Shown here: piece after piece, positions 1-64,000 of the stretch
Layout: every line of letters begins with the position of its first letter
How positions within the stretch are numbered: position 1 is the first letter of the stretch
Source of the DNA: Naegleria gruberi
Lineage: Eukaryota
Assembly: GCA_000004985.1 (NCBI GenBank)
Contig: GG738847.1
Strand: one strand, 5' to 3'
DNA length: 64,000 bases
The notes under the pieces: generated by a model
What the model saw: only the letters and a program-made list of their open reading frames with translations
Database searches by the model: none
Told to the model about the DNA's origin: nothing
Position numbers and translations under genes: made by a program

Positions 1-134
1 GTTGCTAAGAAAACAGGCAGCAATAAATGATTACTCGTTAAAACATATTTCCATTCAGAGAAGGTGATTGGTTTTGTCGGTGTGAGGAGATTTGTTATCA
101 TTTTTTTGGACTTTTTATTGTACACATCAATTAT

Positions 135-913
135 TTACAATTCTCTTGTTTTAACTTGTCTATCAATTTTAGCAAGAGGAGTGGTTGGTGTTGCCACTGT
201 TAATGGTTTCTTTGTTGTCTTGATTGAGTTCAACAAGTCTCTTACGAATTGTGGATTTCCCCAATCATCATCTTGTTCAAGTTCATCCAATGGATATGAT
301 AAAACTCCAGTTAAAAGAGAAAGATCTAGACCTCTATCGTCATATTTCATATTAAGGAAGTGATGAAGAGTGGCTTTTGTGGATTGATCGAGTTCTTGAA
401 GGGTTTGAACTTTTTGAGATGCATACTCCTCAGGTGCTTCAGCAACAGAACCTTCCATTCCATTTCCACCTACTTGATCCAATGAAGGAATGAAAGCTCC
501 TTCTTCATCCTCTACATCCAATGGTCGAGGAACATTTTGAAATAAATAAGAATTATCTTGTTGAGTTTGCTTTCTATATTCCGATTAAGAAAAACAATCC
601 AAAATTCATAAACCTACTCTACGTTTGCTGTTGAGTTTTTTCCGAAAATTCCCAACAATTTTCTTCCTCCTTTTTGTTCTTTTGTACTCGTAGCATCCTC
701 ATCCTCTTGCCAACCTTTTTTCAGCAATGAATTATCTTTAGCAAGAGTGATTGGTGGTGCTGAACCACCATCATCCTCTCCATCATCGTTGGCGTTCTTT
801 TGTTCCTGAAGGTACTTTCTTCTTCTACTTAAAACACTTCCGATATTACGATCTTTAACCTTTGTTGCTCCTTCGTTTGGGTTGACGGCATTTTCATCAG
901 CAGCTAACGACAT
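135..913 (-). CDS. Hypothetical acidic protein, predicted 2 exons: complement(join(135..573,618..913)). Intron 574..617 is 44 nt, GTAGGT...TATAG.
   Basis: Track ORFs 614..913 and 135..521 on the same strand join in frame through a 44-nt intron with a canonical donor and acceptor. ATG at 913..911. No family recognised. Confidence 0.4.
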
Positions 914-998
914 TTTTTTTTGTAGTTAAGAAAGGCGCCAATTTGCACAAAATACAACCAAAGGAAATAACAGTTTTACAACAATTTCAATACTCTAT

Positions 999-3018
999 TT
1001 ATTTTCTCTTGACAGTAGTACTGGTTGTTGGAGGTTTTTTACCTCTGAGAGGTGTAGCTGATTTTGCAGGAGCTTTCTTTTTCGGTGTTTGCTTTGGTTT
1101 TGAGCTCGATTGAGGTTCCTCAGCTCTTTTTCTGCACTTCCTTAGGGTTTTTATAATGTCGTCAATATTTTCTCTATCGATATTTCTTTGAATATCCATA
1201 CTGTGAAATCTTTTGGAATTGACCTTCTTTTTCTCTTCGGTGGGTTCAGACTTTTCCAATGCAGTTCTATTTCCTCCATTAAAGTCGTCGAATATTTTCT
1301 GTTTGAAATTAGATCAATTTGAATTGAAAATTTGTACTTACATATTTACATGATCTTTCTGTGAATAGATCAATAGAATCTTCTCTTTCATCCTCGTCTT
1401 CATCTTCGGTCTCTTCTTTCCTAATTTTAAGTTTTAGCAGTTCAATATCATCCACCTCATCTTCCACTTCGGTTTTTTGAGATGATTCAGAGTCTCCAAC
1501 ACCAATGAATGGTATTAGAACATCAGCATGTTTTGAAAATAGGGCATTAAGTGATTTGTCTACAACAGCAAGATCTTGATCTTGATATTCTACAATGGTA
1601 TGGTTCTTTGAACAACAACCTTTTTGAACAAGAATGCCACTATTAAATTTCAACGCCTTAGCTCCACAACATGGATGCTCTCCTACTATCGTTCCCTTAT
1701 CGAACCTTGCTTCTTTTTTGTGATAGGTACAGTGGCCATATTCAGCAGCAACAAAATTTTGTCTACATTTAGAGCAAAAGTATGAATGGACTAAACTCCA
1801 ACATCTCCAATAAATATCTCTCCAGCTCATTCCTGATTTTTTCAACTTGTACAAATATCCGTCAATATTCCATATCTTGTCCACAGTGTGTCTGGAAATT
1901 GCTCTACCATGAAAATCTACCTGAATTTTTGCCTTCTCACTATTGCACACCATCCATTCATATTGTGATTTGGTAAACATTGTTTGGCAATGTTGACATT
2001 TGTATATTGTAAACTCCTCATCTTCCAATAAATCTTCCAATTTTTTCATAAATAGTTTGCTTAATATTTTATCCTTCTTATCCTTAACATCGTCCAATTC
2101 GTAATCCTTGAATCGTAAAGATAATCTTTCCAATAGATCATGCTGAATACAATCCAAATCAATTGGAAGTTTAAGTATACTGTCAATGTGATCTCGAACA
2201 TAATCTAAAGTTCTCTCAACCAGAGAATCCATTTCAAGGAAATGAGACGATATTAAAATTGAAATAGCCCAGTTCACTTCTAACTTTGGCGCGGAGAGTG
2301 GATCCTTCTTAATGTAATCCATCAACCATTGAAAAATATTTACATCACAGTGGACTGAAATATCAATTTCCTCATTCTTTGCTTTTGGTTGCAATAAATA
2401 ATATTTAAAGTATTTCATTTCATTCATTAATAAATCTCTATTGCACACAAAATCCTTATTCACTTTGTTGGCATCATCATGAACGTGGATTGTAATTTCA
2501 TCAACATTCTTCTTTCTTGGCGATTTGTATTCTGTTGATTGTGTTTGGTAATTTTGATACCCAGTTGGACTTAATGATGAAGGCTGTTGAAATGATCCTT
2601 GAATTGATTGTTGATAGGAATTTGTTGGAGAAGGTTGATATGATGATTGCATCAAATGTTCGGGATACATTACTTCTCCAATAGATGATGAAGTTGATTT
2701 AGTCATTGCATTATCAACGGATGAAGCCACCGAAGGAGCATTATCATAAATTACACTCCCTGTATCAAAATCCTGAGAAATATAATATCCCTGCCTCGAA
2801 TCAACTATTGACTTTCCTTTAATCATTGTTGTTCCTTGTGGCTTCTTTTTTGTATTCACTTCTAAGGGTTTCATTCCACCATTAGATTGTATCGGAAATC
2901 TTTGAGCACTCACGTAGAGGTTATAATCTCCTCCCTCTGGCGTGGCTGTCGTTGTCGTTGCTGTAGGCCCCTTGATGGAGGACAAGTCTTGTCTGAACGA
3001 AGAGAAGCCATTAAACAT
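999..3018 (-). CDS. Hypothetical protein with S/T-rich N-terminus, BTB-like and Cys-rich central region and Lys-rich tail. 2 exons: complement(join(999..1298,1342..3018)), intron 1299..1341 (43 nt, GTAAGT...AACAG).
   Basis: Long ORF 1309..3018 (ATG at 3018..3016) joins in frame to ORF 999..1259 through GTAAGT/AG. The Cys clusters (CxxC...C...H) are zinc-finger-like. Confidence 0.5.
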
Positions 3019-3447
3019 TTTTTTAAATCTAGTATTTTAAAAAACGTACTTAAAAAAGGCGGGAATTCTATGCAAAATTTATACAAATGAGTTGAGTTTG
3101 CAAATTTGCTACTCCTATTAAGATTAAAAACATGCCACTAACCTACATTTGTTTTTTAGAAAATATACGAATCATTAAAATCTCTATTCTATTGAATATA
3201 CAAAACCTGAGGTTCCTCAATAGAAGGAGTTTAAGGACTGTCACTAAGTATAAATTTCATGCTTCTAAATCCAAAGAAATGATAAGGATAGATCTTCTCT
3301 ATACTGTTTCAATTCTTTTCAATAAAAGCTGTAATTATTGCTCCTTACATCTCAATGCCTAGTAATAAGCCAAATTGACAAAGACCAAAAATAGATCAAT
3401 TTTACGTAAAATCAAAAAAAAATGACAACACAACTGAAGATCAAACC

Positions 3448-4691
3448 TTGCCAAGAATTCAAGTTCAACCAGATTGGAACGAAATTCTATCGGAAAAACA
3501 GGTTGGAAGTAAATTTTGGGTGAATATGTTGTATCAAAACAGTTCGGAGAATGTTTATGGATTTTTGAAATTGGATTCGTTAAAGAAGCTTGTCAAGGAA
3601 GGCTTACCTGATTCTGTGGAAATTGCTAATGTGCTTGCCACAAAATCGTTGTCACTCAAGTACAAAGATAATACATATAAATATGTATCTGCTGGAATTG
3701 TGCATCCAACAATTATGAACAAGCATGCTGTTTTGTCATTGGATATTTCTCCTGCTGGCCAATTGGGTGTTAGTGGTGGAAGTGATGGATTGTTGAGAAT
3801 TTGGGAATCTGCAACAGGAGTTGTTAGAGTAAGTATAATTGGAATTAACAACAACTAATATTATTCAGAGAGATTTCAAAGGGCATTTTGGAGATGTAAC
3901 ATGTACAAGATTTTTACCAAGTGGACAAGTCATTATGTCAGGTGCATCAGATTTCCAAATTAAAATTTGGGATTTAACAAATGGTGAATGTGGAGCTACT
4001 CTTAAAGGACATAAGGGAACAATTAATGCTCTTGATTTTATTAATAGGGGTAGAAATTTCATTTGTAAGTAAGAATGATTATTTAATTTTTCTAAATAAT
4101 ATTAAAATAATAGCCTCTTCAAGAGATGGATCTTGTAAGCTTTGGGATTGCGCCTCTCAATCAGAAATCACAACAATTCATAAGGGAACTAGTCCAGTAA
4201 CTGATTGCGCTATTGCTGTAAATACCACCCTCAGTAATTCTAATTCCTCAGCTCTCGATGAAAAAGACTTTGATACCCAAGGTAAAATTGGTGCTTTTGT
4301 TTCGAGCTCTGGCTTGTTACGAGTTTTTGATGTAAGAACAAGACAATCTGTTTTTTCTCAAACCGTAGAACATGGCCTTAAATGTTGTTGTATAATAGAA
4401 GATGGATTTGTTGTGTTGGCTGGATCAGATTCTGGTCACCTAGTCAACTTGGACTTACGTAAAACCTCAAATCAAATTGAAGTTAAGAAATTAGTAGATT
4501 CTACAATTTCCTCAATAACAAGAGATGGGCAATGGTTCTCCACAGTTGATGGAGGTTGTTTCTCTACTACTCAACACTTGGAACTCACTGGAGCAGATTG
4601 TGACCCTATTTACAAAGTTATTTCCTCCACTGATGGAAAGAAGGTCTATACAGCATGCAGAGATGGTAAAGTTCGTCAATATTCAGTGTAA
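3448..4691 (+). CDS. PAAF1: Proteasomal ATPase-associated factor 1 (PAAF1)-like WD40 protein. Exons 3448..3828, 3869..4064, 4114..4691; introns of 40 and 49 nt. The start codon is unresolved.
   Basis: The translation matches the PAAF1 N-terminal RIQxDW motif and the WD repeats (LDISPAGQLGVSGGSDGLLRIWESATG, GHKGTINALDFINRGRNFI, SSRDGSCKLWD). Donors are GTAAGT and acceptors CAG/TAG, and the frame is preserved. There is no in-frame ATG upstream of the conserved N-terminus, because the track start at 3448 is TTG. Confidence 0.7.
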
Positions 4692-4708
4692 AAAGTAATT
4701 GATTAAAT

Positions 4709-6151
4709 TTAATGTTCATGGATTGTCTTGGAAACAAGTAAAATTGAGTCTCTGTTGAATCTAGTGACAAATCTCAATCCATAAATACATAATGGAAGTG
4801 TAAACAGAGCAAACACTGCGAGTATAATATTACCAGGAATCGAGTAAATAAACCAGAACGACCAACCAATATAAACCCAAGATCCTTCATGAATTGAAGT
4901 CATAACTCTCTCACAAAAACCTGTATGTAAAGCATCAGAAGCCTGACATACGATATGTACTATTGGGAATGCTACAGCACAAACAGGAATAAGGAAAAAT
5001 ATCATAGAAATGAAAAATGTAAGTAAAGTTATTGGAATTTTCATGGTAAAATAAAGTACAGCAAATCCAACATCTCTACAAAATGCATACTCGAAGCAAC
5101 TATTGTATGATCTTTTTAAATATTCCCAAATACCTCCTCTACTTTCAGATTGGTTGTCAGTGTTGGTCCTAACAGGCTCCTCCACATTAGTATTCAAGAT
5201 GGTGTTAGTTTCAACTATATTTGTTTGAGGCATTATCATTACGCTCGATCTATTATTACCTGTTGATGCCCTTGAAAGTGGATTATTTGAGTGAATATCA
5301 ACTGATCTTCCTAGCATAGTTCCATAATGTTGATAATAATAAGAGTTGTGAGATGTTGGGGAGTGCATTGAGTCTACAGAATTATCAGAGTCATCAGAGT
5401 CGTAATGGTGGAATGATTCATCCAAATTATTTGTTTGTAAAATTTGTTTCATTGGTGAGGTTGGAGAAAGGAAATCTACACTTCTGGCAGGAGGTGTTTT
5501 GAAATAATAATCTCTTTCTGGATCATAAATTGCCCTAGGATCCTGTGTTGCAAGTGAAATATTGTAGGAACTGAATGTATTGGCAGTATTTACATTTTCA
5601 TTCAGTCTACTTTTCTTAATTGGAGAAGGATTAGCCAAATTGGAATCATCGACCTGAATTAAAGGATTTTCTTCCTCCTCTTTGAAATTAGATCTTGCTG
5701 TCAATGAATGAAATCCTTTGACCAATTGTTCCGTGATATTCACTAATTTGAAACGAGGAGCAATTTTATGATTCATTGCAAGCAAATGTCTTGCTAAGAA
5801 TATTTCTACAAGTACAAAGATTCGTGTCAGCCATGCAACACCTGCAAACATGAACATTCCAATAAATATCGGAGAAAAGGCTGTTGCTATTAGCAATCCT
5901 AAATAAATAGTTATAAAATATAGAAAACTCAACGGAAATGATAATAATGTATGTACAAAAGCAAAATAAGGTCTCCTCGTAAAACATGACTTGATAATAT
6001 GTTTTAAATGTTTACGTATTTTAGATGGTTGTATATAATGAGAGCAAAACCATCCTATCCAAGATTTATCCCTCTTCTTTCTCTCGGGAAAGTAGGAAAT
6101 ATATGTTGCATCAACTAGGCTGGAATTAGATCTCCTCCTAGAACTGGACAT
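4709..6151 (-). CDS. Hypothetical polytopic membrane protein of 480 aa, with N- and C-terminal clusters of TM helices separated by an S/N-rich hydrophilic loop.
   Basis: Single uninterrupted ORF with ATG at 6151..6149 and several hydrophobic 20-25 aa segments. No family recognised. Confidence 0.5.
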   Translation of the reverse strand: MSSSRRRSNSSLVDATYISYFPERKKRDKSWIGWFCSHYIQPSKIRKHLKHIIKSCFTRRPYFAFVHTLLSFPLSFLYFITIYLGLLIATAFSPIFIGMFMFAGVAWLTRIFVLVEIFLARHLLAMNHKIAPRFKLVNITEQLVKGFHSLTARSNFKEEEENPLIQVDDSNLANPSPIKKSRLNENVNTANTFSSYNISLATQDPRAIYDPERDYYFKTPPARSVDFLSPTSPMKQILQTNNLDESFHHYDSDDSDNSVDSMHSPTSHNSYYYQHYGTMLGRSVDIHSNNPLSRASTGNNRSSVMIMPQTNIVETNTILNTNVEEPVRTNTDNQSESRGGIWEYLKRSYNSCFEYAFCRDVGFAVLYFTMKIPITLLTFFISMIFFLIPVCAVAFPIVHIVCQASDALHTGFCERVMTSIHEGSWVYIGWSFWFIYSIPGNIILAVFALFTLPLCIYGLRFVTRFNRDSILLVSKTIHEH

Positions 6152-6619
6152 GATTTTTAAAAACTAATTTTAAATATACGTAATTCAACTATCAAATTAT
6201 TATTATATTATCATTAATTTAAATCGATTTGCAATTTTCCTTCCGATTGTTGGATTGTTGAGCGATGATTGTTGAGAGATTTTTTTTCTATTTTAAAAGA
6301 AGTAACAAAAGTAGTCATCAAGCGAGCTTTCTCTTATATTTCTCTTAGTATTAATTTGTGTATCTTGTTTTCTCATTGTCATCATAAAGCACATATTACA
6401 TTGCCATAGAAAGAGTGCAGAGTTGTGATGGAATTTTTATCAAATAAATCTCAAAGAAAAAATAGCAACAAATCCACAAAAGAAAGGAATTTTTTGTCGA
6501 TTCAATTAATTGATTTTTAAATTCCTTCCAATTTTGTGTTTATTATTCGGATCATCAAATCATTAATTTGATATGATCATCAATATACATTACTACAAAC
6601 AATCTAGATTTAAATAAGA

Positions 6620-9208
6620 ATGAAACGACCAATAACGACTAACAGTGGAAATAATGGTAGAAGTAGTTTGACCCGAAACTCTACAATAATCAACAATAAT
6701 TCTTCGGGAAGCATCATGAATACTTCTACAACTACAAATTTTACCACTACTAGTAATAGCGGAACGAATAATAGTAGTGGAACAATATATTATGCAAATA
6801 ATAGCAATAATAACAATCAGAATAATAGAAATACAATGAATGGAAATGGTACAACCTATGCAAGGCCAACATTCGGAAATCCTGTGCCACCAATGATAAA
6901 TACCTCCAATCAACAAGGCAATTCTAATAACGGAACATCTGGTGCTTCTACATTTGTTCCACCTGTGTTTCACAGGCCCAACCCAGCTCCATCGAATGCT
7001 TCATCTAGTACTAGGCCTACTGGGACTGGGACAGCTACAACTCTAAATGTTGAACGCCAGCAGTTCATTCCACCAAAAAATCAACAATTTCAAAGACCTC
7101 AATATTCAACACCCACAAACACACAAAAACGAATTAATAATATTCCACACTCTGGACTTTCCACCCCAAAGTCTGGAAAAAAGCAGCCTTTGCATTTGGT
7201 GAGCTGCCTAAGTCCTCCTTCAACTCAATTTTCCACACCCAACAGATCTACTCAAACACCAACCACACCTGTACAAACAACCTCAAAGCCTAATCCATCT
7301 TCTTCTTCGACTAATACATCTACTCTATTTCCATTTACTTCCAATTCTAATAATTCTTTCATTTCGAATAATAACAATAGTTTTAACAAACCACCACAAA
7401 CAACATCTCATGCTAGATTTGTAATACCAAATAATTATAAACCTCAGGAACAAGTTTCTAGATTGCAATCTTCTACCAATTTATCAGATTCACAAAAAGA
7501 AAATGAGGAAATTGAAAAATTAAAAGCAGAAATTGAATTACTTAGAGGAAATCTTAATAAGAAAAAATTGGAAAATGAGGAATTAGTGAGTGCCAAAAAA
7601 GAAATTGAGGAACAGCTACTTGCAGTACAATCCAAGATGGAAGAAAATCAACAGGAAAATAGTGGAATGCTTGATGAGGATGATGACTTTTTACTTGCTG
7701 TATTGGATGATATCGATGATGAGAAAACGAAAGATGATAAGTCAACCGAGGAAGCCTCACAAAATTCTCAAAAAAAGGAGACTGAAACAGAAGTCCCAAC
7801 TGAGGAAAAGATTGATAAAACAGATGAGAAGATTATTCCACTTATACCCGAAACAGCACCAAAGAAGATATCTAAAAAAAGAGTTAAATGGAAAAATAAG
7901 AATATAGCAGATCTCCAAAAAGATCCTGATCTTCACAAAGCCCTTTACAAACTATTAGTATATAAGGGAAACAGCGATATCAATCCAATGGATCCAATGG
8001 ATACAGATGAGCTAATTAATGAACCACTTTCGGGTAAATTATGGAAGGCTCACAGAACTATTTCAAATGATCAATCTAAAATGTATTCACTTCTGCCAAT
8101 TTTGAATTCCTATCTTAAACAAGCTAAAGAAGAGCAAGACATTGAATTATTCACATGCACACTGGAAACCATTTTAAAATTAGTATTAGAAAGTGAAATG
8201 TTTAGAATTGCTTTTATTGAATCGTTCTCAGAAAGCATTACAGAACTAAAGAGAAAAAAGACTATCCAAGAAAATGGCTATGCCCAACACCCTTTATTCT
8301 CTAGCACAACCATTATCATTCCAGATGGAAAGAAAAGTTCTGTTAAAGGCAAGCTTAGAGAAAAGAGAAAGTATCTACATAACTATTTAAATGATGTAGC
8401 ATACCAACCCGATTATATATTCGATTCTAATATGGATTCTATATTATTTAACCCTGAAGAGGTTCCATTAATTCGTAATGAAGTATCTGAAACAGATCTT
8501 CTTTCAGATTTATTAGGCTATTTCGCTGGTCTTCCAGATTATTTCAATCAAAGGCAGGTAGATATTCTTTGTACGATATTGGACATTGTTAAAACTCTTG
8601 CCATATGGTCTCCTGAATCAGCCCTGGCGAAATTTAATAATTTGATTGAAAATAGTTTGATGAAACAACCAATCACTATCAAAACCATTTTCTCAAATAA
8701 TAATGTTGAACTGATTCAAAAATCCTTAGAAGTCCTTACAATTCTCGTAAAATCAGAAACCATCAGATCATCATTGCAGAGTAATAATATTCTTACTAGA
8801 GTTTCAGCATTCTTGAATGTTGAAGTAGGAACTACAGAAGAAATGTTACAGTGTAGAAGAATGATTTTAAGACTATTCCACTATTTAGCGTTCCTATGCC
8901 CTGATGGAATATCTTTGTTGAAAGAAAAGCACAACAACAATAATATTGTGTTTGACGCCATGATTCTTCTGCTCAGAAAAGAGCTAGAAAACATTGCTTT
9001 ATTAGAAGATTTTTCTAACGAAAGTGAAAGAATTTATCTGATTAGAGACATTATTGTTCTCTTCAATCATATTTCTCGGTTGAATAGTCCAATACCCTAT
9101 GTTTCGCCATCTCTTAGGTTAGACTATATTTATGCCAAGACTACGATATCAATTATTCGAGAAAAGTCAAATTTCAAGGAGAAGTTCCAATTAGATGAAA
9201 TGAAATAA
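6620..9208 (+). CDS. Large hypothetical protein of 862 aa with an Asn/Ser/Thr-rich low-complexity N-terminus, a central coiled coil (EIEKLKAEIELLRGNLNKKKLENEEL) and a C-terminal helical-repeat-like region.
   Basis: Single ORF with ATG at 6620 and strong compositional bias. No confident homology. Confidence 0.5.
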   Translation: MKRPITTNSGNNGRSSLTRNSTIINNNSSGSIMNTSTTTNFTTTSNSGTNNSSGTIYYANNSNNNNQNNRNTMNGNGTTYARPTFGNPVPPMINTSNQQGNSNNGTSGASTFVPPVFHRPNPAPSNASSSTRPTGTGTATTLNVERQQFIPPKNQQFQRPQYSTPTNTQKRINNIPHSGLSTPKSGKKQPLHLVSCLSPPSTQFSTPNRSTQTPTTPVQTTSKPNPSSSSTNTSTLFPFTSNSNNSFISNNNNSFNKPPQTTSHARFVIPNNYKPQEQVSRLQSSTNLSDSQKENEEIEKLKAEIELLRGNLNKKKLENEELVSAKKEIEEQLLAVQSKMEENQQENSGMLDEDDDFLLAVLDDIDDEKTKDDKSTEEASQNSQKKETETEVPTEEKIDKTDEKIIPLIPETAPKKISKKRVKWKNKNIADLQKDPDLHKALYKLLVYKGNSDINPMDPMDTDELINEPLSGKLWKAHRTISNDQSKMYSLLPILNSYLKQAKEEQDIELFTCTLETILKLVLESEMFRIAFIESFSESITELKRKKTIQENGYAQHPLFSSTTIIIPDGKKSSVKGKLREKRKYLHNYLNDVAYQPDYIFDSNMDSILFNPEEVPLIRNEVSETDLLSDLLGYFAGLPDYFNQRQVDILCTILDIVKTLAIWSPESALAKFNNLIENSLMKQPITIKTIFSNNNVELIQKSLEVLTILVKSETIRSSLQSNNILTRVSAFLNVEVGTTEEMLQCRRMILRLFHYLAFLCPDGISLLKEKHNNNNIVFDAMILLLRKELENIALLEDFSNESERIYLIRDIIVLFNHISRLNSPIPYVSPSLRLDYIYAKTTISIIREKSNFKEKFQLDEMK

Positions 9209-9213
9209 TCCTA

Positions 9214-11189
9214 CTAGTTCTTTTTTAAACCTCTTTGAATCTTTTGTTCTATGAGCAATTTTGCTCCATCAATAACATGATGATATTCAATAGTTCCATT
9301 GGCAACCAAGAACAATCTTCCACCAACTGTTGCTGATTTCTCCTTACATTCAACATTAATTGCAAATGAAAAATTGGATGATTGGAAATTACTAATTTTA
9401 GAGCTCTCAATAACTGTTGATTTTCCTTCCTCAATACTTTCAACAAAGGCTCTGTGATTGAGTTTATCACTACTCTCTCCCCATTGAATTACCACCTTAT
9501 TCAAGAGCTTGTCAAAAAACATTCTAATAACTCTTTGCTTTGCAGTGGTTTTCTTCCCTCTCAAAACAAGTTTCTTTGGTACGTGCATAAACATTCTGAG
9601 TCCCTTTTGTAACACATCAAGATTTATCTTGTTTCTCTCTGTGATTTCCTCTTCTGGTTTTTGATAAAAACCTGATTGATTCTTAATTGGCTCTGGTTCT
9701 GCCAATATCACACCCACTTCAGAAACATTCTTTGCTATTTTTTGAGGGAAATCACTCGTTGGATTCAATTCACCAAGAGATGTATTCAACTCTACACCGT
9801 CAAATATTTGAACGTGAGAATGTGGAGGTCTATAAATGAAAGATCTTCCTTGCAGCAATACAAGGACCTCACTTCTATCCTTATCAGAAACCAAGAATGA
9901 GTATGGATTATCGTCCCTGTACCGTATTGTCAACTTTGTGGGCATGTCTGGATCAATCTCAACATCACCCTCTATATCAGAATATGCATGTGTTGAGAAT
10001 GGCTCTTTTGTCTCTGAATCAACGTGCCTCAAATGATTCGAATAGAGTGATAAAGTATGTGGGAAAAATCTACCTCTCTTATCAATGCCAAAAACTTGGA
10101 AATGATGAAGAGAAACATTAATATCAGGCGTAAATGTAATTGCATTCGGATTCTTTTCAAAGTTAATCTCCTCATCATAATGTTCTCTAAACTCTTTTGC
10201 ATAGTATAATAGACAATTGATTATTTCATTTCTGTCCTTACTTAGAAATATTAACTATTAAGATAATTTTAATAATATTAACAATCCAAGAGTTTTAACA
10301 ACTTACTGTATCCAACTTATTAAATTGAATTCTGAAAAGTCTGAAATTTGTATTAATGTCATGTTCCTCATTGGTATCGAACGAAATCTTTTTCAAATCC
10401 ACAAAGTTTCCTTGTTGAAAGACACGTTTTGAGAATGGATCAAATACAACTATTTCCTTAGTATTGACCTTAATACACAACACTACTCCAATTATCTTCC
10501 TTCCAAAATATATTGAAAAAAAACTTACCTCTCATAAACACTTCTCCCCTCTCAGTGTAAACATAAACTGGCCAACTTGGATGCAAATACAAGAATCCTT
10601 CATCAATTTCATGGAAATCATCTCCAAACTTTTCATTTTCATGAACCAGCACACTTGTTTCTGAATTAGTATTACTGTGATTACTCGAGCTGTTGGATAG
10701 AATAAGTGATCCTTTTGCTTCAAATCGTCCTGGGGTTGCTGATTTGGATTTTCCAATCTCTCCTATTGCTGTCCCTCCAAGTGGATCAATTGCATTTTGA
10801 AAGGTTGCATTTCTAGTGGTAGTAGTAATAAAGTTTGCAGACTTGGAATTTCTGTAACGGTCATTTCTGTCATGTTCTGTTTGTTGTGAATGAATTATTG
10901 AGGAAGGTTGGGCATGTGATATGGAAACTCCAATAGTCGATAATTGATTACGAAACATTGAAGAGGCAGAAGATGATGATGGATAGTGTTGAGGGAAGGT
11001 TTGTTCGGAGGTTCTTCTCATTGATGATTCCATATTTTGCTGTTGATGCTGTTGTTGTGATGCATATGTCGAGGATTGTTGAGGCATTGGTTGTTGTTGA
11101 CGATGCTGTTGCTGGTGGTGAAATTGAGAGAAAAGTGATTGAGGTAGATGCTGAGGTGTACTGTTTGTAGAAGCATAGAAATTGGGCAT
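9214..11189 (-). CDS. Hypothetical Gln-rich protein with a PH-like C-terminus. 3 exons: complement(join(9214..10254,10307..10449,10529..11189)), introns 79 and 52 nt.
   Basis: Three same-strand track ORFs join in frame through GTAAGT donors and AG acceptors, with phases checked. ATG at 11189..11187. Confidence 0.55.
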
Positions 11190-11415
11190 TTTTTTCTGTA
11201 TGTTTTATAACGGATAGTTTTGGACACTTACCTTAATGAATGTTGGATTGAAACGGACGAATTTGCATTACTAGCACTGCTGTAATGAATATGGATTTTG
11301 TGAATGAGTTTATACAAGGTTTTTTATTGAAAGTGGAAGAAAAGTATTGAGGGTGTTTCTCGTATTATTGAGATTGGTAATTGTGTACAAATTTAATCCT
11401 ATTTAACATGTTGAA

Positions 11416-12089
11416 TTATTCTTGCATGGCATCAGCTGGAAGTGTTTGATCTGAGAACAAGTCAACTTCTCTGCTACCATACTTATCTACAACTTTTACA
11501 ATAAATGATGGTGTGTTCAATAAAAGTCTCTTTTGAATTTCAGCAACACACATTCTTAAAACAATCAATGCTTCATTAAGATTCATTCCGTCCTTGTAAT
11601 GCTTGTCAAGAATTGACAATGTAAAGTAAGATCCGTAGCCATGAGCTCCATATTTAACTTCTTGCATACTTGAAAGATAATCGATATAATATAATTCAGG
11701 TTTAGCTCCTAATTATCCAATGGTAAATATTAAAATATTGATCTCAACTCACCTTCAATATCATCAACACCTCCGACCATAATATTGGTTTGATATGGAC
11801 CACTACGAAGGGCTTTAGCTAATTCTTGTCTCACAAAGTGTGCACTAGCTTTCACTGACAAGTTTGTATCATTTCTTAAACGGTACAAGTTCAAATTCTT
11901 TGTGATGAATTCGACAAATTGAACACGATCTCCTTGTTCTCCTTGAGCAGCAATAAGAATATTTTGATTTGGTACAGCTGTTATTTTGTCCTCAGTATCC
12001 TTCATCAAAATGATCGAGAATGAAGCTGTTGTATCAGCTGCCAACAAGGTGAAATCCTTTCCTTTCAATCCAATAACTGTGTCTCCCAT
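11416..12089 (-). CDS. PSMB2: 20S proteasome subunit beta-4 (yeast Pre1 / human PSMB2 family). 2 exons: complement(join(11416..11708,11753..12089)), intron 11709..11752 (44 nt, GTGAGT...TTAG).
   Basis: The translation aligns along its length with yeast Pre1 (KPELYxIDYL, YGAHGYG, SFVRQELAKA). The splice restores the conserved KPELYYIDYL segment. Confidence 0.85.
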
Positions 12090-12394
12090 TTTTCTAGTTG
12101 TATGATGTGTTTGGTGTTATACAATTTTTTTAAATTTATTTTTGTTTGTTGTTCTATTCTTATCCATACTTTCCAAGCTTTTAAATTTTCTTCTCTCATC
12201 AAGTCTAAAGAGTGAAGCAAATCAAGACTTTTATGTTTAATGAATATTGCAATATTCAGGAAGCTAGCCAACATGTTTAATGATAAAAGTAAATCTTGGA
12301 TTGTACAGTACCATAGAAGCATAAATAGCACAGAGTAATTAATAATATAACAAAATTTTAAAATATTTTAAAATTGAATTTTTTGAACTAAAAA
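12090..12394. promoter_or_regulatory. Divergent 305-bp intergenic region between proteasome beta4 (- strand) and eIF3m (+ strand), a presumptive bidirectional promoter.
   Basis: Head-to-head ATGs at 12089 and 12395. No specific motif identified. Confidence 0.3.
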
Positions 12395-13637
12395 ATGACC
12401 AAGAAGACTTCAACAAACACCACTGCCCCAACAAAGGCTACAACAACAGCTGCTACTACCACTAGCACTTCATCATCTACTTCATCTTTTGTTATTTTGA
12501 GTGATTCTGCTTTGGAAACTTTGGGTTTGAAGGGTAACAAGACGTACGTTTTTTAGTTTGATTAAAATAATAATTTATTCGGATATAGTGAACAATTCAA
12601 CACTGGTCTTAAACTTTTCGAAGAAACAACCGATAAATCTGATAGAGATACTCTTTTAGTATTGTTGGGCACTTTGGTTTCTGATGATAATTTGGATACT
12701 TTGATTGCCAAGATTAAATCTGCCAAAGACAACACTAGTCACGATATCATCAAACAACTCGCCTCTGTTTTCAACTTGATTACTAATGGCCAACAAAAGA
12801 CTAAATTATTTATTAATATTATTCAATTCATGATTCAACATGAAGAAGTTGCCACCTCTCTCAATATTTCTGCAATCGTTGACAATATTGAATCTGCTTT
12901 CACTGAATGGAGTATCTCTTCTAAGAAGGATAAGCAAGCTATTTTGATTGATTTGTCAAAGCTCTGTGTTAAACTTTCAAAGATGTATGTAGAAATAATT
13001 TTGAACTTTTTTAGTGACACTTTTTAGAAATGAAGCTTTTGATTTGATTATTAAATCATTGAAGTCTGGAGCTGAAGAAAGCGATAAGAAGGAATTAATT
13101 AATCTCTTTATTAGAAATCCATTCGAAAAATCTGCTGAAGAATTGAAAGAATTCGAACCAGAACTTTTTGGAGCTGTTTTGAGCTATCTTGACCAAGCTG
13201 ATGAAGCTGTTCCAGAAACTTTAAAGCAAAAAATCTCACAATATGAACAAACAGAATCTGTCATTTCTCAATTTGTTTCTGACTTGAAGGTCTTGAAATT
13301 CCTCGTTTCTTGCTCTGTTAAAATCCTCACCTCTAAGAAGGATATTGAACTTAAATATTCCGATATTGAAAAGTTGGCACCAAGTGGTGAAGTTGAACTT
13401 TTTGTTTGTGATATGATGGGAAGAAATTTAATTGAATGTAAGATGAATCAACTTGAACAATCCATTACTGTTCAAGCTATTAATTGCCGAGGTGCTGCTC
13501 ACAAGCAAGATTGGAAGAATGTTGAAACTCTTGTTTCTGTTTGGTCAAGCAAATTGGCCACAGTTTTGACCACAATGACCAATGAAGTCAATCCACAACA
13601 ATTCAAGAATGAAGTGAAACAACAACAACAACAATAA
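12395..13637 (+). CDS. EIF3M: eIF3 subunit M-like PCI-domain protein. Exons 12395..12543, 12589..12984, 13028..13637; introns 45 and 43 nt. The coding sequence ends with (CAA)5 then TAA.
   Basis: The C-terminal region resembles eIF3m (KMNQLEQSITVQ...QDWKNVETLVSVWSSKL against human KIDQTQRKVVV...QQWQQLYDTLNAW). Donors GTACGT and GTATGT with TAG acceptors keep the frame. Confidence 0.65.
13619..13636 (+). repeat. (CAA)n microsatellite encoding the C-terminal QQQQQ of the eIF3m-like protein.
   Basis: caacaacaacaacaacaa runs directly into the TAA stop. Confidence 0.6.
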
Positions 13638-13638
13638 A

Positions 13639-14319
13639 TTACTTCATATATTCATACATAAATTGTTTGTGATTATCATTTCTAGTGGTATCATTGATAA
13701 ATCTCTTTTTCTTTTGTTGATTAGAGTCATTAGCTTGGTTCTTAAATATGGTACTATCAGTCCACTTTCTCTTTACAGTAAATGAATCCTCATCATCATC
13801 ATCCTTCTTACTACTTATTGGTTTTAATAATGGATTACTAGTCAATGCTCGTTCTTGTGTTGCAAGTCTTTCCTTCTCCTCTTTTGCTCTTTTTACTCTT
13901 TCCAATTCCTTAATTAGTTCATCATTATCAGAGTCACCATCAGAGTCGGAATCAGAAGATGTATTTAAATCATCATCAGAATCATCATAGTTTGATTTTG
14001 GAACTTTTGTAAATTCCTCTGTTTCTTCCTCTACAATTTCTTCAATTATATCCTTATTTTTTTCTTCCTCTATTGCTGGTATTATTGTTGATGATTGATT
14101 ATTCTTCTTTTTTTGTACTAATTGTTCTCGTTCTTGTAATTCCTTCTTTAAATCTTTATGTTTAATTTCTTCCTCATTTCCTTGCCCGATCTGTCTTGTT
14201 TTTAAGACTGTGTGGGAAGGCATTAAATATACAGATTGTGTATGTGATGGAACATAACGTTTATAACCACCTTGTGTCTCGGTTGCTTTTGCTGCATTAA
14301 ATGTTGGTCTTGATGACAT
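13639..14319 (-). CDS. CWC15: Spliceosome-associated protein CWC15 (AD-002 family), single exon.
   Basis: The N-terminus MSSRPTFNAAKA...GGYKRYVPSHT and C-terminus KKKRFINDT...FMYEYMK match the conserved CWC15 ends, with an acidic Ser/Asp-rich middle. Confidence 0.85.
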   Translation of the reverse strand: MSSRPTFNAAKATETQGGYKRYVPSHTQSVYLMPSHTVLKTRQIGQGNEEEIKHKDLKKELQEREQLVQKKKNNQSSTIIPAIEEEKNKDIIEEIVEEETEEFTKVPKSNYDDSDDDLNTSSDSDSDGDSDNDELIKELERVKRAKEEKERLATQERALTSNPLLKPISSKKDDDDEDSFTVKRKWTDSTIFKNQANDSNQQKKKRFINDTTRNDNHKQFMYEYMK

Positions 14320-14715
14320 TTTTTATTTGATGCTTGTTTTCTAATAATACATTTGTCAATAATATATTCTTCTTCAACAATATTTTCAATTTTTTAAACT
14401 TATTACATTTGGATTAGACAATTTTATCATTTTGGCTATCCTTGGCAGAGTACTCTCAATCAATTTGAAATCGATAATATGCACGCGTAGATTGTTGCGA
14501 TATTAATCATCCAGATGACGCCAAAACCGAGAAGCCTATTCCGATAACAAACCCAATCAAAATTTCATCCTCAACAATTCCACAATAAAAGCTTTCTCTC
14601 CTTTGTGAAGAAGTACAATAAGAAAAAAACACAACAACCGACTAGCAGTATAAAACACTGAGGTTAAAAAGCAATCATTTAACATTTATAATTCAATAAT
14701 AATACAACAATCAAA

Positions 14716-14808
14716 ATGGGCATGTTTGGTTTCGTACTCGGACTTTCTGCTGGAATTTACATTACTAAAAGAACAATCATGAAGAATCACAACAACAAGC
14801 GTCTTTGA
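14716..14808 (+). CDS. Possible single-TM microprotein of 30 aa (MGMFGFVLGLSAGIYITKRTIMKNHNNKRL).
   Basis: ATG-initiated small ORF with one hydrophobic helix followed by basic residues, in the 5' region upstream of the TRMT2A-like gene. Not in the track. Highly uncertain. Confidence 0.2.
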   Translation: MGMFGFVLGLSAGIYITKRTIMKNHNNKRL

Positions 14809-15288
14809 ATAATGTTAGTGAAGAGGAGAAACAATCAATATGGCAACAATATTTGAATCAGAAAAAGATGGAAACTAACAGTCAAGCACTTTTGAATCGT
14901 CAAGAAGATTCCGATGATAACCATTCTCTTCTTTCACTTTCTAGAGAATACATTACAAGGATAAGAAATGAAAATTTTCCAATAATTCATGCACAAGAAA
15001 AATCAAATATTGATTCTCTCAATTCAAAGACAACTATTGAAAAGGATTAAGCAAATGTGACCAATCAGTCGCTATGAATAAGTGACTAACTTTTGGAAAT
15101 GAATTCAAACTCTCTTACTCGGAGCAACCCTTTCGAATGTGCTCTCGAATATTTAAGAAAATTCAAATAAAACAATTTGAAATTTAAATCATCATTGCAA
15201 TATCATGATAGTAATCTTAATGTCCTCATGAGGAAATCAATTCATATCTTTAATTTCCAATACTCATTGAATTTTATTAAAAAATACA

Positions 15289-17128
15289 ATGAAACCTTTA
15301 AATCAAGCCTCCAAAATTATTGCTCAACAATTCTTCTACAGAGGCAAATTCATCAAACCAACAACCATAACAACAAGTTTGAATCAATTAAAATTCAATC
15401 CTTCTTTAATTGTTAATAATGGAGTGCAACATCAAAATGCTACTTCCCGTTCCTTTTCCATCATCAATAATAATACATTATTCTCTCATTCCCTCATGAT
15501 GCAAGAAGAAGAAGGAGCTAGAGTATCATCCACCAACAACAACAATTCTTCATCGTCATCAATGGCAACATCAAATAATTTGAACAAAAAAATGCCAGAA
15601 GAACAACAACAACAAAACAAGAGAAAATTCAATCATCACAACAATAGAAATAAAAAAAACAAGAAAGTCAAGAAGGAGAAACCAAGCAATGTTATTGAAG
15701 CTGTGACTCCTTTGGCCCAGTAAGTATTGTTGATTGTGGTTTTTATGTGAATTTACGTATCGGATTTTAATAGTTTGACCTATGAAGAACAATTGGTCAA
15801 GAAGGAAGGTGAAACATTGGATTGTATGAGAGAAATGTTTTCTGAAATTAAGAAGAGTTATGGTACAGCAGAACTCCCAGAATACTATACTATTCAACCA
15901 GAAGATGAAAAATTGAAGGATGTTCATTTGACTTGGTGTGGTATTTTGTCATCACCACAAACTGAAGGATATAGAAATAATTGTGAATTTACTTGTGGAT
16001 ACAATTCTGAAGATAAACCAACTGTTGGATTTAGACAAGGTTTATTTTCTCAAGGAATTTTCAATGCCGAAAGTCCAAAAGATGTCAAAATTGTTTCTGA
16101 TAGTATGAAGAGAGCTGTTTTGGTTTTACAAAAATTTATTGAACAACATCACGATACATACAAGGTATGTTGTTTTGTGAACTATTTAATAATTACATTA
16201 ATTGTAGTGTTATGCTCAAAAAACCCATACTGGATTGTGGAGATTGATGAAAGTCAGAGAAAATAGAAATGGAGAAATGCTCATCATTGTTCAAATTAAT
16301 CCAACTGAAATTTCTGAAGAAGCTATGCAAACAATCAAAACTAATCTCATCTCTCACTTTAAATCATTCGATAAGAACGAATCATCAGATCTTTCTATTA
16401 ACGTTAAGGGATTATTCTTGCAACAACATACAGGCGTCAGCAATGCTGCTCCAACTGATGCTCCTTTGGATTTGCTCTATGGAGAACAAACTATTGTTGA
16501 GGAAGTTTTGGGATTGAAGTTTAATATTTCTCCAATGAGCTTCTTCCAAGTTAACACTAAAGGTGTTGAGGTTTTATATTCAAAGGTCAAGGAATGGACA
16601 TTAGAATCTATGGATAAGGAGTCTAATAAGGAACGTGTTTTATTGGATGTTTGCAGTGGTACAGGTACTATTGGTTCTACAATGGCTAGCTCTGTCAGCA
16701 GAGTTATTGGTATTGAAATGGTTGAAAGCTCTGTAAATGATGCCAGGAAGAATGCTCAATTGAACAATATTCAAAATATTACTTTTGTTTGTGGAAAGGC
16801 TGAAGATACAATTACAACCAAGATGGTTGAACATAACTTGAATTCATCTAATGTTGAATGTGTAGCTGTTGTAGATCCTCCAAGATCAGGTCTTCACAAG
16901 AAGGTTCTTGAATCAATTTTGAGATCTCCAACAATTGAAAAATTAATTTATGTTTCATGTAATCCAAAGACATTGGTTGAAAATGCTATTAGACTTTGCG
17001 GACCAACATCAACAGTTAGAGCCAGTTATGGTGCATTCAAACCTGTTAAGGCTATTGCTGTTGACATGTTCCCTCACACTGAACATTGTGAAATGATTTG
17101 CGTTTTTGAAAGAAAGCTTAAGAAATAA
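15289..17128 (+). CDS. TRMT2A: tRNA (uracil-5)-methyltransferase, TRM2/TRMT2A family, with an Asn-rich N-terminal extension. Exons 15289..15719, 15774..16164, 16208..17128; introns 54 and 43 nt.
   Basis: SAM-dependent methyltransferase motifs are present (LLDVCSGTGTIG, VVDPPRSGLHKKV, YVSCNP). GTAAGT and GTATGT donors with TAG acceptors keep the frame. Confidence 0.8.
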
Positions 17129-17151
17129 ATTATTAAGATATTATTGCTAGT

Positions 17152-18843
17152 TTACAATCTCAAGTCTTCCTCTTCTTGTTGTTTAGCAACTTGTTTTGTT
17201 CTGGTTCTCTTTTCATTCAAACTTATAGTGTTGTAAGATGAACTACCCAATATCTCTTCACATAACAGCCAAGCTTTTTCATAATACAGTAAGGCGTTAG
17301 CATACGATTCCATGGCATATTCAATATCACCTAAGGTCTCAAGTGTGACTGCTACCTCTTGGGAGTCTGATCCATGGAGTTTGGTTTTTCTCTTTTGCAA
17401 TTCCTTGTAGATCAGGATTGCTCTGGTTAATCCCTCCCTGTCATTGTCTCTAGCTTGAGCATCTTCAAGTACAGAGCTAGCAAATTTCTCGAAAACTCTA
17501 ATTGTTTTTTTGTGATATGGGCCATAGTAAGATTCCACTCCTTTGGAAGCATCCTGGTAAAACTCGATGGATTTGTTCAAATTTTGAGACTCTCTGTAGA
17601 GACCAGCTATAGTGTAGGAGGTTACGGCTGCATTCAATAAATCAACTCCTGTTCCTAGATCTTCATAAACTTTCTTTGCCTTTTGGAAGTTTTCAATAGC
17701 TTCGTTAGTTGTTCCGTTTTTAATATGTACATAGGCCATTTCTCTGAAAACTTTGGCAATATCTGGATGCGTAGATGTGCCACTCATATTCAATTTTGAT
17801 TCCCACGCCTGAATAAGGTGGGCTAAGGAGACATCATATCTTTGCATTCTGGTGTACAGGTAAGATAACTGGAGTGAAATATCAAAGGTAATTGTAACAT
17901 CTCTTTCATCTTCCTCGAGAGCATCCACTTGACGTTTGGCTTCCTTTAGACATCCATAAGCCTCTTTCATTAAGCCCTGATCTATATAACACTTTCCACA
18001 CTGAAGCAATACGTGAGGGAGCAATTTTCTTGCATCCTGATATTCCAACTCAATATCAAGAACTTCTGGAGCTCCTTCATTAATCAACTTGGGGAATGAT
18101 TGGTTTGATATTATTTGCGTGAGTAGCATTAGTCCCTTTTTCAGATAACTACTTGCTTGTTCGTATGCTTTGATTTTTGTGTAGCTGTCACCAATATCTA
18201 AATAATGCTCAGCTAATCGAACTGATTGACCACCATACAAGAGTTTTGTTAGGGCAATGGCCATGGTCCTCAAATCTACAACAGCTTGATGCTTATTCAG
18301 CTCCTTGAGTCTGGTAATTTTACTCTCCAGAACAAGCAGTTTTTGCTTTGGTGGGAGCAAATCTTCTCTGTCAGTCAAGCTGAACAGTTTTGGATCTTCA
18401 AATCTTGTTGTTTTTACAGGCGATTGTTGTTTTGATACATAGGTTATTGATGATTCGGACCTTGAGGATCTTGATGATGTTGGTGGTTCATTGTCGATTG
18501 GAAGATTTCTAATTTCCTCAAATGATATTGGATCATCCTTCTCTGTATCAGGCCCTTTCAAAATTCTCAACATGTGCATTATATCATTCTCTCGTTCATT
18601 CTTTATAGTTTCCTTTGTCTTTTTAGCTTGTTCTTGCAACTTTTTATATCGGAGAGTACTTTTTCCTGATGAAGATGCAGCTGCCTCTTTCTTGGCAGAC
18701 CTTATCAATTTTGATTTGACTGCTTGTTGAGCATCTACTATATGTTTTGGTGGATAATATCCAAAATATGAAAAGTCTTGTAAAATTGGCTGATGTTGAT
18801 AATAGCTGTCCTCAATATCTAACGGCAATTCTTCCTTACTCAT
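17152..18843 (-). CDS. TPR-repeat protein of 563 aa.
   Basis: Single ORF with ATG at 18843. It has repeated TPR-like Ala/Tyr/Leu patterning (AYEQASSYLKKGL, AIENFQKAKKVYEDLG, ALLYYEKAWLL). Confidence 0.6.
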   Translation of the reverse strand: MSKEELPLDIEDSYYQHQPILQDFSYFGYYPPKHIVDAQQAVKSKLIRSAKKEAAASSSGKSTLRYKKLQEQAKKTKETIKNERENDIMHMLRILKGPDTEKDDPISFEEIRNLPIDNEPPTSSRSSRSESSITYVSKQQSPVKTTRFEDPKLFSLTDREDLLPPKQKLLVLESKITRLKELNKHQAVVDLRTMAIALTKLLYGGQSVRLAEHYLDIGDSYTKIKAYEQASSYLKKGLMLLTQIISNQSFPKLINEGAPEVLDIELEYQDARKLLPHVLLQCGKCYIDQGLMKEAYGCLKEAKRQVDALEEDERDVTITFDISLQLSYLYTRMQRYDVSLAHLIQAWESKLNMSGTSTHPDIAKVFREMAYVHIKNGTTNEAIENFQKAKKVYEDLGTGVDLLNAAVTSYTIAGLYRESQNLNKSIEFYQDASKGVESYYGPYHKKTIRVFEKFASSVLEDAQARDNDREGLTRAILIYKELQKRKTKLHGSDSQEVAVTLETLGDIEYAMESYANALLYYEKAWLLCEEILGSSSYNTISLNEKRTRTKQVAKQQEEEDLRL

Positions 18844-19020
18844 TTTTTTATTGAATAACGACTTGATTTTTCGAAAAAGACAATCTTTGTTTTGGCGCCA
18901 AACTTACCGTAGATGATTCTTCTAATTTTTGGATCCTGAACAAAAAAAATGAATGGGCAAGTGAGAAATAATTTTATGGAAATTGTAAAGATGATTTTCA
19001 AATAAAAACAAGAAAAAAAA

Positions 19021-20294
19021 ATGGGCAAGAGAAGCCGCACAATTGATCAAGACAAGGATCTTGAGGAAGCAAGAGAACCACAAGAGATGAATCTTTATGA
19101 TCACTTATCGAGTTTGTATGATAGTTGTAATGGAGAGAATGAAGAAGGAGCAAATAATAATAATAATAACACTATTATTGTTCCTCCGAATGTTATTGTA
19201 AAGACTTCGTTTAAAGATTTTAATGTTCATGAATTTGCAGTCAAGAGAAGTGGCTTATTTAGAACCATGATTGATTCGAATGAACAGTGGAAATTGGGAA
19301 AAGTTGATGATAAATTCAATATTGATTTGACAAGTGTTGAAGGCTCTATTTCAACAGAGGGAGAACCTTTGAAAAAAAAAGATTTTGAAATCATTTTCCG
19401 ATATTTGTATTGTGATGATTTTAATTGTTATATGGGTACTTCAACCTTGAAAAGAATTATTGACATGGCCAAATATTTGGATATTCCCTCTCTTATCACA
19501 AAGATACTTGATGGAATTCAATTTTCACTTAAATATTTCCCAATCAAGTACTCATTGAAAGGAGAGTTGACTGAGCATGAGATTGTTGATCTAATTTTCA
19601 AATTAACTAATCGATTTAAAAATAATTACGGCGAAGAAGTGAAAGGATATTCGAATGAACTAATCTCATATATTTGCCAACAACAATTGGTTCCTCTATT
19701 TATCAAAGTTAACCTTTTACAACGTCATTTAACACAAAATAACAAAGGGGTTGTGATTACAAAAGAAATGCTGCAACCATTTTCAGAATGCATCAAAAAA
19801 ATGAGAAAGGAATCCAAATACTTATTACCAAACCAATCTGAGAACATTGACCCAACAATGTTCAAATTATTGGAATTGAAACAGCCAAAAGAAAATCCAT
19901 GCAAACGCAAACACTATCGTTGTGCTGATACTGTTTATATTTCTATGGGAGCAGAAGAAGACTCAGGTGAGGTAAGTGAGAAATTTTATATAATAGTTAT
20001 TAACAATTTTAACCAATTGTTAAGGATTTTCATTTATTTGATGGTAAGGTTCGTATAGATGTTTCATGTGCTTCCAGGAGCTCAGCTTTTTGGTGGGATC
20101 TCACCTTTCAAAACGATCTCGCCAATGAGGAAATTAAACTAGCTTACAAAATATTCTACCAAGCTAATGTTGGTTCTAAACAGGAAGCAATAACAGAAAT
20201 TGACGATATTTCTGCAACAGAAACAATTTATGCACCCCAATTCGATACTGGTGGATTTTATGCTAACTTTCTCTTCTTTTTCAAAAGAAATTAG
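19021..20294 (+). CDS. BTB/POZ-domain protein. Exons 19021..19971 and 20059..20294, intron 19972..20058 (87 nt, GTAAGT...TATAG).
   Basis: BTB-like block (FNVHEFAVKRSGLFRTMI...FEIIFRYLYCDDF...LKRIIDMAKYLDIPSL). The splice removes an in-frame stop and opens an 80-codon C-terminal exon. Confidence 0.5.
19155..19172 (+). repeat. (AAT)n microsatellite encoding poly-Asn in the BTB gene.
   Basis: aataataataataataac within the CDS; this kind of tract recurs in other genes of the window. Confidence 0.5.
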
Positions 20295-20374
20295 ATTCCT
20301 AATTCACTTAAATTTCATGTAAATGTTTCTTGCAATAAACAGTTTATTGTAAACATTAGTTTTCTTACAAAAAA

Positions 20375-21340
20375 ATGAATCAAAGTGATGCTACTAAACC
20401 ACAACCTTCTTTTGGATTCAAATTGGGTGCAATAATAGTCAGCTCCTCTGTGATGGCTTCTCTAATAATATCCCGATTCAGAGTTTGTAATTCAGAGGCA
20501 GAATATTTAATTCGGAAGAGAATTAGGGATGGTAAAATAATTGTTAGTAGGAGGGGAATTGTTTGGCCCTTTCAATCATCACGAATTATTAAATTGGATC
20601 AACCTCTATTGAAAGTATGTGTTTCTAATAGTAACAATATTAATAATAAAAATATTGGTGGATTAATAAAGTTTGATTGGAATGAAAGAGAATTTCCGAT
20701 TGAGAGAATGAAAGTTAGTATTGTGGATTATGAAAAGAATCGGAAAGGATTTTTGGAAATATCTGAAAGGTTATTGGATAAAGATGAAAAGAAAATCTTA
20801 GATCGAAAGGAAATGGAAGAATTAATTGAGAAAGTTGTGGAGAAATTCACAAACATTGATAATAATTTCATGGAGGAGCTCAACAAGGACCTGAATGAAA
20901 GAGGATTGGAGATATTTTCATTCAATGTAAGAAAACCAATTAATGAACTAATTGAAAAGGAAACATTGAGTAAGGAAGATGTTGAAAAATTAATGGAAAA
21001 GAATGTAAAATTGAATGAGTTAATAGAAATTTCACCTCAAGATCCAAACTCTTACATGAAAAGAGGTAAATTCTATTTAGAAGAGTGCCATTTCTACGAC
21101 AAGGCCATTGATGATTTCTCAACAGCTATTGAACTCTATCCAAACAATTCATATGCCCACTTTTATAGAGCTATTGTCTACTACAAATTGGGCCTCAATT
21201 CTCCAGCTCTCCACGATTTTACACTAGTCACCCAGATTGAACTTTATGACACTTCAATCCTTCACGAAGCCAAGCATTACCTCTCCCTCCTAACCGACCC
21301 AAGACAGAGATATCCCAAATTGGAAGACAAAAAGTTCTAA
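20375..21340 (+). CDS. N-terminally membrane-anchored protein with C-terminal TPR repeats, 321 aa.
   Basis: ATG at 20375, a hydrophobic segment LGAIIVSSSVMASLIISRF, and TPR-like motifs (KRGKFYLEECHFYDKAIDDFSTAIELYPNNSYAHFYRAIVYYKLG). Confidence 0.55.
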   Translation: MNQSDATKPQPSFGFKLGAIIVSSSVMASLIISRFRVCNSEAEYLIRKRIRDGKIIVSRRGIVWPFQSSRIIKLDQPLLKVCVSNSNNINNKNIGGLIKFDWNEREFPIERMKVSIVDYEKNRKGFLEISERLLDKDEKKILDRKEMEELIEKVVEKFTNIDNNFMEELNKDLNERGLEIFSFNVRKPINELIEKETLSKEDVEKLMEKNVKLNELIEISPQDPNSYMKRGKFYLEECHFYDKAIDDFSTAIELYPNNSYAHFYRAIVYYKLGLNSPALHDFTLVTQIELYDTSILHEAKHYLSLLTDPRQRYPKLEDKKF

Positions 21341-21343
21341 AAA

Positions 21344-22822
21344 ATGGCTCAACACGTTTTCTCCAGTGCTAATTCTTCGAGCACTGTTCGTACAAGTACT
21401 GTATTTTCTTGTGGGTATGTAGTTATTGAATATGGATAGAATGGTGTGAATTGTTGAATATAATGTACTTTCCAAAGGTCCAACAAATCTAATGCACTTG
21501 CCTTAGATGATTCCTTAAAGGAAACAGAAAATAATGGAAGTAAAATATATGAAAAACCACTTCCGATTGATGAGGGAGCATTTCAGGGATTTAGAGTTGT
21601 CAAGTAGGTTTCTTTGCAATTGTTAAAACTCGAATTAATGAAAGAGTTTTTTCTGGATATAATCATTCAGTATTTATTGATGAGAATGGAAGAGCTTATG
21701 CAATTGGTAGTAATTTACAACATCAACTTGGAATTGGAGGTGCAAGTTTTGCTGTAAAACCAACCCTTATTAGAGAATTATCAGGCATGGTGATTGTAAA
21801 TTGTGTTTTGGGATATTCGACAAATATTTTCGAGAACGACAGAGGAGAATTGTATGGAATTGGGTATAATATGAGTTATGAGATGGGTATTGATAATGAT
21901 TTTCATTTCCATAGGATTGTTCCATTGGATGTTTTTAATACTCGTCGAAGTTTGTTTAAATTACCTTTTAAACAGGTTTTAATTGGACAGGATATGTTTC
22001 AAGAGGGTTCTTGGAGTGCATTCCTAACGAGAAATTCCAGAATTTTCATTGCTAATCATCGTGTATTTGATCCCAAATATGTTAAAAAGTGCTTTACCAA
22101 GAATAATGCACTTTACAAATTGAAAACTGAATTGTTTACAACTGACATTATTGAGAAAATAGCAGGAACCAAAAAGAGATTAATTATATTAACAAGTATG
22201 TTATTGATTTACAAGTATTTCTGAATCACAATTAATTCAAAAAGAAAAGGGGCATATTTTCAGACAGAGAGAAAAAGTATTTGCTCGACTAACACTACCG
22301 CTCAAGAAAGATGAAATAGTACAGGATGTATTTGATTCTGATTACTTTGAGCTGTACAGAACTTCCCTTAATAGATTTTATGGTGCTGGTTTTTCTTTTA
22401 CTTCTGTCACAGACGTTACGAATGATAACTCTGTGGGGTTGATTAGTTTTGGTTTGCCTCCAGGTGTTAGCATTACAAACATTTATCTTGGCATAAAGAC
22501 ACTATTCCTAAATTGCACAGATAGTAATATGTATTCAATGGGATTTAATTCATGTGGTCAATCTGGTATTGGAGAAGTTTATCAATTGGTTAAATCTCCA
22601 CACAAAGTATTGTTGGATCCATCAATATTGAAACCTGGTGAAATGTTTGCTGCCGCACCTGGTTTCCAGCATACCTTCTTTTACATAACAACTATTGATT
22701 CATCTAACACAATTATGCCAAACATTTACATGTCGTCTGAATATTTATTCAGAAGACACCTTTTGGATCTTGTTGATGCTGAGAATGGATATTCTGACAT
22801 TGTGTTTAAATTATACCACTAA
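21344..22822 (+). CDS. RCC1-repeat protein, 4 predicted exons: 21344..21414, 21478..21594, 21636..22195 and approximately 22272..22822. The last intron boundary is approximate.
   Basis: RCC1-like repeats are present (YAIGSNLQHQLGIGG, YGIGYNMSYEMG, MGFNSCGQSGIGE). Donors GTATGT, GTAGGT and GTATGT. The ATG at 21344 lies 3 nt after the stop of the upstream gene and in the same frame. Confidence 0.5.
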
Positions 22823-22863
22823 ATTCAAAAAAAACAGTAAATTAATTTATTCTAAAGTAAAAA

Positions 22864-25377
22864 TTATTGCTCTCTTGGAATTGGATTGACTGGTGGTGGG
22901 AAGTAGCCACTGTATGCGGTAACAACTGGAGTAGCGAAAGGTGGAGGAACCATCATTCCAGGTTGTGGATAATAATGATAAGGGAAAGGTTGCGGATTAG
23001 TTTGTGGATGAATAGCAGTTTGGGAATCAATATCAACAGATGTAATAGAAGTAGCATCTGCATCCTTAAAGCTCTTTCTTTGCTCAATTTCTTCATCATC
23101 CAACCAAGTAGGACCAACAGACTTTTCGAATTGATCTAGACTAACCTTGAAAAAGTGATTACGAATTTGAATATCTTCTATCTTTCCAGCCCAAGAAACT
23201 GTTCTGAAATTATTATTGTAAGATGGGTTTGTTGGAGGGAATTGAGGAGTATAGACAAATGGTGTACCAACTGCAGGTGGATATCCAACAATAGGAGGTG
23301 TAGGATAGAATCCAACTCCTACACCTGGAGGAACCATTTGTGGAGGTTGAGTGACTTGTGGCATTTGAGGGTTTGTTGGAGGTGTGGTTGTACTAGTTGG
23401 AGGTGTTGGTGTGGTAATCTTTGGAACGAATGCAGGAGTCTTTGGATTAAAAACGAAAGCTTTAGCATTAGGATTAAGTGTTGACTTTGGTTTTGGCTTT
23501 TCTTCTTCTTTTGGTTGTTCTTTCTTAGTTTCTGTGGCTGGCTTGGTTTCAGTTGTTGGTTTAGTGGCAGCAGAAGTGGTTGTTGATTCTGGAGCGTCCT
23601 TAATCTTGGAAGAGAGGAGAGAACTGAATTCCTTGAATGATGATGTTTCCTTTTCTCTATTTCTATTCAAGTCACTGGACTTCTTCTTGTATTCCATAAA
23701 ATGTTCAACAACTTCTGGTGTTACCTTTGGTACGAAAGGATGTAAGTGCAATGACATAATACTTTCCTTGATTGGATTTGGAGTAGAAGGACTTGTTGCC
23801 TTAGGGAATCCAAGTGGAGAAGAAGGAAGAGTTGGACTCATAGTACCACTTCCCAATTTTGGACTAACAGTAACTGGTTTAGTGAGTTGAGCTCTAATGT
23901 TCTTATGTTCTTCAATCTTTTGTGGAAGTGGAGCTGATCCAATAGTAAATGAATTACTTCTACCAGGTCTAGTTGTATCTACTAACAAATTGGTAACATT
24001 CTTTGGTTTTGGGGTTTCAATTGGAATACTTTGAGATTTCTCAATGAGAGACTTTTCTGGAAGAACTACTTGACTCACAGAACGGCTTTTACCAATTGAT
24101 CCCTTGATACCTTCAATAATAGGTGAGAGAGGCTTAATCTTGATAGGTTCCTTATCAAGAACAGCTTCTGCTTCTTGAGTTTGCTTTACAATTGGTTGAG
24201 AAGTAGGATGACCCTTTGGTTGCTTGTGTGGAGGTACATATTTTCCAGGAGTTGATGGTTGAGTAGCATTTGTTGCCAATGGTTGAGTAGTCTTTGGAAT
24301 ATTCTTCTTTGGTTGCTTTTTGAAAGCTGATGCACCCTTTGGATCACGAATAACAGAACTGTACAAGTCTTCTTCTGAAATATCAGTTTGTTCCAATAAA
24401 CCTCTTTCTTCCAAAATGTGAATACTATTAAGAGATGGAGCACTCTTTTCAATTTCTTCAGCAATTCTACTAGCTTTAGCAGCATGAGTTTTGTAGAAAT
24501 CAGAATTTCTGTCAAGATTTGTAGTATATAAATGTTCCTCATAAGTAGATTTAACACCAAACTTATTCAAGTTTTCAGAAAATTGATCCCATTGTCTTGG
24601 AGCATAAGTACCCTCTTCAAGTGAAATAAGTTCAGCTTCATTTTCTTCAGGTTGCCATTTAATTAATTCCTTTTCTGTTTGTTGTCTATTAGAAATTTCA
24701 GTATCAGTTTTGAATGATGTAAATGCCTTTTTAGCATTAAAGGTAATATTCTTAGCATAAATTTGTTGAACATCCTTTGATTTGAAGGTCATTGTTTCAT
24801 GAATAGTTTGAGTACCACTTCCTCCAATTAATTTAGCAAGTGTCAAAACAAAAACAAAATCATCATTTAAGGAATCGGCTTTAGCAGTGTGGAAAATACC
24901 TTCATAAACTTCTCCAGAAACATTGACAATTTCAACTACATGTCCAACGAAATTCAAAAAGAGGAAGAACATTCTCTTTCTGTTGATTTCAGACTTGTGT
25001 TTGTATTGTTCATTGTTCTCACTATGAGTAGTATTGTGAGTATTCTTTACACGAGGTGGGTTTGTATTAACATTTGATCCGTTCTTATTTTGATGTTGAT
25101 TTGGTTGTTGATTGTTGTTTGGGACTGATCCCTTATTGTTGTTATTAGCATTGTTTCTCTTTTGATTATTATCCATAGTATTATTACTAGAAGGAGAAGG
25201 CTTGGTCTTGTTACTCCAAGCAGAATTATTGTTGTTGTTGTTTGGTGTTTGTTGTTGTCCAGAGCTTTGATTCTTCTTCAGAGTTGTTGTTGATTGGCTG
25301 GAAGATGCTGGCGAAGCATTGCCAACAACACCAGAAGAACCAACAGCAGCGCCGCCGTTGTTTTGCTTGGACACCAT
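22864..25377 (-). CDS. ATXN2: Ataxin-2/Pbp1 homolog with an LSm domain and PAM2 motif; 837 aa with extensive low complexity.
   Basis: LSm-like region (FVGHVVEIVNVSGEVYEGIFHTAKADSLNDDFVFVL...) followed by LsmAD-like sequence, then a PAM2-like STLNPNAKAFVFNPKTPAFVP. ATG at 25377. Confidence 0.7.
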   Translation of the reverse strand: MVSKQNNGGAAVGSSGVVGNASPASSSQSTTTLKKNQSSGQQQTPNNNNNNSAWSNKTKPSPSSNNTMDNNQKRNNANNNNKGSVPNNNQQPNQHQNKNGSNVNTNPPRVKNTHNTTHSENNEQYKHKSEINRKRMFFLFLNFVGHVVEIVNVSGEVYEGIFHTAKADSLNDDFVFVLTLAKLIGGSGTQTIHETMTFKSKDVQQIYAKNITFNAKKAFTSFKTDTEISNRQQTEKELIKWQPEENEAELISLEEGTYAPRQWDQFSENLNKFGVKSTYEEHLYTTNLDRNSDFYKTHAAKASRIAEEIEKSAPSLNSIHILEERGLLEQTDISEEDLYSSVIRDPKGASAFKKQPKKNIPKTTQPLATNATQPSTPGKYVPPHKQPKGHPTSQPIVKQTQEAEAVLDKEPIKIKPLSPIIEGIKGSIGKSRSVSQVVLPEKSLIEKSQSIPIETPKPKNVTNLLVDTTRPGRSNSFTIGSAPLPQKIEEHKNIRAQLTKPVTVSPKLGSGTMSPTLPSSPLGFPKATSPSTPNPIKESIMSLHLHPFVPKVTPEVVEHFMEYKKKSSDLNRNREKETSSFKEFSSLLSSKIKDAPESTTTSAATKPTTETKPATETKKEQPKEEEKPKPKSTLNPNAKAFVFNPKTPAFVPKITTPTPPTSTTTPPTNPQMPQVTQPPQMVPPGVGVGFYPTPPIVGYPPAVGTPFVYTPQFPPTNPSYNNNFRTVSWAGKIEDIQIRNHFFKVSLDQFEKSVGPTWLDDEEIEQRKSFKDADATSITSVDIDSQTAIHPQTNPQPFPYHYYPQPGMMVPPPFATPVVTAYSGYFPPPVNPIPREQ

Positions 25378-25578
25378 TTTTTTAAACTTTAAATAATTTA
25401 TTTTTAAATTTGTGATGCGTTATTTGGGATGAAGCATACAGATTTCAATTCCCGCCAAAATAAGTAATTAGGGAATGTGATTTCGGTGAGGATTCATTAA
25501 TCTGGTGTTGGATATTCCTTTGCTTCTGAATTATGTCACATTGTAGATTGTGTTTAATTTGGTAATGGGGGAAATGTA

Positions 25579-26814
25579 TTATTTTGAGGTGGAAACTGAA
25601 AGAGTTGAGGAACAATAAGGACAACTACCAAAGACTGTATCAAAGGATTGATGAGTGCCTGGAATTGATCTCAACCATTCAATGAGACACTCAGAATGGA
25701 ATGGCATACCACACTTGACATTATCACAGACCTTATCTGGGATTTTCATGTTGAGACGATAAGAGTAGCAGACACCACAATTTTCAGAGAATTCATCTTG
25801 TTCTGTGGTTGGGTCGGTTGAAGGTTTTGGAAATTCGATATCCATAAGTGTTTCCAAATTCTCTCGTAATAGTTTGTTCATATTCCACTTGTTTCTATTG
25901 TTATTGAGGTTGAACTTTAGGGGTGAAATAATTGAATCAGATCCCAAAAGTTTGATATCTTTTGGTTTTTCTCTAGGTTTGAATGGATCAATAACTATTT
26001 GCATTGAGCAATGGTTACCAATGACAATACGTCTCATGGTGTGAGCTCGTGTTGGTTTCTCAGGTTCTAAAACTCGAACATTGGTATCAAAATCCTCAAT
26101 AACATCAAAAAAGTCACTAATCTTCTCAATCATTTCCTTATATTTTTCATAAATGATTGAAAGTGTTAATTTAGATGACAACAAATCCTTCTGTTGAAAA
26201 TCATTAGAAGTATCCATATCTTGTGAGCTATTTACAATATTTAACAAATCTTGATCAATTATTGATTGACATTCGGGTGGTATTTCTGCTGTTGTCATTT
26301 CCATATTTGAGGTTTTCACTTCCACAAAATGGTCTCGCCTCTTTTTATCTACAACTGACAAAGTTACCACTGACAAGTCCACCTTCAAATCAGCAACTTT
26401 ATCCCATCCAATTTCATCTATTTGTTTCATAAATTGTTGATAGAAGTTTCCAGATATTTCACTCTTTACAGTTTCCTCTCGATTATTATTTACACCTTGA
26501 ATTTGTTCTAATGAATTTTTCATTTCCATCAATATATTAGGAATTGGCTTTTTATCATGTTTTGCCATTCTATTCATTAAAATTTGTTGATAGGTTTGTC
26601 CTCCTACATTTGGTTTTTTAGAAAGTAATTCTTGTAGTGGTGGAGATCCTAGAATTTCCATTGTTTTTAAATCTGCACCTTCTTTTTTAAATTTAATTTG
26701 ACAAGAAACCTCACAACAATTGTTCAAGTTGATAAATCCGTGATATTGTGTAAAATCACTATTCATCGGAACGAGTAGTGGAAGAAAATCAGGGAGGTTT
26801 TGTTGTTGAGACAT
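25579..26814 (-). CDS. FANCL: FANCL-like E3 ubiquitin ligase (Fanconi anaemia core complex), single exon, 411 aa.
   Basis: The C-terminal PHD/RING-type Cys/His signature CGVCYSYRL...VCDNVKCGMPFHSECLIEWLRS...FGSCPYCS matches the FANCL RING. ATG at 26814. Confidence 0.8.
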   Translation of the reverse strand: MSQQQNLPDFLPLLVPMNSDFTQYHGFINLNNCCEVSCQIKFKKEGADLKTMEILGSPPLQELLSKKPNVGGQTYQQILMNRMAKHDKKPIPNILMEMKNSLEQIQGVNNNREETVKSEISGNFYQQFMKQIDEIGWDKVADLKVDLSVVTLSVVDKKRRDHFVEVKTSNMEMTTAEIPPECQSIIDQDLLNIVNSSQDMDTSNDFQQKDLLSSKLTLSIIYEKYKEMIEKISDFFDVIEDFDTNVRVLEPEKPTRAHTMRRIVIGNHCSMQIVIDPFKPREKPKDIKLLGSDSIISPLKFNLNNNRNKWNMNKLLRENLETLMDIEFPKPSTDPTTEQDEFSENCGVCYSYRLNMKIPDKVCDNVKCGMPFHSECLIEWLRSIPGTHQSFDTVFGSCPYCSSTLSVSTSK

Positions 26815-26936
26815 TTTTTTGTAATGTTAAACTGGTTGTTGGCAAGTAATAAGTGGAAATACAATGAATAGAATGGCAAAACAATAGATGCTAATTGACA
26901 GTGGACTATTGTTTATATTGTGTTTGGAATATGTAT

Positions 26937-28103
26937 TTATCCATTCATTTCTTCATCTTCATCAATAAAATCTTCGACAGCATCTTCCCATTCATCATCA
27001 TTTTCATCAATAATGTCGTCTGGAATAACACCTCCTAATTTTTGCTTCATGTTATTCAAATCTTCTTGAATTTCCTTCAAAAACATGCCATCTTCTTTAA
27101 CTTTCTTACCAATATTTAAGGCCTTTTCAAGATATTTAACAGCAATATCTGTTTGTCCTAAAGAATCAATACAAATACCCAATAAATACCACAAATCTAC
27201 GACTTCATCAAATTGGTCCTTCAATTGTTCCAGTATAGTTTTAGCTTCTTGATGTAATTGTAATTCAATAAGATTTTTAGCAGTTGATAATTTGAAATCA
27301 TATCCCATAACTAAATCAGAATATGTTGAATTTGTAGATTCCTTCAATCTATTTCCTTCATCAATAACTTTTTGAGCAACAATTTGCATAATACTCTTTC
27401 CTTCTTCTGGTTTACATTGACACATATTCAAGTGAGCAATTGTTTGTAAAAGATTAATATCCCAATTATTGAGTGGCACGTTATTATAAAATTCCTTGGC
27501 CATAGTAACACACTTTTCACATTCTTGTTCGGCATTTTCTTCAAAACACAAATCTGTCATGTACAATTCACAAAGTGAACACAATCCTTGTATGTATAAT
27601 TGTTTAATTTCGTCGTTGCTATTATTTGTTCTGATAATTTCTTGAATGATTCCGAGTCCATTATTAAAGTATTGAGCACTTTCCTTTCCTCCAGAAATTT
27701 GACCCAAATACATGATGGAAGGATAATGGTGTGGATTAACTATTTATTCGGATCAACAAATAATTAATATTATATATAATAAAAACATACCATGAACAGC
27801 TTGTTTTAAAAAGTGTTGTGAATTGGTTGGGTCTCCCATTTCAAGATAAATTTCTCCCATCAAGAATAACAATTCAAAAAGCCTTGGTGATGTTGAGAAT
27901 TTTCTAATTCCCTTATCCAATATGGTTCTACATTCTTCCAATTGGAATTTTTCCTTCATTTCCATCACATTTTCAATAATTGAATCAATAGTCATTGGTC
28001 CTGATTGCACAGATGATGAGGGTTGCGGAGTTGTTGTCTTTTTCTTCAGTGCGTTTGCTCTTCCGGCAGCACCAACGTTCTTTCTTCTGTGATTGTTTGG
28101 CAT
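26937..28103 (-). CDS. TPR-like helical protein with an acidic C-terminal tail. 2 exons: complement(join(26937..27739,27791..28103)), intron 27740..27790 (51 nt).
   Basis: Two same-strand ORFs join in frame via GTATGT...ATAG. ATG at 28103. The C-terminus is DDIIDENDDEWEDAVEDFIDEDEEMNG. Confidence 0.5.
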
Positions 28104-28194
28104 TTTTTTTAATCTTCAATTATTTTTACTTGCAAATCTTTTGAGAAGTTTATTTGTAAAATTGTTAAACAAAATTTATCAATTACACCTAAAC

Positions 28195-29130
28195 TCAAAT
28201 ATTTTTCATAATATTATCCCGAATTGGTTTTGGAACTACGTTCATCATAGCTTCTTTAGTAATTACTACTTCATTGGCCTCAACAGTAGTTGGTACCGAT
28301 AACGGCCATGATATTAAGCCTCGCACATAACCGTTTGTTTTTGTATGATTTTCAAGGCTCTTTTTCCAACCATTAAAACGTCCCTCCTCATTGTTGACAC
28401 GTTTACCAAAAAAATTTTCCGGTTTTACAGAGTATCTTGCTTTGTCCATTGTGGATTTTGTAATCTTGCCTAATGATGAATATTTACAACTAATGAATAT
28501 CAAAAATTGCTGGTATTGCACTATAATATCAGGTCCAGGACCGGTAGAGTCGTCTAAAGGAACAATTATTCTAAATTCGACCTCCCATTTGGTGGGATCA
28601 ATTAAATCATCAACAGTGATATAGTTATCTGTTTGGGTTGGCTGTTCACTAAGAGTATTTAAGTAAAATAATTTCTTGTTAACCGTTAATGGACTCTTCT
28701 GTTCCAACTGCCCTAATATTGTTGCAGCACCTTGGCACTTATCAAGGTTCAACAACGGCAAGAGAGCCAAAAATGTTTTCAAATTTGGTGAATAGAGTAA
28801 AACATTAGCAATAACGACTTCCAACTGTTTACCTTTACTTCTTGGATCAGTCAATAATGACAACAGTATAGCTTCTCTGAAGTAGGGTTTGTCTGTTCCA
28901 AGATTTTGAAGTGCTTTTTTTACTTGTTCGCGTTTATCAGACACTTTTTGTTTACTTTTCTCATCTTCAGTTTCTGGGTTACTGGAAGAAGCTGTTGATT
29001 GTGGACTGGAAGTAATTTTCTGTTGTTGCTTGGTGGTTGGGCTTGTTGCGGTCTTTTTACTTGTTGTTTTAGAGGGAGGTTTATTCTTTGCTGTGTCTTT
29101 GGACATTTTTTTGTTGGAAAGTTCTGTCAT
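28195..29130 (-). CDS. Hypothetical protein. The likely start is ATG 29130..29128 (MTELSNKKMSKD...), because the track start at 29148 is TTG.
   Basis: Uninterrupted ORF of about 310 aa with a Ser/Thr/Lys-rich N-terminus. No family recognised. Confidence 0.4.
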   Translation of the reverse strand: MTELSNKKMSKDTAKNKPPSKTTSKKTATSPTTKQQQKITSSPQSTASSSNPETEDEKSKQKVSDKREQVKKALQNLGTDKPYFREAILLSLLTDPRSKGKQLEVVIANVLLYSPNLKTFLALLPLLNLDKCQGAATILGQLEQKSPLTVNKKLFYLNTLSEQPTQTDNYITVDDLIDPTKWEVEFRIIVPLDDSTGPGPDIIVQYQQFLIFISCKYSSLGKITKSTMDKARYSVKPENFFGKRVNNEEGRFNGWKKSLENHTKTNGYVRGLISWPLSVPTTVEANEVVITKEAMMNVVPKPIRDNIMKNI

Positions 29131-29227
29131 CGAAGCAAACAACAACAAAAAATAAGGTTAATTACTCAGTTTACAACGAATTTGGCACCTCTGATGATTC
29201 CCATATGCAACTTTACAAGTTCCATCA

Positions 29228-30364
29228 ATGATCGGAAGACCAAAAAATTCACCAAATGCTGTTTTTCAACCACAACATGAATTCAAGTGTCACATTGGAG
29301 AGGAGTTACATCAATTTCCATTTCGATATGATGAATTTAAACCCATTATTTCTTGTGGAATAGTTCAGGATTGGGACGAAATGATTATTTTATTGGAATA
29401 TTGTTTGAAGAAGGTTCCCAAGTTTGATATGCAAGAGGGAAAATATACTAGGAGAGTTGTACTGAATGAACCATTGTTGAATCCCATAAAGAATAAGCAG
29501 AAATGGTTTGAAATCTTGTTTGAATATTTTGAATTTCATTCACTTGTTCCTCAAGTTCAACCATTGGCTGCACTTTATGCAAGTGGAAGGACAACTGGAT
29601 TGGTGTTGGATGTTGGAGAGGATTGTACTCAGATATTACCAGTTTATGATGGATATGCATTATCGAATGTGATGAATAAGATGAGATCTTGGGGTGGTAG
29701 GGTGGGAGGAGGTGATTTGACAAAATTTGTGGCTAGTCAATTGAGTCAGGTTGGAATAAGAAATCATAAATGGGAAGGAGATTTGAAATATGAGTCAGGT
29801 TGGGAGTTTTCCAATTCTGGAAGAGAAATTAGTAAGAAAATCAAAGAGAGATTGGCCTATGTTGCTCCTAATTATTGGAAAGAAGTGGAATTAAATGCAG
29901 AGAGTTCTCAATTGAGTAGAACTTTTGAGCTACCAGATAAGACCACCATAACCATTGATGATCTAAGGTTCAAGTGTGGAGAGGTTTTATTTAGACCATC
30001 AGAGTTTCTGGGAGTGGACTATGTTGATGGTGGTATAGATGATCTACTCATCAATACTCTATTGAAATCACCAATTGATTGTAGAAATGATTTTTCAAAC
30101 AATATTGTATTATGTGGAGGAACAGCACTAATGCCCGGCTTTAAAGAGAGATTGGAGTTGGAAGTTCAAAGCAGAATACTTCCTCCTCATTTACCTACGC
30201 CAAAAGTCAATGTAATTCAACAAGTGGAAAGTAGCTATTTATCTTGGATTGGTGGAGCTATCATAGGGTCGTTAGGACTTACTACTCATTATATATTCTC
30301 AAGAGAAGGTTATATGGAAAGTGGTGTGGATATTAATAGGCCTTATTCTTTGAATCTCAGCTAA
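29228..30364 (+). CDS. Actin-related protein (Arp family). The predicted product begins about 50 residues into the actin fold, so an upstream exon or alternative start is likely.
   Basis: Actin-fold motifs are present (LYASGRTTGLVLDVGEDCTQILPVYDGYAL, LCGGTALMPGF, IGRPK). The first ATG is at 29228. Confidence 0.7.
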   Translation: MIGRPKNSPNAVFQPQHEFKCHIGEELHQFPFRYDEFKPIISCGIVQDWDEMIILLEYCLKKVPKFDMQEGKYTRRVVLNEPLLNPIKNKQKWFEILFEYFEFHSLVPQVQPLAALYASGRTTGLVLDVGEDCTQILPVYDGYALSNVMNKMRSWGGRVGGGDLTKFVASQLSQVGIRNHKWEGDLKYESGWEFSNSGREISKKIKERLAYVAPNYWKEVELNAESSQLSRTFELPDKTTITIDDLRFKCGEVLFRPSEFLGVDYVDGGIDDLLINTLLKSPIDCRNDFSNNIVLCGGTALMPGFKERLELEVQSRILPPHLPTPKVNVIQQVESSYLSWIGGAIIGSLGLTTHYIFSREGYMESGVDINRPYSLNLS

Positions 30365-30422
30365 ATATGTCGAAACACTTTTATTTTCAATCTCTTTGAG
30401 GTTTATCATTAGTTTTTCTTTT

Positions 30423-31445
30423 TTATTCATGATAGTTCAAAGCACACTCTGCCAATTCTCTTTCTGGTTTGAATCCACTTCTCACATAGACGCCATTTGA
30501 AGTTGGATTTGTGGCATCAGCAAAGAGGAAAATCTTATCAAACATTAATTCTCCACTCAAAGAATCCTTCTTTTCGAATAAATGTTTGGAAATGGATTGA
30601 ATCATGAAGGAAGCAATACCTTTTCCTCTATATTCTTCCTCAGTCCAAACGTAGGAATATCTGCAAGCTTTTGGAATTGGTGTTGCAATAGTGGTGGCCA
30701 AAACTTTTGAGTCTCCTTTGCGAGTAATGTAAAAACTGTACTCTGATTGTGAAGGTTTCATGAGAATATTTTCCAAAATGAATTCTTCACTGAGTTGATC
30801 TCTGTTTGGAAAACAATATTTCCAGAATTTTTGGATCATTCCAGTGTAAATCTTAACTAGTTCACTATTGGAAGTGTCCAAAATTTTGACTTCATATTCT
30901 GTCTCTGTTTTTGGAAGTACTAAATTGTCTCGTGAGAGTGCATATGAAATCATTCTATCGGTGACTTGGTATGTTGGAGCTTTGCTTGAATCTTTGAATA
31001 AATTCACATATTCCTTACATAATACCAAGCATTCTTCCTCATCAGATAAAACTCCTGTCAACTTTCTTCCAAGTTTTCTAATAATTCCCTCAAGATCATC
31101 AAAAGACAAATCTTTACTAGAATTTTCAATTCTAAGAGATGTAAAATCTTGTGTAAATAGAATGTTAGTGAGTCCCTTCAAAATAGCATGTCTCAACTCT
31201 GTACTTTGTTCAGTAATGATTTGAAAACTCAGAGTCATAAAGTGTGGTGGGGTCCAAATTGCAACCATTTGAATATTAGTATTACTATCCTTCACAATCA
31301 TGAGCAATCTCTCATGAAGAGGATATCTGCTCGGAGAATCCATCATGGATTTTGAAATGCCAAGTTGCAAGTTATTTTCTGATGGATAGCGAGTGAGATA
31401 GGCACTTGCAGAGAGGAAGAATTGTGTCGTATCAGTGAAAAACAT
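30423..31445 (-). CDS. GNAT-family N-acetyltransferase domain protein, 340 aa.
   Basis: C-terminal acetyl-CoA-binding-like motif (YVWTEEEYRGKGIASFMIQSI). Single ORF with ATG at 31445. Confidence 0.55.
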   Translation of the reverse strand: MFFTDTTQFFLSASAYLTRYPSENNLQLGISKSMMDSPSRYPLHERLLMIVKDSNTNIQMVAIWTPPHFMTLSFQIITEQSTELRHAILKGLTNILFTQDFTSLRIENSSKDLSFDDLEGIIRKLGRKLTGVLSDEEECLVLCKEYVNLFKDSSKAPTYQVTDRMISYALSRDNLVLPKTETEYEVKILDTSNSELVKIYTGMIQKFWKYCFPNRDQLSEEFILENILMKPSQSEYSFYITRKGDSKVLATTIATPIPKACRYSYVWTEEEYRGKGIASFMIQSISKHLFEKKDSLSGELMFDKIFLFADATNPTSNGVYVRSGFKPERELAECALNYHE

Positions 31446-31608
31446 TACGGTGAGATCGGAGCCAGTTGATTTTTATGGCTTGCTAATCAGATTTGCAGTA
31501 TGTTAAAAAGATTTACACAGCCTCAATTCTGATTTTACAGTGAAAATAATTTAACTCAGGACTTGGAAGAAAAAACCTTCTTACAATAAATAGATATGTT
31601 ATTTACAA

Positions 31609-34600
31609 TTAATTATGCTCGAGTAGGTTTGCAAAGTCAGAGTAGGATGATAGAATCTTTTGTTGATATTCTGCGAGTATTCCAACAATCATTTCCTTTT
31701 CGCTTTCATCCATTTCATTTCTTTCAGAAATATCAAGTGCTGTTGCAACAAGGTTTTCATAATATTCCATTTGCTCAGGTTTGAGATTATCATATGTAAT
31801 TGGTCTATGGACTCTCATTATTTTTTCAAATTCTTCAGCTACAACAGAAGCCCTATCTACAATACTTTGTGGAACACCTGCTTTCTTGGCAACTTGAATA
31901 CCATAACTCTTTTCGCAAACACCTCTTGCAAATTGGTAAAGGAAAATAACATCAGTAATTCTTCCTGTTTCGTCCTTTTCAACTTCGCATTCCATTTGAT
32001 AAAAGTCAATACTTGGATGATGCTTCAACTCTTCAGTGAGCTCATAATAGTGAGTGCTAAACATACACAAACATCCAACAACATCAGCCATGTACTGAGC
32101 AACAGAATTAGCAATTGCATAACCATCGTGTGTAGATGTACCTCTTCCCAATTCATCTAGAATGACAAGAGAACGAGAAGTTGCATTTCTAACAATATTG
32201 GAAGTTTCCAATAATTCAACCATAAATGTTGATTCACCAGCAAGAATTCTGTCATTAGCACCAATTCTTGTGAATATTCTATCAATAAGAGTCAATTCAC
32301 AAGCCTCTGCTGGAACAAAGCAACCAATTTGTGCCATAATAACAGCAATACATGATGATCTGAGAATTGTTGATTTACCACCCATATTTGGTCCAGTAAC
32401 CAGCAAAGTGGTTGCATCGTCAGCCCCCATAAAAATGTCATTAGGAATAAATCCACTGGTTGTTCTAACAGTTGGGTGTCTCATCTTAGTTACTTTTAGT
32501 ACTGGTTTGTTTTTAAAAGGAAGAATCACTGGTCTACAATAGCCCTCTTGACTACTTGTTGTATAAAGAGAGAGGAGACAATCTAATTCTGAAATTGATC
32601 TCATAATAGTCTTCCAATATTGGTCGTATGTTGAAAATTCATTGAGGATTTCTCTGTACTGGTTCTCTCTAATATCATCCATCTTTGTTTGACGGAGTTT
32701 GCTTTCTGTTAATTTCTTATCAAGGAATGGATGGCTCCATTTACGAGTTTTTTGGTTCTTCTTTTCACTCTTGAATCCATCCGGCATATTATCAAGTTCA
32801 ACCTTTACCTCAGTTTCAATCGTCCATTGTTTAACTATTTTAGTATTTCCTTTATCAATTTTCATTTTGGCAGAGGGAACCTCTTCTTTAACTTTTGCAA
32901 TAAAATCCTGAACTTCCTTGTCAATCTCTGCAACCTCTTCTAAATACTTTTCATATTCTGGACCCAAAGAACCATCTATACGTTCTACAATACCCTCCGA
33001 CAAGGCCTTTTGCTGATCAATTTGGTTTTCAAAAGTACTTAAAACATTATCAATTTCATCAAGGTTATCAATATTAATTACTCTTTTCAAAATGCTAGAA
33101 TTCACAGATTCTGCATACTTTTGCAATCCTTGAACAATGATTACTCCAGCTCTCAAACTCTCTAATGCGTGTAAATATGGTTTTACCCTTCTTTTGCTTG
33201 TACTGGTATCAAAAGCAATTTCTTTTTGTACCTTTCTGGATTCTCTATACAAACAATGAAGACATCTTTCCAGATCCTTTATATTTGAGAGTTGATCTCT
33301 AATAGATTGAGGTTCTTCTATTATAGACATTATATCCTCAATAGCATCATATCTATCATTAATTTCTTCAGAATTCTTCAAAGGTCTTGTTAACCAATTT
33401 TCCAACATTCTTCTTCCCATAGCTGTGACTGTATTGTCAACCAAACTCAATAAAGTACCTTCCTTTGTTCCAGTATTAGAATTTACTTTGACATCCAAAT
33501 TAGTGAGAGTTTGTCCATCTAGAATCAAATGACCTGTATCCATTTTCCCGTCATATAATGAAAATTTGATCGTTTTAGATAAAAGTACATCTTCTTTTCT
33601 CAACTAGTTTGAAATATTCTCAATAAATATTGAAAAGTGGTGTTACTTACGTATTTCAAGTAAAATAAGGCCGCACCAAAACTAGACATAACAAGGTCAT
33701 TATCCAAGAATTGTTTAACAATTGCATCCTCTGAAATATGAGGCAGATCTTCAAGAAAATATTTTGTTACATCTGCTGTTGGAAAACCAGTGAATTCTTT
33801 TTGAGCAAGCTCATTACAAGTCTTCTTTTCTCTAATCACAACCCTTTTGTTATCAATATTCTTTTTAGTTTGAACAGAAGTTTGCCCCTTTTCAATAATT
33901 ATTTCGCTTGGGTTGATGGTGTGAATGAGTGTATTGAATTGATTTCTGTGAGTGTCATCTTCAATGAATCCAATATAGAAAGCATCCATAGAAATGTCCA
34001 AGAATGTAATACCGTATCTAGCATGCATAATGTCCTCCTTTACACATAGCAAGTACTGATTACCGTTGTCTGATATGAAATCCAAATCGGTAATAGTAGC
34101 AATAGTGGTAATGTCACAAATTTCTCTTCCAACACAACTGGATGCAGTCTTCTTTTCCTTTTTTCTTTCGTTTCTTTCTTCAACTGTTTCTCTTTAAATT
34201 TGATTATTTTCATTGAGATCATAAAATATACTTACGTTTGTTCAACACGCAAGCAATCATATCCTAAACTGATAAACTTTTTAGCATAATTCAGAAAGGA
34301 ACTTTCTGGTACACCAGCCATTCTCATGTTAATTCTTTCAGTTATCTTTAAATCAAACTCCTTCTTTGCTATATCAGCATCTTCCTCATACAATTCATAG
34401 AATTTTCCCTTTTTGAAAAACACAAGTTTGTCCATATGGTTTTTCTTTGTTGCCCAGTACTGTTGTTCCATTGGTGTTAAATTACTCATATCACCAGTTG
34501 AAATGTACAAAGTTGACTTGTCAAAATCAGGATCACTTTCTGGCCTTCTCTTATCATCTAATCTATTGGTAAGAAATGGAAATCTATCCTTTTCTTTTTC

Positions 34601-34894
34601 TTTCTTCTTTTTAATACCAGTAAATTTTGAAGTTCTAATAGTATTTTCCTCCAATTCTTCCTCATCATCGGATTCTTTCTTTTTCTTCTTTTTTGCTGTA
34701 GTCTTTTTTGCTGGTTGCTTTTTCTTTGGTTTTTCCTCTTCTTCATCAATGAATTCAAAGTCTTCATCCTCATCGGATGATTCATCCTTTTTTCTCTTCT
34801 TGCTACCACCAACCGACGATGGTACAGAAGGAGATGCGCTCGATGAAGCACCCTTCTTCTTTGTGAATGAATAAATGTTTTGTTGGACAGGCAT
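31609..34894 (-). CDS. MSH6: DNA mismatch repair protein MSH6 (MutS family). 3 exons: complement(join(31609..33603,33651..34191,34237..34894)), introns 45 and 47 nt.
   Basis: The MutS ATPase domain carries Walker A TGPNMGGKSTILR and the motifs STFMVEL and DELGRGTST. The exon 1-2 junction restores the conserved GY..RVEQTET...REIC block. The N-terminus MPVQQNIYSFTKK matches the MSH6 PIP box (QSTLYSFF). Donors are GTAAGT. Confidence 0.9.
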
Positions 34895-34963
34895 TTCGAT
34901 ATATTTTTTTTTGATGATTTATTTGATTCCACCAAATGCTAGCACTCAAATGGGCGGGAGATT

Positions 34964-37865
34964 TTATGCACTGGTTTGGTTAACTTGTTGCTTGCTTTGC
35001 TTTGCCTTTTTCTTGAGACAACGAGTATTGGATCGTTCTGCCATCAATGAAATGAGAGAGTACATGTGTTTGACCTTTTGTTTGTTGAATTTTTCTTTTT
35101 GAGCTTCAATGTAGGCCATCTTGTCCTCAATCTTATTTTCCTCTTTGGATATCACTTCTGTACCATCCTTTGCGAGGGATTTCAAGTGAGAGATTACTTC
35201 ATCAATAGATTGAGAAAATGAAATCTTTTCCTTTCCAGAATATTTTTGATGAAGTGGTGAATCTTCCAAATTAATGTACTTTTTCCTCTTCTTATTCTTC
35301 ACTTGAATGGACAAGTCGAATGTAATGCATGACGGATCAACAATGATGGTCAATGGTTTCTTCTCATCAAGTGTGAGATTGAGTGATTTAAAGTAGGTTG
35401 GGAATAAATTGCTATAGTGATCCTTAACTAGATTCAATTTTTCAACATAGGTGACATTCTCAGTGTTGGCATTAATGATATTTACATCGAGAACCAACTC
35501 TCTATCGAATGTTTCATTCAATTGTTTTACCCAACAATTCACATTATCAAATTGTGATTCGTTTTCTGTAGAGTTGTCCTTTACAATAACCATACACAAT
35601 CTTGGTCTCTTTTGAGGTACTGTATAGCCAACTGGTGGTACGTTTTGAGGCTTTTGAGATTTCAATCCAGAAAATGATATGCCACGAGCGTGAGTCATCT
35701 TCCACTTTAAAAATTCCTTCAAAAGTGAAAGATCCTGTACAAAGTCATCCATACTAATACCATGAGATTCCAAAAATTCAGTCATTAATGCCATATTGAA
35801 TAACTTGTAGTTTACAGCAGGAATGAAAATTCCAACTGGCTCATTCATATCCTTGAGAGCCTTACGGATAAATGAAGCTTCTCTTTCAGTCCTGTCGAAA
35901 AACTCGATTCTTGCATCATTTTCATATACAGAACTTGTTGCATCATAACCAGCAAAGTATTTCGTATCGACAGTAACATTTGGTGAAATGGTATGGAATG
36001 CTCTGTCTAACATTTTCAATGTTTCAGTCTCGATAAAGTGATGCAACACTCTTGGAAGATAGGCATCGACTGATCTGGAAATTGTGACATAGGCCGGTAA
36101 TTTTTCTTGAGCGACAATGATTCTTTCAAGCTTGTTCATTTCATCTACGATTTGATCCTTTGTCAAGTACTTGGAAGGTAAACCACTTGGACAAACTCCA
36201 AACATTTGATTGACATTACAATACTTTTCAACTGTTGGGAATCTATAATTCATTTGTAATAAAGATAAATGGAAATAATTAATACTCTCCAAAAACAAGA
36301 CAATAAACTTGGATAACTCATAGAGATGTTGTAAAGCAAACAGCTTTCCCTCGCACCACATATTTAACAATTCCTTTGTAAATACTGACTCTTCATCGAA
36401 TCTTATTGACTGAACAGGTTGTTTTGTGAACATGGCATTCTCATCAAACAAGACTCCTTTGAAAAACATTTCATGCAAGAAGTCTGACATTCTCTTTCTG
36501 TTAAACTTTTTGATTTCCTCTGTATTGTTCATATGCTTGGTTTCTGGCAATACATTCTTACCATAGCACAAAATCTTATCTTCCTCTACCATTTCTGCAA
36601 ATACTTTGAACAGGGGAGCGTATTGTTTTCTTGGAACCATGTTAAAAAGCATTTCATCATCTGTTGAAAAGTAGTCCAAATCAATGTCAAGCAAATAAGA
36701 TGTAGAGTTGAAAAATTGAGCATTCTTGTTGATTTCTCCAGTTGTTCTATTGAATAGAGATTTCATTCTAAATACATCCCATTGAATTGGAATAGTTTCC
36801 TTCTCTGGTTGATTGAATTCTTCATAGGGAGAGCATACACCTGCTTTAGCAATTTGTGAAATATTGCCCAATCTCTTTGTTACAGTTTTTTTGCCATTTC
36901 TATTGATTTTTCTTGTCCATTTGTACCCATCTGATTTTCTATAACACAAGTAGGTAGTTTCTGGGTCAACTGTGTCTGTTTGTCTAATATCTTCAATAGA
37001 TTGAGATCCCTTCAAAACTGCTGACTTTCTCACTCCCAACTCGGCATTGAAACGACCTTGTCCAAAATTGTATCCACCTCCCTCAAAGTCACTTTGAAGC
37101 CATACTACCTTTGGACTAACCAATCCCAAATATTGTCCAACAGGAATGAAATCTCCAATAGATGTAGCTTCCAATAATTCACTCAAATGTGTATCATTAA
37201 AGACATGTCTAAATTTGGTTTGATTCTTTGAATTAACATATTGCACTCTTTCATAATTTGAAGGATTTTCAATAATATCTCTAAATTTCTTAAAATTGAA
37301 ATAATGTTGTGGAATTTGAGCATCAGAGTGAGAATCAATATGAAGCAAAGGTAATCCTTGATATTGTAAATTATATTCATTAGAATTTGCCTTCTCACCA
37401 TCATATTTAATTCTAGGAATGAGACCCAACTTGTGAGCTCTCACCCAGAAAAACAATGCATAATTGTGCTCATCAAAAATTCCAATATGAACCCTATTCT
37501 TCTTTTTCTTGTCCTTTCCAATAGTTTCGTTCAATTTCTTTGCATAATTCAAATAGGCAGGAGTTGAAGTGATTGGAGCTGGAAATTTACTCTTTGCTCC
37601 GAGAGTTGGATAGAAACGAGCACTTCCATGTCCAAGAGAAAAGAGTTTACTCAGTATTGTACTACTACCACCATCAGGAGAAAACAGATTCGCCTTGTAG
37701 AGAAGTGCAATGGAAAGGATTAGGATAAGGAAGGAAACAATGAGAAGGGTCTTGCTGAGTGAAGATGATTCTGTGAAATGTTAATGGGAATGTGTGATTT
37801 ATTTTGTACGAACCTGATGGTTTAGTGGCAGGTGAAGAAGATTCCTGCTTTTTCTTTTTTGCCAT
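34964..37865 (-). CDS. Large type II membrane protein with a short cytosolic N-terminus (MAKKKKQESSSPATKPS), a signal anchor (KTLLIVSFLILILSIALLY) and a roughly 900-aa lumenal domain. 2 exons: complement(join(34964..37770,37814..37865)), intron 37771..37813 (43 nt, GTTCGT...CACAG).
   Basis: The large ORF has no in-frame ATG. A 52-nt first exon with ATG at 37865 joins in phase. The lumenal domain may hold a UPF0489-like motif (LLHIDSHSDAQIP) but the family is uncertain. Confidence 0.5.
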
Positions 37866-38021
37866 TTTTTTTGATTTTAATCAATTATTATTTTGGCTGA
37901 CATCACATTAGACATTCGACATTTAAGTATTATCCAAAAATAATTGTTAAACTATTGCACTTATCTTAAAAACAATGTTAGTCATCGCTAAAAGAAAAAA
38001 TTGGAAATATAATGGATACTA

Positions 38022-40056
38022 CTATATTTCTCCAAAAATATTTCCATCATCTGTGTCGGTTACTGGAGTTCTGTATTTTTCTTTTTGCTTGAAAAACTCA
38101 ACTGATGTTCTACACTCGATTGGGTACAAACTCTTTACAAATGTAATGCATTCCTCTACTGTCCATCTTTCAACATTGTTTTTTTTTGTCATGTTCAATA
38201 TTAATTCTTTCATAAACATATTGAACTGCTTTCTATGGGTTTCTTCCATATCGTTTTTAATATCTGTTCTTAAAGACTCATTGATTATTTCACTAATAGA
38301 ACGACCTAATGAAAACAAATCACTTTTAGGAGAAACACTGCCATGTTTTCTCTTTTCTGGTGAATCATAAGAAGGAGATCCAGAAGTTGAAGTGATTACA
38401 TTCTGGTCAAAATCCTTACAGACATCTCCATCACAGCTAGCATATTCAATTGACAAGCCATAATCAATTATAAAATAATGGTTGTCATACTTTACAATAT
38501 TTTGTGGTTTTAAATCGTTGTGAATTATTCGACTATTTTTGAGAAAATACAGTTGCACCAATAAGTCTATAGTCAAACTAATAATCTCTTCCGGATCTGA
38601 TATAGTCTCAACCTTTTCACCCTCCAACAAGATAATTTCTCCTGAACTTGCACGAGTGATGAACAATGTTAGGAACTTAAGATTACCTATTAATGAATCA
38701 CTACTATTCGGCTCAACTTGTTTACAAAAAGCCTTCCAACTGTTATTAGATTTTGGATTAATGATATCACATTTCCACAAAGATTTTGTTGTTTGGCAAA
38801 GTTTCTCTGGTGCTTTTTCACGTAATTTGATAATCAGTCCTCCAACAACTAAGGATGTTTGAGGCTTCTTCTTTTCTGTTTGGGGCTCTTTTATGGAAGG
38901 TTTTGAGTGCTTTAAATACGTTTCTACTATATCTGAGTCAGGAATAGAAAAGGAGTTCAAAATTATATGTATCAATTGTGCACGTTCTTTTACCTCAGTA
39001 TGTTGGAAATTTCCAAGTGTATACATTTTGTAAGATATAGATAGATCATCCTTAATATTTGCATGCATACAATACAAATTTGTTTGTATGTTGTCAGTAG
39101 TCATGCCAAGAATAAATAATTTGTCGTGTATGTTTGATTCCAGATCCTTTTTAACAAGATGTCTAATGTTCTTTGAAAGTGCCAATCTCATCACAAATAC
39201 CACTCTTAAAAAATCTGGATGATTAAAATGGCTAAACGAATGCTCATGTTTGTCTTCTCTAATAATTTTGGTAATGTACCTATCATTGTACTTTTGGGCC
39301 AAAATGGCATCAACTTGAAGTTCTTTCATTGAATCCTTAATTTTTTGTGACAACATTTTCTTATTTAACATGTTTGGTATCTGTTTGTTGCTATTGACAA
39401 ATATCTTGTTTTTGGAAAGGAGAGCCAATTCAAACAGTGAACTGAAGTGTGTTGTGGTGAGCTGCAATTCTGTAGCACAACCTAAAATGTTCAACTTTGG
39501 TGGAATAAGAGATCTAAGGATTGAAGAATAGCAATCATCACGGAGATTATAATGTTCGATAACAGCTTGAAGATTTTGAATTGAAGGATCTTGAGCATAT
39601 TTCATCAAACAACTTGTATCATCCTTGCAATTAAAAATAGGGCAAGTTTCTTTCGAATATTCAATACTCAAAGTCAACAATAACCTTCTCAAGGAAGTCA
39701 TATCAGTGCACCCTTCGATATCTGGTATTGCCACCAATTGTTCTTTCAACTTTTCATCTATTTCGTCGTTGGTTGTGACAAATGGTAATTCTTTCTTTAA
39801 ATATTGCTCTATTTGTTCCAAAAATTCAAAGCCTTGATTGATGGTATCTTGAAGCTTCTTTTTCTTGGCCTTTGGTTGTTGTTTAGATGGTGATGTTCGA
39901 CTTCTTGTTTTGCTTCTTGCAGCTTTGGAGTAAGGAACAGACAATCCAACATCATCGCCCTCTTCACATTCTTCTCCCGAAGAAGAAGAGGCTTCTTGTG
40001 TAAAATAACCAGCCTCTTGTTAAGTAAGCAACAAACATGGTTAACATACCTTCCAT
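38022..40056 (-). CDS. Protein-kinase-like protein, probably a pseudokinase or atypical kinase, with a C-terminal kinase-like domain. Predicted 7-nt first coding exon (ATGGAAG): complement(join(38022..40015,40050..40056)), intron 40016..40049 (34 nt, GTATGT...ACAAG).
   Basis: Catalytic-loop-like IIHNDLKPQNIV, DYG in place of DFG, and an SDLFSLG subdomain-IX motif. No clear Gly-rich loop or VAIK lysine. The track start is TTG with no upstream in-frame ATG, so the micro-exon is inferred. Confidence 0.55.
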
Positions 40057-40410
40057 TTTTTCTATCTAATCTCACAATAAGCTTAATGAGGCAAAAAGCT
40101 CTATGGTATTAATATGGATGAGAACTATTCCCTGACCCTGGAATAAAAGATACACCTAATTATTGAATTCTTGTACAAATTGAAAGAACATAATTTAGCA
40201 CAAAACATTAAAACGTTGTTAATTGCATTAGACATGAAGCCATCCACGTTTGATGAAAAGTGTGAAAAAAGAGAAGTGCACATCACATATTAGACATTTG
40301 ACATTACTTTAGTATTTTCTAAAACTCTATTGATATATTGTTCGATTTTCAAATTCTGTGTTAAAATTGTATTAAAACGTATTTCAACGTGATTTTTTGG
40401 TAATTAAGGT

Positions 40411-41340
40411 ATGAATATTACAAAAAGAAGTGCAAAATCAAAAAAGAATAATTTTAAAAAAATGTCTAAACTAACTTCCCTCTCCAATGATTCTCTGATG
40501 GATATTTTATTATTCTGCAAAAATGATTTAAAAACTGTGATGAGTTTGGCACTAACATGTTCCGATTGTTATCGTACTGTAACAGAGAGTTTCGATCGGT
40601 TTTGGATTGTTATTTTGAATGAGATGGCTGAACGGAATCCTACTGGTTTTAAGTCAAAGACTCTTTCTATTGTGAATCATCCATTGATTTCAAAGAGGAG
40701 TATTAAATTATTGACCATTGTTAAATCACAAATAAGATTTGAGAGGAAACGAAAAATTCTGAAAGATTATAATGGGTTGGAAATGTTGGCAAAATATAGA
40801 TATTTTGAAAATTTACAAATTCATGATCCATATGTTAACAAATTGATTTCAAAAGAGAGAAAGGAATCATTGAGATACTCTGCTGAAAATATACTCAGAG
40901 AGGTGTTTGAAGATTCACATATTGCATTAATTGATTGTTGGTTAACAAAAGTACACTCATTTGAAGTTAAAGATCTAATCGATGCTTTATTTAGAAAATC
41001 AGGAGCTCATCTTGAATTGAATGTTAAGAATAGAACCCAATCATCTTCAATCTATGACTTTTGGAAAACCCAGGATCCTTCCTACCAAGACAATCTATTT
41101 CACTGGTACAAGGTAGCATCTCTCTCAACAGTTGATAGTACTCTCCTATTTCTCAAGTTCTTTTTTCTTGAACTACCAAATAATTTAGTTTATGGCCAAA
41201 GAGTTAGTGAAACTGGATACGAACAGGAAAAGAGAAATACTGGCGCATTCAAGAAACAATTAGATAATTTGACTGTTTACGCACATCGTGTATTGATGGA
41301 AGCCATTCAGATTTTCAAAAAGGAACTTTACGATGAGTGA
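40411..41340 (+). CDS. Hypothetical protein with an N-terminal F-box-like motif, 309 aa.
   Basis: Single ORF with ATG at 40411. F-box-like segment LSNDSLMDILLFCKNDLKTVMSLALTCSDCYRTV. Confidence 0.45.
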   Translation: MNITKRSAKSKKNNFKKMSKLTSLSNDSLMDILLFCKNDLKTVMSLALTCSDCYRTVTESFDRFWIVILNEMAERNPTGFKSKTLSIVNHPLISKRSIKLLTIVKSQIRFERKRKILKDYNGLEMLAKYRYFENLQIHDPYVNKLISKERKESLRYSAENILREVFEDSHIALIDCWLTKVHSFEVKDLIDALFRKSGAHLELNVKNRTQSSSIYDFWKTQDPSYQDNLFHWYKVASLSTVDSTLLFLKFFFLELPNNLVYGQRVSETGYEQEKRNTGAFKKQLDNLTVYAHRVLMEAIQIFKKELYDE

Positions 41341-41384
41341 ATTTTGAAAAGTTTACAAAAAATATTTTTAATTTACAAATTTAT

Positions 41385-42029
41385 TTAACGCAATTGAGCA
41401 ACTTCTTGCCATGCAGGTCTAGAACTAATCTTTTCCCACCAAGTTTTAACATGTGGACGTTCCAATAGCAAATGACCAAAATTAACTTGAGGCAAGAACA
41501 AGAGACTTCCATAAGGAAGATGGAACAAATCAGCAAGAGTAAATTGATTTCCACCAATATATTCTTGTTTGCTCAAAATCTTTTCATAAACATCCAAATA
41601 TTGAGCTAATTTTTCACTTGCAACCTTAACTCTTGCTTCATCGGCTTCACCTAAACCCTTCAAGGCCTTGAAAAATTTTTCAAATATAATACCAGAAGCA
41701 TTTGGATCCCAATAGGATGTTTCAATAGAAGCACCTTGTTCGAACAAACCCAATTCTTCAGGATTGGTTGGAATGAGTTGATTTCCACTGGTCTTGTACT
41801 TGTTTTCCAAATATCTACAGATAGCACGTGATTCATAAATAGTGAATTCACCATCTTCAAGAACTGGAATCACTCCGAAAGGTTGTTTTTCAATGTAAGG
41901 AGCTTGCTTATGTTCTCCAGAAGCCAAATTAACAACAATCAATTCGTAGTCCAATTGTTTTTCCTTCAATGTTGCCAAAACACGCTTAGTGCAAGTTGCT
42001 GCAGCAAGTCCATAAACTTTAATAGCCAT
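41385..42029 (-). CDS. Glutathione S-transferase, 214 aa.
   Basis: Thioredoxin-like N-domain plus helical C-domain. Motifs VYGLAAATCTKRVLATLKEK and FGVIPVLEDGEFTIYESRAICRYL are typical of cytosolic GSTs. Strongly biased codon usage (TTG, AAG, GCT, GGT, CCA) suggests high expression. Confidence 0.85.
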   Translation of the reverse strand: MAIKVYGLAAATCTKRVLATLKEKQLDYELIVVNLASGEHKQAPYIEKQPFGVIPVLEDGEFTIYESRAICRYLENKYKTSGNQLIPTNPEELGLFEQGASIETSYWDPNASGIIFEKFFKALKGLGEADEARVKVASEKLAQYLDVYEKILSKQEYIGGNQFTLADLFHLPYGSLLFLPQVNFGHLLLERPHVKTWWEKISSRPAWQEVAQLR

Positions 42030-42329
42030 TGTTATGATGTTTGTTTTTATGTGTTTTAGAGTAATGTGTTTTTGTTTTGATTGTTATTTGTACTATCATC
42101 ATGAGTTGAAATATTGTTCTTTGAGCGTGCGTATTATTTTCTTGAAGGAAGAAATGCAAGTTTAGGACGTATGTTTTAAATGTGGACTAGAGCGGCCTAT
42201 TCAAGAGATAAATGACAGATAGTTCGTAAGGAGGATCTTTGTAATAATTATAAATTTTATTCATTAATTTAAATCATTGAGATGGTAGTAACATGATAAG
42301 GTAAAAATAAAACTTATTCCGAATAAAAA

Positions 42330-43477
42330 ATGGTCAATCAAAAGAAGGTTGAGTACAACGAACGTGGACAAAGAATTGAAAAAAGCCTTAAATATTTCGT
42401 AATTGAGGAAAGAAGAAAACGGGAAAAGGAAGAGGACGATCCACTAGAAGGCATTATGGAAGAGAGTTTGTTCATTAATAGTCAATCGGGAATGGAATTA
42501 CTTTCTCAATATTGTCTTCCAACACCAAAGAGGTTTGTAAATTGTCAGAGGAAATATAGTTTTGAAAATTTAATAGCCTAAATAATCAGCTTATTGTAGA
42601 GAATTATGATCATCATCTTATTGATTTGAATTCAATGTTGCTTGTCAAGTATGAAGACATGAATGATTTACAATCTAGGCTTGATGATATTACTACCTCA
42701 ATGAAAACATTATCCTTTGAGAAGGATGTTCCTGGAGAGGAAGAATTTCCAACTCAATTTGATGGAGTTAATTTTGAAATTAGTACTCAATTGAAAAAGT
42801 ATAAATCAAACTTTGAAAATAAGAGACTAAGCAAGTTTCTATCATGCGAAAAGAATCAAAAGACAATATTTGATTTCATCAAACCATCCCATGTAAGTTG
42901 TATTGAATCAGTAGGACATAACATTAGCCTTTCGAATGAGAAGAAAAGAAAACCCGATGAACCTAAACTCTCCGAAGAGCAATCCAACTTCAAAAAGCAA
43001 AAACTCATTTCAGAATATACATGTCATCAGAGTGGAGAGGAAATGTTTGAAATCTTAGAGAGGAGCATTGAGAGAAAGAAGAAACAGCATCAAGGACATT
43101 CTGAGAAACAAGTTGAAGAACAACATTTAGTGGTTGTACTCGAAGAATCACCAGATGTTTCATCCTATTCGTCTAAAAATCAGCCTTCCTCCTTGAAACC
43201 TCAAGAACCTTCTGCCTCAATTCAATCCAACAGTAAAGCAAAGCAATTAGAATCAAAGCCAAGTGAGGAAACTCCCATCGAAACCAAGCCAAAAACCTAC
43301 ATGGAAAGAATTAGAGATCATGCCAAACTCTTCCATTCCAAACACATTCCCAAAAGCACCCTAACCATCAAAAAGAAGCCAGAGAAACAAAAAACTAGAG
43401 ACATTCTCAAAGAGGAAGATGATTTCTCGATTCCACAGGTTGACTCTTCTGTGATAAACAGTCTCTTTTCCTATTAA
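42330..43477 (+). CDS. Hypothetical charged Ser/Lys/Glu-rich protein. Exons 42330..42532 and 42577..43477, intron 42533..42576 (44 nt, GTTTGT...AATAG).
   Basis: Two track ORFs join in frame. ATG at 42330. Confidence 0.45.
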
Positions 43478-43480
43478 AAA

Positions 43481-43887
43481 ATGTCTCAAACAACAGCTGT
43501 TGTCGATAGTAATCTTTCACACTTTAAGACAATCAAGGAATTTATTTTCAATTCCTTTGTGATACATCTCGGAACAGAGAGATGTCCAGTTCTTTCCGAT
43601 ATTTTAATGTTGTGCATGAGCTCGGCTCCACCATCATCAAGAGAAGAATTATGTCGGCTACACAAAGATAGATTGGATCATTGTTTGGATCATGAAATGA
43701 GGATAGAGTAAGTAGTAGATTTGTGTGATTTGTTTTGGATGATTATTTTCAATAGATTTGAAAGACAAATTCACTCAAATTGTTCAACTCAATTCAGAAC
43801 ATTAACTTCGGGGAAGTTGGAAAAGAACTTGGCCTATAATGAATTGATCAATTGTCTCAGGGAGCAAATCACCAAACCTACCTCCAT
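43481..43887 (+). CDS. Small hypothetical protein of about 123 aa. Exons 43481..43707 and 43756..43887, intron 48 nt (GTAAGT...AATAG).
   Basis: The ATG at 43481 lies 3 nt downstream of, and in frame with, the stop of the preceding gene. The splice extends the ORF by 44 codons. Confidence 0.4.
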
Positions 43888-44189
43888 CATTATTTAATTG
43901 TGTAGGTTACATGGAAGTATACTCTTCTTGGATCGATTTAACTTTGGATTGAATTGTAGTATTATTCGCCTGTTTAGCAATATGAACGAATGAAGCTTAC
44001 ATTAATACTAAAATTGATGAAATATTATTTTGCAATTATTCCATCAGATAATAAAGAAATAACACAACAATTTAATTAGTTTTAAATTTTTATATAAATT
44101 ATTGTTGGATTGTAAGACAATCCTTTTCGTTTGATTATGTTTGTTGGATTGGTTTAAAAACGGAGGATAATTTAGAGGAGAGGGAAAAT

Positions 44190-44651
44190 TTACAAAGTGT
44201 CAAAGTTGATGGTTTCTTCTTCCTTGCCGCTTCCTTCTTCATCAGAGTCCATTTGGTCATCACCAACGAATTCAATACCAATGTTTTCTTCAGTGGCTTC
44301 ATTAATTTTAGCATCTTTAGGGATTTCACCGAGCTTTTTCAATTCTCTGGCTTCATCAGGAAGGAATTTGTGAATAACGTCAGCCTTATCGTCTTGATAT
44401 TCTCTCAAGCCAATAAGAATAGTATCACCTTGGTTAATCCAAACCTTTCTTCTCATTGTACCTCTGATGGTGCAGAGTCTAGTCTTTCCGTCATAACAAT
44501 AACATTCAAGTCTACCGTTACCCAACATTCTAGTAACGACACCATATTCTTGTCCTTCTTCCTTGAGTTGGAGATCTCTCTTACTTCCTGCTCCACCCTT
44601 GTTCAAATCCTTTTTTCTCTTACCACCTTTTGACTTGCTCTTTGTTGTCAT
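44190..44651 (-). CDS. EIF1AX: Translation initiation factor eIF1A, 153 aa.
   Basis: Near-identical core to eIF1A ([61 protein letters not shown]) with the acidic DDQMDSDEE tail. Confidence 0.9.
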
Positions 44652-45027
44652 TTTTAATAAAATTCAAATATTAAATAAAACTTTGAACAAAAAGTTTTTT
44701 ATTAATAGGCTCATCATCAATTCTTCTATTTTTATTTCAACAATTTTAAAATTGATGAAGAGTAAATAATAATATTCTTGGACAATGAAGTATCCATTTT
44801 CCTGATATTCTATTAATTTCATATCGTGTTGCAGTGTTAGATTGAAGTAAATTACATGTTCCGAAATATTGCTTTAAAAATTCATTTTAATTGAATGAAA
44901 AATTCAAAACAATTTAAATGATAGTTTTTTACATTATCATTCTAACATTTCCATCAATTCACAACCAAAATCAATAAACATTAATAAATATGAAACGATT
45001 TTTAATGATTTTTTAAAATAAAAAAAA

Positions 45028-46199
45028 ATGAAAACAAAGGAACATATTATGTTTGATTTGGAGATGCCATCTTCGTTAGAGAGTTTATCGGAGGCGGATA
45101 GGAAAAAATTATCTTCTTTCCAGAGAAGTAATTCAAGAGGAAATATTCAAACCTATGAAAAGATTGTGCCAATTTCTTTGAATGATGATTTGGTAATCGA
45201 TATTGATGATAATGCTGGTTCGTTGGAGTATTTGGAAATTGATTGTGGAAAAGGTAATTTTGATCATCTTGTTATTGATTGTTATTGATCTTTTTAGGTC
45301 TTGAAATTAATTATATAGAGAAGAATCCATTTGATGTATATAATGATGATAGCATTTCAGAGTATAGGTATCCAAAAGATTGTGATGTAAAAAAGAAGAA
45401 ATCAGCTAATGGTTCATCATCGAATGGACAAGTTTCTTCAGAGGATTCTTCAAGGCCTTCAAGTGCTGGCAGTAGTGGAAGCAGTAAGAGGATACGAGTA
45501 AATGCAAATCCACTCTGTGAAACAGTTTCTCATAATTTACAAATAGATACCATAGATACAGATTCTCTGAGAGATGGAATTCTTTGCCTAAGTGAAAGAA
45601 AGAGAAGAAAAAGAGCCATTCTCAATTTATCGACATTTAATGCAGAGGCTATGGTTATTGAAAAGATTTTACAGAGAAGAAAAACAGGGTTTGAGGACGA
45701 ATATGAATATTTGGTAAAACCAGAGAATTTTGAGGATACTGTTTGGGTTTCCGAAAGTGTTTGTAAAATTAAGGGAGTGAAAGCATGGGCTCTCTATCAA
45801 AAATGCACAGATTCTATACCTTCTTTTGAGAGCAAGGAGGAACAATTAATAGATGAAATATCAAAAGAAATTTGTGACTGTTTTGAAAATGATGGGATTT
45901 TGGATGCTTTAATTGATTTAGAAAAGGAGGAGAATGTAAATGCAATAATTCAATCTACATTTATGGATAATTTATTGATGAATTATTCTCAAGATTTGAG
46001 CACACTACGAAATGTAAAAACATCCATTGCTAGCTCTAAATTACCTGAAAAAATTAAGAAACACATAGACGAGAAAGTAGAACAATTTTTACAAATGTCA
46101 GCAATGAAATCTAAGCGTGATCCACTAGAAATTACCAAAAACGATATTGCACTGAGAAAGGAATTGGTGAAATTTGCAAATTATATCAACAAGCATTAA
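45028..46199 (+). CDS. Chromodomain-containing protein. Exons 45028..45253 and 45298..46199, intron 44 nt (GTAATT...TTTAG).
   Basis: Chromo-like segment EKILQRRKTGFEDEYEYLVKPENFEDTVWVSES. ATG at 45028. Confidence 0.5.
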
Positions 46200-47876
46200 A
46201 GTTTAATATAAATCTTCTTCCAGTACAATAAGAAGGCAATTGGAATGAAAATCAATTCAAACACAACACCATGTAAGAATGAGGCCAATTCCAAAGGTTT
46301 GATCCAACTTGCAAATAATGTCAAGAACTCTGCACTATAAAGATTACTTTGCTTTCCATTGTGAGGCACTGGAATCTTGAGCATTATGATAGCAACCAAA
46401 GTTGGAACACAATACATTATCAATGGATTTGAACCAATCCAAAGAAATGGTGCACTCCAATACTTTTTGAATTGGTGAATATCCACAATAAATGAAACAA
46501 TAGCCAAAAAGATACAAGCAATACCACTTGTAATCAAAGCAAATGAAGTTGTCCAGAGCTTTTTACCAATTGGTAGACCAGCATAATCAATAGCCAAAGC
46601 AGCCAAAATCATCAAAGATCCCATTATAAACCAATAATTGAGACGTTTGTGAGCATCCTTACCAGCAGCTCTAGCCACCTTAAAAGCTAAAATACCAACA
46701 AATGCATTAGTAACAGCAGAGAGACTGGACAAAAATCCCTCTGGATCATATGAATCTTGTAAATAAATGTGATCCCTAGAGAGAATTAATCGATCAATAT
46801 AACCCTCAGCAGTGCATCGAGGTTCATACAGTTCACCTCTCGTTCCACAACCATCACCTTCACCCTCCATAGGAACATATAATCCAAATGTGACTGTAAT
46901 GTAAATAGCTTGGAAGAGGACAACAATGAGAATTTGAACAAATGTCCAAGGAACCATGACAAGTATCAAGCTCACAATAAAGTAACAAATGGCAATTCTT
47001 TGAAAAACACCCATCACTCTCACATGTGTGAAATTAAACAAGTGAGCTAGAACTGAGAATGAAAATCCAATCAAGAACATGAGAATTGGTCTTCTAAATA
47101 ATTTGACCCATTTGCTTACAAATTCATACAGAGATTTCCTCATTGGTATCAGATACATGAATTTGATACTTTCTTCTTCCTTCTTTTCATTTTCATCCAT
47201 TAAATCTTGTTTCTTTCCACACAATTCTCTAAAATAGGATTGAATTGATAATTTAACATGACTTGGTGGATACAAGTAAACATCACTTGGCCACTCTCTG
47301 GAATAGACAATTGCAGCTGCATATCCCATCACAAATAAAAAGAATGGAAAGACACAATCACTACATGTTCACGTCCATTCAATCAATCAATTGATAGTAC
47401 ATGTAGATAGAAAATTTGAAAATAAATGTTTTTGCATTGAAATCGAATCCACACATTCCGAAAAGGAGAACATTCATAAAGTGAAATTTCAACATTTTCA
47501 TTGTGTTATCCAACAAGGACCATCAAAATGATGAGAGAAAGAATTGCACTGCTGTAACTTACGTTGGGGTAAATCCGAACCATTCAGCATGATCCAACGG
47601 GATAAAAGCTCTAGCTGGTTGATTATTCACAATAATCATCAACATGATGGTCATTCCTCTCATAATATCCAATGCAACCATACGTTCCTTTCTCGGTGGA
47701 GTATTGGTTGTGGTAATTTCTGCTGTTGTTACTGTTACTGCTGCTGATGATGATGGTGATGGATCTTCATTGTTATTTACTGCTGTTCCCGAAGACAGTA
47801 ATTGTTGAGCTTCAGAATTCTTTTCACTCGACTGCCATTTGAACAGTTTACGCAATTTGAGACCCAATTCACTCAT
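46196..47876 (-). CDS. HGSNAT: Heparan-alpha-glucosaminide N-acetyltransferase (HGSNAT, DUF1624/5009 family), multipass membrane protein. 2 exons: complement(join(46196..47360,47563..47876)), intron 47361..47562 (202 nt).
   Basis: RMVALDIMRGMTIMLMIIVNN and the junction-restored TDCVFPFFLFVMG match the conserved HGSNAT N-terminal TM region. There are many TM helices. The stop codon overlaps the stop of the convergent + strand gene. Confidence 0.8.
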
Positions 47877-48036
47877 TTTTCTGTTGTTTGTGAATTGGTT
47901 ACTTGAGGGGTTCGTTGTGTTTGGATTGGGTTCCGAATTTATACCTTATCTTACTCGTTTGGTTGTTGTAATCAGAGTTCACAAACAACAACAAAATGTG
48001 AGAGCGGGCAGTATGGTTTATTAAAACAGAGGGATC

Positions 48037-49257
48037 TTATACACCTACTAATTTATACAATGATATCTTGTTATCCCATGTACCAACTGAGATGTAGTCT
48101 CCATCAGTGCTACTCACAACATCACAAGACAGAACAGAGTTGCTCAATCGTTCTGAGGCAAGCTGTCTAAAGCATGCATCAACTCCAGAGATGGTAAGCA
48201 TGCCTCCCTTTGCTCCTGAAATAATGTAATTTCCTTTAGGAGAGAATTTAGTGGTAAGAACACAATCAGAATGCTTAATGACATTGTGAGAATTTGATTG
48301 TGTCTTGTAAGTGACCAAATCTAATCCACCATCTTCCAATCCGTACACAATCAAATCTGAAGCAGGTGAGTTGGTGAGGGATAAAACTCTAGAGTTGGTT
48401 TGGAATTCTTGGAAACATTTACCTGAGTTAATGTCCCACATTTTAACTGTCTTATCCAATCCACCACTCATCAGAACTTTTCCTGAAGGATCAAGATCAA
48501 TGCTTGAGCATGGTGATGAGTGACCGTCGAATAATCTTACAAGTTGGCTCGATCTAAGATCCCACATTCCAATTGTTCCCTTTAGTAATGTTGCAAATAC
48601 TGTAGAGTCATCTCCAGCTAGAGATAGCGAATAGTTCACATTACTGTCTAGTGTAGATAAGGTTAACTTTTTCATTCCTCTAGTAAGATCGAAAAGATGA
48701 ATTCCAGCACCTTCTCCAGATACTACTATTGTGGTCTCATCTCTGAACAATTTACAAGATCTCACATATTGCAATGGAGAAAAGTCAATTGATTCTTTGT
48801 TCTTTCTCTCGGAAAGTGAGGAAACAATCTCAACCCTTCCCTTTCCACCTACAAAGACACGGAATCCATCTTTACTCATTGTCACACTAGATGCAGATGA
48901 ATCCAATGGAATTGATGTCAATAAGGTTAATTTCTCCTTTGGTTTATCAAGACTTTGATCTCTTGATTGTTGTTGCTCTGAAATTGTCACAGCTGTTGAT
49001 GACAAAGAATTAGATTTGCTGTGGGACGACTTGGATTTAATTCTATTCTCTATATCTCCTGCTGTAATATTATTCACATTATTTAGTTCTTGTTGATACA
49101 TATTTCGTTTCTATTATATTTGACAAGATTTATAATAATAGGAGGAGAGGAAACTTACATCTTCTGGTAATTCATTCAAAATTCGTTGTATCATGTTGGA
49201 AAGTCTATCATTCACTTCCGAAGCTATGTGATTATTAGTATTTAAAAAGTAAGACAT
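48037..49257 (-). CDS. Groucho/TLE/Tup1-family WD40 corepressor-like protein. 2 exons: complement(join(48037..49110,49159..49257)), intron 48 nt.
   Basis: The C-terminal WD40 propeller aligns with the TLE WD domain (YVRSCKLFRDETTIVVSGEGAGIHLFDL, LVRLFDGHSSPCSSIDLDPSGKVLMSGGLDKTVKMWD, SVLSCDVVSSTDGDYISVGTWDNK). An upstream 99-nt exon (MSYFLNTNNH...) joins in frame via GTAAGT...TAATAG. Confidence 0.65.
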
Positions 49258-49890
49258 TTCAAAGAACTATTAGAGTTTGATTAGGTTAAGGCTTTTTGAT
49301 TTAAACAAACCTTTTTTGATTGTTGTATCAGTTCTTCCTTTTCACTCCTCAGTCTTTCGTTTTCTATTTTGTACATATTAAGCTGACTATTCACAAATTC
49401 AAATTCATACTTCATCCTATCGCAAAACTCAAAGGCTGAAAATGCTTGCCCATTCTAATAACATGATGAAAAAAATCCACAATGATAATCACAGCCATGA
49501 TGGTGGTAGTATGATGATGAATAGAAAATTAGCGTGATCATGATAATGTTGATTAGTGAATGAAGGTGGTGTAAAAAATGAGGTTATTGTCGCCAGTCAA
49601 AATCAAAGCCTTAATATTTTTTACGTACCATTGCTGGGCGGGAATTAGATTGCAAATGTTGTTGGCTATTGCTTGCTGACATTTTTTTTGATGAGAACAC
49701 TTTGCAGCGATAATGGTTTTTCTCTCTCGAGTCATGACATGATGACTTGTTGAGGATTAAGCCTGTGGTCCACAAAATAACACTTATACAAAATAATCCC
49801 TTACCTGTTCTATCCAACACACATTTACACTTGTAATATTTACAATTGTTAGTGACAATGATAATTATTATAATAACAACAATAATAAAT

Positions 49891-52185
49891 TTATTTCCAA
49901 TTAGAGAGTGAAGAAGGGAAAATATTCATATCATTGTTATCAGTCATGGATGAGAGAACTCCCAACTCATCAAACGGTGTAGAAAATTTGAGTAATTGTC
50001 TTCCATGATAGGATTCCTTAATTCTTGATCGGTAGGATTTCATCACTGTAAAGAGAGCATTTCTCTGATTAGTATCACTTTGTTTTACCAATTCCATCAG
50101 AACAGAGGTTCCCTGCTCACTATTGATCAACATGAAAAAGTTATTGCTATTAAATTCTTTTGGACTATCTTCTGTTTCTAAGAATCTTCTCATCATTGGC
50201 ATTCTGGTTTCTGGAGTACGAACGAGGAATTGAATGATAAAGCATCCATGTTTATCCAATGCTAATTGCATGGCCTGTTGCCAAATGTCTTTCATTAAAC
50301 TGATTTTAGTTTCTTTGGAAACTAGATTGCAAGTGGATGCTGCAAAGGCAATATTTAAAACTTGTTGAATACAGAAAGCTCCATACTTGTCCTTAGATAA
50401 TTGAACTGTATGCTTGCTGAATTCATTCAATAATTCATCGAGGGAGAATGGTAAAGCAACTCCCTTTTTAGAATAGTGAACAATCATATTCAACACATAC
50501 TCAATTACCTTGGATGAATATCTTTGATAGGAGAGTAAAACTAGAGAGCCTCTCAATTCTTGAACTACTAAATCCAAATACTTGACATTATAGGTAGAGC
50601 AAAGGATTTGCTTCATGAAGAAAGTAGCATATCTATCTTGTGACATGGCCAAAAAGTGACCTTTACATTCAACAAGGAACGAATCAATTTCCTCTGGTTT
50701 GGCAGCAATGAATAATTGATTTACAACATGTGAAGCAGATGGTCCCAGCGATGAAATTAACAAATGTCCCTTGAAGGCATCAATAATCAACCTCTTTTGA
50801 GAGGATGATGCATACTTGAGAGTTTGAGTAATAAAGCAAGCTCCATGAGTGTCCTTACTTAAATTGACATAGTCGATTTTTGATAGTTTCCCAAGTAGTA
50901 TTGTTCTAGTTTCAGAAAATTTAACAAATTTTTCTAAAACTCTACATGGTTGATTCAATGCTAATAGCTCTTGAATGGAGTCTGTTTCAATAAGCTCATT
51001 CAACAATTGCTTTCTATGTTCCATATTACTTCCCCTAGCAATGGCATCAATAATGTACTGAGCGAATGCATCTCGAATGCACTTTGATAATGAACCCTTA
51101 AGTTCAGAAAGGATCATATCAGCTCTAGGATCATTCTCATTTGTAAATAATTCATAAATTCTCTCGCAAATCATGGAACCACCAGCAGTAAATACTAGGT
51201 CCTTAATACTACCCTTCAAAGATTTATCGAAAATTATTTTCGATTGTTTTGGTGAGCAGACCATCAAAAGGTGATATACTATAAATTTTCCGTAAACGTG
51301 TGAATTTAACTCTTCCAAGTGAGGTAAAACCTCCTCAAAAACCATATCTACATCCTCAGTAGTGTGTCCAATCACATGTTTTTTCAAAACTGATGCCACT
51401 TCCTGTGAAGCAGGAGTTCCAGTTAAGGCATATTCATGTTCAACAAACCACAACCCATTCTCTGATTGTTCCAACTTGCTGGAAGAGCTTGGATCTTTTT
51501 TCGTAATTTCCCTAGCTTTATCAGATCCTTTTGCAATCCAAACTTTTCTTCGTTGTAAACTATTTGAAATAAAAGCAGAACCAAACTTGTCCATTGCAAA
51601 AGCATAAATATGTCCTTTCAGTTCCGAAAGTGTGAGCATTGAACGTGCATGTTTGTCCATACCCAAATAGAAATCCTTTAGTTTTGAATCCTGAATATTG
51701 TTGGCGTGAGCAATGAGTCCCTGTTTTTGATAGAGACTATTCTCATGATCTTCAATACTATCTTCTGATGAAAGTAATTGTTTCTTTTCCAAGGCAAGTG
51801 CTTTTGAGAAACCTGGTTTTTTCTGTTTTTGTTTTATATGTTGTTGCTGCTGTTGTTGAGTATCACGATGATATTCAACATGATCGGAATCAACTTTAAC
51901 CATCAAATTACCTTCACCATCTCTTTTAAAATTAGGTGGTAAACTCGACAGTAAGTGTTCATCAAAGAATTCATCTTCATTTGGGAAGAATGCATCATAT
52001 TCAGTTGTGAATGGAAGATGACTTGTATCATCGTTGTGTGGTGTGAGTAGTGTCGAATTCACTCTGGAAAGATGTCTCTTCCCTCCGAATGAAGAACAAT
52101 TCGATGTTCCGAATATTGTGATGAAGGCTTGTTTTTTGCAAGTGGATAAACAACTAGACAATGATAATTTCCTCAAACCAATCAT
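49891..52185 (-). CDS. Pumilio-family (PUF repeat) RNA-binding protein, PUM3/Puf-A or NOP9-like, 764 aa.
   Basis: Multiple PUF-like repeats with aromatic plus Gln/basic signatures (KYGAFCIQQVL, KHGCFIIQFLV, THGACFITQTL, RYATFFMKQIL, RYSSKVIEYVL). ATG at 52185. Confidence 0.7.
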   Translation of the reverse strand: MIGLRKLSLSSCLSTCKKQAFITIFGTSNCSSFGGKRHLSRVNSTLLTPHNDDTSHLPFTTEYDAFFPNEDEFFDEHLLSSLPPNFKRDGEGNLMVKVDSDHVEYHRDTQQQQQQHIKQKQKKPGFSKALALEKKQLLSSEDSIEDHENSLYQKQGLIAHANNIQDSKLKDFYLGMDKHARSMLTLSELKGHIYAFAMDKFGSAFISNSLQRRKVWIAKGSDKAREITKKDPSSSSKLEQSENGLWFVEHEYALTGTPASQEVASVLKKHVIGHTTEDVDMVFEEVLPHLEELNSHVYGKFIVYHLLMVCSPKQSKIIFDKSLKGSIKDLVFTAGGSMICERIYELFTNENDPRADMILSELKGSLSKCIRDAFAQYIIDAIARGSNMEHRKQLLNELIETDSIQELLALNQPCRVLEKFVKFSETRTILLGKLSKIDYVNLSKDTHGACFITQTLKYASSSQKRLIIDAFKGHLLISSLGPSASHVVNQLFIAAKPEEIDSFLVECKGHFLAMSQDRYATFFMKQILCSTYNVKYLDLVVQELRGSLVLLSYQRYSSKVIEYVLNMIVHYSKKGVALPFSLDELLNEFSKHTVQLSKDKYGAFCIQQVLNIAFAASTCNLVSKETKISLMKDIWQQAMQLALDKHGCFIIQFLVRTPETRMPMMRRFLETEDSPKEFNSNNFFMLINSEQGTSVLMELVKQSDTNQRNALFTVMKSYRSRIKESYHGRQLLKFSTPFDELGVLSSMTDNNDMNIFPSSLSNWK

Positions 52186-52318
52186 TTCTCTCTATTTTTG
52201 TGTTATTCTCTTTTTTTTGATTGAATTTCTTGTTGTTCAACAATTAATTGCTGCATCACGAAGAGGGAGAGAATGAAATAATTGAGAGAATTGAATATAA
52301 TGATAATTGAATAAATTT

Positions 52319-53179
52319 TTACTTTTGACTTCCTAGGTTTTTCATAATTACATTATCTGTGCATCTCATTAATTCCTTATCAGAGGCAATACATTCGTAG
52401 AAACCAACTGAATCTTCTCTATTGAAACATTGTTGAAGTTGTTCTGCACACATGACACTAGCAGTACATGTTGAGAAATTGACTCTATTTATGAGTGCAT
52501 CACTATCAAACCATTGTTCCAAGTTTCGTTCCGGAAGACAATGTTGAGCTACGAGATGATTCATTTGTTGAGCTATATTAGGATTGAGTGGATTCTTCTC
52601 ATCGACATTGAGGGTAGGTCCAAAGTTTTCCAAACTAAATTCAGATAATTTGTACCACTTATCAAAGGCTTGTTGTGGATTCAAGTGTAAAATTTGTTCA
52701 ATCTTTCTTCCCATTAGAGCAATTCTTTCATGATTCTTTGAGAGGAAAAATCCAACATTTCTGCTTGGTTTTTCCTTGAATACTTGATCCAAACTCTTAT
52801 CTTTAATAGATTCTCCATCGAACAAATCTGTAATTTTCTTTTGTGTTTCATCATCATTATTTGTTTTAAAAACTTCTTCCGAAACCTTATCAAGTTGAAC
52901 TAAATCCAAATCCAAAATATTTTTCTTATTAGCATTTGGTGTTTTGGAGGTTTCTATTGGTGAATCAAATTCTCTATTTACAAAATTACTCATACATGTA
53001 TTATAGAGGGAAACAAGTACAGTATGTTTGAAGGTATTTTGAGGTTCGTTAATTCTAACAGACTCGGCCATCATTAATTGTTTGTTACATGTAAAATTCT
53101 TATACACGGAGGCGAATAAGGTCTTGAAGAGAATACGAGGTACGAATGTATCGGAAGGTTCAAAGTTATTGTTTGACAT
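52319..53179 (-). CDS. Hypothetical protein, 286 aa.
   Basis: Single ORF with ATG at 53179. No family recognised. Confidence 0.4.
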   Translation of the reverse strand: MSNNNFEPSDTFVPRILFKTLFASVYKNFTCNKQLMMAESVRINEPQNTFKHTVLVSLYNTCMSNFVNREFDSPIETSKTPNANKKNILDLDLVQLDKVSEEVFKTNNDDETQKKITDLFDGESIKDKSLDQVFKEKPSRNVGFFLSKNHERIALMGRKIEQILHLNPQQAFDKWYKLSEFSLENFGPTLNVDEKNPLNPNIAQQMNHLVAQHCLPERNLEQWFDSDALINRVNFSTCTASVMCAEQLQQCFNREDSVGFYECIASDKELMRCTDNVIMKNLGSQK

Positions 53180-53474
53180 TTTTTAATTATTATTATTTGT
53201 GATGATGATCACACAAGTCAATCAATTTTTAATTAGCCGAATTTACCATCATCAAATACTAAATTACAGTATTATTATTATATATTTAAATAACACAAGT
53301 AAACAAATTGATGAATCTATTCTTATTAATAGTTCGGAAAAGAAATTCCGATATCAAGTAAGGAATTAATATTTGAACAAAATTTTGGTTAAATTTAGAT
53401 TAATTCAAAGTGAAAAGAATTCATTCACACATTCTCGGACTCTAACAAGATAACAACAATATTAGTAAACAACA

Positions 53475-54323
53475 ATGAGGGATCACTGCACTCCACTGAG
53501 TTACCTCCTCGACAAGTACCAACACAATTTATATCTTGATACGACTCAGCATCACCATCATAGCTTTCATTCACCTTTTCATCATAGAAAACATCATCAA
53601 ACCATTAATAATAATAATAACAACATTGAATTGAATGATAGTAAAGGAGATGCTGGCCATTCACTTCATTCAACTTTTGATTCAACCCGAACATTAAATC
53701 ATCATCAACAAGATGAAACTATAACAACTCATGAAAAACCAACATTATCTACATACAAATATAAGAGCAATGGCATGAGAAGTATTCCTATTCAGGAACA
53801 ACAACAACATGATCATGCTTCCGAAACTAACAAGAAAAAAGAAGAATTACTCACCGATTACATGAAGAGAAATCAATTGAGGATGGTAGAGGCAAAATCT
53901 AATGGAAATTGTCTCTTCAATTCAATTTCTCTTGCATTATTCGATGGTGAACATAAGAATTTCCAATTGAGACAGTTGTGTGTTGATTGGATTGAGGAAA
54001 ATTTGGATTCGATAGTGAAAGATGGAATTAAGATTAGAGATTTGATATTTCTACGGGAAGATCAATCAAATATTTCAGATTATTTGCATGATATGAGACA
54101 GGAAAAGGAATGGGCTGATTATTGTTGTCTTAATGCTCTTGCAAATTTATTGGAATGTGAATTGGAAGTTGTTTATGTAAATTATCAGGAAAATGAATGG
54201 ATTGTAAAGTCGGAAATTCAGGTTGAGCCAATTAATCGACCAACAGGGCTGCTACTAACGAAAATAAGATTAATGTATATTGAAGATTTGAAACATTACA
54301 ATTTATTAATTAAATGTAAATAA
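53475..54323 (+). CDS. OTU-domain deubiquitinase-like cysteine protease with a His-rich N-terminus.
   Basis: OTU catalytic Cys motif NGNCLFNSISLAL and a downstream His region. ATG at 53475. Confidence 0.7.
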   Translation: MRDHCTPLSYLLDKYQHNLYLDTTQHHHHSFHSPFHHRKHHQTINNNNNNIELNDSKGDAGHSLHSTFDSTRTLNHHQQDETITTHEKPTLSTYKYKSNGMRSIPIQEQQQHDHASETNKKKEELLTDYMKRNQLRMVEAKSNGNCLFNSISLALFDGEHKNFQLRQLCVDWIEENLDSIVKDGIKIRDLIFLREDQSNISDYLHDMRQEKEWADYCCLNALANLLECELEVVYVNYQENEWIVKSEIQVEPINRPTGLLLTKIRLMYIEDLKHYNLLIKCK

Positions 54324-54727
54324 TTTCGCTTACAATAATTTTCAAAAATTATGTTATAACAGACGTAGTGATAGGTTCAAACATACCAAACTTGGACAAT
54401 GTTCAACCGCTTTTGATTGCAGATTTGTCCTCTCCAAGAAAGGAGAGATTTGGCCAATCCTTTAATTCCAACAGACATAGACGAAACCTTGAAATTAAAC
54501 ACGTTTTCGACTACCATACAATCAATTGCAAAGTGTTGTTTTGATGTTGGTAATGCAAAATCTCAATCCTCTGTATTTGAACCAACAGGAACCAAGTTCA
54601 TTTATCATCCAACCACTTTCCTTGATTGGATAGCCATTATGCCGCATAATCCAGCTCGTTTTTGCTCTTGCTGACAGGTGTCAACAACTCAAAGGTTTTC
54701 AAAGCCAAAAAAAACAACATCAGAATC

Positions 54728-56947
54728 ATGTCCATATTACCATTAGGAAAGTCAAAGAGTCTGTTTGTTGGTTCGTTGTGGTTGACCTGCTTGACCTGCA
54801 TCTTCATTCTTCTAGTTTCGTCCACGCATGTGTTTGCGAAAGTTCATCAACAATTCATGCTTCAAGCAGATAACAACACGACAACCACCTCCCAAAACAC
54901 CAATAATCAAACTATCCTCCAATTAATTCCTCCTCCTGATGTTTCCCTCACAGATTACAACGTTACAGAATTTATTATTCTACTTTCTAATGTGACCAAT
55001 AATCTAACATTGGCTCAAAACAAAATTGTTCTTACCAATTACACCAAAATCCATCCTTCAATCATTGTAACTTTGAGAAGCTTATTTATTCTTTTTAATA
55101 TTTGGCTTTTAGTTTCGGCAGTCATGTTCAGAAATTATGAACCTGTCAAATCAAAGTTTTTCTTTGTAATTGTATTAATTAGTGTCAATATTATTGCTCA
55201 TAGTCAGGGAGTTATTGAAAATCTTCCGATTATGAGGTTGTATTTTGAAAGTTATTGGAATAAGTTTATAAACGAAAGGAGACTAAACTCTATTGATGCT
55301 CAAACTTTTTACATGAATAATTTGGATTCGAAAGGATTTCCAACATGGATGAGAGGATATGCCTCTTTTGAAAACGGCTATTGTTTCTTCAATAGTTACG
55401 TTCTGGCCCCTTTGGTAGTTATGGGATTGGCATTATATTCGATTCAGATTCTTAAACTAATGTTACTACTCTTTCTGAAGGATAAAATTGAATCGGTCGA
55501 AAGATATTGGCAAGATTTCAAACAGAAACAATTAGAGAAACTCAAAAATATGAAAAAACAAGAAACGAATCAAACTGATCTGAAAACTCCAAAATCTATT
55601 GCAGATCAAGATCCAACAAATTCCACAAGTCAATCATCACTTAGACCTTCAATAACTACAAGTAATGAAATATCAATTACAGACGATACTCTCTCATCAA
55701 TTGATGTGGATGGTTCAGATGATGAAGTTATTTCACTAGATGTATTATCTGAAAGAGGACGATTCCTAAACCTTTTAAAGATTATTATCAGATATAAGGT
55801 TATTGAAATATCATACATTATCTTTTGGGGAATTGTAACTTATATTGCATTGAGTGCGAGAATATTTCTCTCCCCTGCAGATACACTCATTGAACCAATT
55901 TTTAATTCTTCATGGAAATCATTAGAAACTTATTGCAATTATACGGCTAGAGTTGATAATAATTTATATACCTTGATAATTTCTGCTATATTATTCTTAA
56001 TAGTTCCAATATTTCTCACAGTTGACTGTTTCGTTTCCCTTATAAAATATTTCAGACTAAGAAGGGAAAATAAGGAAAAGGGAATCAAGACTGAGAATTT
56101 CCTTGTGTATCACTTTTATGAAACAGATCCATTTGTATACAGATCAGAATCTTTACTTCGTTTCATATTTGACGTTATTGCTTTAATTATTTACTTGGTT
56201 CTTAGCTCAACGATCAATACTGATGGTACAGTGGGAGGAACAATTTCATCACTTGTAATTACAATTTTACTTCACTTTTTTGGAGGAACTTTCAGTAATC
56301 CTGGTGTGACCATTTACAAAACCTATCACAATTTCATTCGCATGAAGAAGAAGAGTAAGAATGCACTCATGCCCTCTCAACAAATTCAAAATCTTCAAGA
56401 GTTAATGTCCTCTCCAGTGAGTTCCTTCTCAATTGATTATGTCATTTCACGAAGAGTGGAAAGAGAATTTTTCCATGAATTTCTTAAAAAGGAATTCTCA
56501 GTGGAAAATTTACTTTTCGCTGAAGATTTACAAAAATTGAGAAATATTAATGAAAGACATGCAAGATCCAAAGTTTCCAAAGTCAAGGAAATGGTCAAAC
56601 TATACCTTTCAGATAATAGTTCAGTTTTTGAAGTGAATATTCCATCAAAAATCATTCATGCAGAATTGAAAGATTTTAGAGAGCTCACTCAATTAATGAA
56701 TCAACATGGAATTCAATTAAACAGCATTCCAAAAAGTATCAAGGAAAAGAGCTCAACAAGATATTTTCCTCAAATAGATTCCACCATTGAAGATCAAGTT
56801 CGAAAGCTCATTGAAAATTTGTCAAAATCTGACGTTTTCTCAACACTCAACATTGAAATTTACAAAAATTTGATGGATTCTTTCTATAGATTTAAACATT
56901 CTAGAAAGTGGATTGAATTTGTCAAGACAAATAAGGTTCAAATTTAA
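54728..56947 (+). CDS. Receptor-like 7TM-RGS protein with signal peptide, N-glycosylated ectodomain, seven TM helices and a C-terminal RGS domain.
   Basis: ATG at 54728 gives MSILPLGKSKSLFVGSLWLTCLTCIFILLVSSTHVFA, a signal peptide. The ectodomain has NxT/S sites, then seven hydrophobic helices, then an RGS box (FFHEFLKKEFSVENLLFAEDLQKLRNI). The track ORF 54662 starts at TTG. Confidence 0.7.
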   Translation: MSILPLGKSKSLFVGSLWLTCLTCIFILLVSSTHVFAKVHQQFMLQADNNTTTTSQNTNNQTILQLIPPPDVSLTDYNVTEFIILLSNVTNNLTLAQNKIVLTNYTKIHPSIIVTLRSLFILFNIWLLVSAVMFRNYEPVKSKFFFVIVLISVNIIAHSQGVIENLPIMRLYFESYWNKFINERRLNSIDAQTFYMNNLDSKGFPTWMRGYASFENGYCFFNSYVLAPLVVMGLALYSIQILKLMLLLFLKDKIESVERYWQDFKQKQLEKLKNMKKQETNQTDLKTPKSIADQDPTNSTSQSSLRPSITTSNEISITDDTLSSIDVDGSDDEVISLDVLSERGRFLNLLKIIIRYKVIEISYIIFWGIVTYIALSARIFLSPADTLIEPIFNSSWKSLETYCNYTARVDNNLYTLIISAILFLIVPIFLTVDCFVSLIKYFRLRRENKEKGIKTENFLVYHFYETDPFVYRSESLLRFIFDVIALIIYLVLSSTINTDGTVGGTISSLVITILLHFFGGTFSNPGVTIYKTYHNFIRMKKKSKNALMPSQQIQNLQELMSSPVSSFSIDYVISRRVEREFFHEFLKKEFSVENLLFAEDLQKLRNINERHARSKVSKVKEMVKLYLSDNSSVFEVNIPSKIIHAELKDFRELTQLMNQHGIQLNSIPKSIKEKSSTRYFPQIDSTIEDQVRKLIENLSKSDVFSTLNIEIYKNLMDSFYRFKHSRKWIEFVKTNKVQI

Positions 56948-57271
56948 TTGTGTTGGATTTTCCATGTTGTGTTGTAGGAAGTGTTGGAAAAAGAAATTGG
57001 ATTTACAGAATTGTGTGCACAATAGAGTGCAAGAAAATTCATTTGTTATGAACTGTTGGCAGATGATATTTGAAATAAATTATTTGACTTTTGACTTGTA
57101 AATTGGCTAAAAGATTTTTATGAACCATGTCAACAGAAAAGTCATTCAAGTTGTCCACAAAAGCAACATCATTTCTGATAGTTGACTTTTCTTGATAAAT
57201 CGTTCAAACATTTGACATGAAAAAGATTTCTAGACAATTTAAGATACACAAGAAAAAAACAAATTCAAAAC

Positions 57272-58810
57272 ATGAGTGATTTTCATGCAAGAAACTATCA
57301 GATAGTATTTGAAGAGGCAATAAAATGTGCCCAGTTTCGAATAGTTTTTCAAAGCTTTTTAGAAAGACATCATAATCAAGAATCTATTCTATTTATTAAC
57401 AAGGTGATTGAATATACTGAAGAATATAAGAAAGTTGTTGGTCTTCCTTTCGAATACGAAACATTCTCGTTAATGTTGAGAGGAAACAATCATCAAGCTG
57501 ACATTCGTATTTCTTCAGCATCATCAAATAGACGAAATACATTAAAACTTTCTAGAAGAAGCTTGCAGAATTTACACGACAAGATGAATTCTATTGTCGA
57601 AACCTTTCTTAGAAATGATGGAGAAAGTGAACTAAACATTGGTCCACTTCAAAAGTCATCTATAGAACTCTGGCAACAAACAAGTCAAAAATTAAGTAGG
57701 GAAGAACAAGATGATGCATGTAGTGAAGGTTCGTCAGGCTCTAGCTCTTCAAATTCTTCATCACTCAGCTATTCGAAACCAAGTTTAGAAAGTCTAATTG
57801 AGGAATTTCATCCTGGGTATTTATTAGGATCTATTTCATTGTTAATTTTGGTAGATTTGAGTTTGGGACACTTTATCAAGTTTTCCCGATCGGAAGAATT
57901 ATTGCACTTCCTTAACAAGATGGGAATGAGCTATACGAGAAAGATTGGAATTGACATTTCGAAAGGATACAAGGTAGATTTGAGATTTAAACCCAATGAT
58001 TTAAAGACACCTGTTATAACGGATGAGCATATTTATTTTGGATTGACATTAGCTCAGGATACACCCGACTGGAAGATTGTTCATGAGAAGAAGAATTTGA
58101 CCGTTAGTACTTCTAGAACATCGTACGTGTTTAATTCCAAGCAAATGAAAGGATTTAAACTTTGTAAATTATCAATTGATCTGCCGTATAGTTTGGAAGA
58201 TGTTTGGGGAATGTGGACCCATCAGAAGAATCATCTCTATTTCGAACCAATGTTTTGTAATAATTTGAATTATCTGAATTATATTGAACCGAATGAGAGC
58301 TTTCATGGAACAACTTGTCCCTATGCTGTAAAGATTATGACCACGGCTTTTGATACCAAGATTCCACTCCTAAAGAAGAGATATGTGGAGACAGTTACAA
58401 CATGTGTAAAAGATAGTGCAATCGATCTTTACATGTTTGTTTTACATACAGCTGATCTTCCTAGTGGAGTTGCAACAATGCCGTCCAATTCTTTAGCAAT
58501 TGAAGGATTGTGTTATTATATAATGATGAGAGTGAATGAGAAGACGACGAGATTTTTGAATATAATGTACTCTGATTTTCAATTACCTTTGCAAAATATG
58601 ACCATTGGGCAAGTATTTAAACAGAGAGGTAAAACCATGTTGAATGGATTGAATTCAATATTACACAAATTGACTGATGGAAGGAAGAATCCTGTTGATA
58701 CCTTAGAAAATGAAGATACAGCTGAAGCTCAACGTTGTGTTGATGATAACATGAAATCTTTCCCAGATAGATCTTGGTATATGGAATGGAAGGGGTTGCA
58801 AAAGAAATAA
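57272..58810 (+). CDS. RGS-domain protein with an N-terminal RGS-like box, a Ser-rich linker and a C-terminal roughly 300-aa globular domain, possibly a lipid-binding or START-like fold.
   Basis: N-terminal ARNYQIVFEEAIKCAQFRIVFQSFLERHHNQESILFINKVIEY resembles RGS helices. The C-terminal domain assignment is speculative. Confidence 0.45.
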   Translation: MSDFHARNYQIVFEEAIKCAQFRIVFQSFLERHHNQESILFINKVIEYTEEYKKVVGLPFEYETFSLMLRGNNHQADIRISSASSNRRNTLKLSRRSLQNLHDKMNSIVETFLRNDGESELNIGPLQKSSIELWQQTSQKLSREEQDDACSEGSSGSSSSNSSSLSYSKPSLESLIEEFHPGYLLGSISLLILVDLSLGHFIKFSRSEELLHFLNKMGMSYTRKIGIDISKGYKVDLRFKPNDLKTPVITDEHIYFGLTLAQDTPDWKIVHEKKNLTVSTSRTSYVFNSKQMKGFKLCKLSIDLPYSLEDVWGMWTHQKNHLYFEPMFCNNLNYLNYIEPNESFHGTTCPYAVKIMTTAFDTKIPLLKKRYVETVTTCVKDSAIDLYMFVLHTADLPSGVATMPSNSLAIEGLCYYIMMRVNEKTTRFLNIMYSDFQLPLQNMTIGQVFKQRGKTMLNGLNSILHKLTDGRKNPVDTLENEDTAEAQRCVDDNMKSFPDRSWYMEWKGLQKK

Positions 58811-58832
58811 ATCATTTTTGAAATTAGATTTA

Positions 58833-61188
58833 TTACTTTGATGCTGTCACATTCTTCTCAGCTTTACCGATTTCGACCTTTCTGGCTCTTTGGGCAAAAC
58901 CAAGAGAACACAGAGTTTCTGGACAACTCTCTGAAGTTGGACTTACATTTACAAACATCAAAATCTTAGAGTTACCTCCCAAAGAGTCTTGTAAAAGTGA
59001 GGTGAGTTTTGAATTTCTAAATGGAATGTGACTCTTCTTAGTTGCCAAGGCAGAAATAACTTCTCCGAGAGAACTCAAACTAGAGTTAATACTTTGAGCT
59101 TCTTTCAGTCTGTCACCCTTAACATCGGTTCTCTTTAATCTTTCGCTACCTGCCAAATCGATCAAGTGAAGCTTGCCTGATACCTTTTGGTTTGTGTACG
59201 TATTGATACCTTCAGTAAAAACACTGACAATACAGTGAGATCTAGAACTGTGTGCGTTGATGTTATTGTTTCCGACTGCTCTATTATCGTAGCCTTGTGA
59301 AAGGACTCTCCTCACATCATCTGATGAGCTCACCTTATACTTGGTCAGGCCTGGAATGGCTACCTTATTACTCAACATGATATCAAGTTTGGTCTTTTCC
59401 TTGCTTAATAAATCAAAGAGTGTTTCATTATAAATTTCCATAACAGCAACTTCAACCTCGTAATTATATTCGCCTTTTCTTTCCTTAACCATTGCGAAAA
59501 GCTCGTCTAGAGTTCTATAATTTACACCACGGTTGGATGGTGATCCTTCCATAGTATAGGTCTTACCAGAACCTGTTTGACCGTAAGCAAAAATACATAC
59601 ATTATAACCGTCCAGAATAGATGTTGCCAGTGGTTTGACATCTTCGAAAACTTGTTCTTGTGTTGAGTTGATTCCAAAAACGTTATCAAACTCAAACTTT
59701 TGAATCTTTTTACCCTCCTTATCAGAAACTTTGATTTCTCTCTCATCTACAGTATCAATACAAGTTTCTGGATTTTGACCGTCCTGCTCTGGAATTATTG
59801 GTCTAATTCTTAAGTTGACTCTAATATTTCCCTTCAGGTCTTGTAACTGGTTGTATAAAACTCTTCTTTCCTTAACTTCCTTCTTGTACTGGTCTTCCAG
59901 ATCTTTATAACCATCTAAAAGTTTCTTCATAGCCTTAGAAGAAATGAGTTGAACAGCATTCAGGAATTCTTTTTGCATATCTTGAGCTTCCTTCTTAAGG
60001 AACCCATTTTCGAACTTGATTGCTTGAACTTGTTTCTTCATTCTAATTACCTTGGTACTCATGTGTTTAATTGATCCGTCTTTCTGTTCCTTCAGTCTTT
60101 GAGAAAGATCCCTAACATCAGTATTGTATTTTTGTTTGACATCTGTCAGAGATTTGTCAAGAGTAACAACTTGCCCTTCGAGTTGAGTATTCTTTTGCTT
60201 CAACTTTTCAATGGTTTTTTGCATATCAGTTGTTGCTGTTGAGTTGGAAGAAGACTTTTCAGCTGCTTGTTTGATCTTCGTTTCGTATTCCTTTTCCATT
60301 TCCTTTTGCTTCTTTTCAAAATCAGCTTGTTGCTTCTGCATCAATTGTTGAACTTCTTGGTTTGAAAGACCAGGCGAGCCTCTTGGTGTTGTTCTTGGAG
60401 TGGTCGATTTCTCTTCACCTCCCTTAGATGCCTCTGTCTTGGTTTTTAAGAGTTCTTCCTTGAGTTTTTTGATTTCTTCCATTTGCTTTTGTTTTATCAT
60501 TTGATCTTCCATTTGTTTTTGCAATGCTTCTTGGAGATCCTTCTTCTTCTTTTCATAGGCCTCTTCAGTAACAAACTTACCACCAGCAGGCATGGCAGTT
60601 GTAATGGTTTGATTTGTGGCTACTGGTTGAGGTGAATTTGATGAACTAGGTTGAGTTTTAGTGACCATTGGACTGGGTTTCTTTTCTGGAACAATGTCAT
60701 CATCGGATTCAATTTCTTCATCTTCATCAGACATTAATTCATCCCAATCTACAGTTCCTAAGCCCAATTGGCTGGCTATTTCTTTTCTTTTTTGGAGTTG
60801 AGGATCAACAGTTTTAGTGTTTGTCTTTTTTGGATCGAATGTGACAGGCTTATTGAATGTTTTTTCTCTTCTTCTCGGGCTTTCCTCAACCATATCTTGC
60901 TAAACATTTAAAAATTAAATCCAAGAATAATCATTAGATACATTCTAAGGAAGATACTATAACACATACCACTCTTCTTACATAATTAGCAGGAAATAAC
61001 CCTACTTCTCCATTAGCTTTTTCTCCAATCCACCAATCACTCTTGTGTGTTTCAATCACTTTAATTTTTTCATATTGTGATAGAGTGAGATGTTGTTTAT
61101 CCGATGGAAAGAATGGATAGAGGACCTCAACAATGAACATTGCTGGACGTCCCGACATGGTCGTATTGCTCGTCTCCGTTGTACTCAT
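58833..61188 (-). CDS. Kinesin-14 (Kar3/Ncd/KIFC family) C-terminal motor with a coiled-coil stalk; predicted N-terminal SH3-domain exon: complement(join(58833..60899,60970..61188)), intron 60900..60969 (70 nt, GTATGT...GTTTAG).
   Basis: Kinesin-14 neck and motor motifs are present (LKGNIRVNLRIRP, FAYGQTGSGKTYTM, SSRSH, DLAGSE). The upstream ORF 60934..61188 encodes an SH3 domain (VLYPFF...SDWWIGE...GLFPANYV). A GTATGT donor lies just past the ANYVRRV of the SH3 ORF and the acceptor sits exactly at the first codon after the in-frame stop. The fusion is inferred, not proven. Confidence 0.75.
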
Positions 61189-61573
61189 ATTATAATACTA
61201 TCCCTTATTCAAAAATGTTGTTGCTTTGATACTATATTGTTGTTCTTGTTGTTGTAATTATATATGTAGGTGGAAATATCTCCTCAAATACAGCAATGAT
61301 GACGTCGACGACTTTTTTCTTGGAACGTCGTAACGTACAATTTGATTTCTTTTTTTTTGGTGGTTTAAGGCGCATTCAAGGCGCAGTTGATGCTCTGAAA
61401 ATCTGTTACATAATTTTGGAGGGAAAAAAGACTTTCCATGATTTCCTTTCAAGAAAGTGTCTTTCGAATGCTTTATGTTTCTCTAATGTTTTTGAAATGG
61501 TTTTGTAATGGCTTTCAAACTACAATTGATTGATGTGAGTTGATTTAATGAGAAATTGTAATTACATGTAAAT

Positions 61574-62881
61574 TCAGAAGAGTGGAGCAACCTTAGAATT
61601 CCATTCATCATTCCATCGGTGGGATTGGAAGTTTTGTTTGAGATGGTTTCTCATGGATTTCAATTTGGAGGAGCCCTCTGGTGAGATGAGTAATTCTTCC
61701 AAGTACTTGGTAAGGTTAGTACTACTGTCAAAGATGTAGCCATTCTCGTCATGTTTGACCAACTCTGGTAATGTCAGATATTTAATAGCACATACTGGAA
61801 GACCACTGCCAAACATGTCGACGACCTTCATTGGAAGATCCAATCCAGAGCTAGAATAGTGGAGACAAACACCAACATCGCTAGATGCCAACAGTTTGGA
61901 ATAATCAGCATAGGACAGGAAGTAAGTTTGAACTCTACAATATTTGAGATTGAGGGAGGCAATCTTTTTGAGATAATACTCCTTTTGAGGCCCTTTACCA
62001 GTAATGATAAATTCCAAATAAATAGAAGGTGAAATACTTTCCAATTTCTTTTCAAGTTCCATAATTGAGGAAAGGAGAATGCTAAAATCCTCATCTTCAG
62101 TCCAACTGGTAGAACTGACAACAAGCTTGAAATTTCTTGAAGTATCAATAGAAAGAACATCCTTGAAAAGTGTATTTCTCTCAGAGTCAGAAAGATTGGA
62201 ACCAAACATTTCTGGTGGTCTGTCATACATTACAGTAACTTTGGATTCACTAATACCCAATCTTTGACACAAATCCTTTTTCAAATGCTCAGAAACACAC
62301 AAGTGATGGGTGGCACAATTCTTAACAAAATTAAATTCTAAAAATGTAGCAAAATTAATCAAATGTTTGTTCTTTCTTGTGAGTGCCAAAATTGAAAATC
62401 CATAATTGTGCCAATCAATAATGTATTCATCCAATTTAATAAGATGTAACTTTTGTAATATCCAAAATAAGAATAAATTTGGGATAGCAGGAGGATTTTG
62501 AGTCAACAAAACCTTCTTACATGAAGAATTTCCAAATGGATTCCTATTAATAATATAACATAATTGAATAGTCATGATTAAAAATTGCAATAAAACCTTC
62601 ACTGGTGCAAAAAGTAAAAACATGGTAAAGTGCAACCTCATCAAATAATTAACCCAATTCCACCACTTTGATGCCAATGGATTAATTTTAATATTCTTTT
62701 GTTTCATGACTTGATCGTGAGGATCGGAATCGTATAATCCAACAAAATCCACATGATGATTTTCTGGGTTCATCCTAGCAAGAGATAGTGAATGGTATTG
62801 CATACGAGGACTGTGTCCCATATCACCTAGAACAAACACAACAAAATGCTTTTTATCGCCAGCATAAACCTGTTTTTTCAT
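61574..62881 (-). CDS. ALG1: Chitobiosyldiphosphodolichol beta-mannosyltransferase ALG1 (GT33), 435 aa. True ATG at 62881..62879.
   Basis: N-terminal VVFVLGDMGHSPRMQYHSLSLA matches the conserved ALG1 start. A C-terminal GT-B-like region has a GSSGLDLPMKVVDMFGSGLPV motif. The track start at 62920 is GTG. Confidence 0.85.
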   Translation of the reverse strand: MKKQVYAGDKKHFVVFVLGDMGHSPRMQYHSLSLARMNPENHHVDFVGLYDSDPHDQVMKQKNIKINPLASKWWNWVNYLMRLHFTMFLLFAPVKVLLQFLIMTIQLCYIINRNPFGNSSCKKVLLTQNPPAIPNLFLFWILQKLHLIKLDEYIIDWHNYGFSILALTRKNKHLINFATFLEFNFVKNCATHHLCVSEHLKKDLCQRLGISESKVTVMYDRPPEMFGSNLSDSERNTLFKDVLSIDTSRNFKLVVSSTSWTEDEDFSILLSSIMELEKKLESISPSIYLEFIITGKGPQKEYYLKKIASLNLKYCRVQTYFLSYADYSKLLASSDVGVCLHYSSSGLDLPMKVVDMFGSGLPVCAIKYLTLPELVKHDENGYIFDSSTNLTKYLEELLISPEGSSKLKSMRNHLKQNFQSHRWNDEWNSKVAPLF

Positions 62882-63008
62882 TTTTTTTAAATTTTTTAAT
62901 GTTTTTAAGTGGTAAACCACACCGAAGAAAGGTACCTCTAATCTGGCGCCTTACTATTTAGTAAATGCACGGTGAAACATATAGCTACTCTTATTATCGT
63001 CAATGTGA

Positions 63009-63081
63009 TCCCCCTTAGCTCAGTCGGTAGAGCGTCAGACTGTTAATCTGCAGGTCGGTGGTTCGAGCCCACCAGGGGGAG
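63009..63081 (+). tRNA. tRNA-Asn (anticodon GUU), 73 nt, no intron.
   Basis: Hand-folded cloverleaf. The acceptor pairs UCCCCCU with AGGGGGA. The D arm GCUC/GAGC has the A box TAGCTCAGTCGG. The anticodon loop is CUGUUAA. The T arm GGUGG/CCACC carries the B box GGTTCGAGCCC. The discriminator is G73, as expected for Asn. There is a U1-A72 pair and one U27-C43 mismatch. Confidence 0.9.
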
Positions 63082-63086
63082 TCTAC

Positions 63087-63090
63087 TTTT
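63087..63090 (+). terminator. Pol III terminator T-run (TTTT) 6 nt downstream of the tRNA 3' end.
   Basis: Sequence gtctacTTTT immediately follows the discriminator base. Confidence 0.5.
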
Positions 63091-63288
63091 GGTTTTGTAA
63101 TCATCCATCCAAATTGCTTGTGTTGAAAATAACGGATTTAGTATGCTTTTGGATAATAAACTATTAAATATTCAATCAAATAACCGTACAACATAGGAAA
63201 ATCTACACTGAAGAGGCTTACTCCCTTAAGATTTAATTCCAATTAAATTTTTTAAATTTTAATTAAAATCAAAAAAAAGCAAAACAAC

Positions 63289-64000
63289 ATGCCGCCAAAG
63301 AGAAAGAGCAAGAGTGATGGAAAGGAGGAAACCAAAAAGACTAAAACATCATCATCAGCTTCTTCTTCCGTAACACAACAAGCTGTTGAATCATGGAAGA
63401 AGAAATCGTTAGAAGAATTTAAGATAATTCTGAAGGCTAATGATAATCGATCGGATGGTGCTGATGATGAATGGAAAATATATTATGAGACTAGAAAGAA
63501 GGCACAAACATTTCATAAGAAAATATTGGAGAATGATGAAAATTTGGGAATGGAAGAACTCATCATGGAAGAGATGAGAAAAGTTGTTCAAGCTAATACT
63601 AAGCTAACCGAGAAGGAAGAGTCTAAAGTTTTGAGCCAATTCCTCATTACACAGTTGGAGGCTTGTTTTGAGGATTCTGATTTGGATGATTTGAGAAGTT
63701 GTACTATTGGTGTCACTGCCTACTCTGATCATTCATATTCGAGTATTGAATTTGAATTTGAGTATCATTTCAGAGTTAGAGGTTATGGTATTGAATTCTT
63801 TAGATCATTCAAATATGCCACACATGACAAACCATCAACTAAAGCAAAGAAGACAGTTTGGTATTCTAATGGAGCTCCTTCTGAGTATGAGGAAGATAGA
63901 AAATTCAAATTAACACTTGGACAGCTTTTGAACATTAAGGAATTATTATTTAGTGAGACAATTTGTGAAAAACTTACAAATTATGAATTTGTGCAACTTA
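63289..64000 (+). CDS. 5' part of a protein-coding gene, open to the window end: MPPKRKSKSDGKEETKKTK...
   Basis: ATG at 63289 with Kozak-like aaaacaacATG and a basic N-terminus. The frame stays open for 237 codons to position 64000. Product not recognised. Confidence 0.5.
   Translation, partial: MPPKRKSKSDGKEETKKTKTSSSASSSVTQQAVESWKKKSLEEFKIILKANDNRSDGADDEWKIYYETRKKAQTFHKKILENDENLGMEELIMEEMRKVVQANTKLTEKEESKVLSQFLITQLEACFEDSDLDDLRSCTIGVTAYSDHSYSSIEFEFEYHFRVRGYGIEFFRSFKYATHDKPSTKAKKTVWYSNGAPSEYEEDRKFKLTLGQLLNIKELLFSETICEKLTNYEFVQL

What the first reader, a model, noticed from the sequence alone, without database searches (positions are those of the whole stretch)
21338..21346. Two same-strand genes separated only by an in-frame TAA-AAA-ATG (TPR membrane protein to RCC1-repeat gene)
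The upstream ORF (20375..21340) ends ...KKF-TAA and the RCC1-like gene begins 3 nt later at ATG 21344, in the same reading frame. A 3-nt 5'UTR is not compatible with independent scanning initiation. The alternatives are stop-codon readthrough or a fusion protein, a sequencing or assembly error at the stop, a transcription start inside the upstream CDS, or a bicistronic transcript. The identical 9-mer junction recurs at 43475..43483.
Basis: seen in the sequence. Interest (0 to 1): 0.5.

Follow-up and report, generated by a model that had tools for sequence, protein, structure and literature searches.

The report
Two Naegleria genes three bases apart
In this very compact Naegleria gruberi genome, one gene's stop codon lies inside the next gene's usual A-rich start signal (TAA-AAA-ATG); this is real tight gene packing, not a fused protein or an error, and it has misled the reference annotation.

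Summary
ORF 20375..21340 ends in TAA at 21338-40, and the RCC1-repeat gene starts in frame at ATG 21344. The window is Naegleria gruberi nuclear DNA. The 9-mer is not a special junction. An A-run before ATG is this genome's gene-start context: A at -1..-6 in 26-34 of 36 starts, and 19 of 28 ATGs with at least five preceding A open an ORF of at least 60 codons, against a base rate of about 15%. The T before the A-run supplies the upstream stop. Other same-strand spacers are 69-540 nt, so the two 3-nt spacers are outliers.

The second junction (43475-83) is conserved in a relative at 50% protein identity. The reference gene model bridges it with an invented 141-nt intron.

I think the most likely reading is two separate genes with overlapping transcription units. 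The downstream start site would lie in or at the end of the upstream coding sequence. The upstream poly(A) site would lie in the first codons of the downstream gene. A bicistronic mRNA with reinitiation is the main rival. Readthrough, splice fusion and sequencing error are unlikely. No RNA data could be reached. Interest is modest.

The parts
20375..21340 (+). Upstream gene: 321-aa protein with an N-terminal hydrophobic segment, a charged middle region that looks like coiled coil, and C-terminal TPR repeats. Its own start has the usual context (ACAAAAAA-ATG).
   Evidence: ORF list. Pfam TPR_11/TPR_17/TPR_1/TPR_2 at residues 227-274. The codon-usage score is positive in this frame in every 120-nt segment, including the last 40 codons.
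21338..21346 (+). Junction 1: TAA (stop of the upstream gene), AAA, ATG (start of the RCC1-repeat gene). T plus A5 plus ATG is the ordinary start context of this genome.
21336..21341 (+). TCTAAA hexamer overlapping the stop codon. It is of the NNTAAA type but is not a canonical AAUAAA/AUUAAA signal, so a role as a weak poly(A) signal is inference only.
   Evidence: There is no AATAAA or ATTAAA on the + strand anywhere in 21250-22900.
21344..21414 (+). RCC1-repeat gene, exon 1 (MAQHVFSSANSSSTVRTSTVFSCG).
   Evidence: My splice model. The Pfam RCC1 repeat at residues 19-77 crosses the exon 1/2 joint.
21415..21477 (+). Intron 1, 63 nt, GTATGT...AAAG.
21478..21603 (+). RCC1-repeat gene, exon 2.
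21604..21644 (+). Intron 2, 41 nt, GTAGGT...AAAG.
21645..22195 (+). RCC1-repeat gene, exon 3.
22196..22244 (+). Intron 3, 49 nt, GTATGT...AAAG.
22245..22822 (+). RCC1-repeat gene, exon 4. It ends ...DAENGYSDIVFKLYH-TAA, 41 nt from the stop of the convergent ataxin-2 gene (22864..25377, minus strand).
42330..43477 (+). Upstream gene of junction 2: exons 42330-42532, 42577-42892 and 42944-43477. The protein has no known domain and ends ...VDSSVINSLFSY.
   Evidence: An orthologue at 50% identity has both introns in the same places and the same C-terminus.
43473..43478 (+). ATTAAA hexamer overlapping the stop codon of that gene. This is a dual-use stop/poly(A)-signal arrangement of the kind described for N. 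gruberi.
   Evidence: PMC11529991. The same hexamer is present in the relative L001.
43475..43483 (+). Junction 2: the same TAA-AAA-ATG. It is conserved, with 22 identical bases (TTTTCCTATTAAAAAATGTCTC), in a related species.
43481..43897 (+). Downstream gene of junction 2: exons 43481-43707 and 43756-43897, 122 aa, no known domain.
19021..20294 (+). Neighbouring BTB-domain gene: exons 19021-19971 and 20025-20294, with a 53-nt intron. An AATAAA at 20334-20339 lies 35 nt before the ATG of the TPR gene. The spacer to the TPR gene is 80 nt. This is a normal but already overlapping tandem arrangement, useful for comparison.

Best explanation
These are two separate protein-coding genes of Naegleria gruberi packed head to tail. 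Genes in this genome start with a non-A base, five or more A, then ATG. Where the non-A base is T, the signal reads TAAAAAATG, and here its TAA also serves as the stop codon of the gene in front. I infer that the two genes are expressed from separate, overlapping transcripts. The start site of the downstream gene would lie within the last tens of bases of the upstream coding sequence, or in the A-run itself, giving a very short leader. The upstream mRNA would be cleaved and polyadenylated some 15-25 nt past its stop, inside the first codons of the downstream gene. Shown: both ORFs are real genes; the 9-mer is the generic start context; 3-nt spacing is an outlier; the same arrangement at 43475 is conserved between species. 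Inferred: where transcripts begin and end.
For: Identity of the genome: P0001 and P0037 are N. gruberi proteins at 97% and 100% identity. GC is 33%, introns are 41-63 nt, and the genes are eukaryotic: ataxin-2, FANCL, kinesin-14, PUF.

Start context: A occupies -1..-6 in 34, 29, 32, 33, 26 and 26 of 36 starts. Of 28 ATGs preceded by at least 5 A, 19 open an ORF of at least 60 codons, against a base rate of about 15%, and most of the rest look like short first exons. At least 5 of the 7 TAAAAAATG sites are gene starts.

Both genes are real: Pfam TPR and RCC1 matches, PDB RCC1-like matches such as UVR8 at 67 bits, and a positive coding score in the stated frames up to the stop and from the ATG.

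Overlap is normal here. Convergent stops are 17, 5, 1, 23, 41, 58, 44, 292, -4 and 22 nt apart, while the published median 3'UTR is 39 nt with the signal 15-20 nt before cleavage (PMC11529991). In the 69-nt spacer 34964->34894, an E2F-like site of the downstream promoter lies between the upstream stop and its AATAAA. The BTB gene's AATAAA lies 35 nt before the TPR gene's ATG.

Stops often sit inside NNTAAA hexamers: 18 of 34 ends read TAAA, and junction 2 reads ATTAAA. This fits the published dual-use stop/poly(A) signals.

Short leaders: TATA-like hexamers pile up at -30..-11 from the ATG (29 hits in two 10-nt bins, against 1-8 in the 12 bins further upstream), and E2F-like sites lie about 20-80 nt upstream.

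Conservation: a relative at 50% identity has the same ...LFSY-TAA-AAA-ATG-TCT junction.

General biology: Heterolobosea show ordinary gene organisation with no long same-strand gene runs (bioRxiv 10.64898/2026.07.29.740908).
Against: No RNA evidence could be reached, so no start site or poly(A) site has been seen. The 120 nt upstream of the two abutting starts look like coding sequence, not like a promoter. GC is 0.43 and 0.38 there, against 0.16-0.33 for 14 other starts. The AT-rich k-mers enriched upstream of other genes are almost all absent, and there are no TATA-like hexamers within 150 nt, although 6 of the 34 other starts also have none. In the one comparison available, synonymous sites upstream of junction 2 are not unusually conserved, so no embedded promoter stands out. 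Junction 1 has no canonical poly(A) hexamer between the TPR stop and the end of the RCC1 gene, which would also fit a transcript running through both genes. For junction 1 itself no orthologue or second copy of the sequence was found.
Confidence: 0.55

Rival explanations
1. Bicistronic mRNA with translational coupling. Both ORFs are transcribed as one mRNA from the upstream promoter. After terminating at UAA, the ribosome or its small subunit reinitiates at the AUG three bases further on.
For: The spacing is identical (TAA-AAA-ATG) at both junctions and in the orthologue of junction 2. No promoter-like composition or motifs lie upstream of either downstream gene. Between the two species only the roughly 22 nt at the junction are conserved at the nucleotide level, not the sequence upstream. 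There is no canonical poly(A) hexamer between the TPR stop and the end of the RCC1 gene. Polycistronic mRNAs are now known in green algae, fungi and Cryptosporidium, and 80S-mediated reinitiation in yeast (titles and abstracts).
Against: From general knowledge, reinitiation after a long ORF (321 and about 350 codons) is normally very inefficient unless a special upstream element is present. Junction 2 carries a conserved AUUAAA over its stop, which by the published rules should end the upstream mRNA about 15-20 nt later. The conserved junction is also explained by selection on the C-terminus, the stop and the start context. No report of polycistrons in Naegleria was found.
Confidence: 0.2
2. 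One fused TPR-RCC1 protein, made by stop-codon readthrough or by splicing out the stop. One candidate is the in-frame 33-nt stretch 21334..21366, GTTCTA...CTCCAG.
For: The two ORFs are in the same frame. A family of eukaryotic metagenome proteins (P0013, P0015-P0019, starting MGGSVS...) has N-terminal TPR repeats followed by an RCC1 domain. One BLASTP alignment runs across the junction (query 268-485 against P0018 82-274, E 5e-6). A 33-nt GT..AG stretch would keep the frame (sequence).
Against: UAA followed by A is the commonest terminator context in this window (18 of 34 ends), and from general knowledge it is not a known leaky context. The fused family is no closer to this RCC1 gene than unrelated RCC1 proteins: 60 bits against 67 for UVR8 and 62 for HERC2. 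Profile comparison aligns only RCC1 repeats, out of register, with no TPR match, and the family was not among the hits of the TPR ORF. The 33-nt candidate has a poor donor (GTTCTA, against GTATGT/GTAAGT/GTAGGT/GTTTGT/GTGAGT) and is shorter than every intron seen here (41-63 nt). No other donor in the TPR ORF has the right phase (my reading). At junction 2, the bridging intron of the reference model is contradicted by the relative, which lacks the GT yet conserves the peptide inside the 'intron'.
Confidence: 0.05
3. At junction 1 only: a recent nonsense change (for example AAA-AAA-ATG, Lys-Lys-Met, to TAA-AAA-ATG) or a base-calling error in what is really one ORF. The apparent start context would then be a coincidence.
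For: No independent sequence of junction 1 was found. The reference model P0001 is partial and ends within the TPR ORF, and no reference protein matches the RCC1 gene. A single A-to-T change would create the junction. The RCC1 gene looks degenerate in its middle part and seems to end at the beginning of a BTB-like segment.
Against: The same junction at 43475 is certainly not an error and is old. A random nonsense mutation would rarely fall exactly one codon before a Met that has the full start context. A homopolymer-length error in the A-run would not remove the TAA. Both parts keep open frames and correct splice phases.
Confidence: 0.08

Closest known systems
Overlapping transcription units in compact eukaryotic genomes (microsporidia such as Encephalitozoon, nucleomorphs, Giardia). 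This comparison is from my own knowledge of that literature.
   Same: Adjacent genes leave no room for untranslated regions or a promoter, so transcripts must begin or end inside neighbouring genes. Leaders and 3'UTRs are very short, and the region just before the ATG is A/T-rich.
   Different: Naegleria is a free-living amoeboflagellate with a 41-Mb genome, not a reduced parasite or endosymbiont. Most same-strand spacers in this window are still 69-540 nt, so the 3-nt cases form a distinct minority class. Transcript ends have not been mapped here.
Dual-use stop codon / poly(A) signal in N. gruberi and Giardia (Genome Res 2024, PMC11529991).
   Same: The stop codon lies inside a poly(A)-signal-type hexamer. 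Junction 2 reads AUUAAA and five other gene ends here read AAUAAA. The published 3'UTRs for such sites are about 22 nt.
   Different: At these junctions the same few bases also carry the start context of the next gene. Junction 1 has only a non-canonical UCUAAA. That paper did not deal with downstream genes.
Termination-reinitiation junctions of viral and some cellular bicistronic mRNAs (UAAUG/AUGA-type overlaps in caliciviruses and influenza B; 80S reinitiation in yeast, PMC11952965).
   Same: The stop and the next start lie within a few bases on the same strand.
   Different: Those systems depend on a single mRNA and usually on an upstream rRNA-binding element. Neither has been shown here, and junction 2 carries a poly(A)-type signal.
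Polycistronic nuclear genes of green algae (PNAS 2021, PMC7896298; leaky scanning, PMC11291117).
   Same: Two ORFs lie on one strand with a short inter-ORF distance in a free-living eukaryote.
   Different: The algal mechanism, leaky scanning past a weak upstream start, needs a short upstream ORF with few AUGs. Here the upstream ORFs are more than 320 codons long and have a strong start context.

Membership tests
Abutting or overlapping transcription units of a compact eukaryotic genome | Same-strand neighbours are separated by less sequence than the UTRs and a promoter need. | tested here: met
   The spacer is 3 nt at both junctions. The other tandem spacers are 69-540 nt. The published median 3'UTR is 39 nt.
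Abutting or overlapping transcription units of a compact eukaryotic genome | Both ORFs are genuine, separately terminated and separately initiated coding genes. | tested here: met
   Pfam TPR and RCC1 matches, coding scores and the full start context at both ATGs. For junction 2 the orthologue has the same stop and start.
Abutting or overlapping transcription units of a compact eukaryotic genome | The 5' end of the downstream mRNA lies inside the upstream gene, and the 3' end of the upstream mRNA lies inside the downstream gene. | not testable with these tools
   No RNA data could be reached, and no transcript-derived proteins for these genes are in the protein collection.
Dual-use stop codon / poly(A) signal (N. 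gruberi, PMC11529991) | The stop codon lies inside an AAUAAA or AUUAAA hexamer. | tested here: inconclusive
   Junction 2 meets it (ATTAAA at 43473-78, also in L001). Junction 1 does not (TCTAAA).
Bicistronic mRNA with termination-reinitiation | The stop of ORF1 and the start of ORF2 overlap or lie within a few bases. | tested here: met
   TAA-AAA-ATG.
Bicistronic mRNA with termination-reinitiation | One mature mRNA carries both ORFs. | not testable with these tools
   No RNA data.
Bicistronic mRNA with termination-reinitiation | An upstream element tethers the ribosome, for example through 18S rRNA complementarity. | not tested
   The 18S rRNA sequence is not in the window. Synonymous sites upstream of junction 2 show no conserved block.
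Programmed stop-codon readthrough | A leaky stop context, such as UGA-CUAG or UAG-CAR-YYA. | tested here: not met
   The context is UAA-A, the commonest terminator tetranucleotide in the window (18 of 34).
Programmed stop-codon readthrough | The fused architecture is conserved in true orthologues. | tested here: inconclusive
   A TPR+RCC1 family exists, but it is not specifically related. No orthologues of either gene were found.
Euglenozoan-type polycistron resolved by spliced-leader trans-splicing | A trans-splice acceptor (pyrimidine tract plus AG) lies between the ORFs, and genes form long same-strand runs. | tested here: not met
   The spacer is AAA, and strand changes are frequent in the window. 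Heterolobosea average about 2 genes per same-strand run.

The most novel reading that the evidence does not exclude
UAA-AAA-AUG is a conserved translational-coupling junction. A sizeable minority of Naegleria same-strand gene pairs (2 of 13 here) would be expressed from bicistronic mRNAs, with the ribosome reinitiating three bases after terminating. That would be operon-like expression without trans-splicing in a free-living relative of the Euglenozoa.
Probability: 0.17. Interest if true: 0.75.

Novelty: new member of a known kind. Interest (0 to 1): 0.33.

Why it matters
It shows how far gene packing goes in a free-living eukaryote. A single 9-base stretch carries the stop of one gene, a poly(A)-type hexamer and the start context of the next, and at one locus it has been kept across species that share only about 50% protein identity.

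In practice it exposes annotation errors. The reference model NAEGRDRAFT_78069 joins two genes by inventing a 141-nt intron over the stop, and the partial model P0001 joins the BTB gene to part of the TPR gene. If 2 of 13 tandem pairs is typical, many N. gruberi models may be affected.

It also marks concrete loci where existing long-read RNA data could show whether Naegleria uses embedded promoters or bicistronic mRNAs.

Tried and rejected
1. Exact look-ups of the TPR ORF, P0001 and P0037 in the contig index found nothing.
2. Two metagenome scans, with the TPR ORF and with the gene-26 alignment, found no relatives.
3. The exhaustive protein search with the TPR ORF was swamped by long multi-TPR proteins. 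Only P0001 matched outside the TPR part.
5. The lead that the pair is a split TPR-RCC1 gene was rejected as specific evidence, for the reasons given under the fusion rival.
6. I looked for in-frame splice routes from the TPR ORF into RCC1 exons. Only the poor 33-nt candidate fits, and the other GTA-type donors are in the wrong phase (my reading).
7. I looked for a promoter embedded in the upstream CDS. There were no enriched upstream k-mers, no TATA-like hexamers and no excess synonymous conservation.
8. The base before the A-run is a pyrimidine about as often as composition predicts, by my own count, so there is no support for an initiator rule.
9. Six literature searches found nothing on Naegleria 5'UTR lengths, start sites or polycistrons. 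The genome paper is not held.
10. My first model of gene 26 read a 3n stopless intron as coding and misplaced an acceptor. This was corrected.
Full report
**What is in the sequence.** The sequence reads ...AAG TTC TAA AAA ATG GCT..., with TAA at 21338-40 and ATG at 21344-46. The upstream ORF 20375..21340 encodes 321 aa. It has a hydrophobic N-terminal segment and TPR repeats at residues 227-274. Its codon-usage score is positive in this frame and negative in the others all along the ORF, including the last 40 codons.

The downstream gene needs three short introns of 63, 41 and 49 nt (GTATGT or GTAGGT ... AAAG). My model (exons 21344-21414, 21478-21603, 21645-22195, 22245-22822) gives a 441-aa protein. 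A Pfam RCC1 repeat at residues 19-77 crosses the exon 1/exon 2 joint. Exon 1 is therefore coding, and ATG 21344, its only ATG and directly preceded by the in-frame TAA, is the start. PDB RCC1-like proteins match as well: UVR8 at 67 bits and HERC2 at 62 bits.

**Where the window comes from.** The window has 33% GC. It carries short introns and eukaryotic genes such as ataxin-2, FANCL, kinesin-14 and PUF. Near-identical matches to N. gruberi proteins (P0001 at 97%; P0037) identify it as Naegleria gruberi nuclear DNA. Translating the window with the reference model's introns reproduces P0037 exactly, 427 of 427 residues.

**The 9-mer is the ordinary start signal.** TAAAAAATG is not enriched: 7 copies against 4.4 expected. 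An A-run before ATG, however, marks gene starts very strongly. Over 36 starts, A occupies -1 to -6 in 34, 29, 32, 33, 26 and 26 cases. Some of those starts were chosen with help from the A-run, but the long first-ATG ORFs show the same pattern. Of 28 ATGs preceded by at least five A on either strand, 19 open an ORF of at least 60 codons, against about 15% for ATGs in general. Most of the rest look like short first exons. When the run is exactly five A, the preceding base is T in 7 of 8 cases, which gives TAAAAAATG. The recurrence of the 9-mer therefore needs no special explanation, and being in frame follows from the 9-mer itself.

**What is unusual.** From a rough gene list, stop-to-ATG distances for same-strand neighbours are 540, 80, 3, 201, 122, 91, 69, 156, 3, 160, 208, 133 and 324 nt. 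The two 3-nt cases stand apart from the rest. The sequence upstream of these two starts is coding-like. GC is 0.43 and 0.38, against 0.16-0.33 for 14 other starts. The AT-rich k-mers enriched upstream of other genes are almost all absent, as are TATA-like hexamers, although six of the 34 other starts also lack the latter.

**The genome overlaps its transcripts routinely.** Convergent genes end 17, 5, 1, 23, 41, 58, 44, 292, -4 and 22 nt apart. Published direct-RNA data give N. gruberi a median 3'UTR of 39 nt, an AAUAAA signal 15-20 nt before the cleavage site, and 11-13% of stop codons lying inside AAUAAA (PMC11529991).
- In this window 18 of 34 gene ends read TAAA. Five lie in AATAAA, three in ATTAAA and three in TGTAAA.
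- In the 69-nt spacer 34964->34894, an E2F-like site of the downstream gene lies between the upstream stop and its AATAAA.
- The BTB gene upstream of the TPR gene really ends at 20294 after a 53-nt intron. Its AATAAA lies 35 nt before the TPR gene's ATG.
- TATA-like hexamers peak at -30..-11 from the ATG, and E2F-like sites lie about 20-80 nt upstream. Both suggest short leaders.

**The second junction gives the comparative evidence.** The gene ending at 43477 has exons 42330-42532, 42577-42892 and 42944-43477. The small gene starting at 43481 has exons 43481-43707 and 43756-43897. The reference annotation joins them into one model, NAEGRDRAFT_78069, by removing a 141-nt 'intron' at 43439..43579 (GTTGAC...ACAGAG). 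That is two to three times longer than the other introns I identified in the window, and its donor is poor.

A relative from an ENA metagenome (P0038, contig L001) shares 50% identity and both true introns. It ends ...IDSSIVNQLFSY-TAA-AAA-ATG-TCT, with 22 identical bases across the junction (TTTTCCTATTAAAAAATGTCTC). It has no GT at the reference 'donor', and it conserves the peptide that the reference model would splice out. Junction 2 is therefore real, old and maintained, and the bridging intron is an artefact. Codon-level comparison shows no extra synonymous conservation in the 60 codons before the junction. The contig ends 18 nt after the ATG, so the downstream orthologue cannot be followed.

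**Junction 1 has no such support.** I found no orthologue of either gene. The word-indexed searches, the exhaustive search and a metagenome scan gave only generic TPR or RCC1 proteins, plus the partial reference model P0001. P0001 wrongly splices the BTB gene to residues 99-184 of the TPR ORF.

Six of the seven hits to the RCC1 gene belong to one family that carries TPR repeats in front of an RCC1 domain, and one BLASTP alignment crosses the junction. I do not take this as evidence of a split or fused gene, for three reasons.
- The family scores no better than unrelated RCC1 proteins.
- Profile comparison aligns only RCC1 repeats, out of register.
- The family did not appear among the hits of the TPR ORF.

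**Mechanism.** The best reading, at about 0.55, is two genes with overlapping transcription units.
- The downstream start site lies in the last tens of bases of the upstream CDS or in the A-run.
- The upstream mRNA ends 15-25 nt past its stop. At junction 2 the conserved AUUAAA over the stop fits this directly.
- At both junctions the first codons of the downstream gene are CA-rich and then U/GU-rich (CAACAC-GTTTTCTCC and CAAACAACAGC-TGTTGTCG). That resembles a cleavage site with a downstream element. This is my reading, not a test.

The main rival, at about 0.2, is a bicistronic mRNA with reinitiation. It is favoured by the missing promoter features, by the lack of any canonical signal between the TPR stop and the end of the RCC1 gene, and by the identical spacing.

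Readthrough or splice fusion (about 0.05) and a recent nonsense change or error at junction 1 (about 0.08) are unlikely. UAA-A is the standard terminator context here. The only in-frame splice candidate, 33 nt from 21334 to 21366, has a poor donor. Junction 2 shows that the arrangement is a stable state.

**Verdict.** It is an extreme but explicable case of gene packing, of a kind known from other compact eukaryotic genomes, so it is a new member of a known kind. Its value lies in exposing faulty reference models and in marking two loci where existing long-read RNA data could decide between embedded promoters and bicistronic expression in Naegleria.

Noticed in passing
window 43439..43579 (and 19972..20671): Two N. 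gruberi reference gene models appear to be wrong fusions. NAEGRDRAFT_78069 (P0037) bridges a stop/start junction with an invented 141-nt intron. The partial model P0001 splices the BTB gene onto residues 99-184 of the TPR ORF, whereas a 53-nt intron (19972-20024) and a terminal exon to 20294 fit better.
   Followed up: yes
window 13637/13639, 9208/9214, 46196-46199, 4691/4709, 58810/58833: Convergent genes end 1, 5, -4 (overlapping stop codons), 17 and 22 nt apart, so their 3'UTRs must run antisense into the neighbour's coding sequence.
   Followed up: partly
upstream of ATGs 913(-), 3018(-), 18843(-)/19021(+), 25377(-), 34894(-), 62881(-): E2F-like sites (TTGGCGCC, TTCCCGCC, TGGCGGGAA, TCCCGCCC, AAGGCGCCAG) lie about 20-80 nt upstream of several start codons. 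One lies in the 177-nt divergent spacer shared by two genes.
   Followed up: no
window-wide, -30..-11 from start codons: TATA-like hexamers (TAAAAT, AAAATA, TTTAAA and similar) pile up 11-30 nt before the ATG: 29 hits in two 10-nt bins, against 1-8 in the 12 bins further upstream. This hints at very short 5' leaders in this genome.
   Followed up: partly
window 22730..22822: The RCC1-repeat protein ends ...LLDLVDAENGYSDIVFKLYH-stop. This looks like the first strand of a BTB domain cut short, as in RCC1-BTB proteins. The ataxin-2 gene on the other strand ends only 41 nt away, and the middle of the protein matches RCC1 models poorly. The gene may be truncated or decaying.
   Followed up: no
window 21334..21366: A 33-nt GT...AG stretch (GTTCTAAAAAATGGCTCAACACGTTTTCTCCAG) would, if spliced, join the TPR and RCC1 frames in phase. 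The donor is poor and it is shorter than any intron seen here.
   Followed up: partly
window 42893..42943: This 51-nt intron is a multiple of three with no in-frame stop, so an ORF finder reads straight through it. The relative L001 has an intron at the same place.
   Followed up: yes
L001 590..620 (minus strand) and 729..741: In the related species, the orthologue of gene 26 (TTTAAAAAAAATG) and an unidentified divergent gene on the other strand (AGAAAAAAATG) also start after an A-run. That neighbour does not look like the GST gene found at this position in the window.
   Followed up: no
window 49572..49580 (+): One TAAAAAATG copy lies on the strand opposite the 5' exons of the gene that starts at 49682(-), and it opens only 33 codons. 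It is probably a chance copy rather than a gene start.
   Followed up: no

What the first reader, a model, noticed from the sequence alone, without database searches (positions are those of the whole stretch)
54728..58810. Tandem RGS locus with a signal-peptide 7TM-RGS receptor-like gene next to a second RGS-domain gene
Gene 54728..56947 combines a cleavable signal peptide, a glycosylated ectodomain, seven TM helices and a C-terminal RGS box. That architecture is known from plant AtRGS1 and some fungal and protist proteins. Its location 325 bp upstream of a second gene with an N-terminal RGS-like box plus an unassigned C-terminal domain suggests a duplicated or co-regulated G-protein-signalling module.
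Basis: partly seen in the sequence, partly recalled or inferred. Interest (0 to 1): 0.55.

Follow-up and report, generated by a model that had tools for sequence, protein, structure and literature searches.

The report
Two unrelated RGS genes, adjacent in Naegleria
Two neighbouring Naegleria gruberi genes, a seven-helix membrane protein ending in a G-protein "off-switch" (RGS) domain and a soluble RGS protein carrying a lipid-binding START-like domain, are real but ordinary members of a very large RGS gene family, and they are not duplicates of each other.

Summary
The window is Naegleria gruberi. Both ORFs exist at the stated coordinates.

**Gene 1** (54728..56947, 739 aa)
- It has an N-terminal hydrophobic segment, a sequon-rich ectodomain, seven conserved hydrophobic helices and a C-terminal RGS box.
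- The RGS box passes Pfam's threshold and keeps all eight RGS4 Gα-contact residues checked.
- It belongs to a Heterolobosea-wide 7TM-RGS family.
- 7TM-RGS proteins are already described in Naegleria: N. fowleri has 28, and some were shown to be GAPs (PMC9283941).
- Its 7TM part shows no detectable sequence homology to plant AtRGS1.

**Gene 2** (57272..58810, 512 aa)
- Its C-terminal domain is START-like by fold only.

**The adjacency**
- The two RGS boxes are 17% identical, less than gene 1 is to rat RGS4, so tandem duplication is rejected.
- The pairing is not repeated at the two N. lovaniensis homologues examined, and the N. gruberi paralogues lie on other scaffolds.
- The 324-bp gap is typical for this window.
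- With 229 RGS genes, about three adjacent pairs are expected by chance.

Co-regulation was not tested. Low interest: new members of a known kind.

The parts
54728..56947 (+). Gene 1: 7TM-RGS protein, 739 aa plus stop. The public model XP_002682312.1 / NAEGRDRAFT_62406 covers only aa 275-739.
   Evidence: Uninterrupted ORF. It is 100% identical to P0001 over 465 aa. The N-terminal 274 aa align with paralogue P0002 and homologues P0010, P0011 and P0012.
54728..54838 (+). aa 1-37: basic n-region (K8, K10), 19-residue hydrophobic core, then VFA|K. This is a signal peptide or a signal anchor, not verified.
   Evidence: Hydropathy peak 2.49 at aa 9-40. The segment is not conserved in the family alignment.
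54839..55057 (+). aa 38-110: short predicted extracellular N-terminus with six N-x-S/T sequons. It has no GPS, EGF or lectin domain.
   Evidence: Sequons at N49, N60, N78, N88, N92 and N104. NxT/S motifs recur just before TM1 in family members. K+R density is 0.04. No Pfam domain was found.
55058..56293 (+). aa 111-522: seven-transmembrane module. TM1 is about 111-134, TM2 145-164, TM3 223-250, TM4 357-378, TM5 412-440, TM6 476-497 and TM7 504-522. Family motifs are RN-x-(E/Q)P-x-KS after TM1, ETDPFxYRxE before TM6 and PG(I/V) after TM7. The Cys pair C219/C403 is invariant.
   Evidence: Hydropathy, family-averaged peaks and the positive-inside count, and invariant columns. No match to any Pfam GPCR family, to PDB sequences or to the plant RGS1 7TM region.
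55478..55795 (+). aa 251-356: long Ser/Thr- and acid-rich predicted cytoplasmic loop 2. It is variable in length across the family. A regulatory or phosphorylation role is only an inference.
   Evidence: Alignment gaps and low conservation. Composition: K+R 16, D+E 19.
56423..56944 (+). aa 566-739: RGS box with an insertion of about 50 aa between the N128-equivalent loop and helix 7. The residues equivalent to RGS4 E83, S85, E87, N88, N128, D163, S164 and R167 are all retained (E589, S591, E593, N594, N637, D717, S718, R721).
   Evidence: Pfam PF00615, 29.4 bits. PDB hits to RGS17, RGS10 and RGS9. Residue mapping to RGS4, whose sequence was verified against 1agr_E. Invariant in all 13 family members. 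hhalign 96.9% to the plant RGS1 RGS box.
56948..57271 (.). 324-bp intergenic spacer with no recognisable element.
   Evidence: Sequence read. No Rfam family or tRNA match. The median ORF spacing in the window is 295 bp.
57272..58810 (+). Gene 2: RGS-START protein, 512 aa plus stop (= XP_002682313.1 / NAEGRDRAFT_45771, 'predicted protein').
   Evidence: ORF. Exact sequence is in NCBI. pN/pS is 0.04 against a 99%-identical metagenome variant.
57293..57919 (+). aa 8-216: divergent RGS box split by two disordered inserts (aa 58-92 and 149-169). It keeps the E87 and N128 equivalents (E37, N122). It has S85->N35, N88->S38, D163->G199, S164->H200 and R167->K203.
57983..58681 (+). aa 238-470: START-like helix-grip domain, detectable by fold only. 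It is followed by two C-terminal helices (aa 481-511).

Best explanation
These are two independent members of Naegleria gruberi's greatly expanded RGS repertoire that happen to lie head-to-tail.

**Gene 1.** It is a 7TM-RGS "receptor-GAP". The predicted layout is an N-out/C-in seven-helix membrane protein with a short, probably N-glycosylated extracellular N-terminus. Its cytoplasmic C-terminal RGS box retains the full canonical Gα-binding surface. It most likely holds one or more Naegleria Gα subunits in the GDP state by accelerating GTP hydrolysis at the membrane. An extracellular or membrane cue would modulate that activity. This is inferred from AtRGS1 and from the N. fowleri 7TM-RGS proteins.

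**Gene 2.** It is a soluble protein that joins a divergent RGS box to a START-like lipid-binding domain. It most likely binds a Gα subunit, with uncertain GAP strength. It would link that binding to a lipid ligand or to membrane targeting.

**Shown here:** the ORFs, the domain content, residue conservation, purifying selection on gene 2, and the lack of a close relationship between the two RGS boxes.

**Inferred:** GAP activity, ligand regulation, lipid binding, signal-peptide cleavage and glycosylation.
For: - **Organism and gene identity:**
- **Gene 1 architecture:**
- **Gene 1 contact residues:** all eight RGS4 contact residues checked are retained and are invariant across 13 family members.
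- **Family distribution:** N. lovaniensis, Willaertia, Acrasis and Pharyngomonas, plus unnamed metagenome sequences.
- **Precedent in the genus (PMC9283941):** N. fowleri has 28 7TM-RGS and 79 other RGS proteins. RGS boxes of Nf 7TM RGS2-4 accelerate GTP hydrolysis on Nf Gα2, Gα3, Gα5 and Gα7.
- **Gene 2 domains:**. Selection: 18 synonymous vs 3 non-synonymous differences.
- **Not duplicates:**
- **Adjacency not conserved:**
- **Local context:** no other G-protein-signalling gene is present in the 64 kb.
- **Chance expectation:** about 3.3 adjacent RGS pairs genome-wide, and a typical spacer, using 229 RGS proteins from PMC3971589.
Against: - No biochemical or expression data exist for these two genes.
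- The AF2 model of gene 1 was unusable (pLDDT 38), so the 7TM fold rests on hydropathy, loop charge and conserved cysteines only.
- Gene 2 has lost several canonical Gα-contact residues (D163->G, N88->S, S85->N, S164->H), so GAP function is doubtful.
- The chance calculation assumes random gene order and a gene count of 15,727 taken from my own knowledge.
- Orthology of the N. lovaniensis loci to this exact locus is imperfect. Gene 1 is one of three N. gruberi co-orthologues, and gene 2 has no close orthologue.
Confidence: 0.8

Rival explanations
1. Tandem duplication: the two genes arose by local duplication of an ancestral RGS gene, followed by domain gain or loss.
For: Both genes are on the same strand, adjacent, and both carry RGS boxes. 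The boxes are homologous at superfamily level (hhalign 92.5%).
Against: The RGS boxes are 17% identical, lower than gene 1 vs rat RGS4 at 24%. BLASTP gives E 0.44. The family HMMs do not cross-hit (E 4.7 and 9.2). Each gene's closest relatives are on other scaffolds and in other genera and share that gene's full architecture. The RGS box is C-terminal in one gene and N-terminal in the other.
Confidence: 0.03
2. Co-regulated or functionally coupled module: the membrane 7TM-RGS and the soluble RGS-START act on the same Gα pathway, and selection keeps them adjacent (shared regulation or read-through transcription).
For: The genes lie head-to-tail with a short 324-bp spacer. Both are predicted Gα-binding proteins. 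Both are intact, and gene 2 is under purifying selection.
Against: The spacer is typical for the window (median 295 bp). Adjacency is absent around the N. lovaniensis homologues and around the N. gruberi paralogues, which lie on different scaffolds. Gene 1 is a lineage-specific paralogue. Chance alone predicts about 3 such pairs. No other signalling genes are nearby.
Confidence: 0.1
3. Gene 2's RGS box is a degenerate, non-GAP Gα- or protein-binding scaffold, as in Axin, sorting-nexin or GRK-type RGS-homology domains, so the locus holds only one true G-protein regulator.
Against: The residue regarded as most critical (my own knowledge), the N128 equivalent, and the E87 equivalent are kept. AtRGS1-like sequences also differ at the positions equivalent to S85, N88, D163 and R167. 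AtRGS1 is reported to accelerate GTP hydrolysis on AtGPA1. pN/pS is 0.04 over the rest of the gene.
Confidence: 0.4

Closest known systems
Naegleria fowleri 7TM RGS proteins (Bosch, Jeck & Siderovski 2022, PMC9283941)
   Same: Same genus and same architecture (7TM followed by a C-terminal canonical RGS box). They belong to a large lineage-specific expansion. The RGS boxes have a canonical Gα interface, and GAP activity was shown for Nf 7TM RGS2-4.
   Different: The characterised Nf proteins (7TM RGS1-4) have large ectodomains with GPS, EGF and lectin-like modules. Gene 1 has only about 70 extracellular residues and no Pfam ectodomain. No direct sequence comparison with Nf 7TM RGS1-4 was possible here. 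The nearest relative found outside N. gruberi is N. lovaniensis P0010 (about 35% identity).
Arabidopsis AtRGS1 (plant RGS1 family)
   Same: Overall architecture and presumed logic: a 7TM receptor-like protein whose cytoplasmic RGS box acts as a GAP for a self-activating Gα. The RGS boxes are homologous (hhalign 96.9%).
   Different: The 7TM regions show no detectable sequence homology (hhalign probability 0.7%, and the aligned stretch is out of register). Gene 1 is longer (739 vs about 460 aa), with a loop 2 of about 100 aa, an RGS insertion and a possible signal peptide.
START / StARkin lipid-transfer domains (STARD3/4/5/10, CERT, PCTP) and RGS-START architectures noted in de Mendoza et al. 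2014 (PMC3971589)
   Different: No sequence-level START match (Pfam E>1). Sequence identity to solved START domains is 8-15%. The ligand is unknown. The close homologues retrieved are all from Naegleria.
Canonical R4/RZ-type RGS boxes (RGS4, RGS17, RGS10)
   Same: Gene 1 keeps the RGS4 residues E83, S85, E87, N88, N128, D163, S164 and R167. Its best PDB sequence hits are RGS17, RGS10 and RGS9.
   Different: Identity is 24% and there is an insertion of about 50 aa. Gene 2 keeps only the E87 and N128 equivalents and carries two disordered inserts.

Membership tests
7TM-RGS receptor-GAP architecture class (gene 1) | Seven transmembrane helices N-terminal to the RGS box | tested here: met
   Seven TM-length hydrophobic segments plus one N-terminal segment. 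All seven recur as family-averaged peaks over 13 sequences. No dedicated TM predictor or usable 3D model was available.
7TM-RGS receptor-GAP architecture class (gene 1) | C-terminal RGS domain passing a curated threshold | tested here: met
   PF00615 at 29.4 bits vs the cut-off of 23.9. All 13 family members hit RGS, best E 5.2e-16.
7TM-RGS receptor-GAP architecture class (gene 1) | N-out/C-in topology that places the RGS box in the cytoplasm | tested here: met
   K+R density is 0.14-0.30 in predicted inside loops vs 0.00-0.10 outside. Sequons lie in the N-terminus and ECL2. An invariant Cys pair lies in ECL1 (just before TM3) and ECL2. This is an inference from sequence, not an experiment.
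7TM-RGS receptor-GAP architecture class (gene 1) | Gα-contact residues of the RGS box retained | tested here: met
   E589, S591, E593, N594, N637, D717, S718 and R721 correspond to RGS4 E83, S85, E87, N88, N128, D163, S164 and R167.
7TM-RGS receptor-GAP architecture class (gene 1) | GAP activity on a cognate (self-activating) Gα subunit | not testable with these tools
   Shown only for N. fowleri 7TM RGS2-4 (PMC9283941).
Plant AtRGS1 family (gene 1) | 7TM region homologous to the AtRGS1 7TM region | tested here: not met
   hhalign of the 13-sequence family 7TM profile against a 14-sequence plant RGS1 7TM profile gives probability 0.7% and E 0.076, and the aligned stretch is out of register.
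Adhesion-GPCR-like Naegleria 7TM RGS (Nf 7TM RGS1-4 type) (gene 1) | GPS motif and/or EGF or lectin ectodomain | tested here: not met
   No Pfam domain other than RGS in gene 1 or in any of the 13 family members. The ectodomain is only about 70 aa.
Known GPCR sequence families (Pfam 7tm_1/2/3, Dicty_CAR, Frizzled and others) (gene 1) | Significant profile match of the 7TM region | tested here: not met
   No Pfam GPCR hit at E<=1 in 13 members. A PDB profile search of the 7TM region returns only noise (E>=0.6, ATP synthase subunit b). A fold-level test was not possible.
RGS domain (gene 2) | RGS sequence profile match or RGS fold | tested here: met
RGS domain (gene 2) | Canonical Gα-contact residues retained (GAP competence) | tested here: inconclusive
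   The E87 and N128 equivalents are kept. S85->N, N88->S, D163->G, S164->H and R167->K are changed. Plant RGS1 also deviates at several of these positions.
START / StARkin domain (gene 2) | Helix-grip fold superposable on solved START domains | tested here: met
START / StARkin domain (gene 2) | Match to the Pfam START profile PF01852 | tested here: not met
   No hit at E<=1 in gene 2 or in any of its 6 homologues.
START / StARkin domain (gene 2) | Binds a lipid or sterol in the cavity | not testable with these tools
   No experiment or ligand modelling was possible.
Tandem duplicate gene pair | The two RGS boxes are each other's closest relatives | tested here: not met
   17% identity, BLASTP E 0.44 and no HMM cross-hit. 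Each gene has much closer relatives elsewhere.
Conserved gene pair / signalling gene cluster | Adjacency recurs in related genomes or among paralogues | tested here: not met
   No member of the partner family lies within +-10 kb of N. lovaniensis P0010 or P0006. The N. gruberi paralogues lie on scaffolds of different lengths. Caveat: no strict one-to-one orthologue of this locus was available.

The most novel reading that the evidence does not exclude
The seven-helix module of gene 1 defines a GPCR-like family that is widespread in Heterolobosea and also seen in unnamed environmental sequences. Its hallmarks are the motifs RNxxPxKS, ETDPFxYRxE and PG(I/V) and a TM3-ECL2 cysteine pair. It has no detectable sequence relationship to AtRGS1, to any Pfam GPCR family or to any solved 7TM protein. 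On this reading, 7TM-RGS "receptor-GAPs" were assembled independently in this lineage and in plants: a convergent fusion rather than shared ancestry.
Probability: 0.4. Interest if true: 0.35.

Novelty: new member of a known kind. Interest (0 to 1): 0.15.

Why it matters
- It matters little beyond annotation. Naegleria is already known for a huge RGS and Gα expansion and for 7TM-RGS proteins with demonstrated GAP activity.
- The public model of gene 1 (465 aa) lacks the N-terminal 274 residues, which include TM1-TM3, so it hides the 7TM architecture.
- Gene 2 and its Naegleria relatives carry a START-like domain that sequence profiles miss. This gives a testable link between Gα signalling and lipids.
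- The gene 1 family supplies conserved motifs and a cysteine pair. These could be used to ask whether 7TM-RGS proteins arose once or several times.

Tried and rejected
- **AF2 on gene 1.** The 3-sequence alignment gave pLDDT 38. The model was useless, so no fold search of the 7TM module was run.
- **Foldseek afdb50.** The library was not available.
- **Genomic context.** The look-up of encoding contigs had no record for the N. gruberi proteins P0001 and P0002. Paralogue neighbourhoods in N. gruberi could therefore be compared only by scaffold length.
- **Literature.** The supplements of de Mendoza 2014 are not held. Searches for the gene IDs and for RGS plus START in Naegleria found nothing. 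The gene count of 15,727 could not be confirmed from a paper.
- **7TM module against PDB.** The profile search returned only noise.
- **Tandem duplication.** Considered and rejected.
- **Upstream 85-aa ORF (54417..54674).** Considered as a possible upstream exon. It is in a different frame, has no Pfam hit and is of a length expected by chance.
- **Gene 2 as a pseudogene.** Rejected, because pN/pS is 0.04.


Full report
**Source and coordinates.** The window is Naegleria gruberi. The C-terminal 465 residues of the first ORF are 100% identical to NCBI XP_002682312.1 (NAEGRDRAFT_62406). The second ORF is identical to XP_002682313.1 (NAEGRDRAFT_45771). Both lie on a 941,567-bp scaffold and both are named only 'predicted protein'. 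Both are on the + strand, 324 bp apart.

**Gene 1, domain content.**
- Pfam detects one domain, RGS, above the curated cut-off (29.4 vs 23.9 bits, aa 569-644).
- Hydropathy gives an N-terminal hydrophobic segment (aa 12-30) and seven further TM-length segments.
- I collected relatives by an exhaustive profile search. They come from N. lovaniensis, Willaertia magna, Acrasis kona (annotated '7 TM domain-containing') and Pharyngomonas, plus several unnamed metagenome proteins.
- In a 13-sequence alignment the same seven hydrophobic peaks are conserved.
- Loop charge follows the positive-inside rule for an N-out/C-in topology. K+R density is 0.30, 0.15, 0.20 and 0.14 inside, and 0.04, 0.10, 0.06 and 0.00 outside.
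- Six N-x-S/T sequons lie before TM1 and two lie in extracellular loop 2.
- Two cysteines are invariant, one just before TM3 and one in ECL2. This is the arrangement of the classical GPCR disulfide.
- Family-specific motifs are RN-x-(E/Q)P-x-KS after TM1, ETDPFxYRxE before TM6 and PG(I/V) after TM7.

**Gene 1, signal peptide.** It remains unproven. The h-region is long (about 19 residues). VFA|K fits the -3/-1 rule. The segment is missing from the annotated paralogues, and Met44 is an alternative start.

**Gene 1, RGS box.**
- I verified that my RGS4 sequence equals PDB 1agr chain E.
- Alignment then shows that E83, S85, E87, N88, N128, D163, S164 and R167 of RGS4 are all retained, as E589, S591, E593, N594, N637, D717, S718 and R721.
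- S591, E593, N594, N637, D717 and R721 are invariant across the 13-member family.
- An insertion of about 50 residues explains why Pfam aligns only the first two-thirds of the domain. phmmer picks up the C-terminal DSFYRF segment separately.

**Gene 1, comparison with AtRGS1.**
- I retrieved plant RGS1 sequences and compared profiles.
- The RGS boxes are homologous (96.9% probability).
- The 7TM regions are not detectably related (0.7% probability, and the aligned stretch is out of register).
- No family member hits any Pfam GPCR family. A PDB profile search with the 7TM region returns only noise.
- AlphaFold on the shallow 3-sequence alignment failed (pLDDT 38). The fold could therefore not be compared.

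**Gene 2.**
- Pfam RGS is sub-threshold for this protein alone (15.5 bits).
- All seven family members hit RGS (best E 1.6e-6).
- The family RGS profile matches the gene 1 family RGS profile over 161 columns (92.5% probability, E 5e-7).
- An AlphaFold model (pLDDT 69.9) shows a helical N-terminal domain interrupted by two disordered inserts, followed by a helix-grip domain.
- Foldseek agrees (E 7e-9, probability 1.0).
- No sequence profile detects START.
- The RGS contact surface is only partly kept. The E87 and N128 equivalents are present, but S85->N, N88->S, D163->G, S164->H and R167->K are changed. GAP competence is therefore uncertain.
- The gene is functional. Against a 99%-identical metagenome contig there are 18 synonymous and 3 non-synonymous differences, giving pN/pS 0.04.

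**Duplication test.**
- The RGS boxes of the two genes are 17% identical over 173 aligned columns, less than gene 1 vs rat RGS4 at 24%.
- BLASTP finds only a 16-residue match at E 0.44.
- HMMs built from each family do not find the other gene.
- Each gene has far closer relatives elsewhere that share its whole architecture.
- Tandem duplication is rejected.

**Module test.**
- Gene 1, P0002 and P0003 form an N. gruberi-specific trio (41-50% identical). Each is about 35% identical to the single N. lovaniensis protein P0010.
- Around P0010, and around the N. lovaniensis RGS-START homologue P0006, no member of the partner family occurs within 10 kb. The two lie on different contigs.
- The N. gruberi paralogues of both genes lie on scaffolds of different sizes.
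- The other ORFs in the 64-kb window encode unrelated functions. These include OTU, kinesin, PUF, WD40, eIF1A, GST, a kinase, MutS, an actin-like protein, FANCL and ataxin-2. There are no further RGS or Gα genes.
- The 324-bp spacer is typical; the median in the window is 295 bp. It contains no Rfam family or tRNA match.

**Chance expectation.** N. gruberi encodes 229 RGS proteins (PMC3971589). With about 15,727 genes (my own knowledge), random gene order predicts about 3.3 adjacent RGS pairs per genome. A given RGS gene has a 2.9% chance of an RGS neighbour.

**Known biology.** N. fowleri encodes 28 7TM-RGS proteins and 79 other RGS proteins. The RGS boxes of Nf 7TM RGS2-4 accelerate GTP hydrolysis on specific Nf Gα subunits through a canonical interface (PMC9283941). 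7TM-RGS proteins in many protist lineages, and RGS combined with START, have been noted before (PMC3971589).

**Verdict.**
The START domain it proposed testing for is present at the fold level.
- The locus consists of two unrelated members of an enormous, already described gene family, and their adjacency is most simply chance.
- By-products worth recording are the truncated public model of gene 1, the cryptic START domain of the gene 2 family, and the lack of detectable homology between this 7TM module and AtRGS1.

Noticed in passing
window 54728..55550 (aa 1-274 of gene 1): The public N. gruberi model XP_002682312.1 (465 aa) starts at Met275. It omits the N-terminal hydrophobic segment, the ectodomain and TM1-TM3. 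The full 739-aa sequence is not in the 15-billion-protein collection. The omitted part is conserved in paralogues and in other genera.
   Followed up: yes
window ~57312..57325; L003 ~225..240: A metagenome contig (ERR1078381), 99% identical to gene 2, carries a 14-bp deletion inside codons 14-19. This puts the ATG at 57272 out of frame with the rest of the gene. The rest of the gene is under strong purifying selection. It could be an assembly error, an alternative start or strain variation; this is unresolved.
   Followed up: partly
window 55382 (C219) and 55934 (C403) of gene 1: Two cysteines are invariant in all 13 family members, at the top of TM3 and in ECL2. This matches the position of the classical GPCR disulfide, although there is no sequence match to any GPCR family.
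   Followed up: partly
window 31609..34894 (-): A MutS homologue is split over three consecutive ORFs: domain I at 34232..34894, domain II at 33600..34085 and domains III and V at 31609..33603. This implies introns or frame changes between them.
   Followed up: no
window 4709..6151 (-): A 480-aa ORF matches Pfam PF13796 'Sensor' (E 2.3e-11). Pfam describes the family only as 'Putative sensor'. From my own knowledge it is known mainly from bacterial proteins, so this may be a candidate for lateral transfer.
   Followed up: no
window 58833..60893 (-): A kinesin with a C-terminal motor domain (kinesin-14-like, Pfam E 7e-111) converges on gene 2, with only 22 bp between the two stop codons. The same arrangement is present in the metagenome contig L003.
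   Followed up: no
window 63009..63081 (+): tRNA-Asn (GTT). It is the only Rfam or ARAGORN hit in the window.
   Followed up: no
P0079, P0100, P0110, P0150 and others (plant RGS1 proteins): Several plant RGS1 proteins carry a precomputed Pfam 7tm_3 (PF00003, class C GPCR) hit in their 7TM region. No member of the Naegleria family does.
   Followed up: no

What the first reader, a model, noticed from the sequence alone, without database searches (positions are those of the whole stretch)
58833..61188. SH3-domain exon predicted to splice in frame onto a kinesin-14 motor gene
ORF 60934..61188 encodes a complete SH3 domain with its own ATG. A GTATGT donor follows the last conserved SH3 residues (ANYVRRV). 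A TTTAG acceptor lies exactly where the kinesin-14 reading frame opens after a stop. The 70-nt intron fits the local size distribution and the frame is preserved. I do not recall this N-terminal SH3 plus coiled coil plus C-terminal kinesin-14 motor architecture among described kinesins, and it would suggest cargo or regulatory coupling via proline-rich ligands.
Basis: inference. Interest (0 to 1): 0.6.

Follow-up and report, generated by a model that had tools for sequence, protein, structure and literature searches.

The report
Naegleria SH3–kinesin-14 gene, already annotated
The predicted splice is real: one Naegleria gruberi gene joins an SH3 adaptor domain to a minus-end kinesin-14 motor, an architecture shared across heterolobosean amoebae, but public databases have held exactly this gene model since 2010 and its function is untested.

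Summary
On the minus strand, exon 1 (61188..60970, 73 codons, SH3 domain) ends in phase 0. A 70-nt GTATGT…TTTAG intron follows (60969..60900). Exon 2 (60899..58833) then continues in frame into a coiled-coil stalk and a C-terminal kinesin-14 motor.

The splice is strongly supported by comparison. An intron of 38–139 nt sits at the identical phase-0 position, right after ANYxRx, in N. fowleri, Willaertia magna, Acrasis kona and two metagenome contigs. A Pharyngomonas kirbyi transcript encodes the same SH3–kinesin as one ORF. Only N. gruberi has a Met (60893) just after the junction, so that ATG is not a conserved start.

The N. fowleri annotation as two genes (SH3 protein plus kinesin) is caused by ±1 frameshifts that differ between two near-identical contigs.

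The 761-aa spliced product is identical to XP_002682529.1/EFC49785.1, "kinesin-14 [Naegleria gruberi]" (UniProt D2V0T4). A 2024 preprint draws an SH3 domain in its domain map of the five Naegleria kinesin-14 paralogs but does not discuss it.

The finding is therefore correct but already known. What remains open is what the SH3 binds. The motor is closest to KIFC3 and KCBP (kinesin-14B type). I found no SH3–kinesin outside Heterolobosea.

The parts
61189..61573 (-). Upstream intergenic region (385 nt; presumed promoter and 5' UTR) between the stop of the upstream glycosyltransferase-like ORF and the SH3 start codon. An in-frame TAG lies at 61198-61200.
   Evidence: No transcript data were available.
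60970..61188 (-). Exon 1: 73 codons from ATG 61188, ending in phase 0 after ANYVRRV.
   Evidence: Identical to residues 1-73 of XP_002682529.1.
60979..61125 (-). SH3 domain (residues 22-70), with VLYPF (ALYDY-like), WW (W52 W53) and FPANYV.
   Evidence: Pfam SH3_1/SH3_9/SH3_2, E 1e-11 to 4e-10. AlphaFold2 pLDDT about 90 with five strands. Foldseek TM 0.84-0.92 to canonical SH3 domains. W52, W53, G63, P66, N68 and Y69 are invariant in five species.
60900..60969 (-). 70-nt spliceosomal intron, GTATGT...CTAAT...TTTAG. Read-through would add VCVIVSSLECI and then a stop.
   Evidence: An intron sits at the same phase-0 site in N. fowleri (139 nt), Willaertia (53), Acrasis (44), L005 (54) and L006 (38).
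58833..60899 (-). Exon 2: residues 74-761 plus the TAA stop (58833-58835). It encodes the tail, the stalk and the kinesin-14 motor.
60891..60893 (-). Internal ATG (Met76), the start of the mechanically listed 686-aa ORF. It is not conserved as Met in any ortholog.
   Evidence: N. fowleri has ATT. L006 reads HDI, Willaertia NNI, Acrasis TGE and L005 TGT.
60771..60899 (-). Basic patch of the tail (residues 74-116, pI 9.9). It contains the invariant motif [KR]-P-x-x-[FYH]-x-P (K90-P96, nt 60831-60851).
   Evidence: Low AlphaFold2 confidence and no docking on the SH3.
60684..60770 (-). Acidic stretch (residues 117-145, pI 4.05; DWDELMSDEDEEIESDDD).
   Evidence: An acidic run is present in all orthologs.
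59844..60563 (-). K/E-rich stalk (residues 186-425), interrupted by the Pro/Gly-rich TTPRTTPRGSPG (239-250, nt 60369-60404). The heptad pattern is strongest from about residue 300 to 425.
   Evidence: Crude a/d-position count, which is not a proper coiled-coil prediction. The preprint figure key lists 'Coiled-coil'.
58836..59843 (-). Kinesin-14 neck (LQDLKGNIRV, 425-434) and C-terminal motor domain: P-loop GQTGSGKT 513-520, switch I SSRSH 624-628, switch II DLAGSE 654-659.
   Evidence: Pfam Kinesin, E 9e-111, residues 437-748. PDB best hits are KIFC3 (320 bits), KCBP (291) and Ncd (252). Motif coordinates.

Best explanation
This is one protein-coding gene of Naegleria gruberi on the minus strand (CDS 61188..58833). 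It has two exons separated by a 70-nt spliceosomal intron.

Its 761-aa product contains:
- an N-terminal SH3 domain;
- a short basic patch with an invariant [KR]Pxx[FYH]xP motif;
- an acidic stretch;
- a K/E-rich stalk;
- a C-terminal kinesin-14 neck and motor.

Shown here: the gene structure, the domain content and the conservation of the fusion across Heterolobosea.

Inferred from what is known of kinesin-14s (Ncd, Kar3, KIFC3, KCBP): the protein dimerises through the stalk and moves toward microtubule minus ends. Its N-terminal tail decides what it is attached to.

Here the tail's conserved module is an SH3 domain with an intact peptide-binding surface. The motor is therefore most likely recruited to, or regulated by, a partner with a proline-rich motif. 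This parallels the way plant kinesin-14s use N-terminal CH or MyTH4-FERM domains. The basic patch may give a second microtubule contact or a nuclear import signal, which is speculative.
For: - Coordinates, phase and open frame are as described.
- SH3 and Kinesin Pfam hits are above their thresholds.
- The spliced product is identical to XP_002682529.1, 'kinesin-14 [Naegleria gruberi]'.
- Full-length SH3+kinesin orthologs exist in Willaertia (54% identity, 97% coverage), Acrasis and Pharyngomonas; the last is a transcript ORF.
- The intron position and phase are the same in six genomes or contigs.
- Met76 is not conserved.
- SH3 identity is 69/42/38%, against 11-41% for the rest of the tail and stalk.
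- The SH3 binding-surface residues are invariant.
- The SH3 fold is modelled with confidence and matches peptide-bound SH3 structures.
- The motor is closest to KIFC3 and KCBP, and kinesin-14s fill the top 14 PDB rows ahead of kinesin-2.
- The N. fowleri two-gene split is explained by frameshifts that differ between two 99%-identical contigs.
Against: - No N. gruberi RNA evidence could be examined here. The splice in this species rests on comparative evidence and on the existing gene model.
- Nothing was tested about dimerisation, directionality or SH3 ligands.
- No canonical PxxP partner is identified.
- I could not tell which of the five paralogs in the preprint, and so which expression class (mitosis or flagellate differentiation), this gene is.
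Confidence: 0.9

Rival explanations
1. Two separate genes. An 84-aa stand-alone SH3 mini-protein (61188..60934, ending VVCVIVSSLECI-stop) is followed by an independent kinesin-14 mRNA translated from ATG 60893.
For: - Both ORFs exist mechanically.
- N. fowleri is annotated as separate SH3 and kinesin genes at two loci.
- Prokaryote-style gene callers on metagenome contigs list the SH3 exon as its own ORF.
Against: - Only 70 nt separate the two ORFs, which leaves no room for a terminator and a promoter.
- The read-through tail is not conserved. N. fowleri stops after 'VVS'.
- Met76 is absent from every ortholog.
- The annotated N. fowleri SH3 protein already splices exon 1 to the linker. The split lies further downstream, at frameshifts that differ between duplicate contigs.
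- Willaertia, Acrasis and the Pharyngomonas transcript encode the fusion.
Confidence: 0.03
2. The fusion is the main product, but N. gruberi also makes an SH3-less isoform from Met76, through intron retention or an alternative transcription start. This would give a switchable cargo-binding head.
For: N. gruberi, uniquely among the species compared, has an in-frame ATG two codons after the acceptor.
Against: - There is no direct evidence for it.
- A single non-conserved Met is expected by chance.
- With the intron retained, the ribosome would have to reinitiate after an 84-codon ORF.
Confidence: 0.07
3. The SH3-kinesin juxtaposition is a gene-model or assembly artefact, or a recent and functionally neutral exon capture.
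For: None beyond the general error rate of automated gene models.
Against: - The same architecture and intron site occur in lineages as distant as Acrasis and Pharyngomonas.
- The SH3 is more conserved than the tail and stalk.
Confidence: 0.01

Closest known systems
XP_002682529.1 / EFC49785.1 / UniProt D2V0T4, 'kinesin-14 [Naegleria gruberi]'
   Same: It is the same gene.
   Different: Nothing. The record is an automated 2010 annotation with no experimental characterisation that I could find.
Heterolobosean orthologs: Willaertia magna ABK040_006668 (766 aa), Acrasis kona 'kinesin' (883 aa), Pharyngomonas kirbyi transcript GECH01001464 (806 aa), and N. fowleri FDP41_002925 plus the adjacent kinesin model
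   Same: All share the SH3, linker, stalk and C-terminal kinesin-14 order. In the genomic cases the intron sits at the same phase-0 site after the SH3. Motor identity is 61-81%.
   Different: Tail and stalk lengths and sequences diverge (11-41% identity). N. fowleri is mis-split into two gene models by frameshifts. N. fowleri and the L006 contig have an extra intron at the P-loop that N. gruberi lacks.
Animal KIFC3 and plant KCBP/KCH (kinesin-14B-type motors)
   Same: These are the closest solved motor domains: KIFC3 5wde at 320 bits, KCBP 3h4s at 291 bits. They have a C-terminal motor with a kinesin-14 neck. From established knowledge, KCBP and KCH carry an N-terminal accessory binding domain (MyTH4-FERM and CH respectively), which is the same design principle.
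   Different: The accessory domain here is an SH3. None of these families is described with one. No calmodulin-binding extension follows the motor, and the protein ends 13 residues after the Pfam motor match.
Ncd / Kar3 / KIFC1 (kinesin-14A)
   Same: The neck plus motor aligns from residue 409 onward at 212-252 bits. The overall layout is tail, coiled coil and C-terminal motor.
   Different: They score lower than KIFC3 and KCBP. From established knowledge, their tails are unstructured basic microtubule-binding regions (or pair with Cik1/Vik1), not folded adaptor domains.
Class I myosins with tail SH3 domains (human Myo1e, Entamoeba myosin IB)
   Same: A cytoskeletal motor carries a canonical SH3 in its tail. 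These SH3 domains are among the best structural matches (rmsd 0.8 Å).
   Different: They belong to a different motor superfamily and run on a different track (actin). Their SH3 is C-terminal. The resemblance is one of design, not of family.

Membership tests
Kinesin-14 | Kinesin motor domain with P-loop, switch I and switch II | tested here: met
   Pfam PF00225, E 9.4e-111, covering profile positions 1-327 of 327. GQTGSGKT, SSRSH and DLAGSE are present.
Kinesin-14 | Motor at the C-terminus, preceded by the class-specific neck (…LKGNIRV) and a coiled-coil stalk | tested here: met
   The motor spans 437-748 of 761 residues. The neck LQDLKGNIRV is at 425-434. Alignments to Ncd and Kar3 neck-plus-motor constructs begin at residues 397-412. 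The stalk was judged only by a crude heptad count.
Kinesin-14 | Closest relatives are kinesin-14s (family placement) | tested here: met
   The top 14 PDB rows are KIFC3, KCBP, Ncd and Kar3, ahead of kinesin-2 and kinesin-1. No tree was built here. Kennard et al. assign five N. gruberi kinesin-14s by phylogeny, and NCBI names the protein kinesin-14.
Kinesin-14 | Minus-end-directed motility as a dimer | not testable with these tools
   Needs gliding or single-molecule assays.
SH3 domain | Sequence match to SH3 profiles above curated thresholds | tested here: met
   In the fusion, SH3_1 scores 39.7 bits (cut-off 22.9), SH3_9 40.0 (30) and SH3_2 32.3 (21.8). Scores are higher for exon 1 alone.
SH3 domain | Five-stranded beta-barrel fold | tested here: met
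   AlphaFold2 gives pLDDT about 90 over residues 20-70, with strands 18-22, 41-47, 52-56, 62-66 and 70-75. Foldseek TM (target-normalised) is 0.84-0.92 and rmsd 0.8-1.8 Å to Sho1, Abl, Src, Myo1e and beta-PIX SH3 domains.
SH3 domain | Conserved peptide-binding surface (ALYDY Tyr, WW, Pro and Tyr of the 3-10 helix) | tested here: met
   W52, W53, G63, P66, N68 and Y69 are invariant. Y/F24 is conserved in 4 of 5 species.
SH3 domain | Binding of proline-rich or related peptide ligands | not testable with these tools
   No partner is known. No conserved PxxP lies in cis. AlphaFold2 does not dock the nearby KPxxFxP motif.
Spliceosomal intron | GT…AG borders, reading frame restored, stop codon if retained | tested here: met
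Spliceosomal intron | Position conserved in orthologs | tested here: met
   The same phase-0 site is used in N. fowleri, Willaertia, Acrasis, L005 and L006.
Spliceosomal intron | Spliced transcript observed in this species | not testable with these tools
   No N. gruberi RNA data were accessible. The only transcript-level support is the Pharyngomonas kirbyi TSA ORF.

The most novel reading that the evidence does not exclude
The SH3-kinesin-14 is a Heterolobosea-specific motor class, conserved since before Pharyngomonas diverged. Its SH3 recruits a minus-end-directed microtubule motor to proline-rich partners, for example actin regulators. That would make it an actin-microtubule coupling motor, analogous to plant KCH or KCBP, in amoebae that build microtubules only for mitosis and flagellate differentiation. 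The invariant [KR]Pxx[FYH]xP motif next to the SH3 would be part of that regulation.
Probability: 0.15. Interest if true: 0.5.

Novelty: already known. Interest (0 to 1): 0.2.

Why it matters
For genome annotation, it matters little.

The follow-up adds three things:
- The fusion is ancient and Heterolobosea-wide, with a conserved intron site.
- The two-gene annotation in the N. fowleri ATCC 30894 assembly is an artefact of frameshifts.
- The SH3 is under stronger constraint than the rest of the tail.

Biologically, a kinesin-14 with a folded adaptor domain in its tail is unusual outside plants. Naegleria is an emerging model for how distinct microtubule arrays (the mitotic spindle and the flagellar apparatus) use distinct motors. 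Finding the SH3 partner would show what this motor is attached to. That is an ordinary, tractable cell-biology question, not a long-standing puzzle.

Tried and rejected
- **Separate SH3 and kinesin genes.** Rejected; see the rival explanations.
- **The N. fowleri split is real.** Rejected. L001 has two ±1 frameshifts, one in an A-rich run near 5740 and one near 6340. The 98.6-99.9%-identical duplicate contig L004 differs by 7 indels and lacks the second frameshift.
- **P0062 is a second SH3-kinesin paralog in N. fowleri.** Rejected. It has the same neighbours and near-identical DNA, so it is a duplicate contig.
- **Intramolecular autoinhibition by a PxxP in the tail.** No PxxP is conserved. 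AlphaFold2 gives the invariant KPxx[FY]xP motif low confidence and does not dock it. This is unsupported but not excluded.
- **SH3-kinesins outside Heterolobosea.** The exhaustive profile search with the N-terminal region returned only the known orthologs as full-profile single-stretch hits. Ten long proteins with N-terminal SH3 domains had no kinesin domain. The nearest non-heterolobosean kinesins carry VHS, TPR, CBM20 or CH domains instead. This is not an exhaustive test of all SH3+kinesin architectures.
- **Mapping the gene to a JGI identifier and expression class in Kennard et al.** This failed. Data S2 is truncated in the held copy, and no paper cites the accessions.
- **Exact look-up of the 686-aa ORF.** Not on record.
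- **The bacterial promoter/terminator scan.** Irrelevant for a eukaryote, so ignored.

Full report
**1. Observation**

Reading the minus strand confirms every stated feature.
- The ORF from ATG 61188 has an in-frame TAG at 61198-61200, just upstream. It encodes MSTT…GLFPANYVRRV and reaches the end of a codon at 60970.
- GTATGT follows at 60969.
- The read-through tail, VCVIVSSLECI, ends at a stop (ORF end 60934).
- TTTAG ends at 60900, and its TAG is the in-frame stop before the 686-aa kinesin ORF.
- Removing 60969..60900 (70 nt) joins V73 to Q74-D75-M76 in frame and gives a 761-aa product.
- Only this acceptor works. The AGs at 13 and 25 nt lead into stops.
- A CTAAT branch-like motif lies 34 nt from the 3' splice site.
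- GC drops to 25-28% over the intron.

Pfam finds SH3_1, SH3_9 and SH3_2 at residues 22-70 and the Kinesin domain at residues 437-748, all above their curated cut-offs.

**2. What it is**

A homology search with the spliced product returned three full-length proteins with SH3 plus kinesin:
- Willaertia magna: 766 aa, 54% identity, 97% coverage;
- Acrasis kona: 883 aa;
- a transcript ORF, GECH01001464 (806 aa), which the exact look-up identifies as Pharyngomonas kirbyi.

These span the known depth of Heterolobosea. That Pharyngomonas is deep-branching is my own background knowledge.

The same exact look-up shows that the 761-aa spliced product is already in GenBank, RefSeq and UniProt. It is EFC49785.1 / XP_002682529.1 / D2V0T4, "kinesin-14 [Naegleria gruberi]". 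The neighbouring ORF 57272..58810 is NAEGRDRAFT_45771.

**3. Independent support for the splice**

An intron sits at the same phase-0 position, immediately after ANY-x-R-x, in five other genomes or contigs:

| Source | Junction | Intron |
|---|---|---|
| Willaertia | after ANYARRV | 53 nt, the only intron in the gene |
| Acrasis | SNYVARI, GTTTGT…TCAG, TGEEEP | 44 nt |
| N. fowleri | ANYVRRV, GTAAGT…CTGCAG, QDIAEES | 139 nt |
| L006, Naegleria-like metagenome contig | ANYVRRV, GTAAGT…TTCAG, HDISQES | 38 nt |
| L005, more distant 45-kb metagenome contig | ANYVQRL, GTGAGT…AATAG, TGTSTEN | 54 nt; a kinesin ORF follows on the same strand |

In none of these is the residue matching Met76 a methionine, so ATG 60893 is not a conserved start codon.

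The Pharyngomonas sequence is a transcript assembly, so at RNA level the fusion is one ORF in at least one relative.

Identity per region shows that the SH3 is the second most conserved part after the motor:

| Region | Willaertia | Acrasis | Pharyngomonas |
|---|---|---|---|
| SH3 | 69% | 42% | 38% |
| Rest of tail and stalk | 36-41% | 11-25% | 13-31% |
| Neck and motor | 77% | 69% | 61% |

**4. The apparent counter-example**

N. fowleri ATCC 30894 (GCA_008403515.1) is annotated as two genes: an SH3 protein of 223 aa and a kinesin of 475 aa.
- The SH3 model already splices exon 1 onto the linker. The break lies further downstream.
- Three-frame translation shows plain ±1 frameshifts. One is in an A-rich run near L001 5740 and one is near 6340. 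The orthologous sequence continues in another frame each time.
- A second locus, L004, with the same neighbours, is 98.6-99.9% identical. It differs by 7 indels over 2.8 kb and lacks the second frameshift.

Frameshifts that differ between two near-identical copies point to consensus indel errors, not to a real split. I have not seen other N. fowleri assemblies, so a real lesion at the first site is not excluded.

**5. Domains and likely mechanism**

- **Motor.** It has the P-loop, switch I and switch II motifs and the kinesin-14 neck, LQDLKGNIRV. The best solved relatives are KIFC3 (320 bits) and KCBP (291 and 281 bits). Ncd (about 250), Kar3 (about 240) and KIFC1 (212) follow. This is a kinesin-14B-like profile, but no tree was built.
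- **SH3.** It is modelled with pLDDT about 90 as a five-stranded barrel. It superposes on canonical peptide-binding SH3 domains with target-normalised TM 0.84-0.92. W52, W53, G63, P66, N68 and Y69 are invariant across five species.
- **Between SH3 and stalk.** There is a basic patch (pI 9.9) containing an invariant [KR]Pxx[FYH]xP motif, followed by an acidic run (pI 4.05).
- **Self-binding.** No PxxP is conserved in cis, and AlphaFold2 does not dock the motif on the SH3. A self-inhibited SH3 is therefore unsupported.

By inference from other kinesin-14s, the protein is a dimeric minus-end-directed motor whose attachment is set by its tail. Here that means an SH3-mediated interaction with a proline-rich partner. 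The design is comparable to the CH and MyTH4-FERM domains of plant KCH and KCBP.

**6. What is known**

- No paper in the searchable library cites the accession, and none discusses an SH3-kinesin.
- Kennard et al. (bioRxiv 10.1101/2024.01.08.573270) report five N. gruberi kinesin-14 paralogs. Two are up-regulated in mitosis and three in flagellate differentiation.
- Their Supplemental Figure S3B domain map has the key "Coiled-coil, Motor domain, SH3". The main text never mentions SH3.
- I could not map this gene to one of their identifiers.

**7. Distribution**

- An exhaustive profile search with the SH3-plus-linker region found only the known orthologs as full-profile single-stretch hits.
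- Ten other long proteins with N-terminal SH3 domains lack a kinesin domain.
- The nearest non-heterolobosean kinesins carry other N-terminal domains: VHS, TPR, CBM20 or CH.

The fusion looks specific to Heterolobosea, but this was not a complete survey.

**8. Verdict**

- The interpretation, an in-frame splice giving an SH3-kinesin-14, is supported.
- Novelty is nil at the level of the gene model, which has been public since 2010.
- Residual interest lies in an uncharacterised, lineage-wide motor architecture.

Noticed in passing
L001 4964-7601 and L004 5001-7691 (N. fowleri GCA_008403515.1, contigs VFQX01000031.1 and VFQX01000068.1): The ortholog is annotated as two genes at each of two loci: FDP41_002925 plus a kinesin, and FDP41_009434 plus a kinesin. 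The two loci share neighbours and are 98.6-99.9% identical, with 7 indels over 2.8 kb and a run of N in L004. This looks like a redundant contig or haplotig carrying homopolymer indel errors that break the reading frame.
   Followed up: partly
window 60831-60851 (residues K90-P96); L005 about 5290-5320; L006 about 900-925: An invariant motif, [KR]-P-x-x-[F/Y/H]-x-P, lies about 20 residues after the SH3 domain in all seven sequences compared. It is not a classical PxxP. AlphaFold2 gives it low confidence, and its role is unknown.
   Followed up: partly
window 60369-60404 (residues 239-250, TTPRTTPRGSPG): A Thr-Pro-rich break in the stalk recurs in the orthologs: N. fowleri TTPRTTPRG, Willaertia NPTTPR, Acrasis TPTTPSITPSTPTK. 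It could be a hinge or a set of proline-directed phosphorylation sites.
   Followed up: no
window 58811-58832: Only 22 nt separate the stop codon of the convergent gene NAEGRDRAFT_45771 (57272..58810, +) from the stop of the kinesin (58833, -). Their 3' UTRs must overlap or be extremely short.
   Followed up: no
L001 about 6770-6850; L006 about 2173-2207: N. fowleri and the Naegleria-like contig L006 have an extra short intron at or just after the P-loop codons (GQTGSGK|T…). It is absent from the uninterrupted N. gruberi exon 2 and from Willaertia, so an intron was gained or lost within the genus.
   Followed up: partly
(tool behaviour): The homology search did not return the N. gruberi protein itself, although the exact look-up shows it is in the collection. 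A 626-nt ENA contig carries the identical 84-aa read-through ORF (P0058). That is a prokaryote-style ORF call on Naegleria DNA and not evidence for a stand-alone SH3 protein.
   Followed up: yes
window 57272-58810 (+) and 61574-62920 (-): The downstream neighbour (512 aa) has no Pfam match. The upstream neighbour is a group-1 glycosyltransferase-like ORF whose listed ORF starts at GTG, so its true start or first exon probably lies elsewhere. In N. fowleri and Willaertia the upstream neighbours are EF-hand genes instead, so synteny is not kept on that side.
   Followed up: partly
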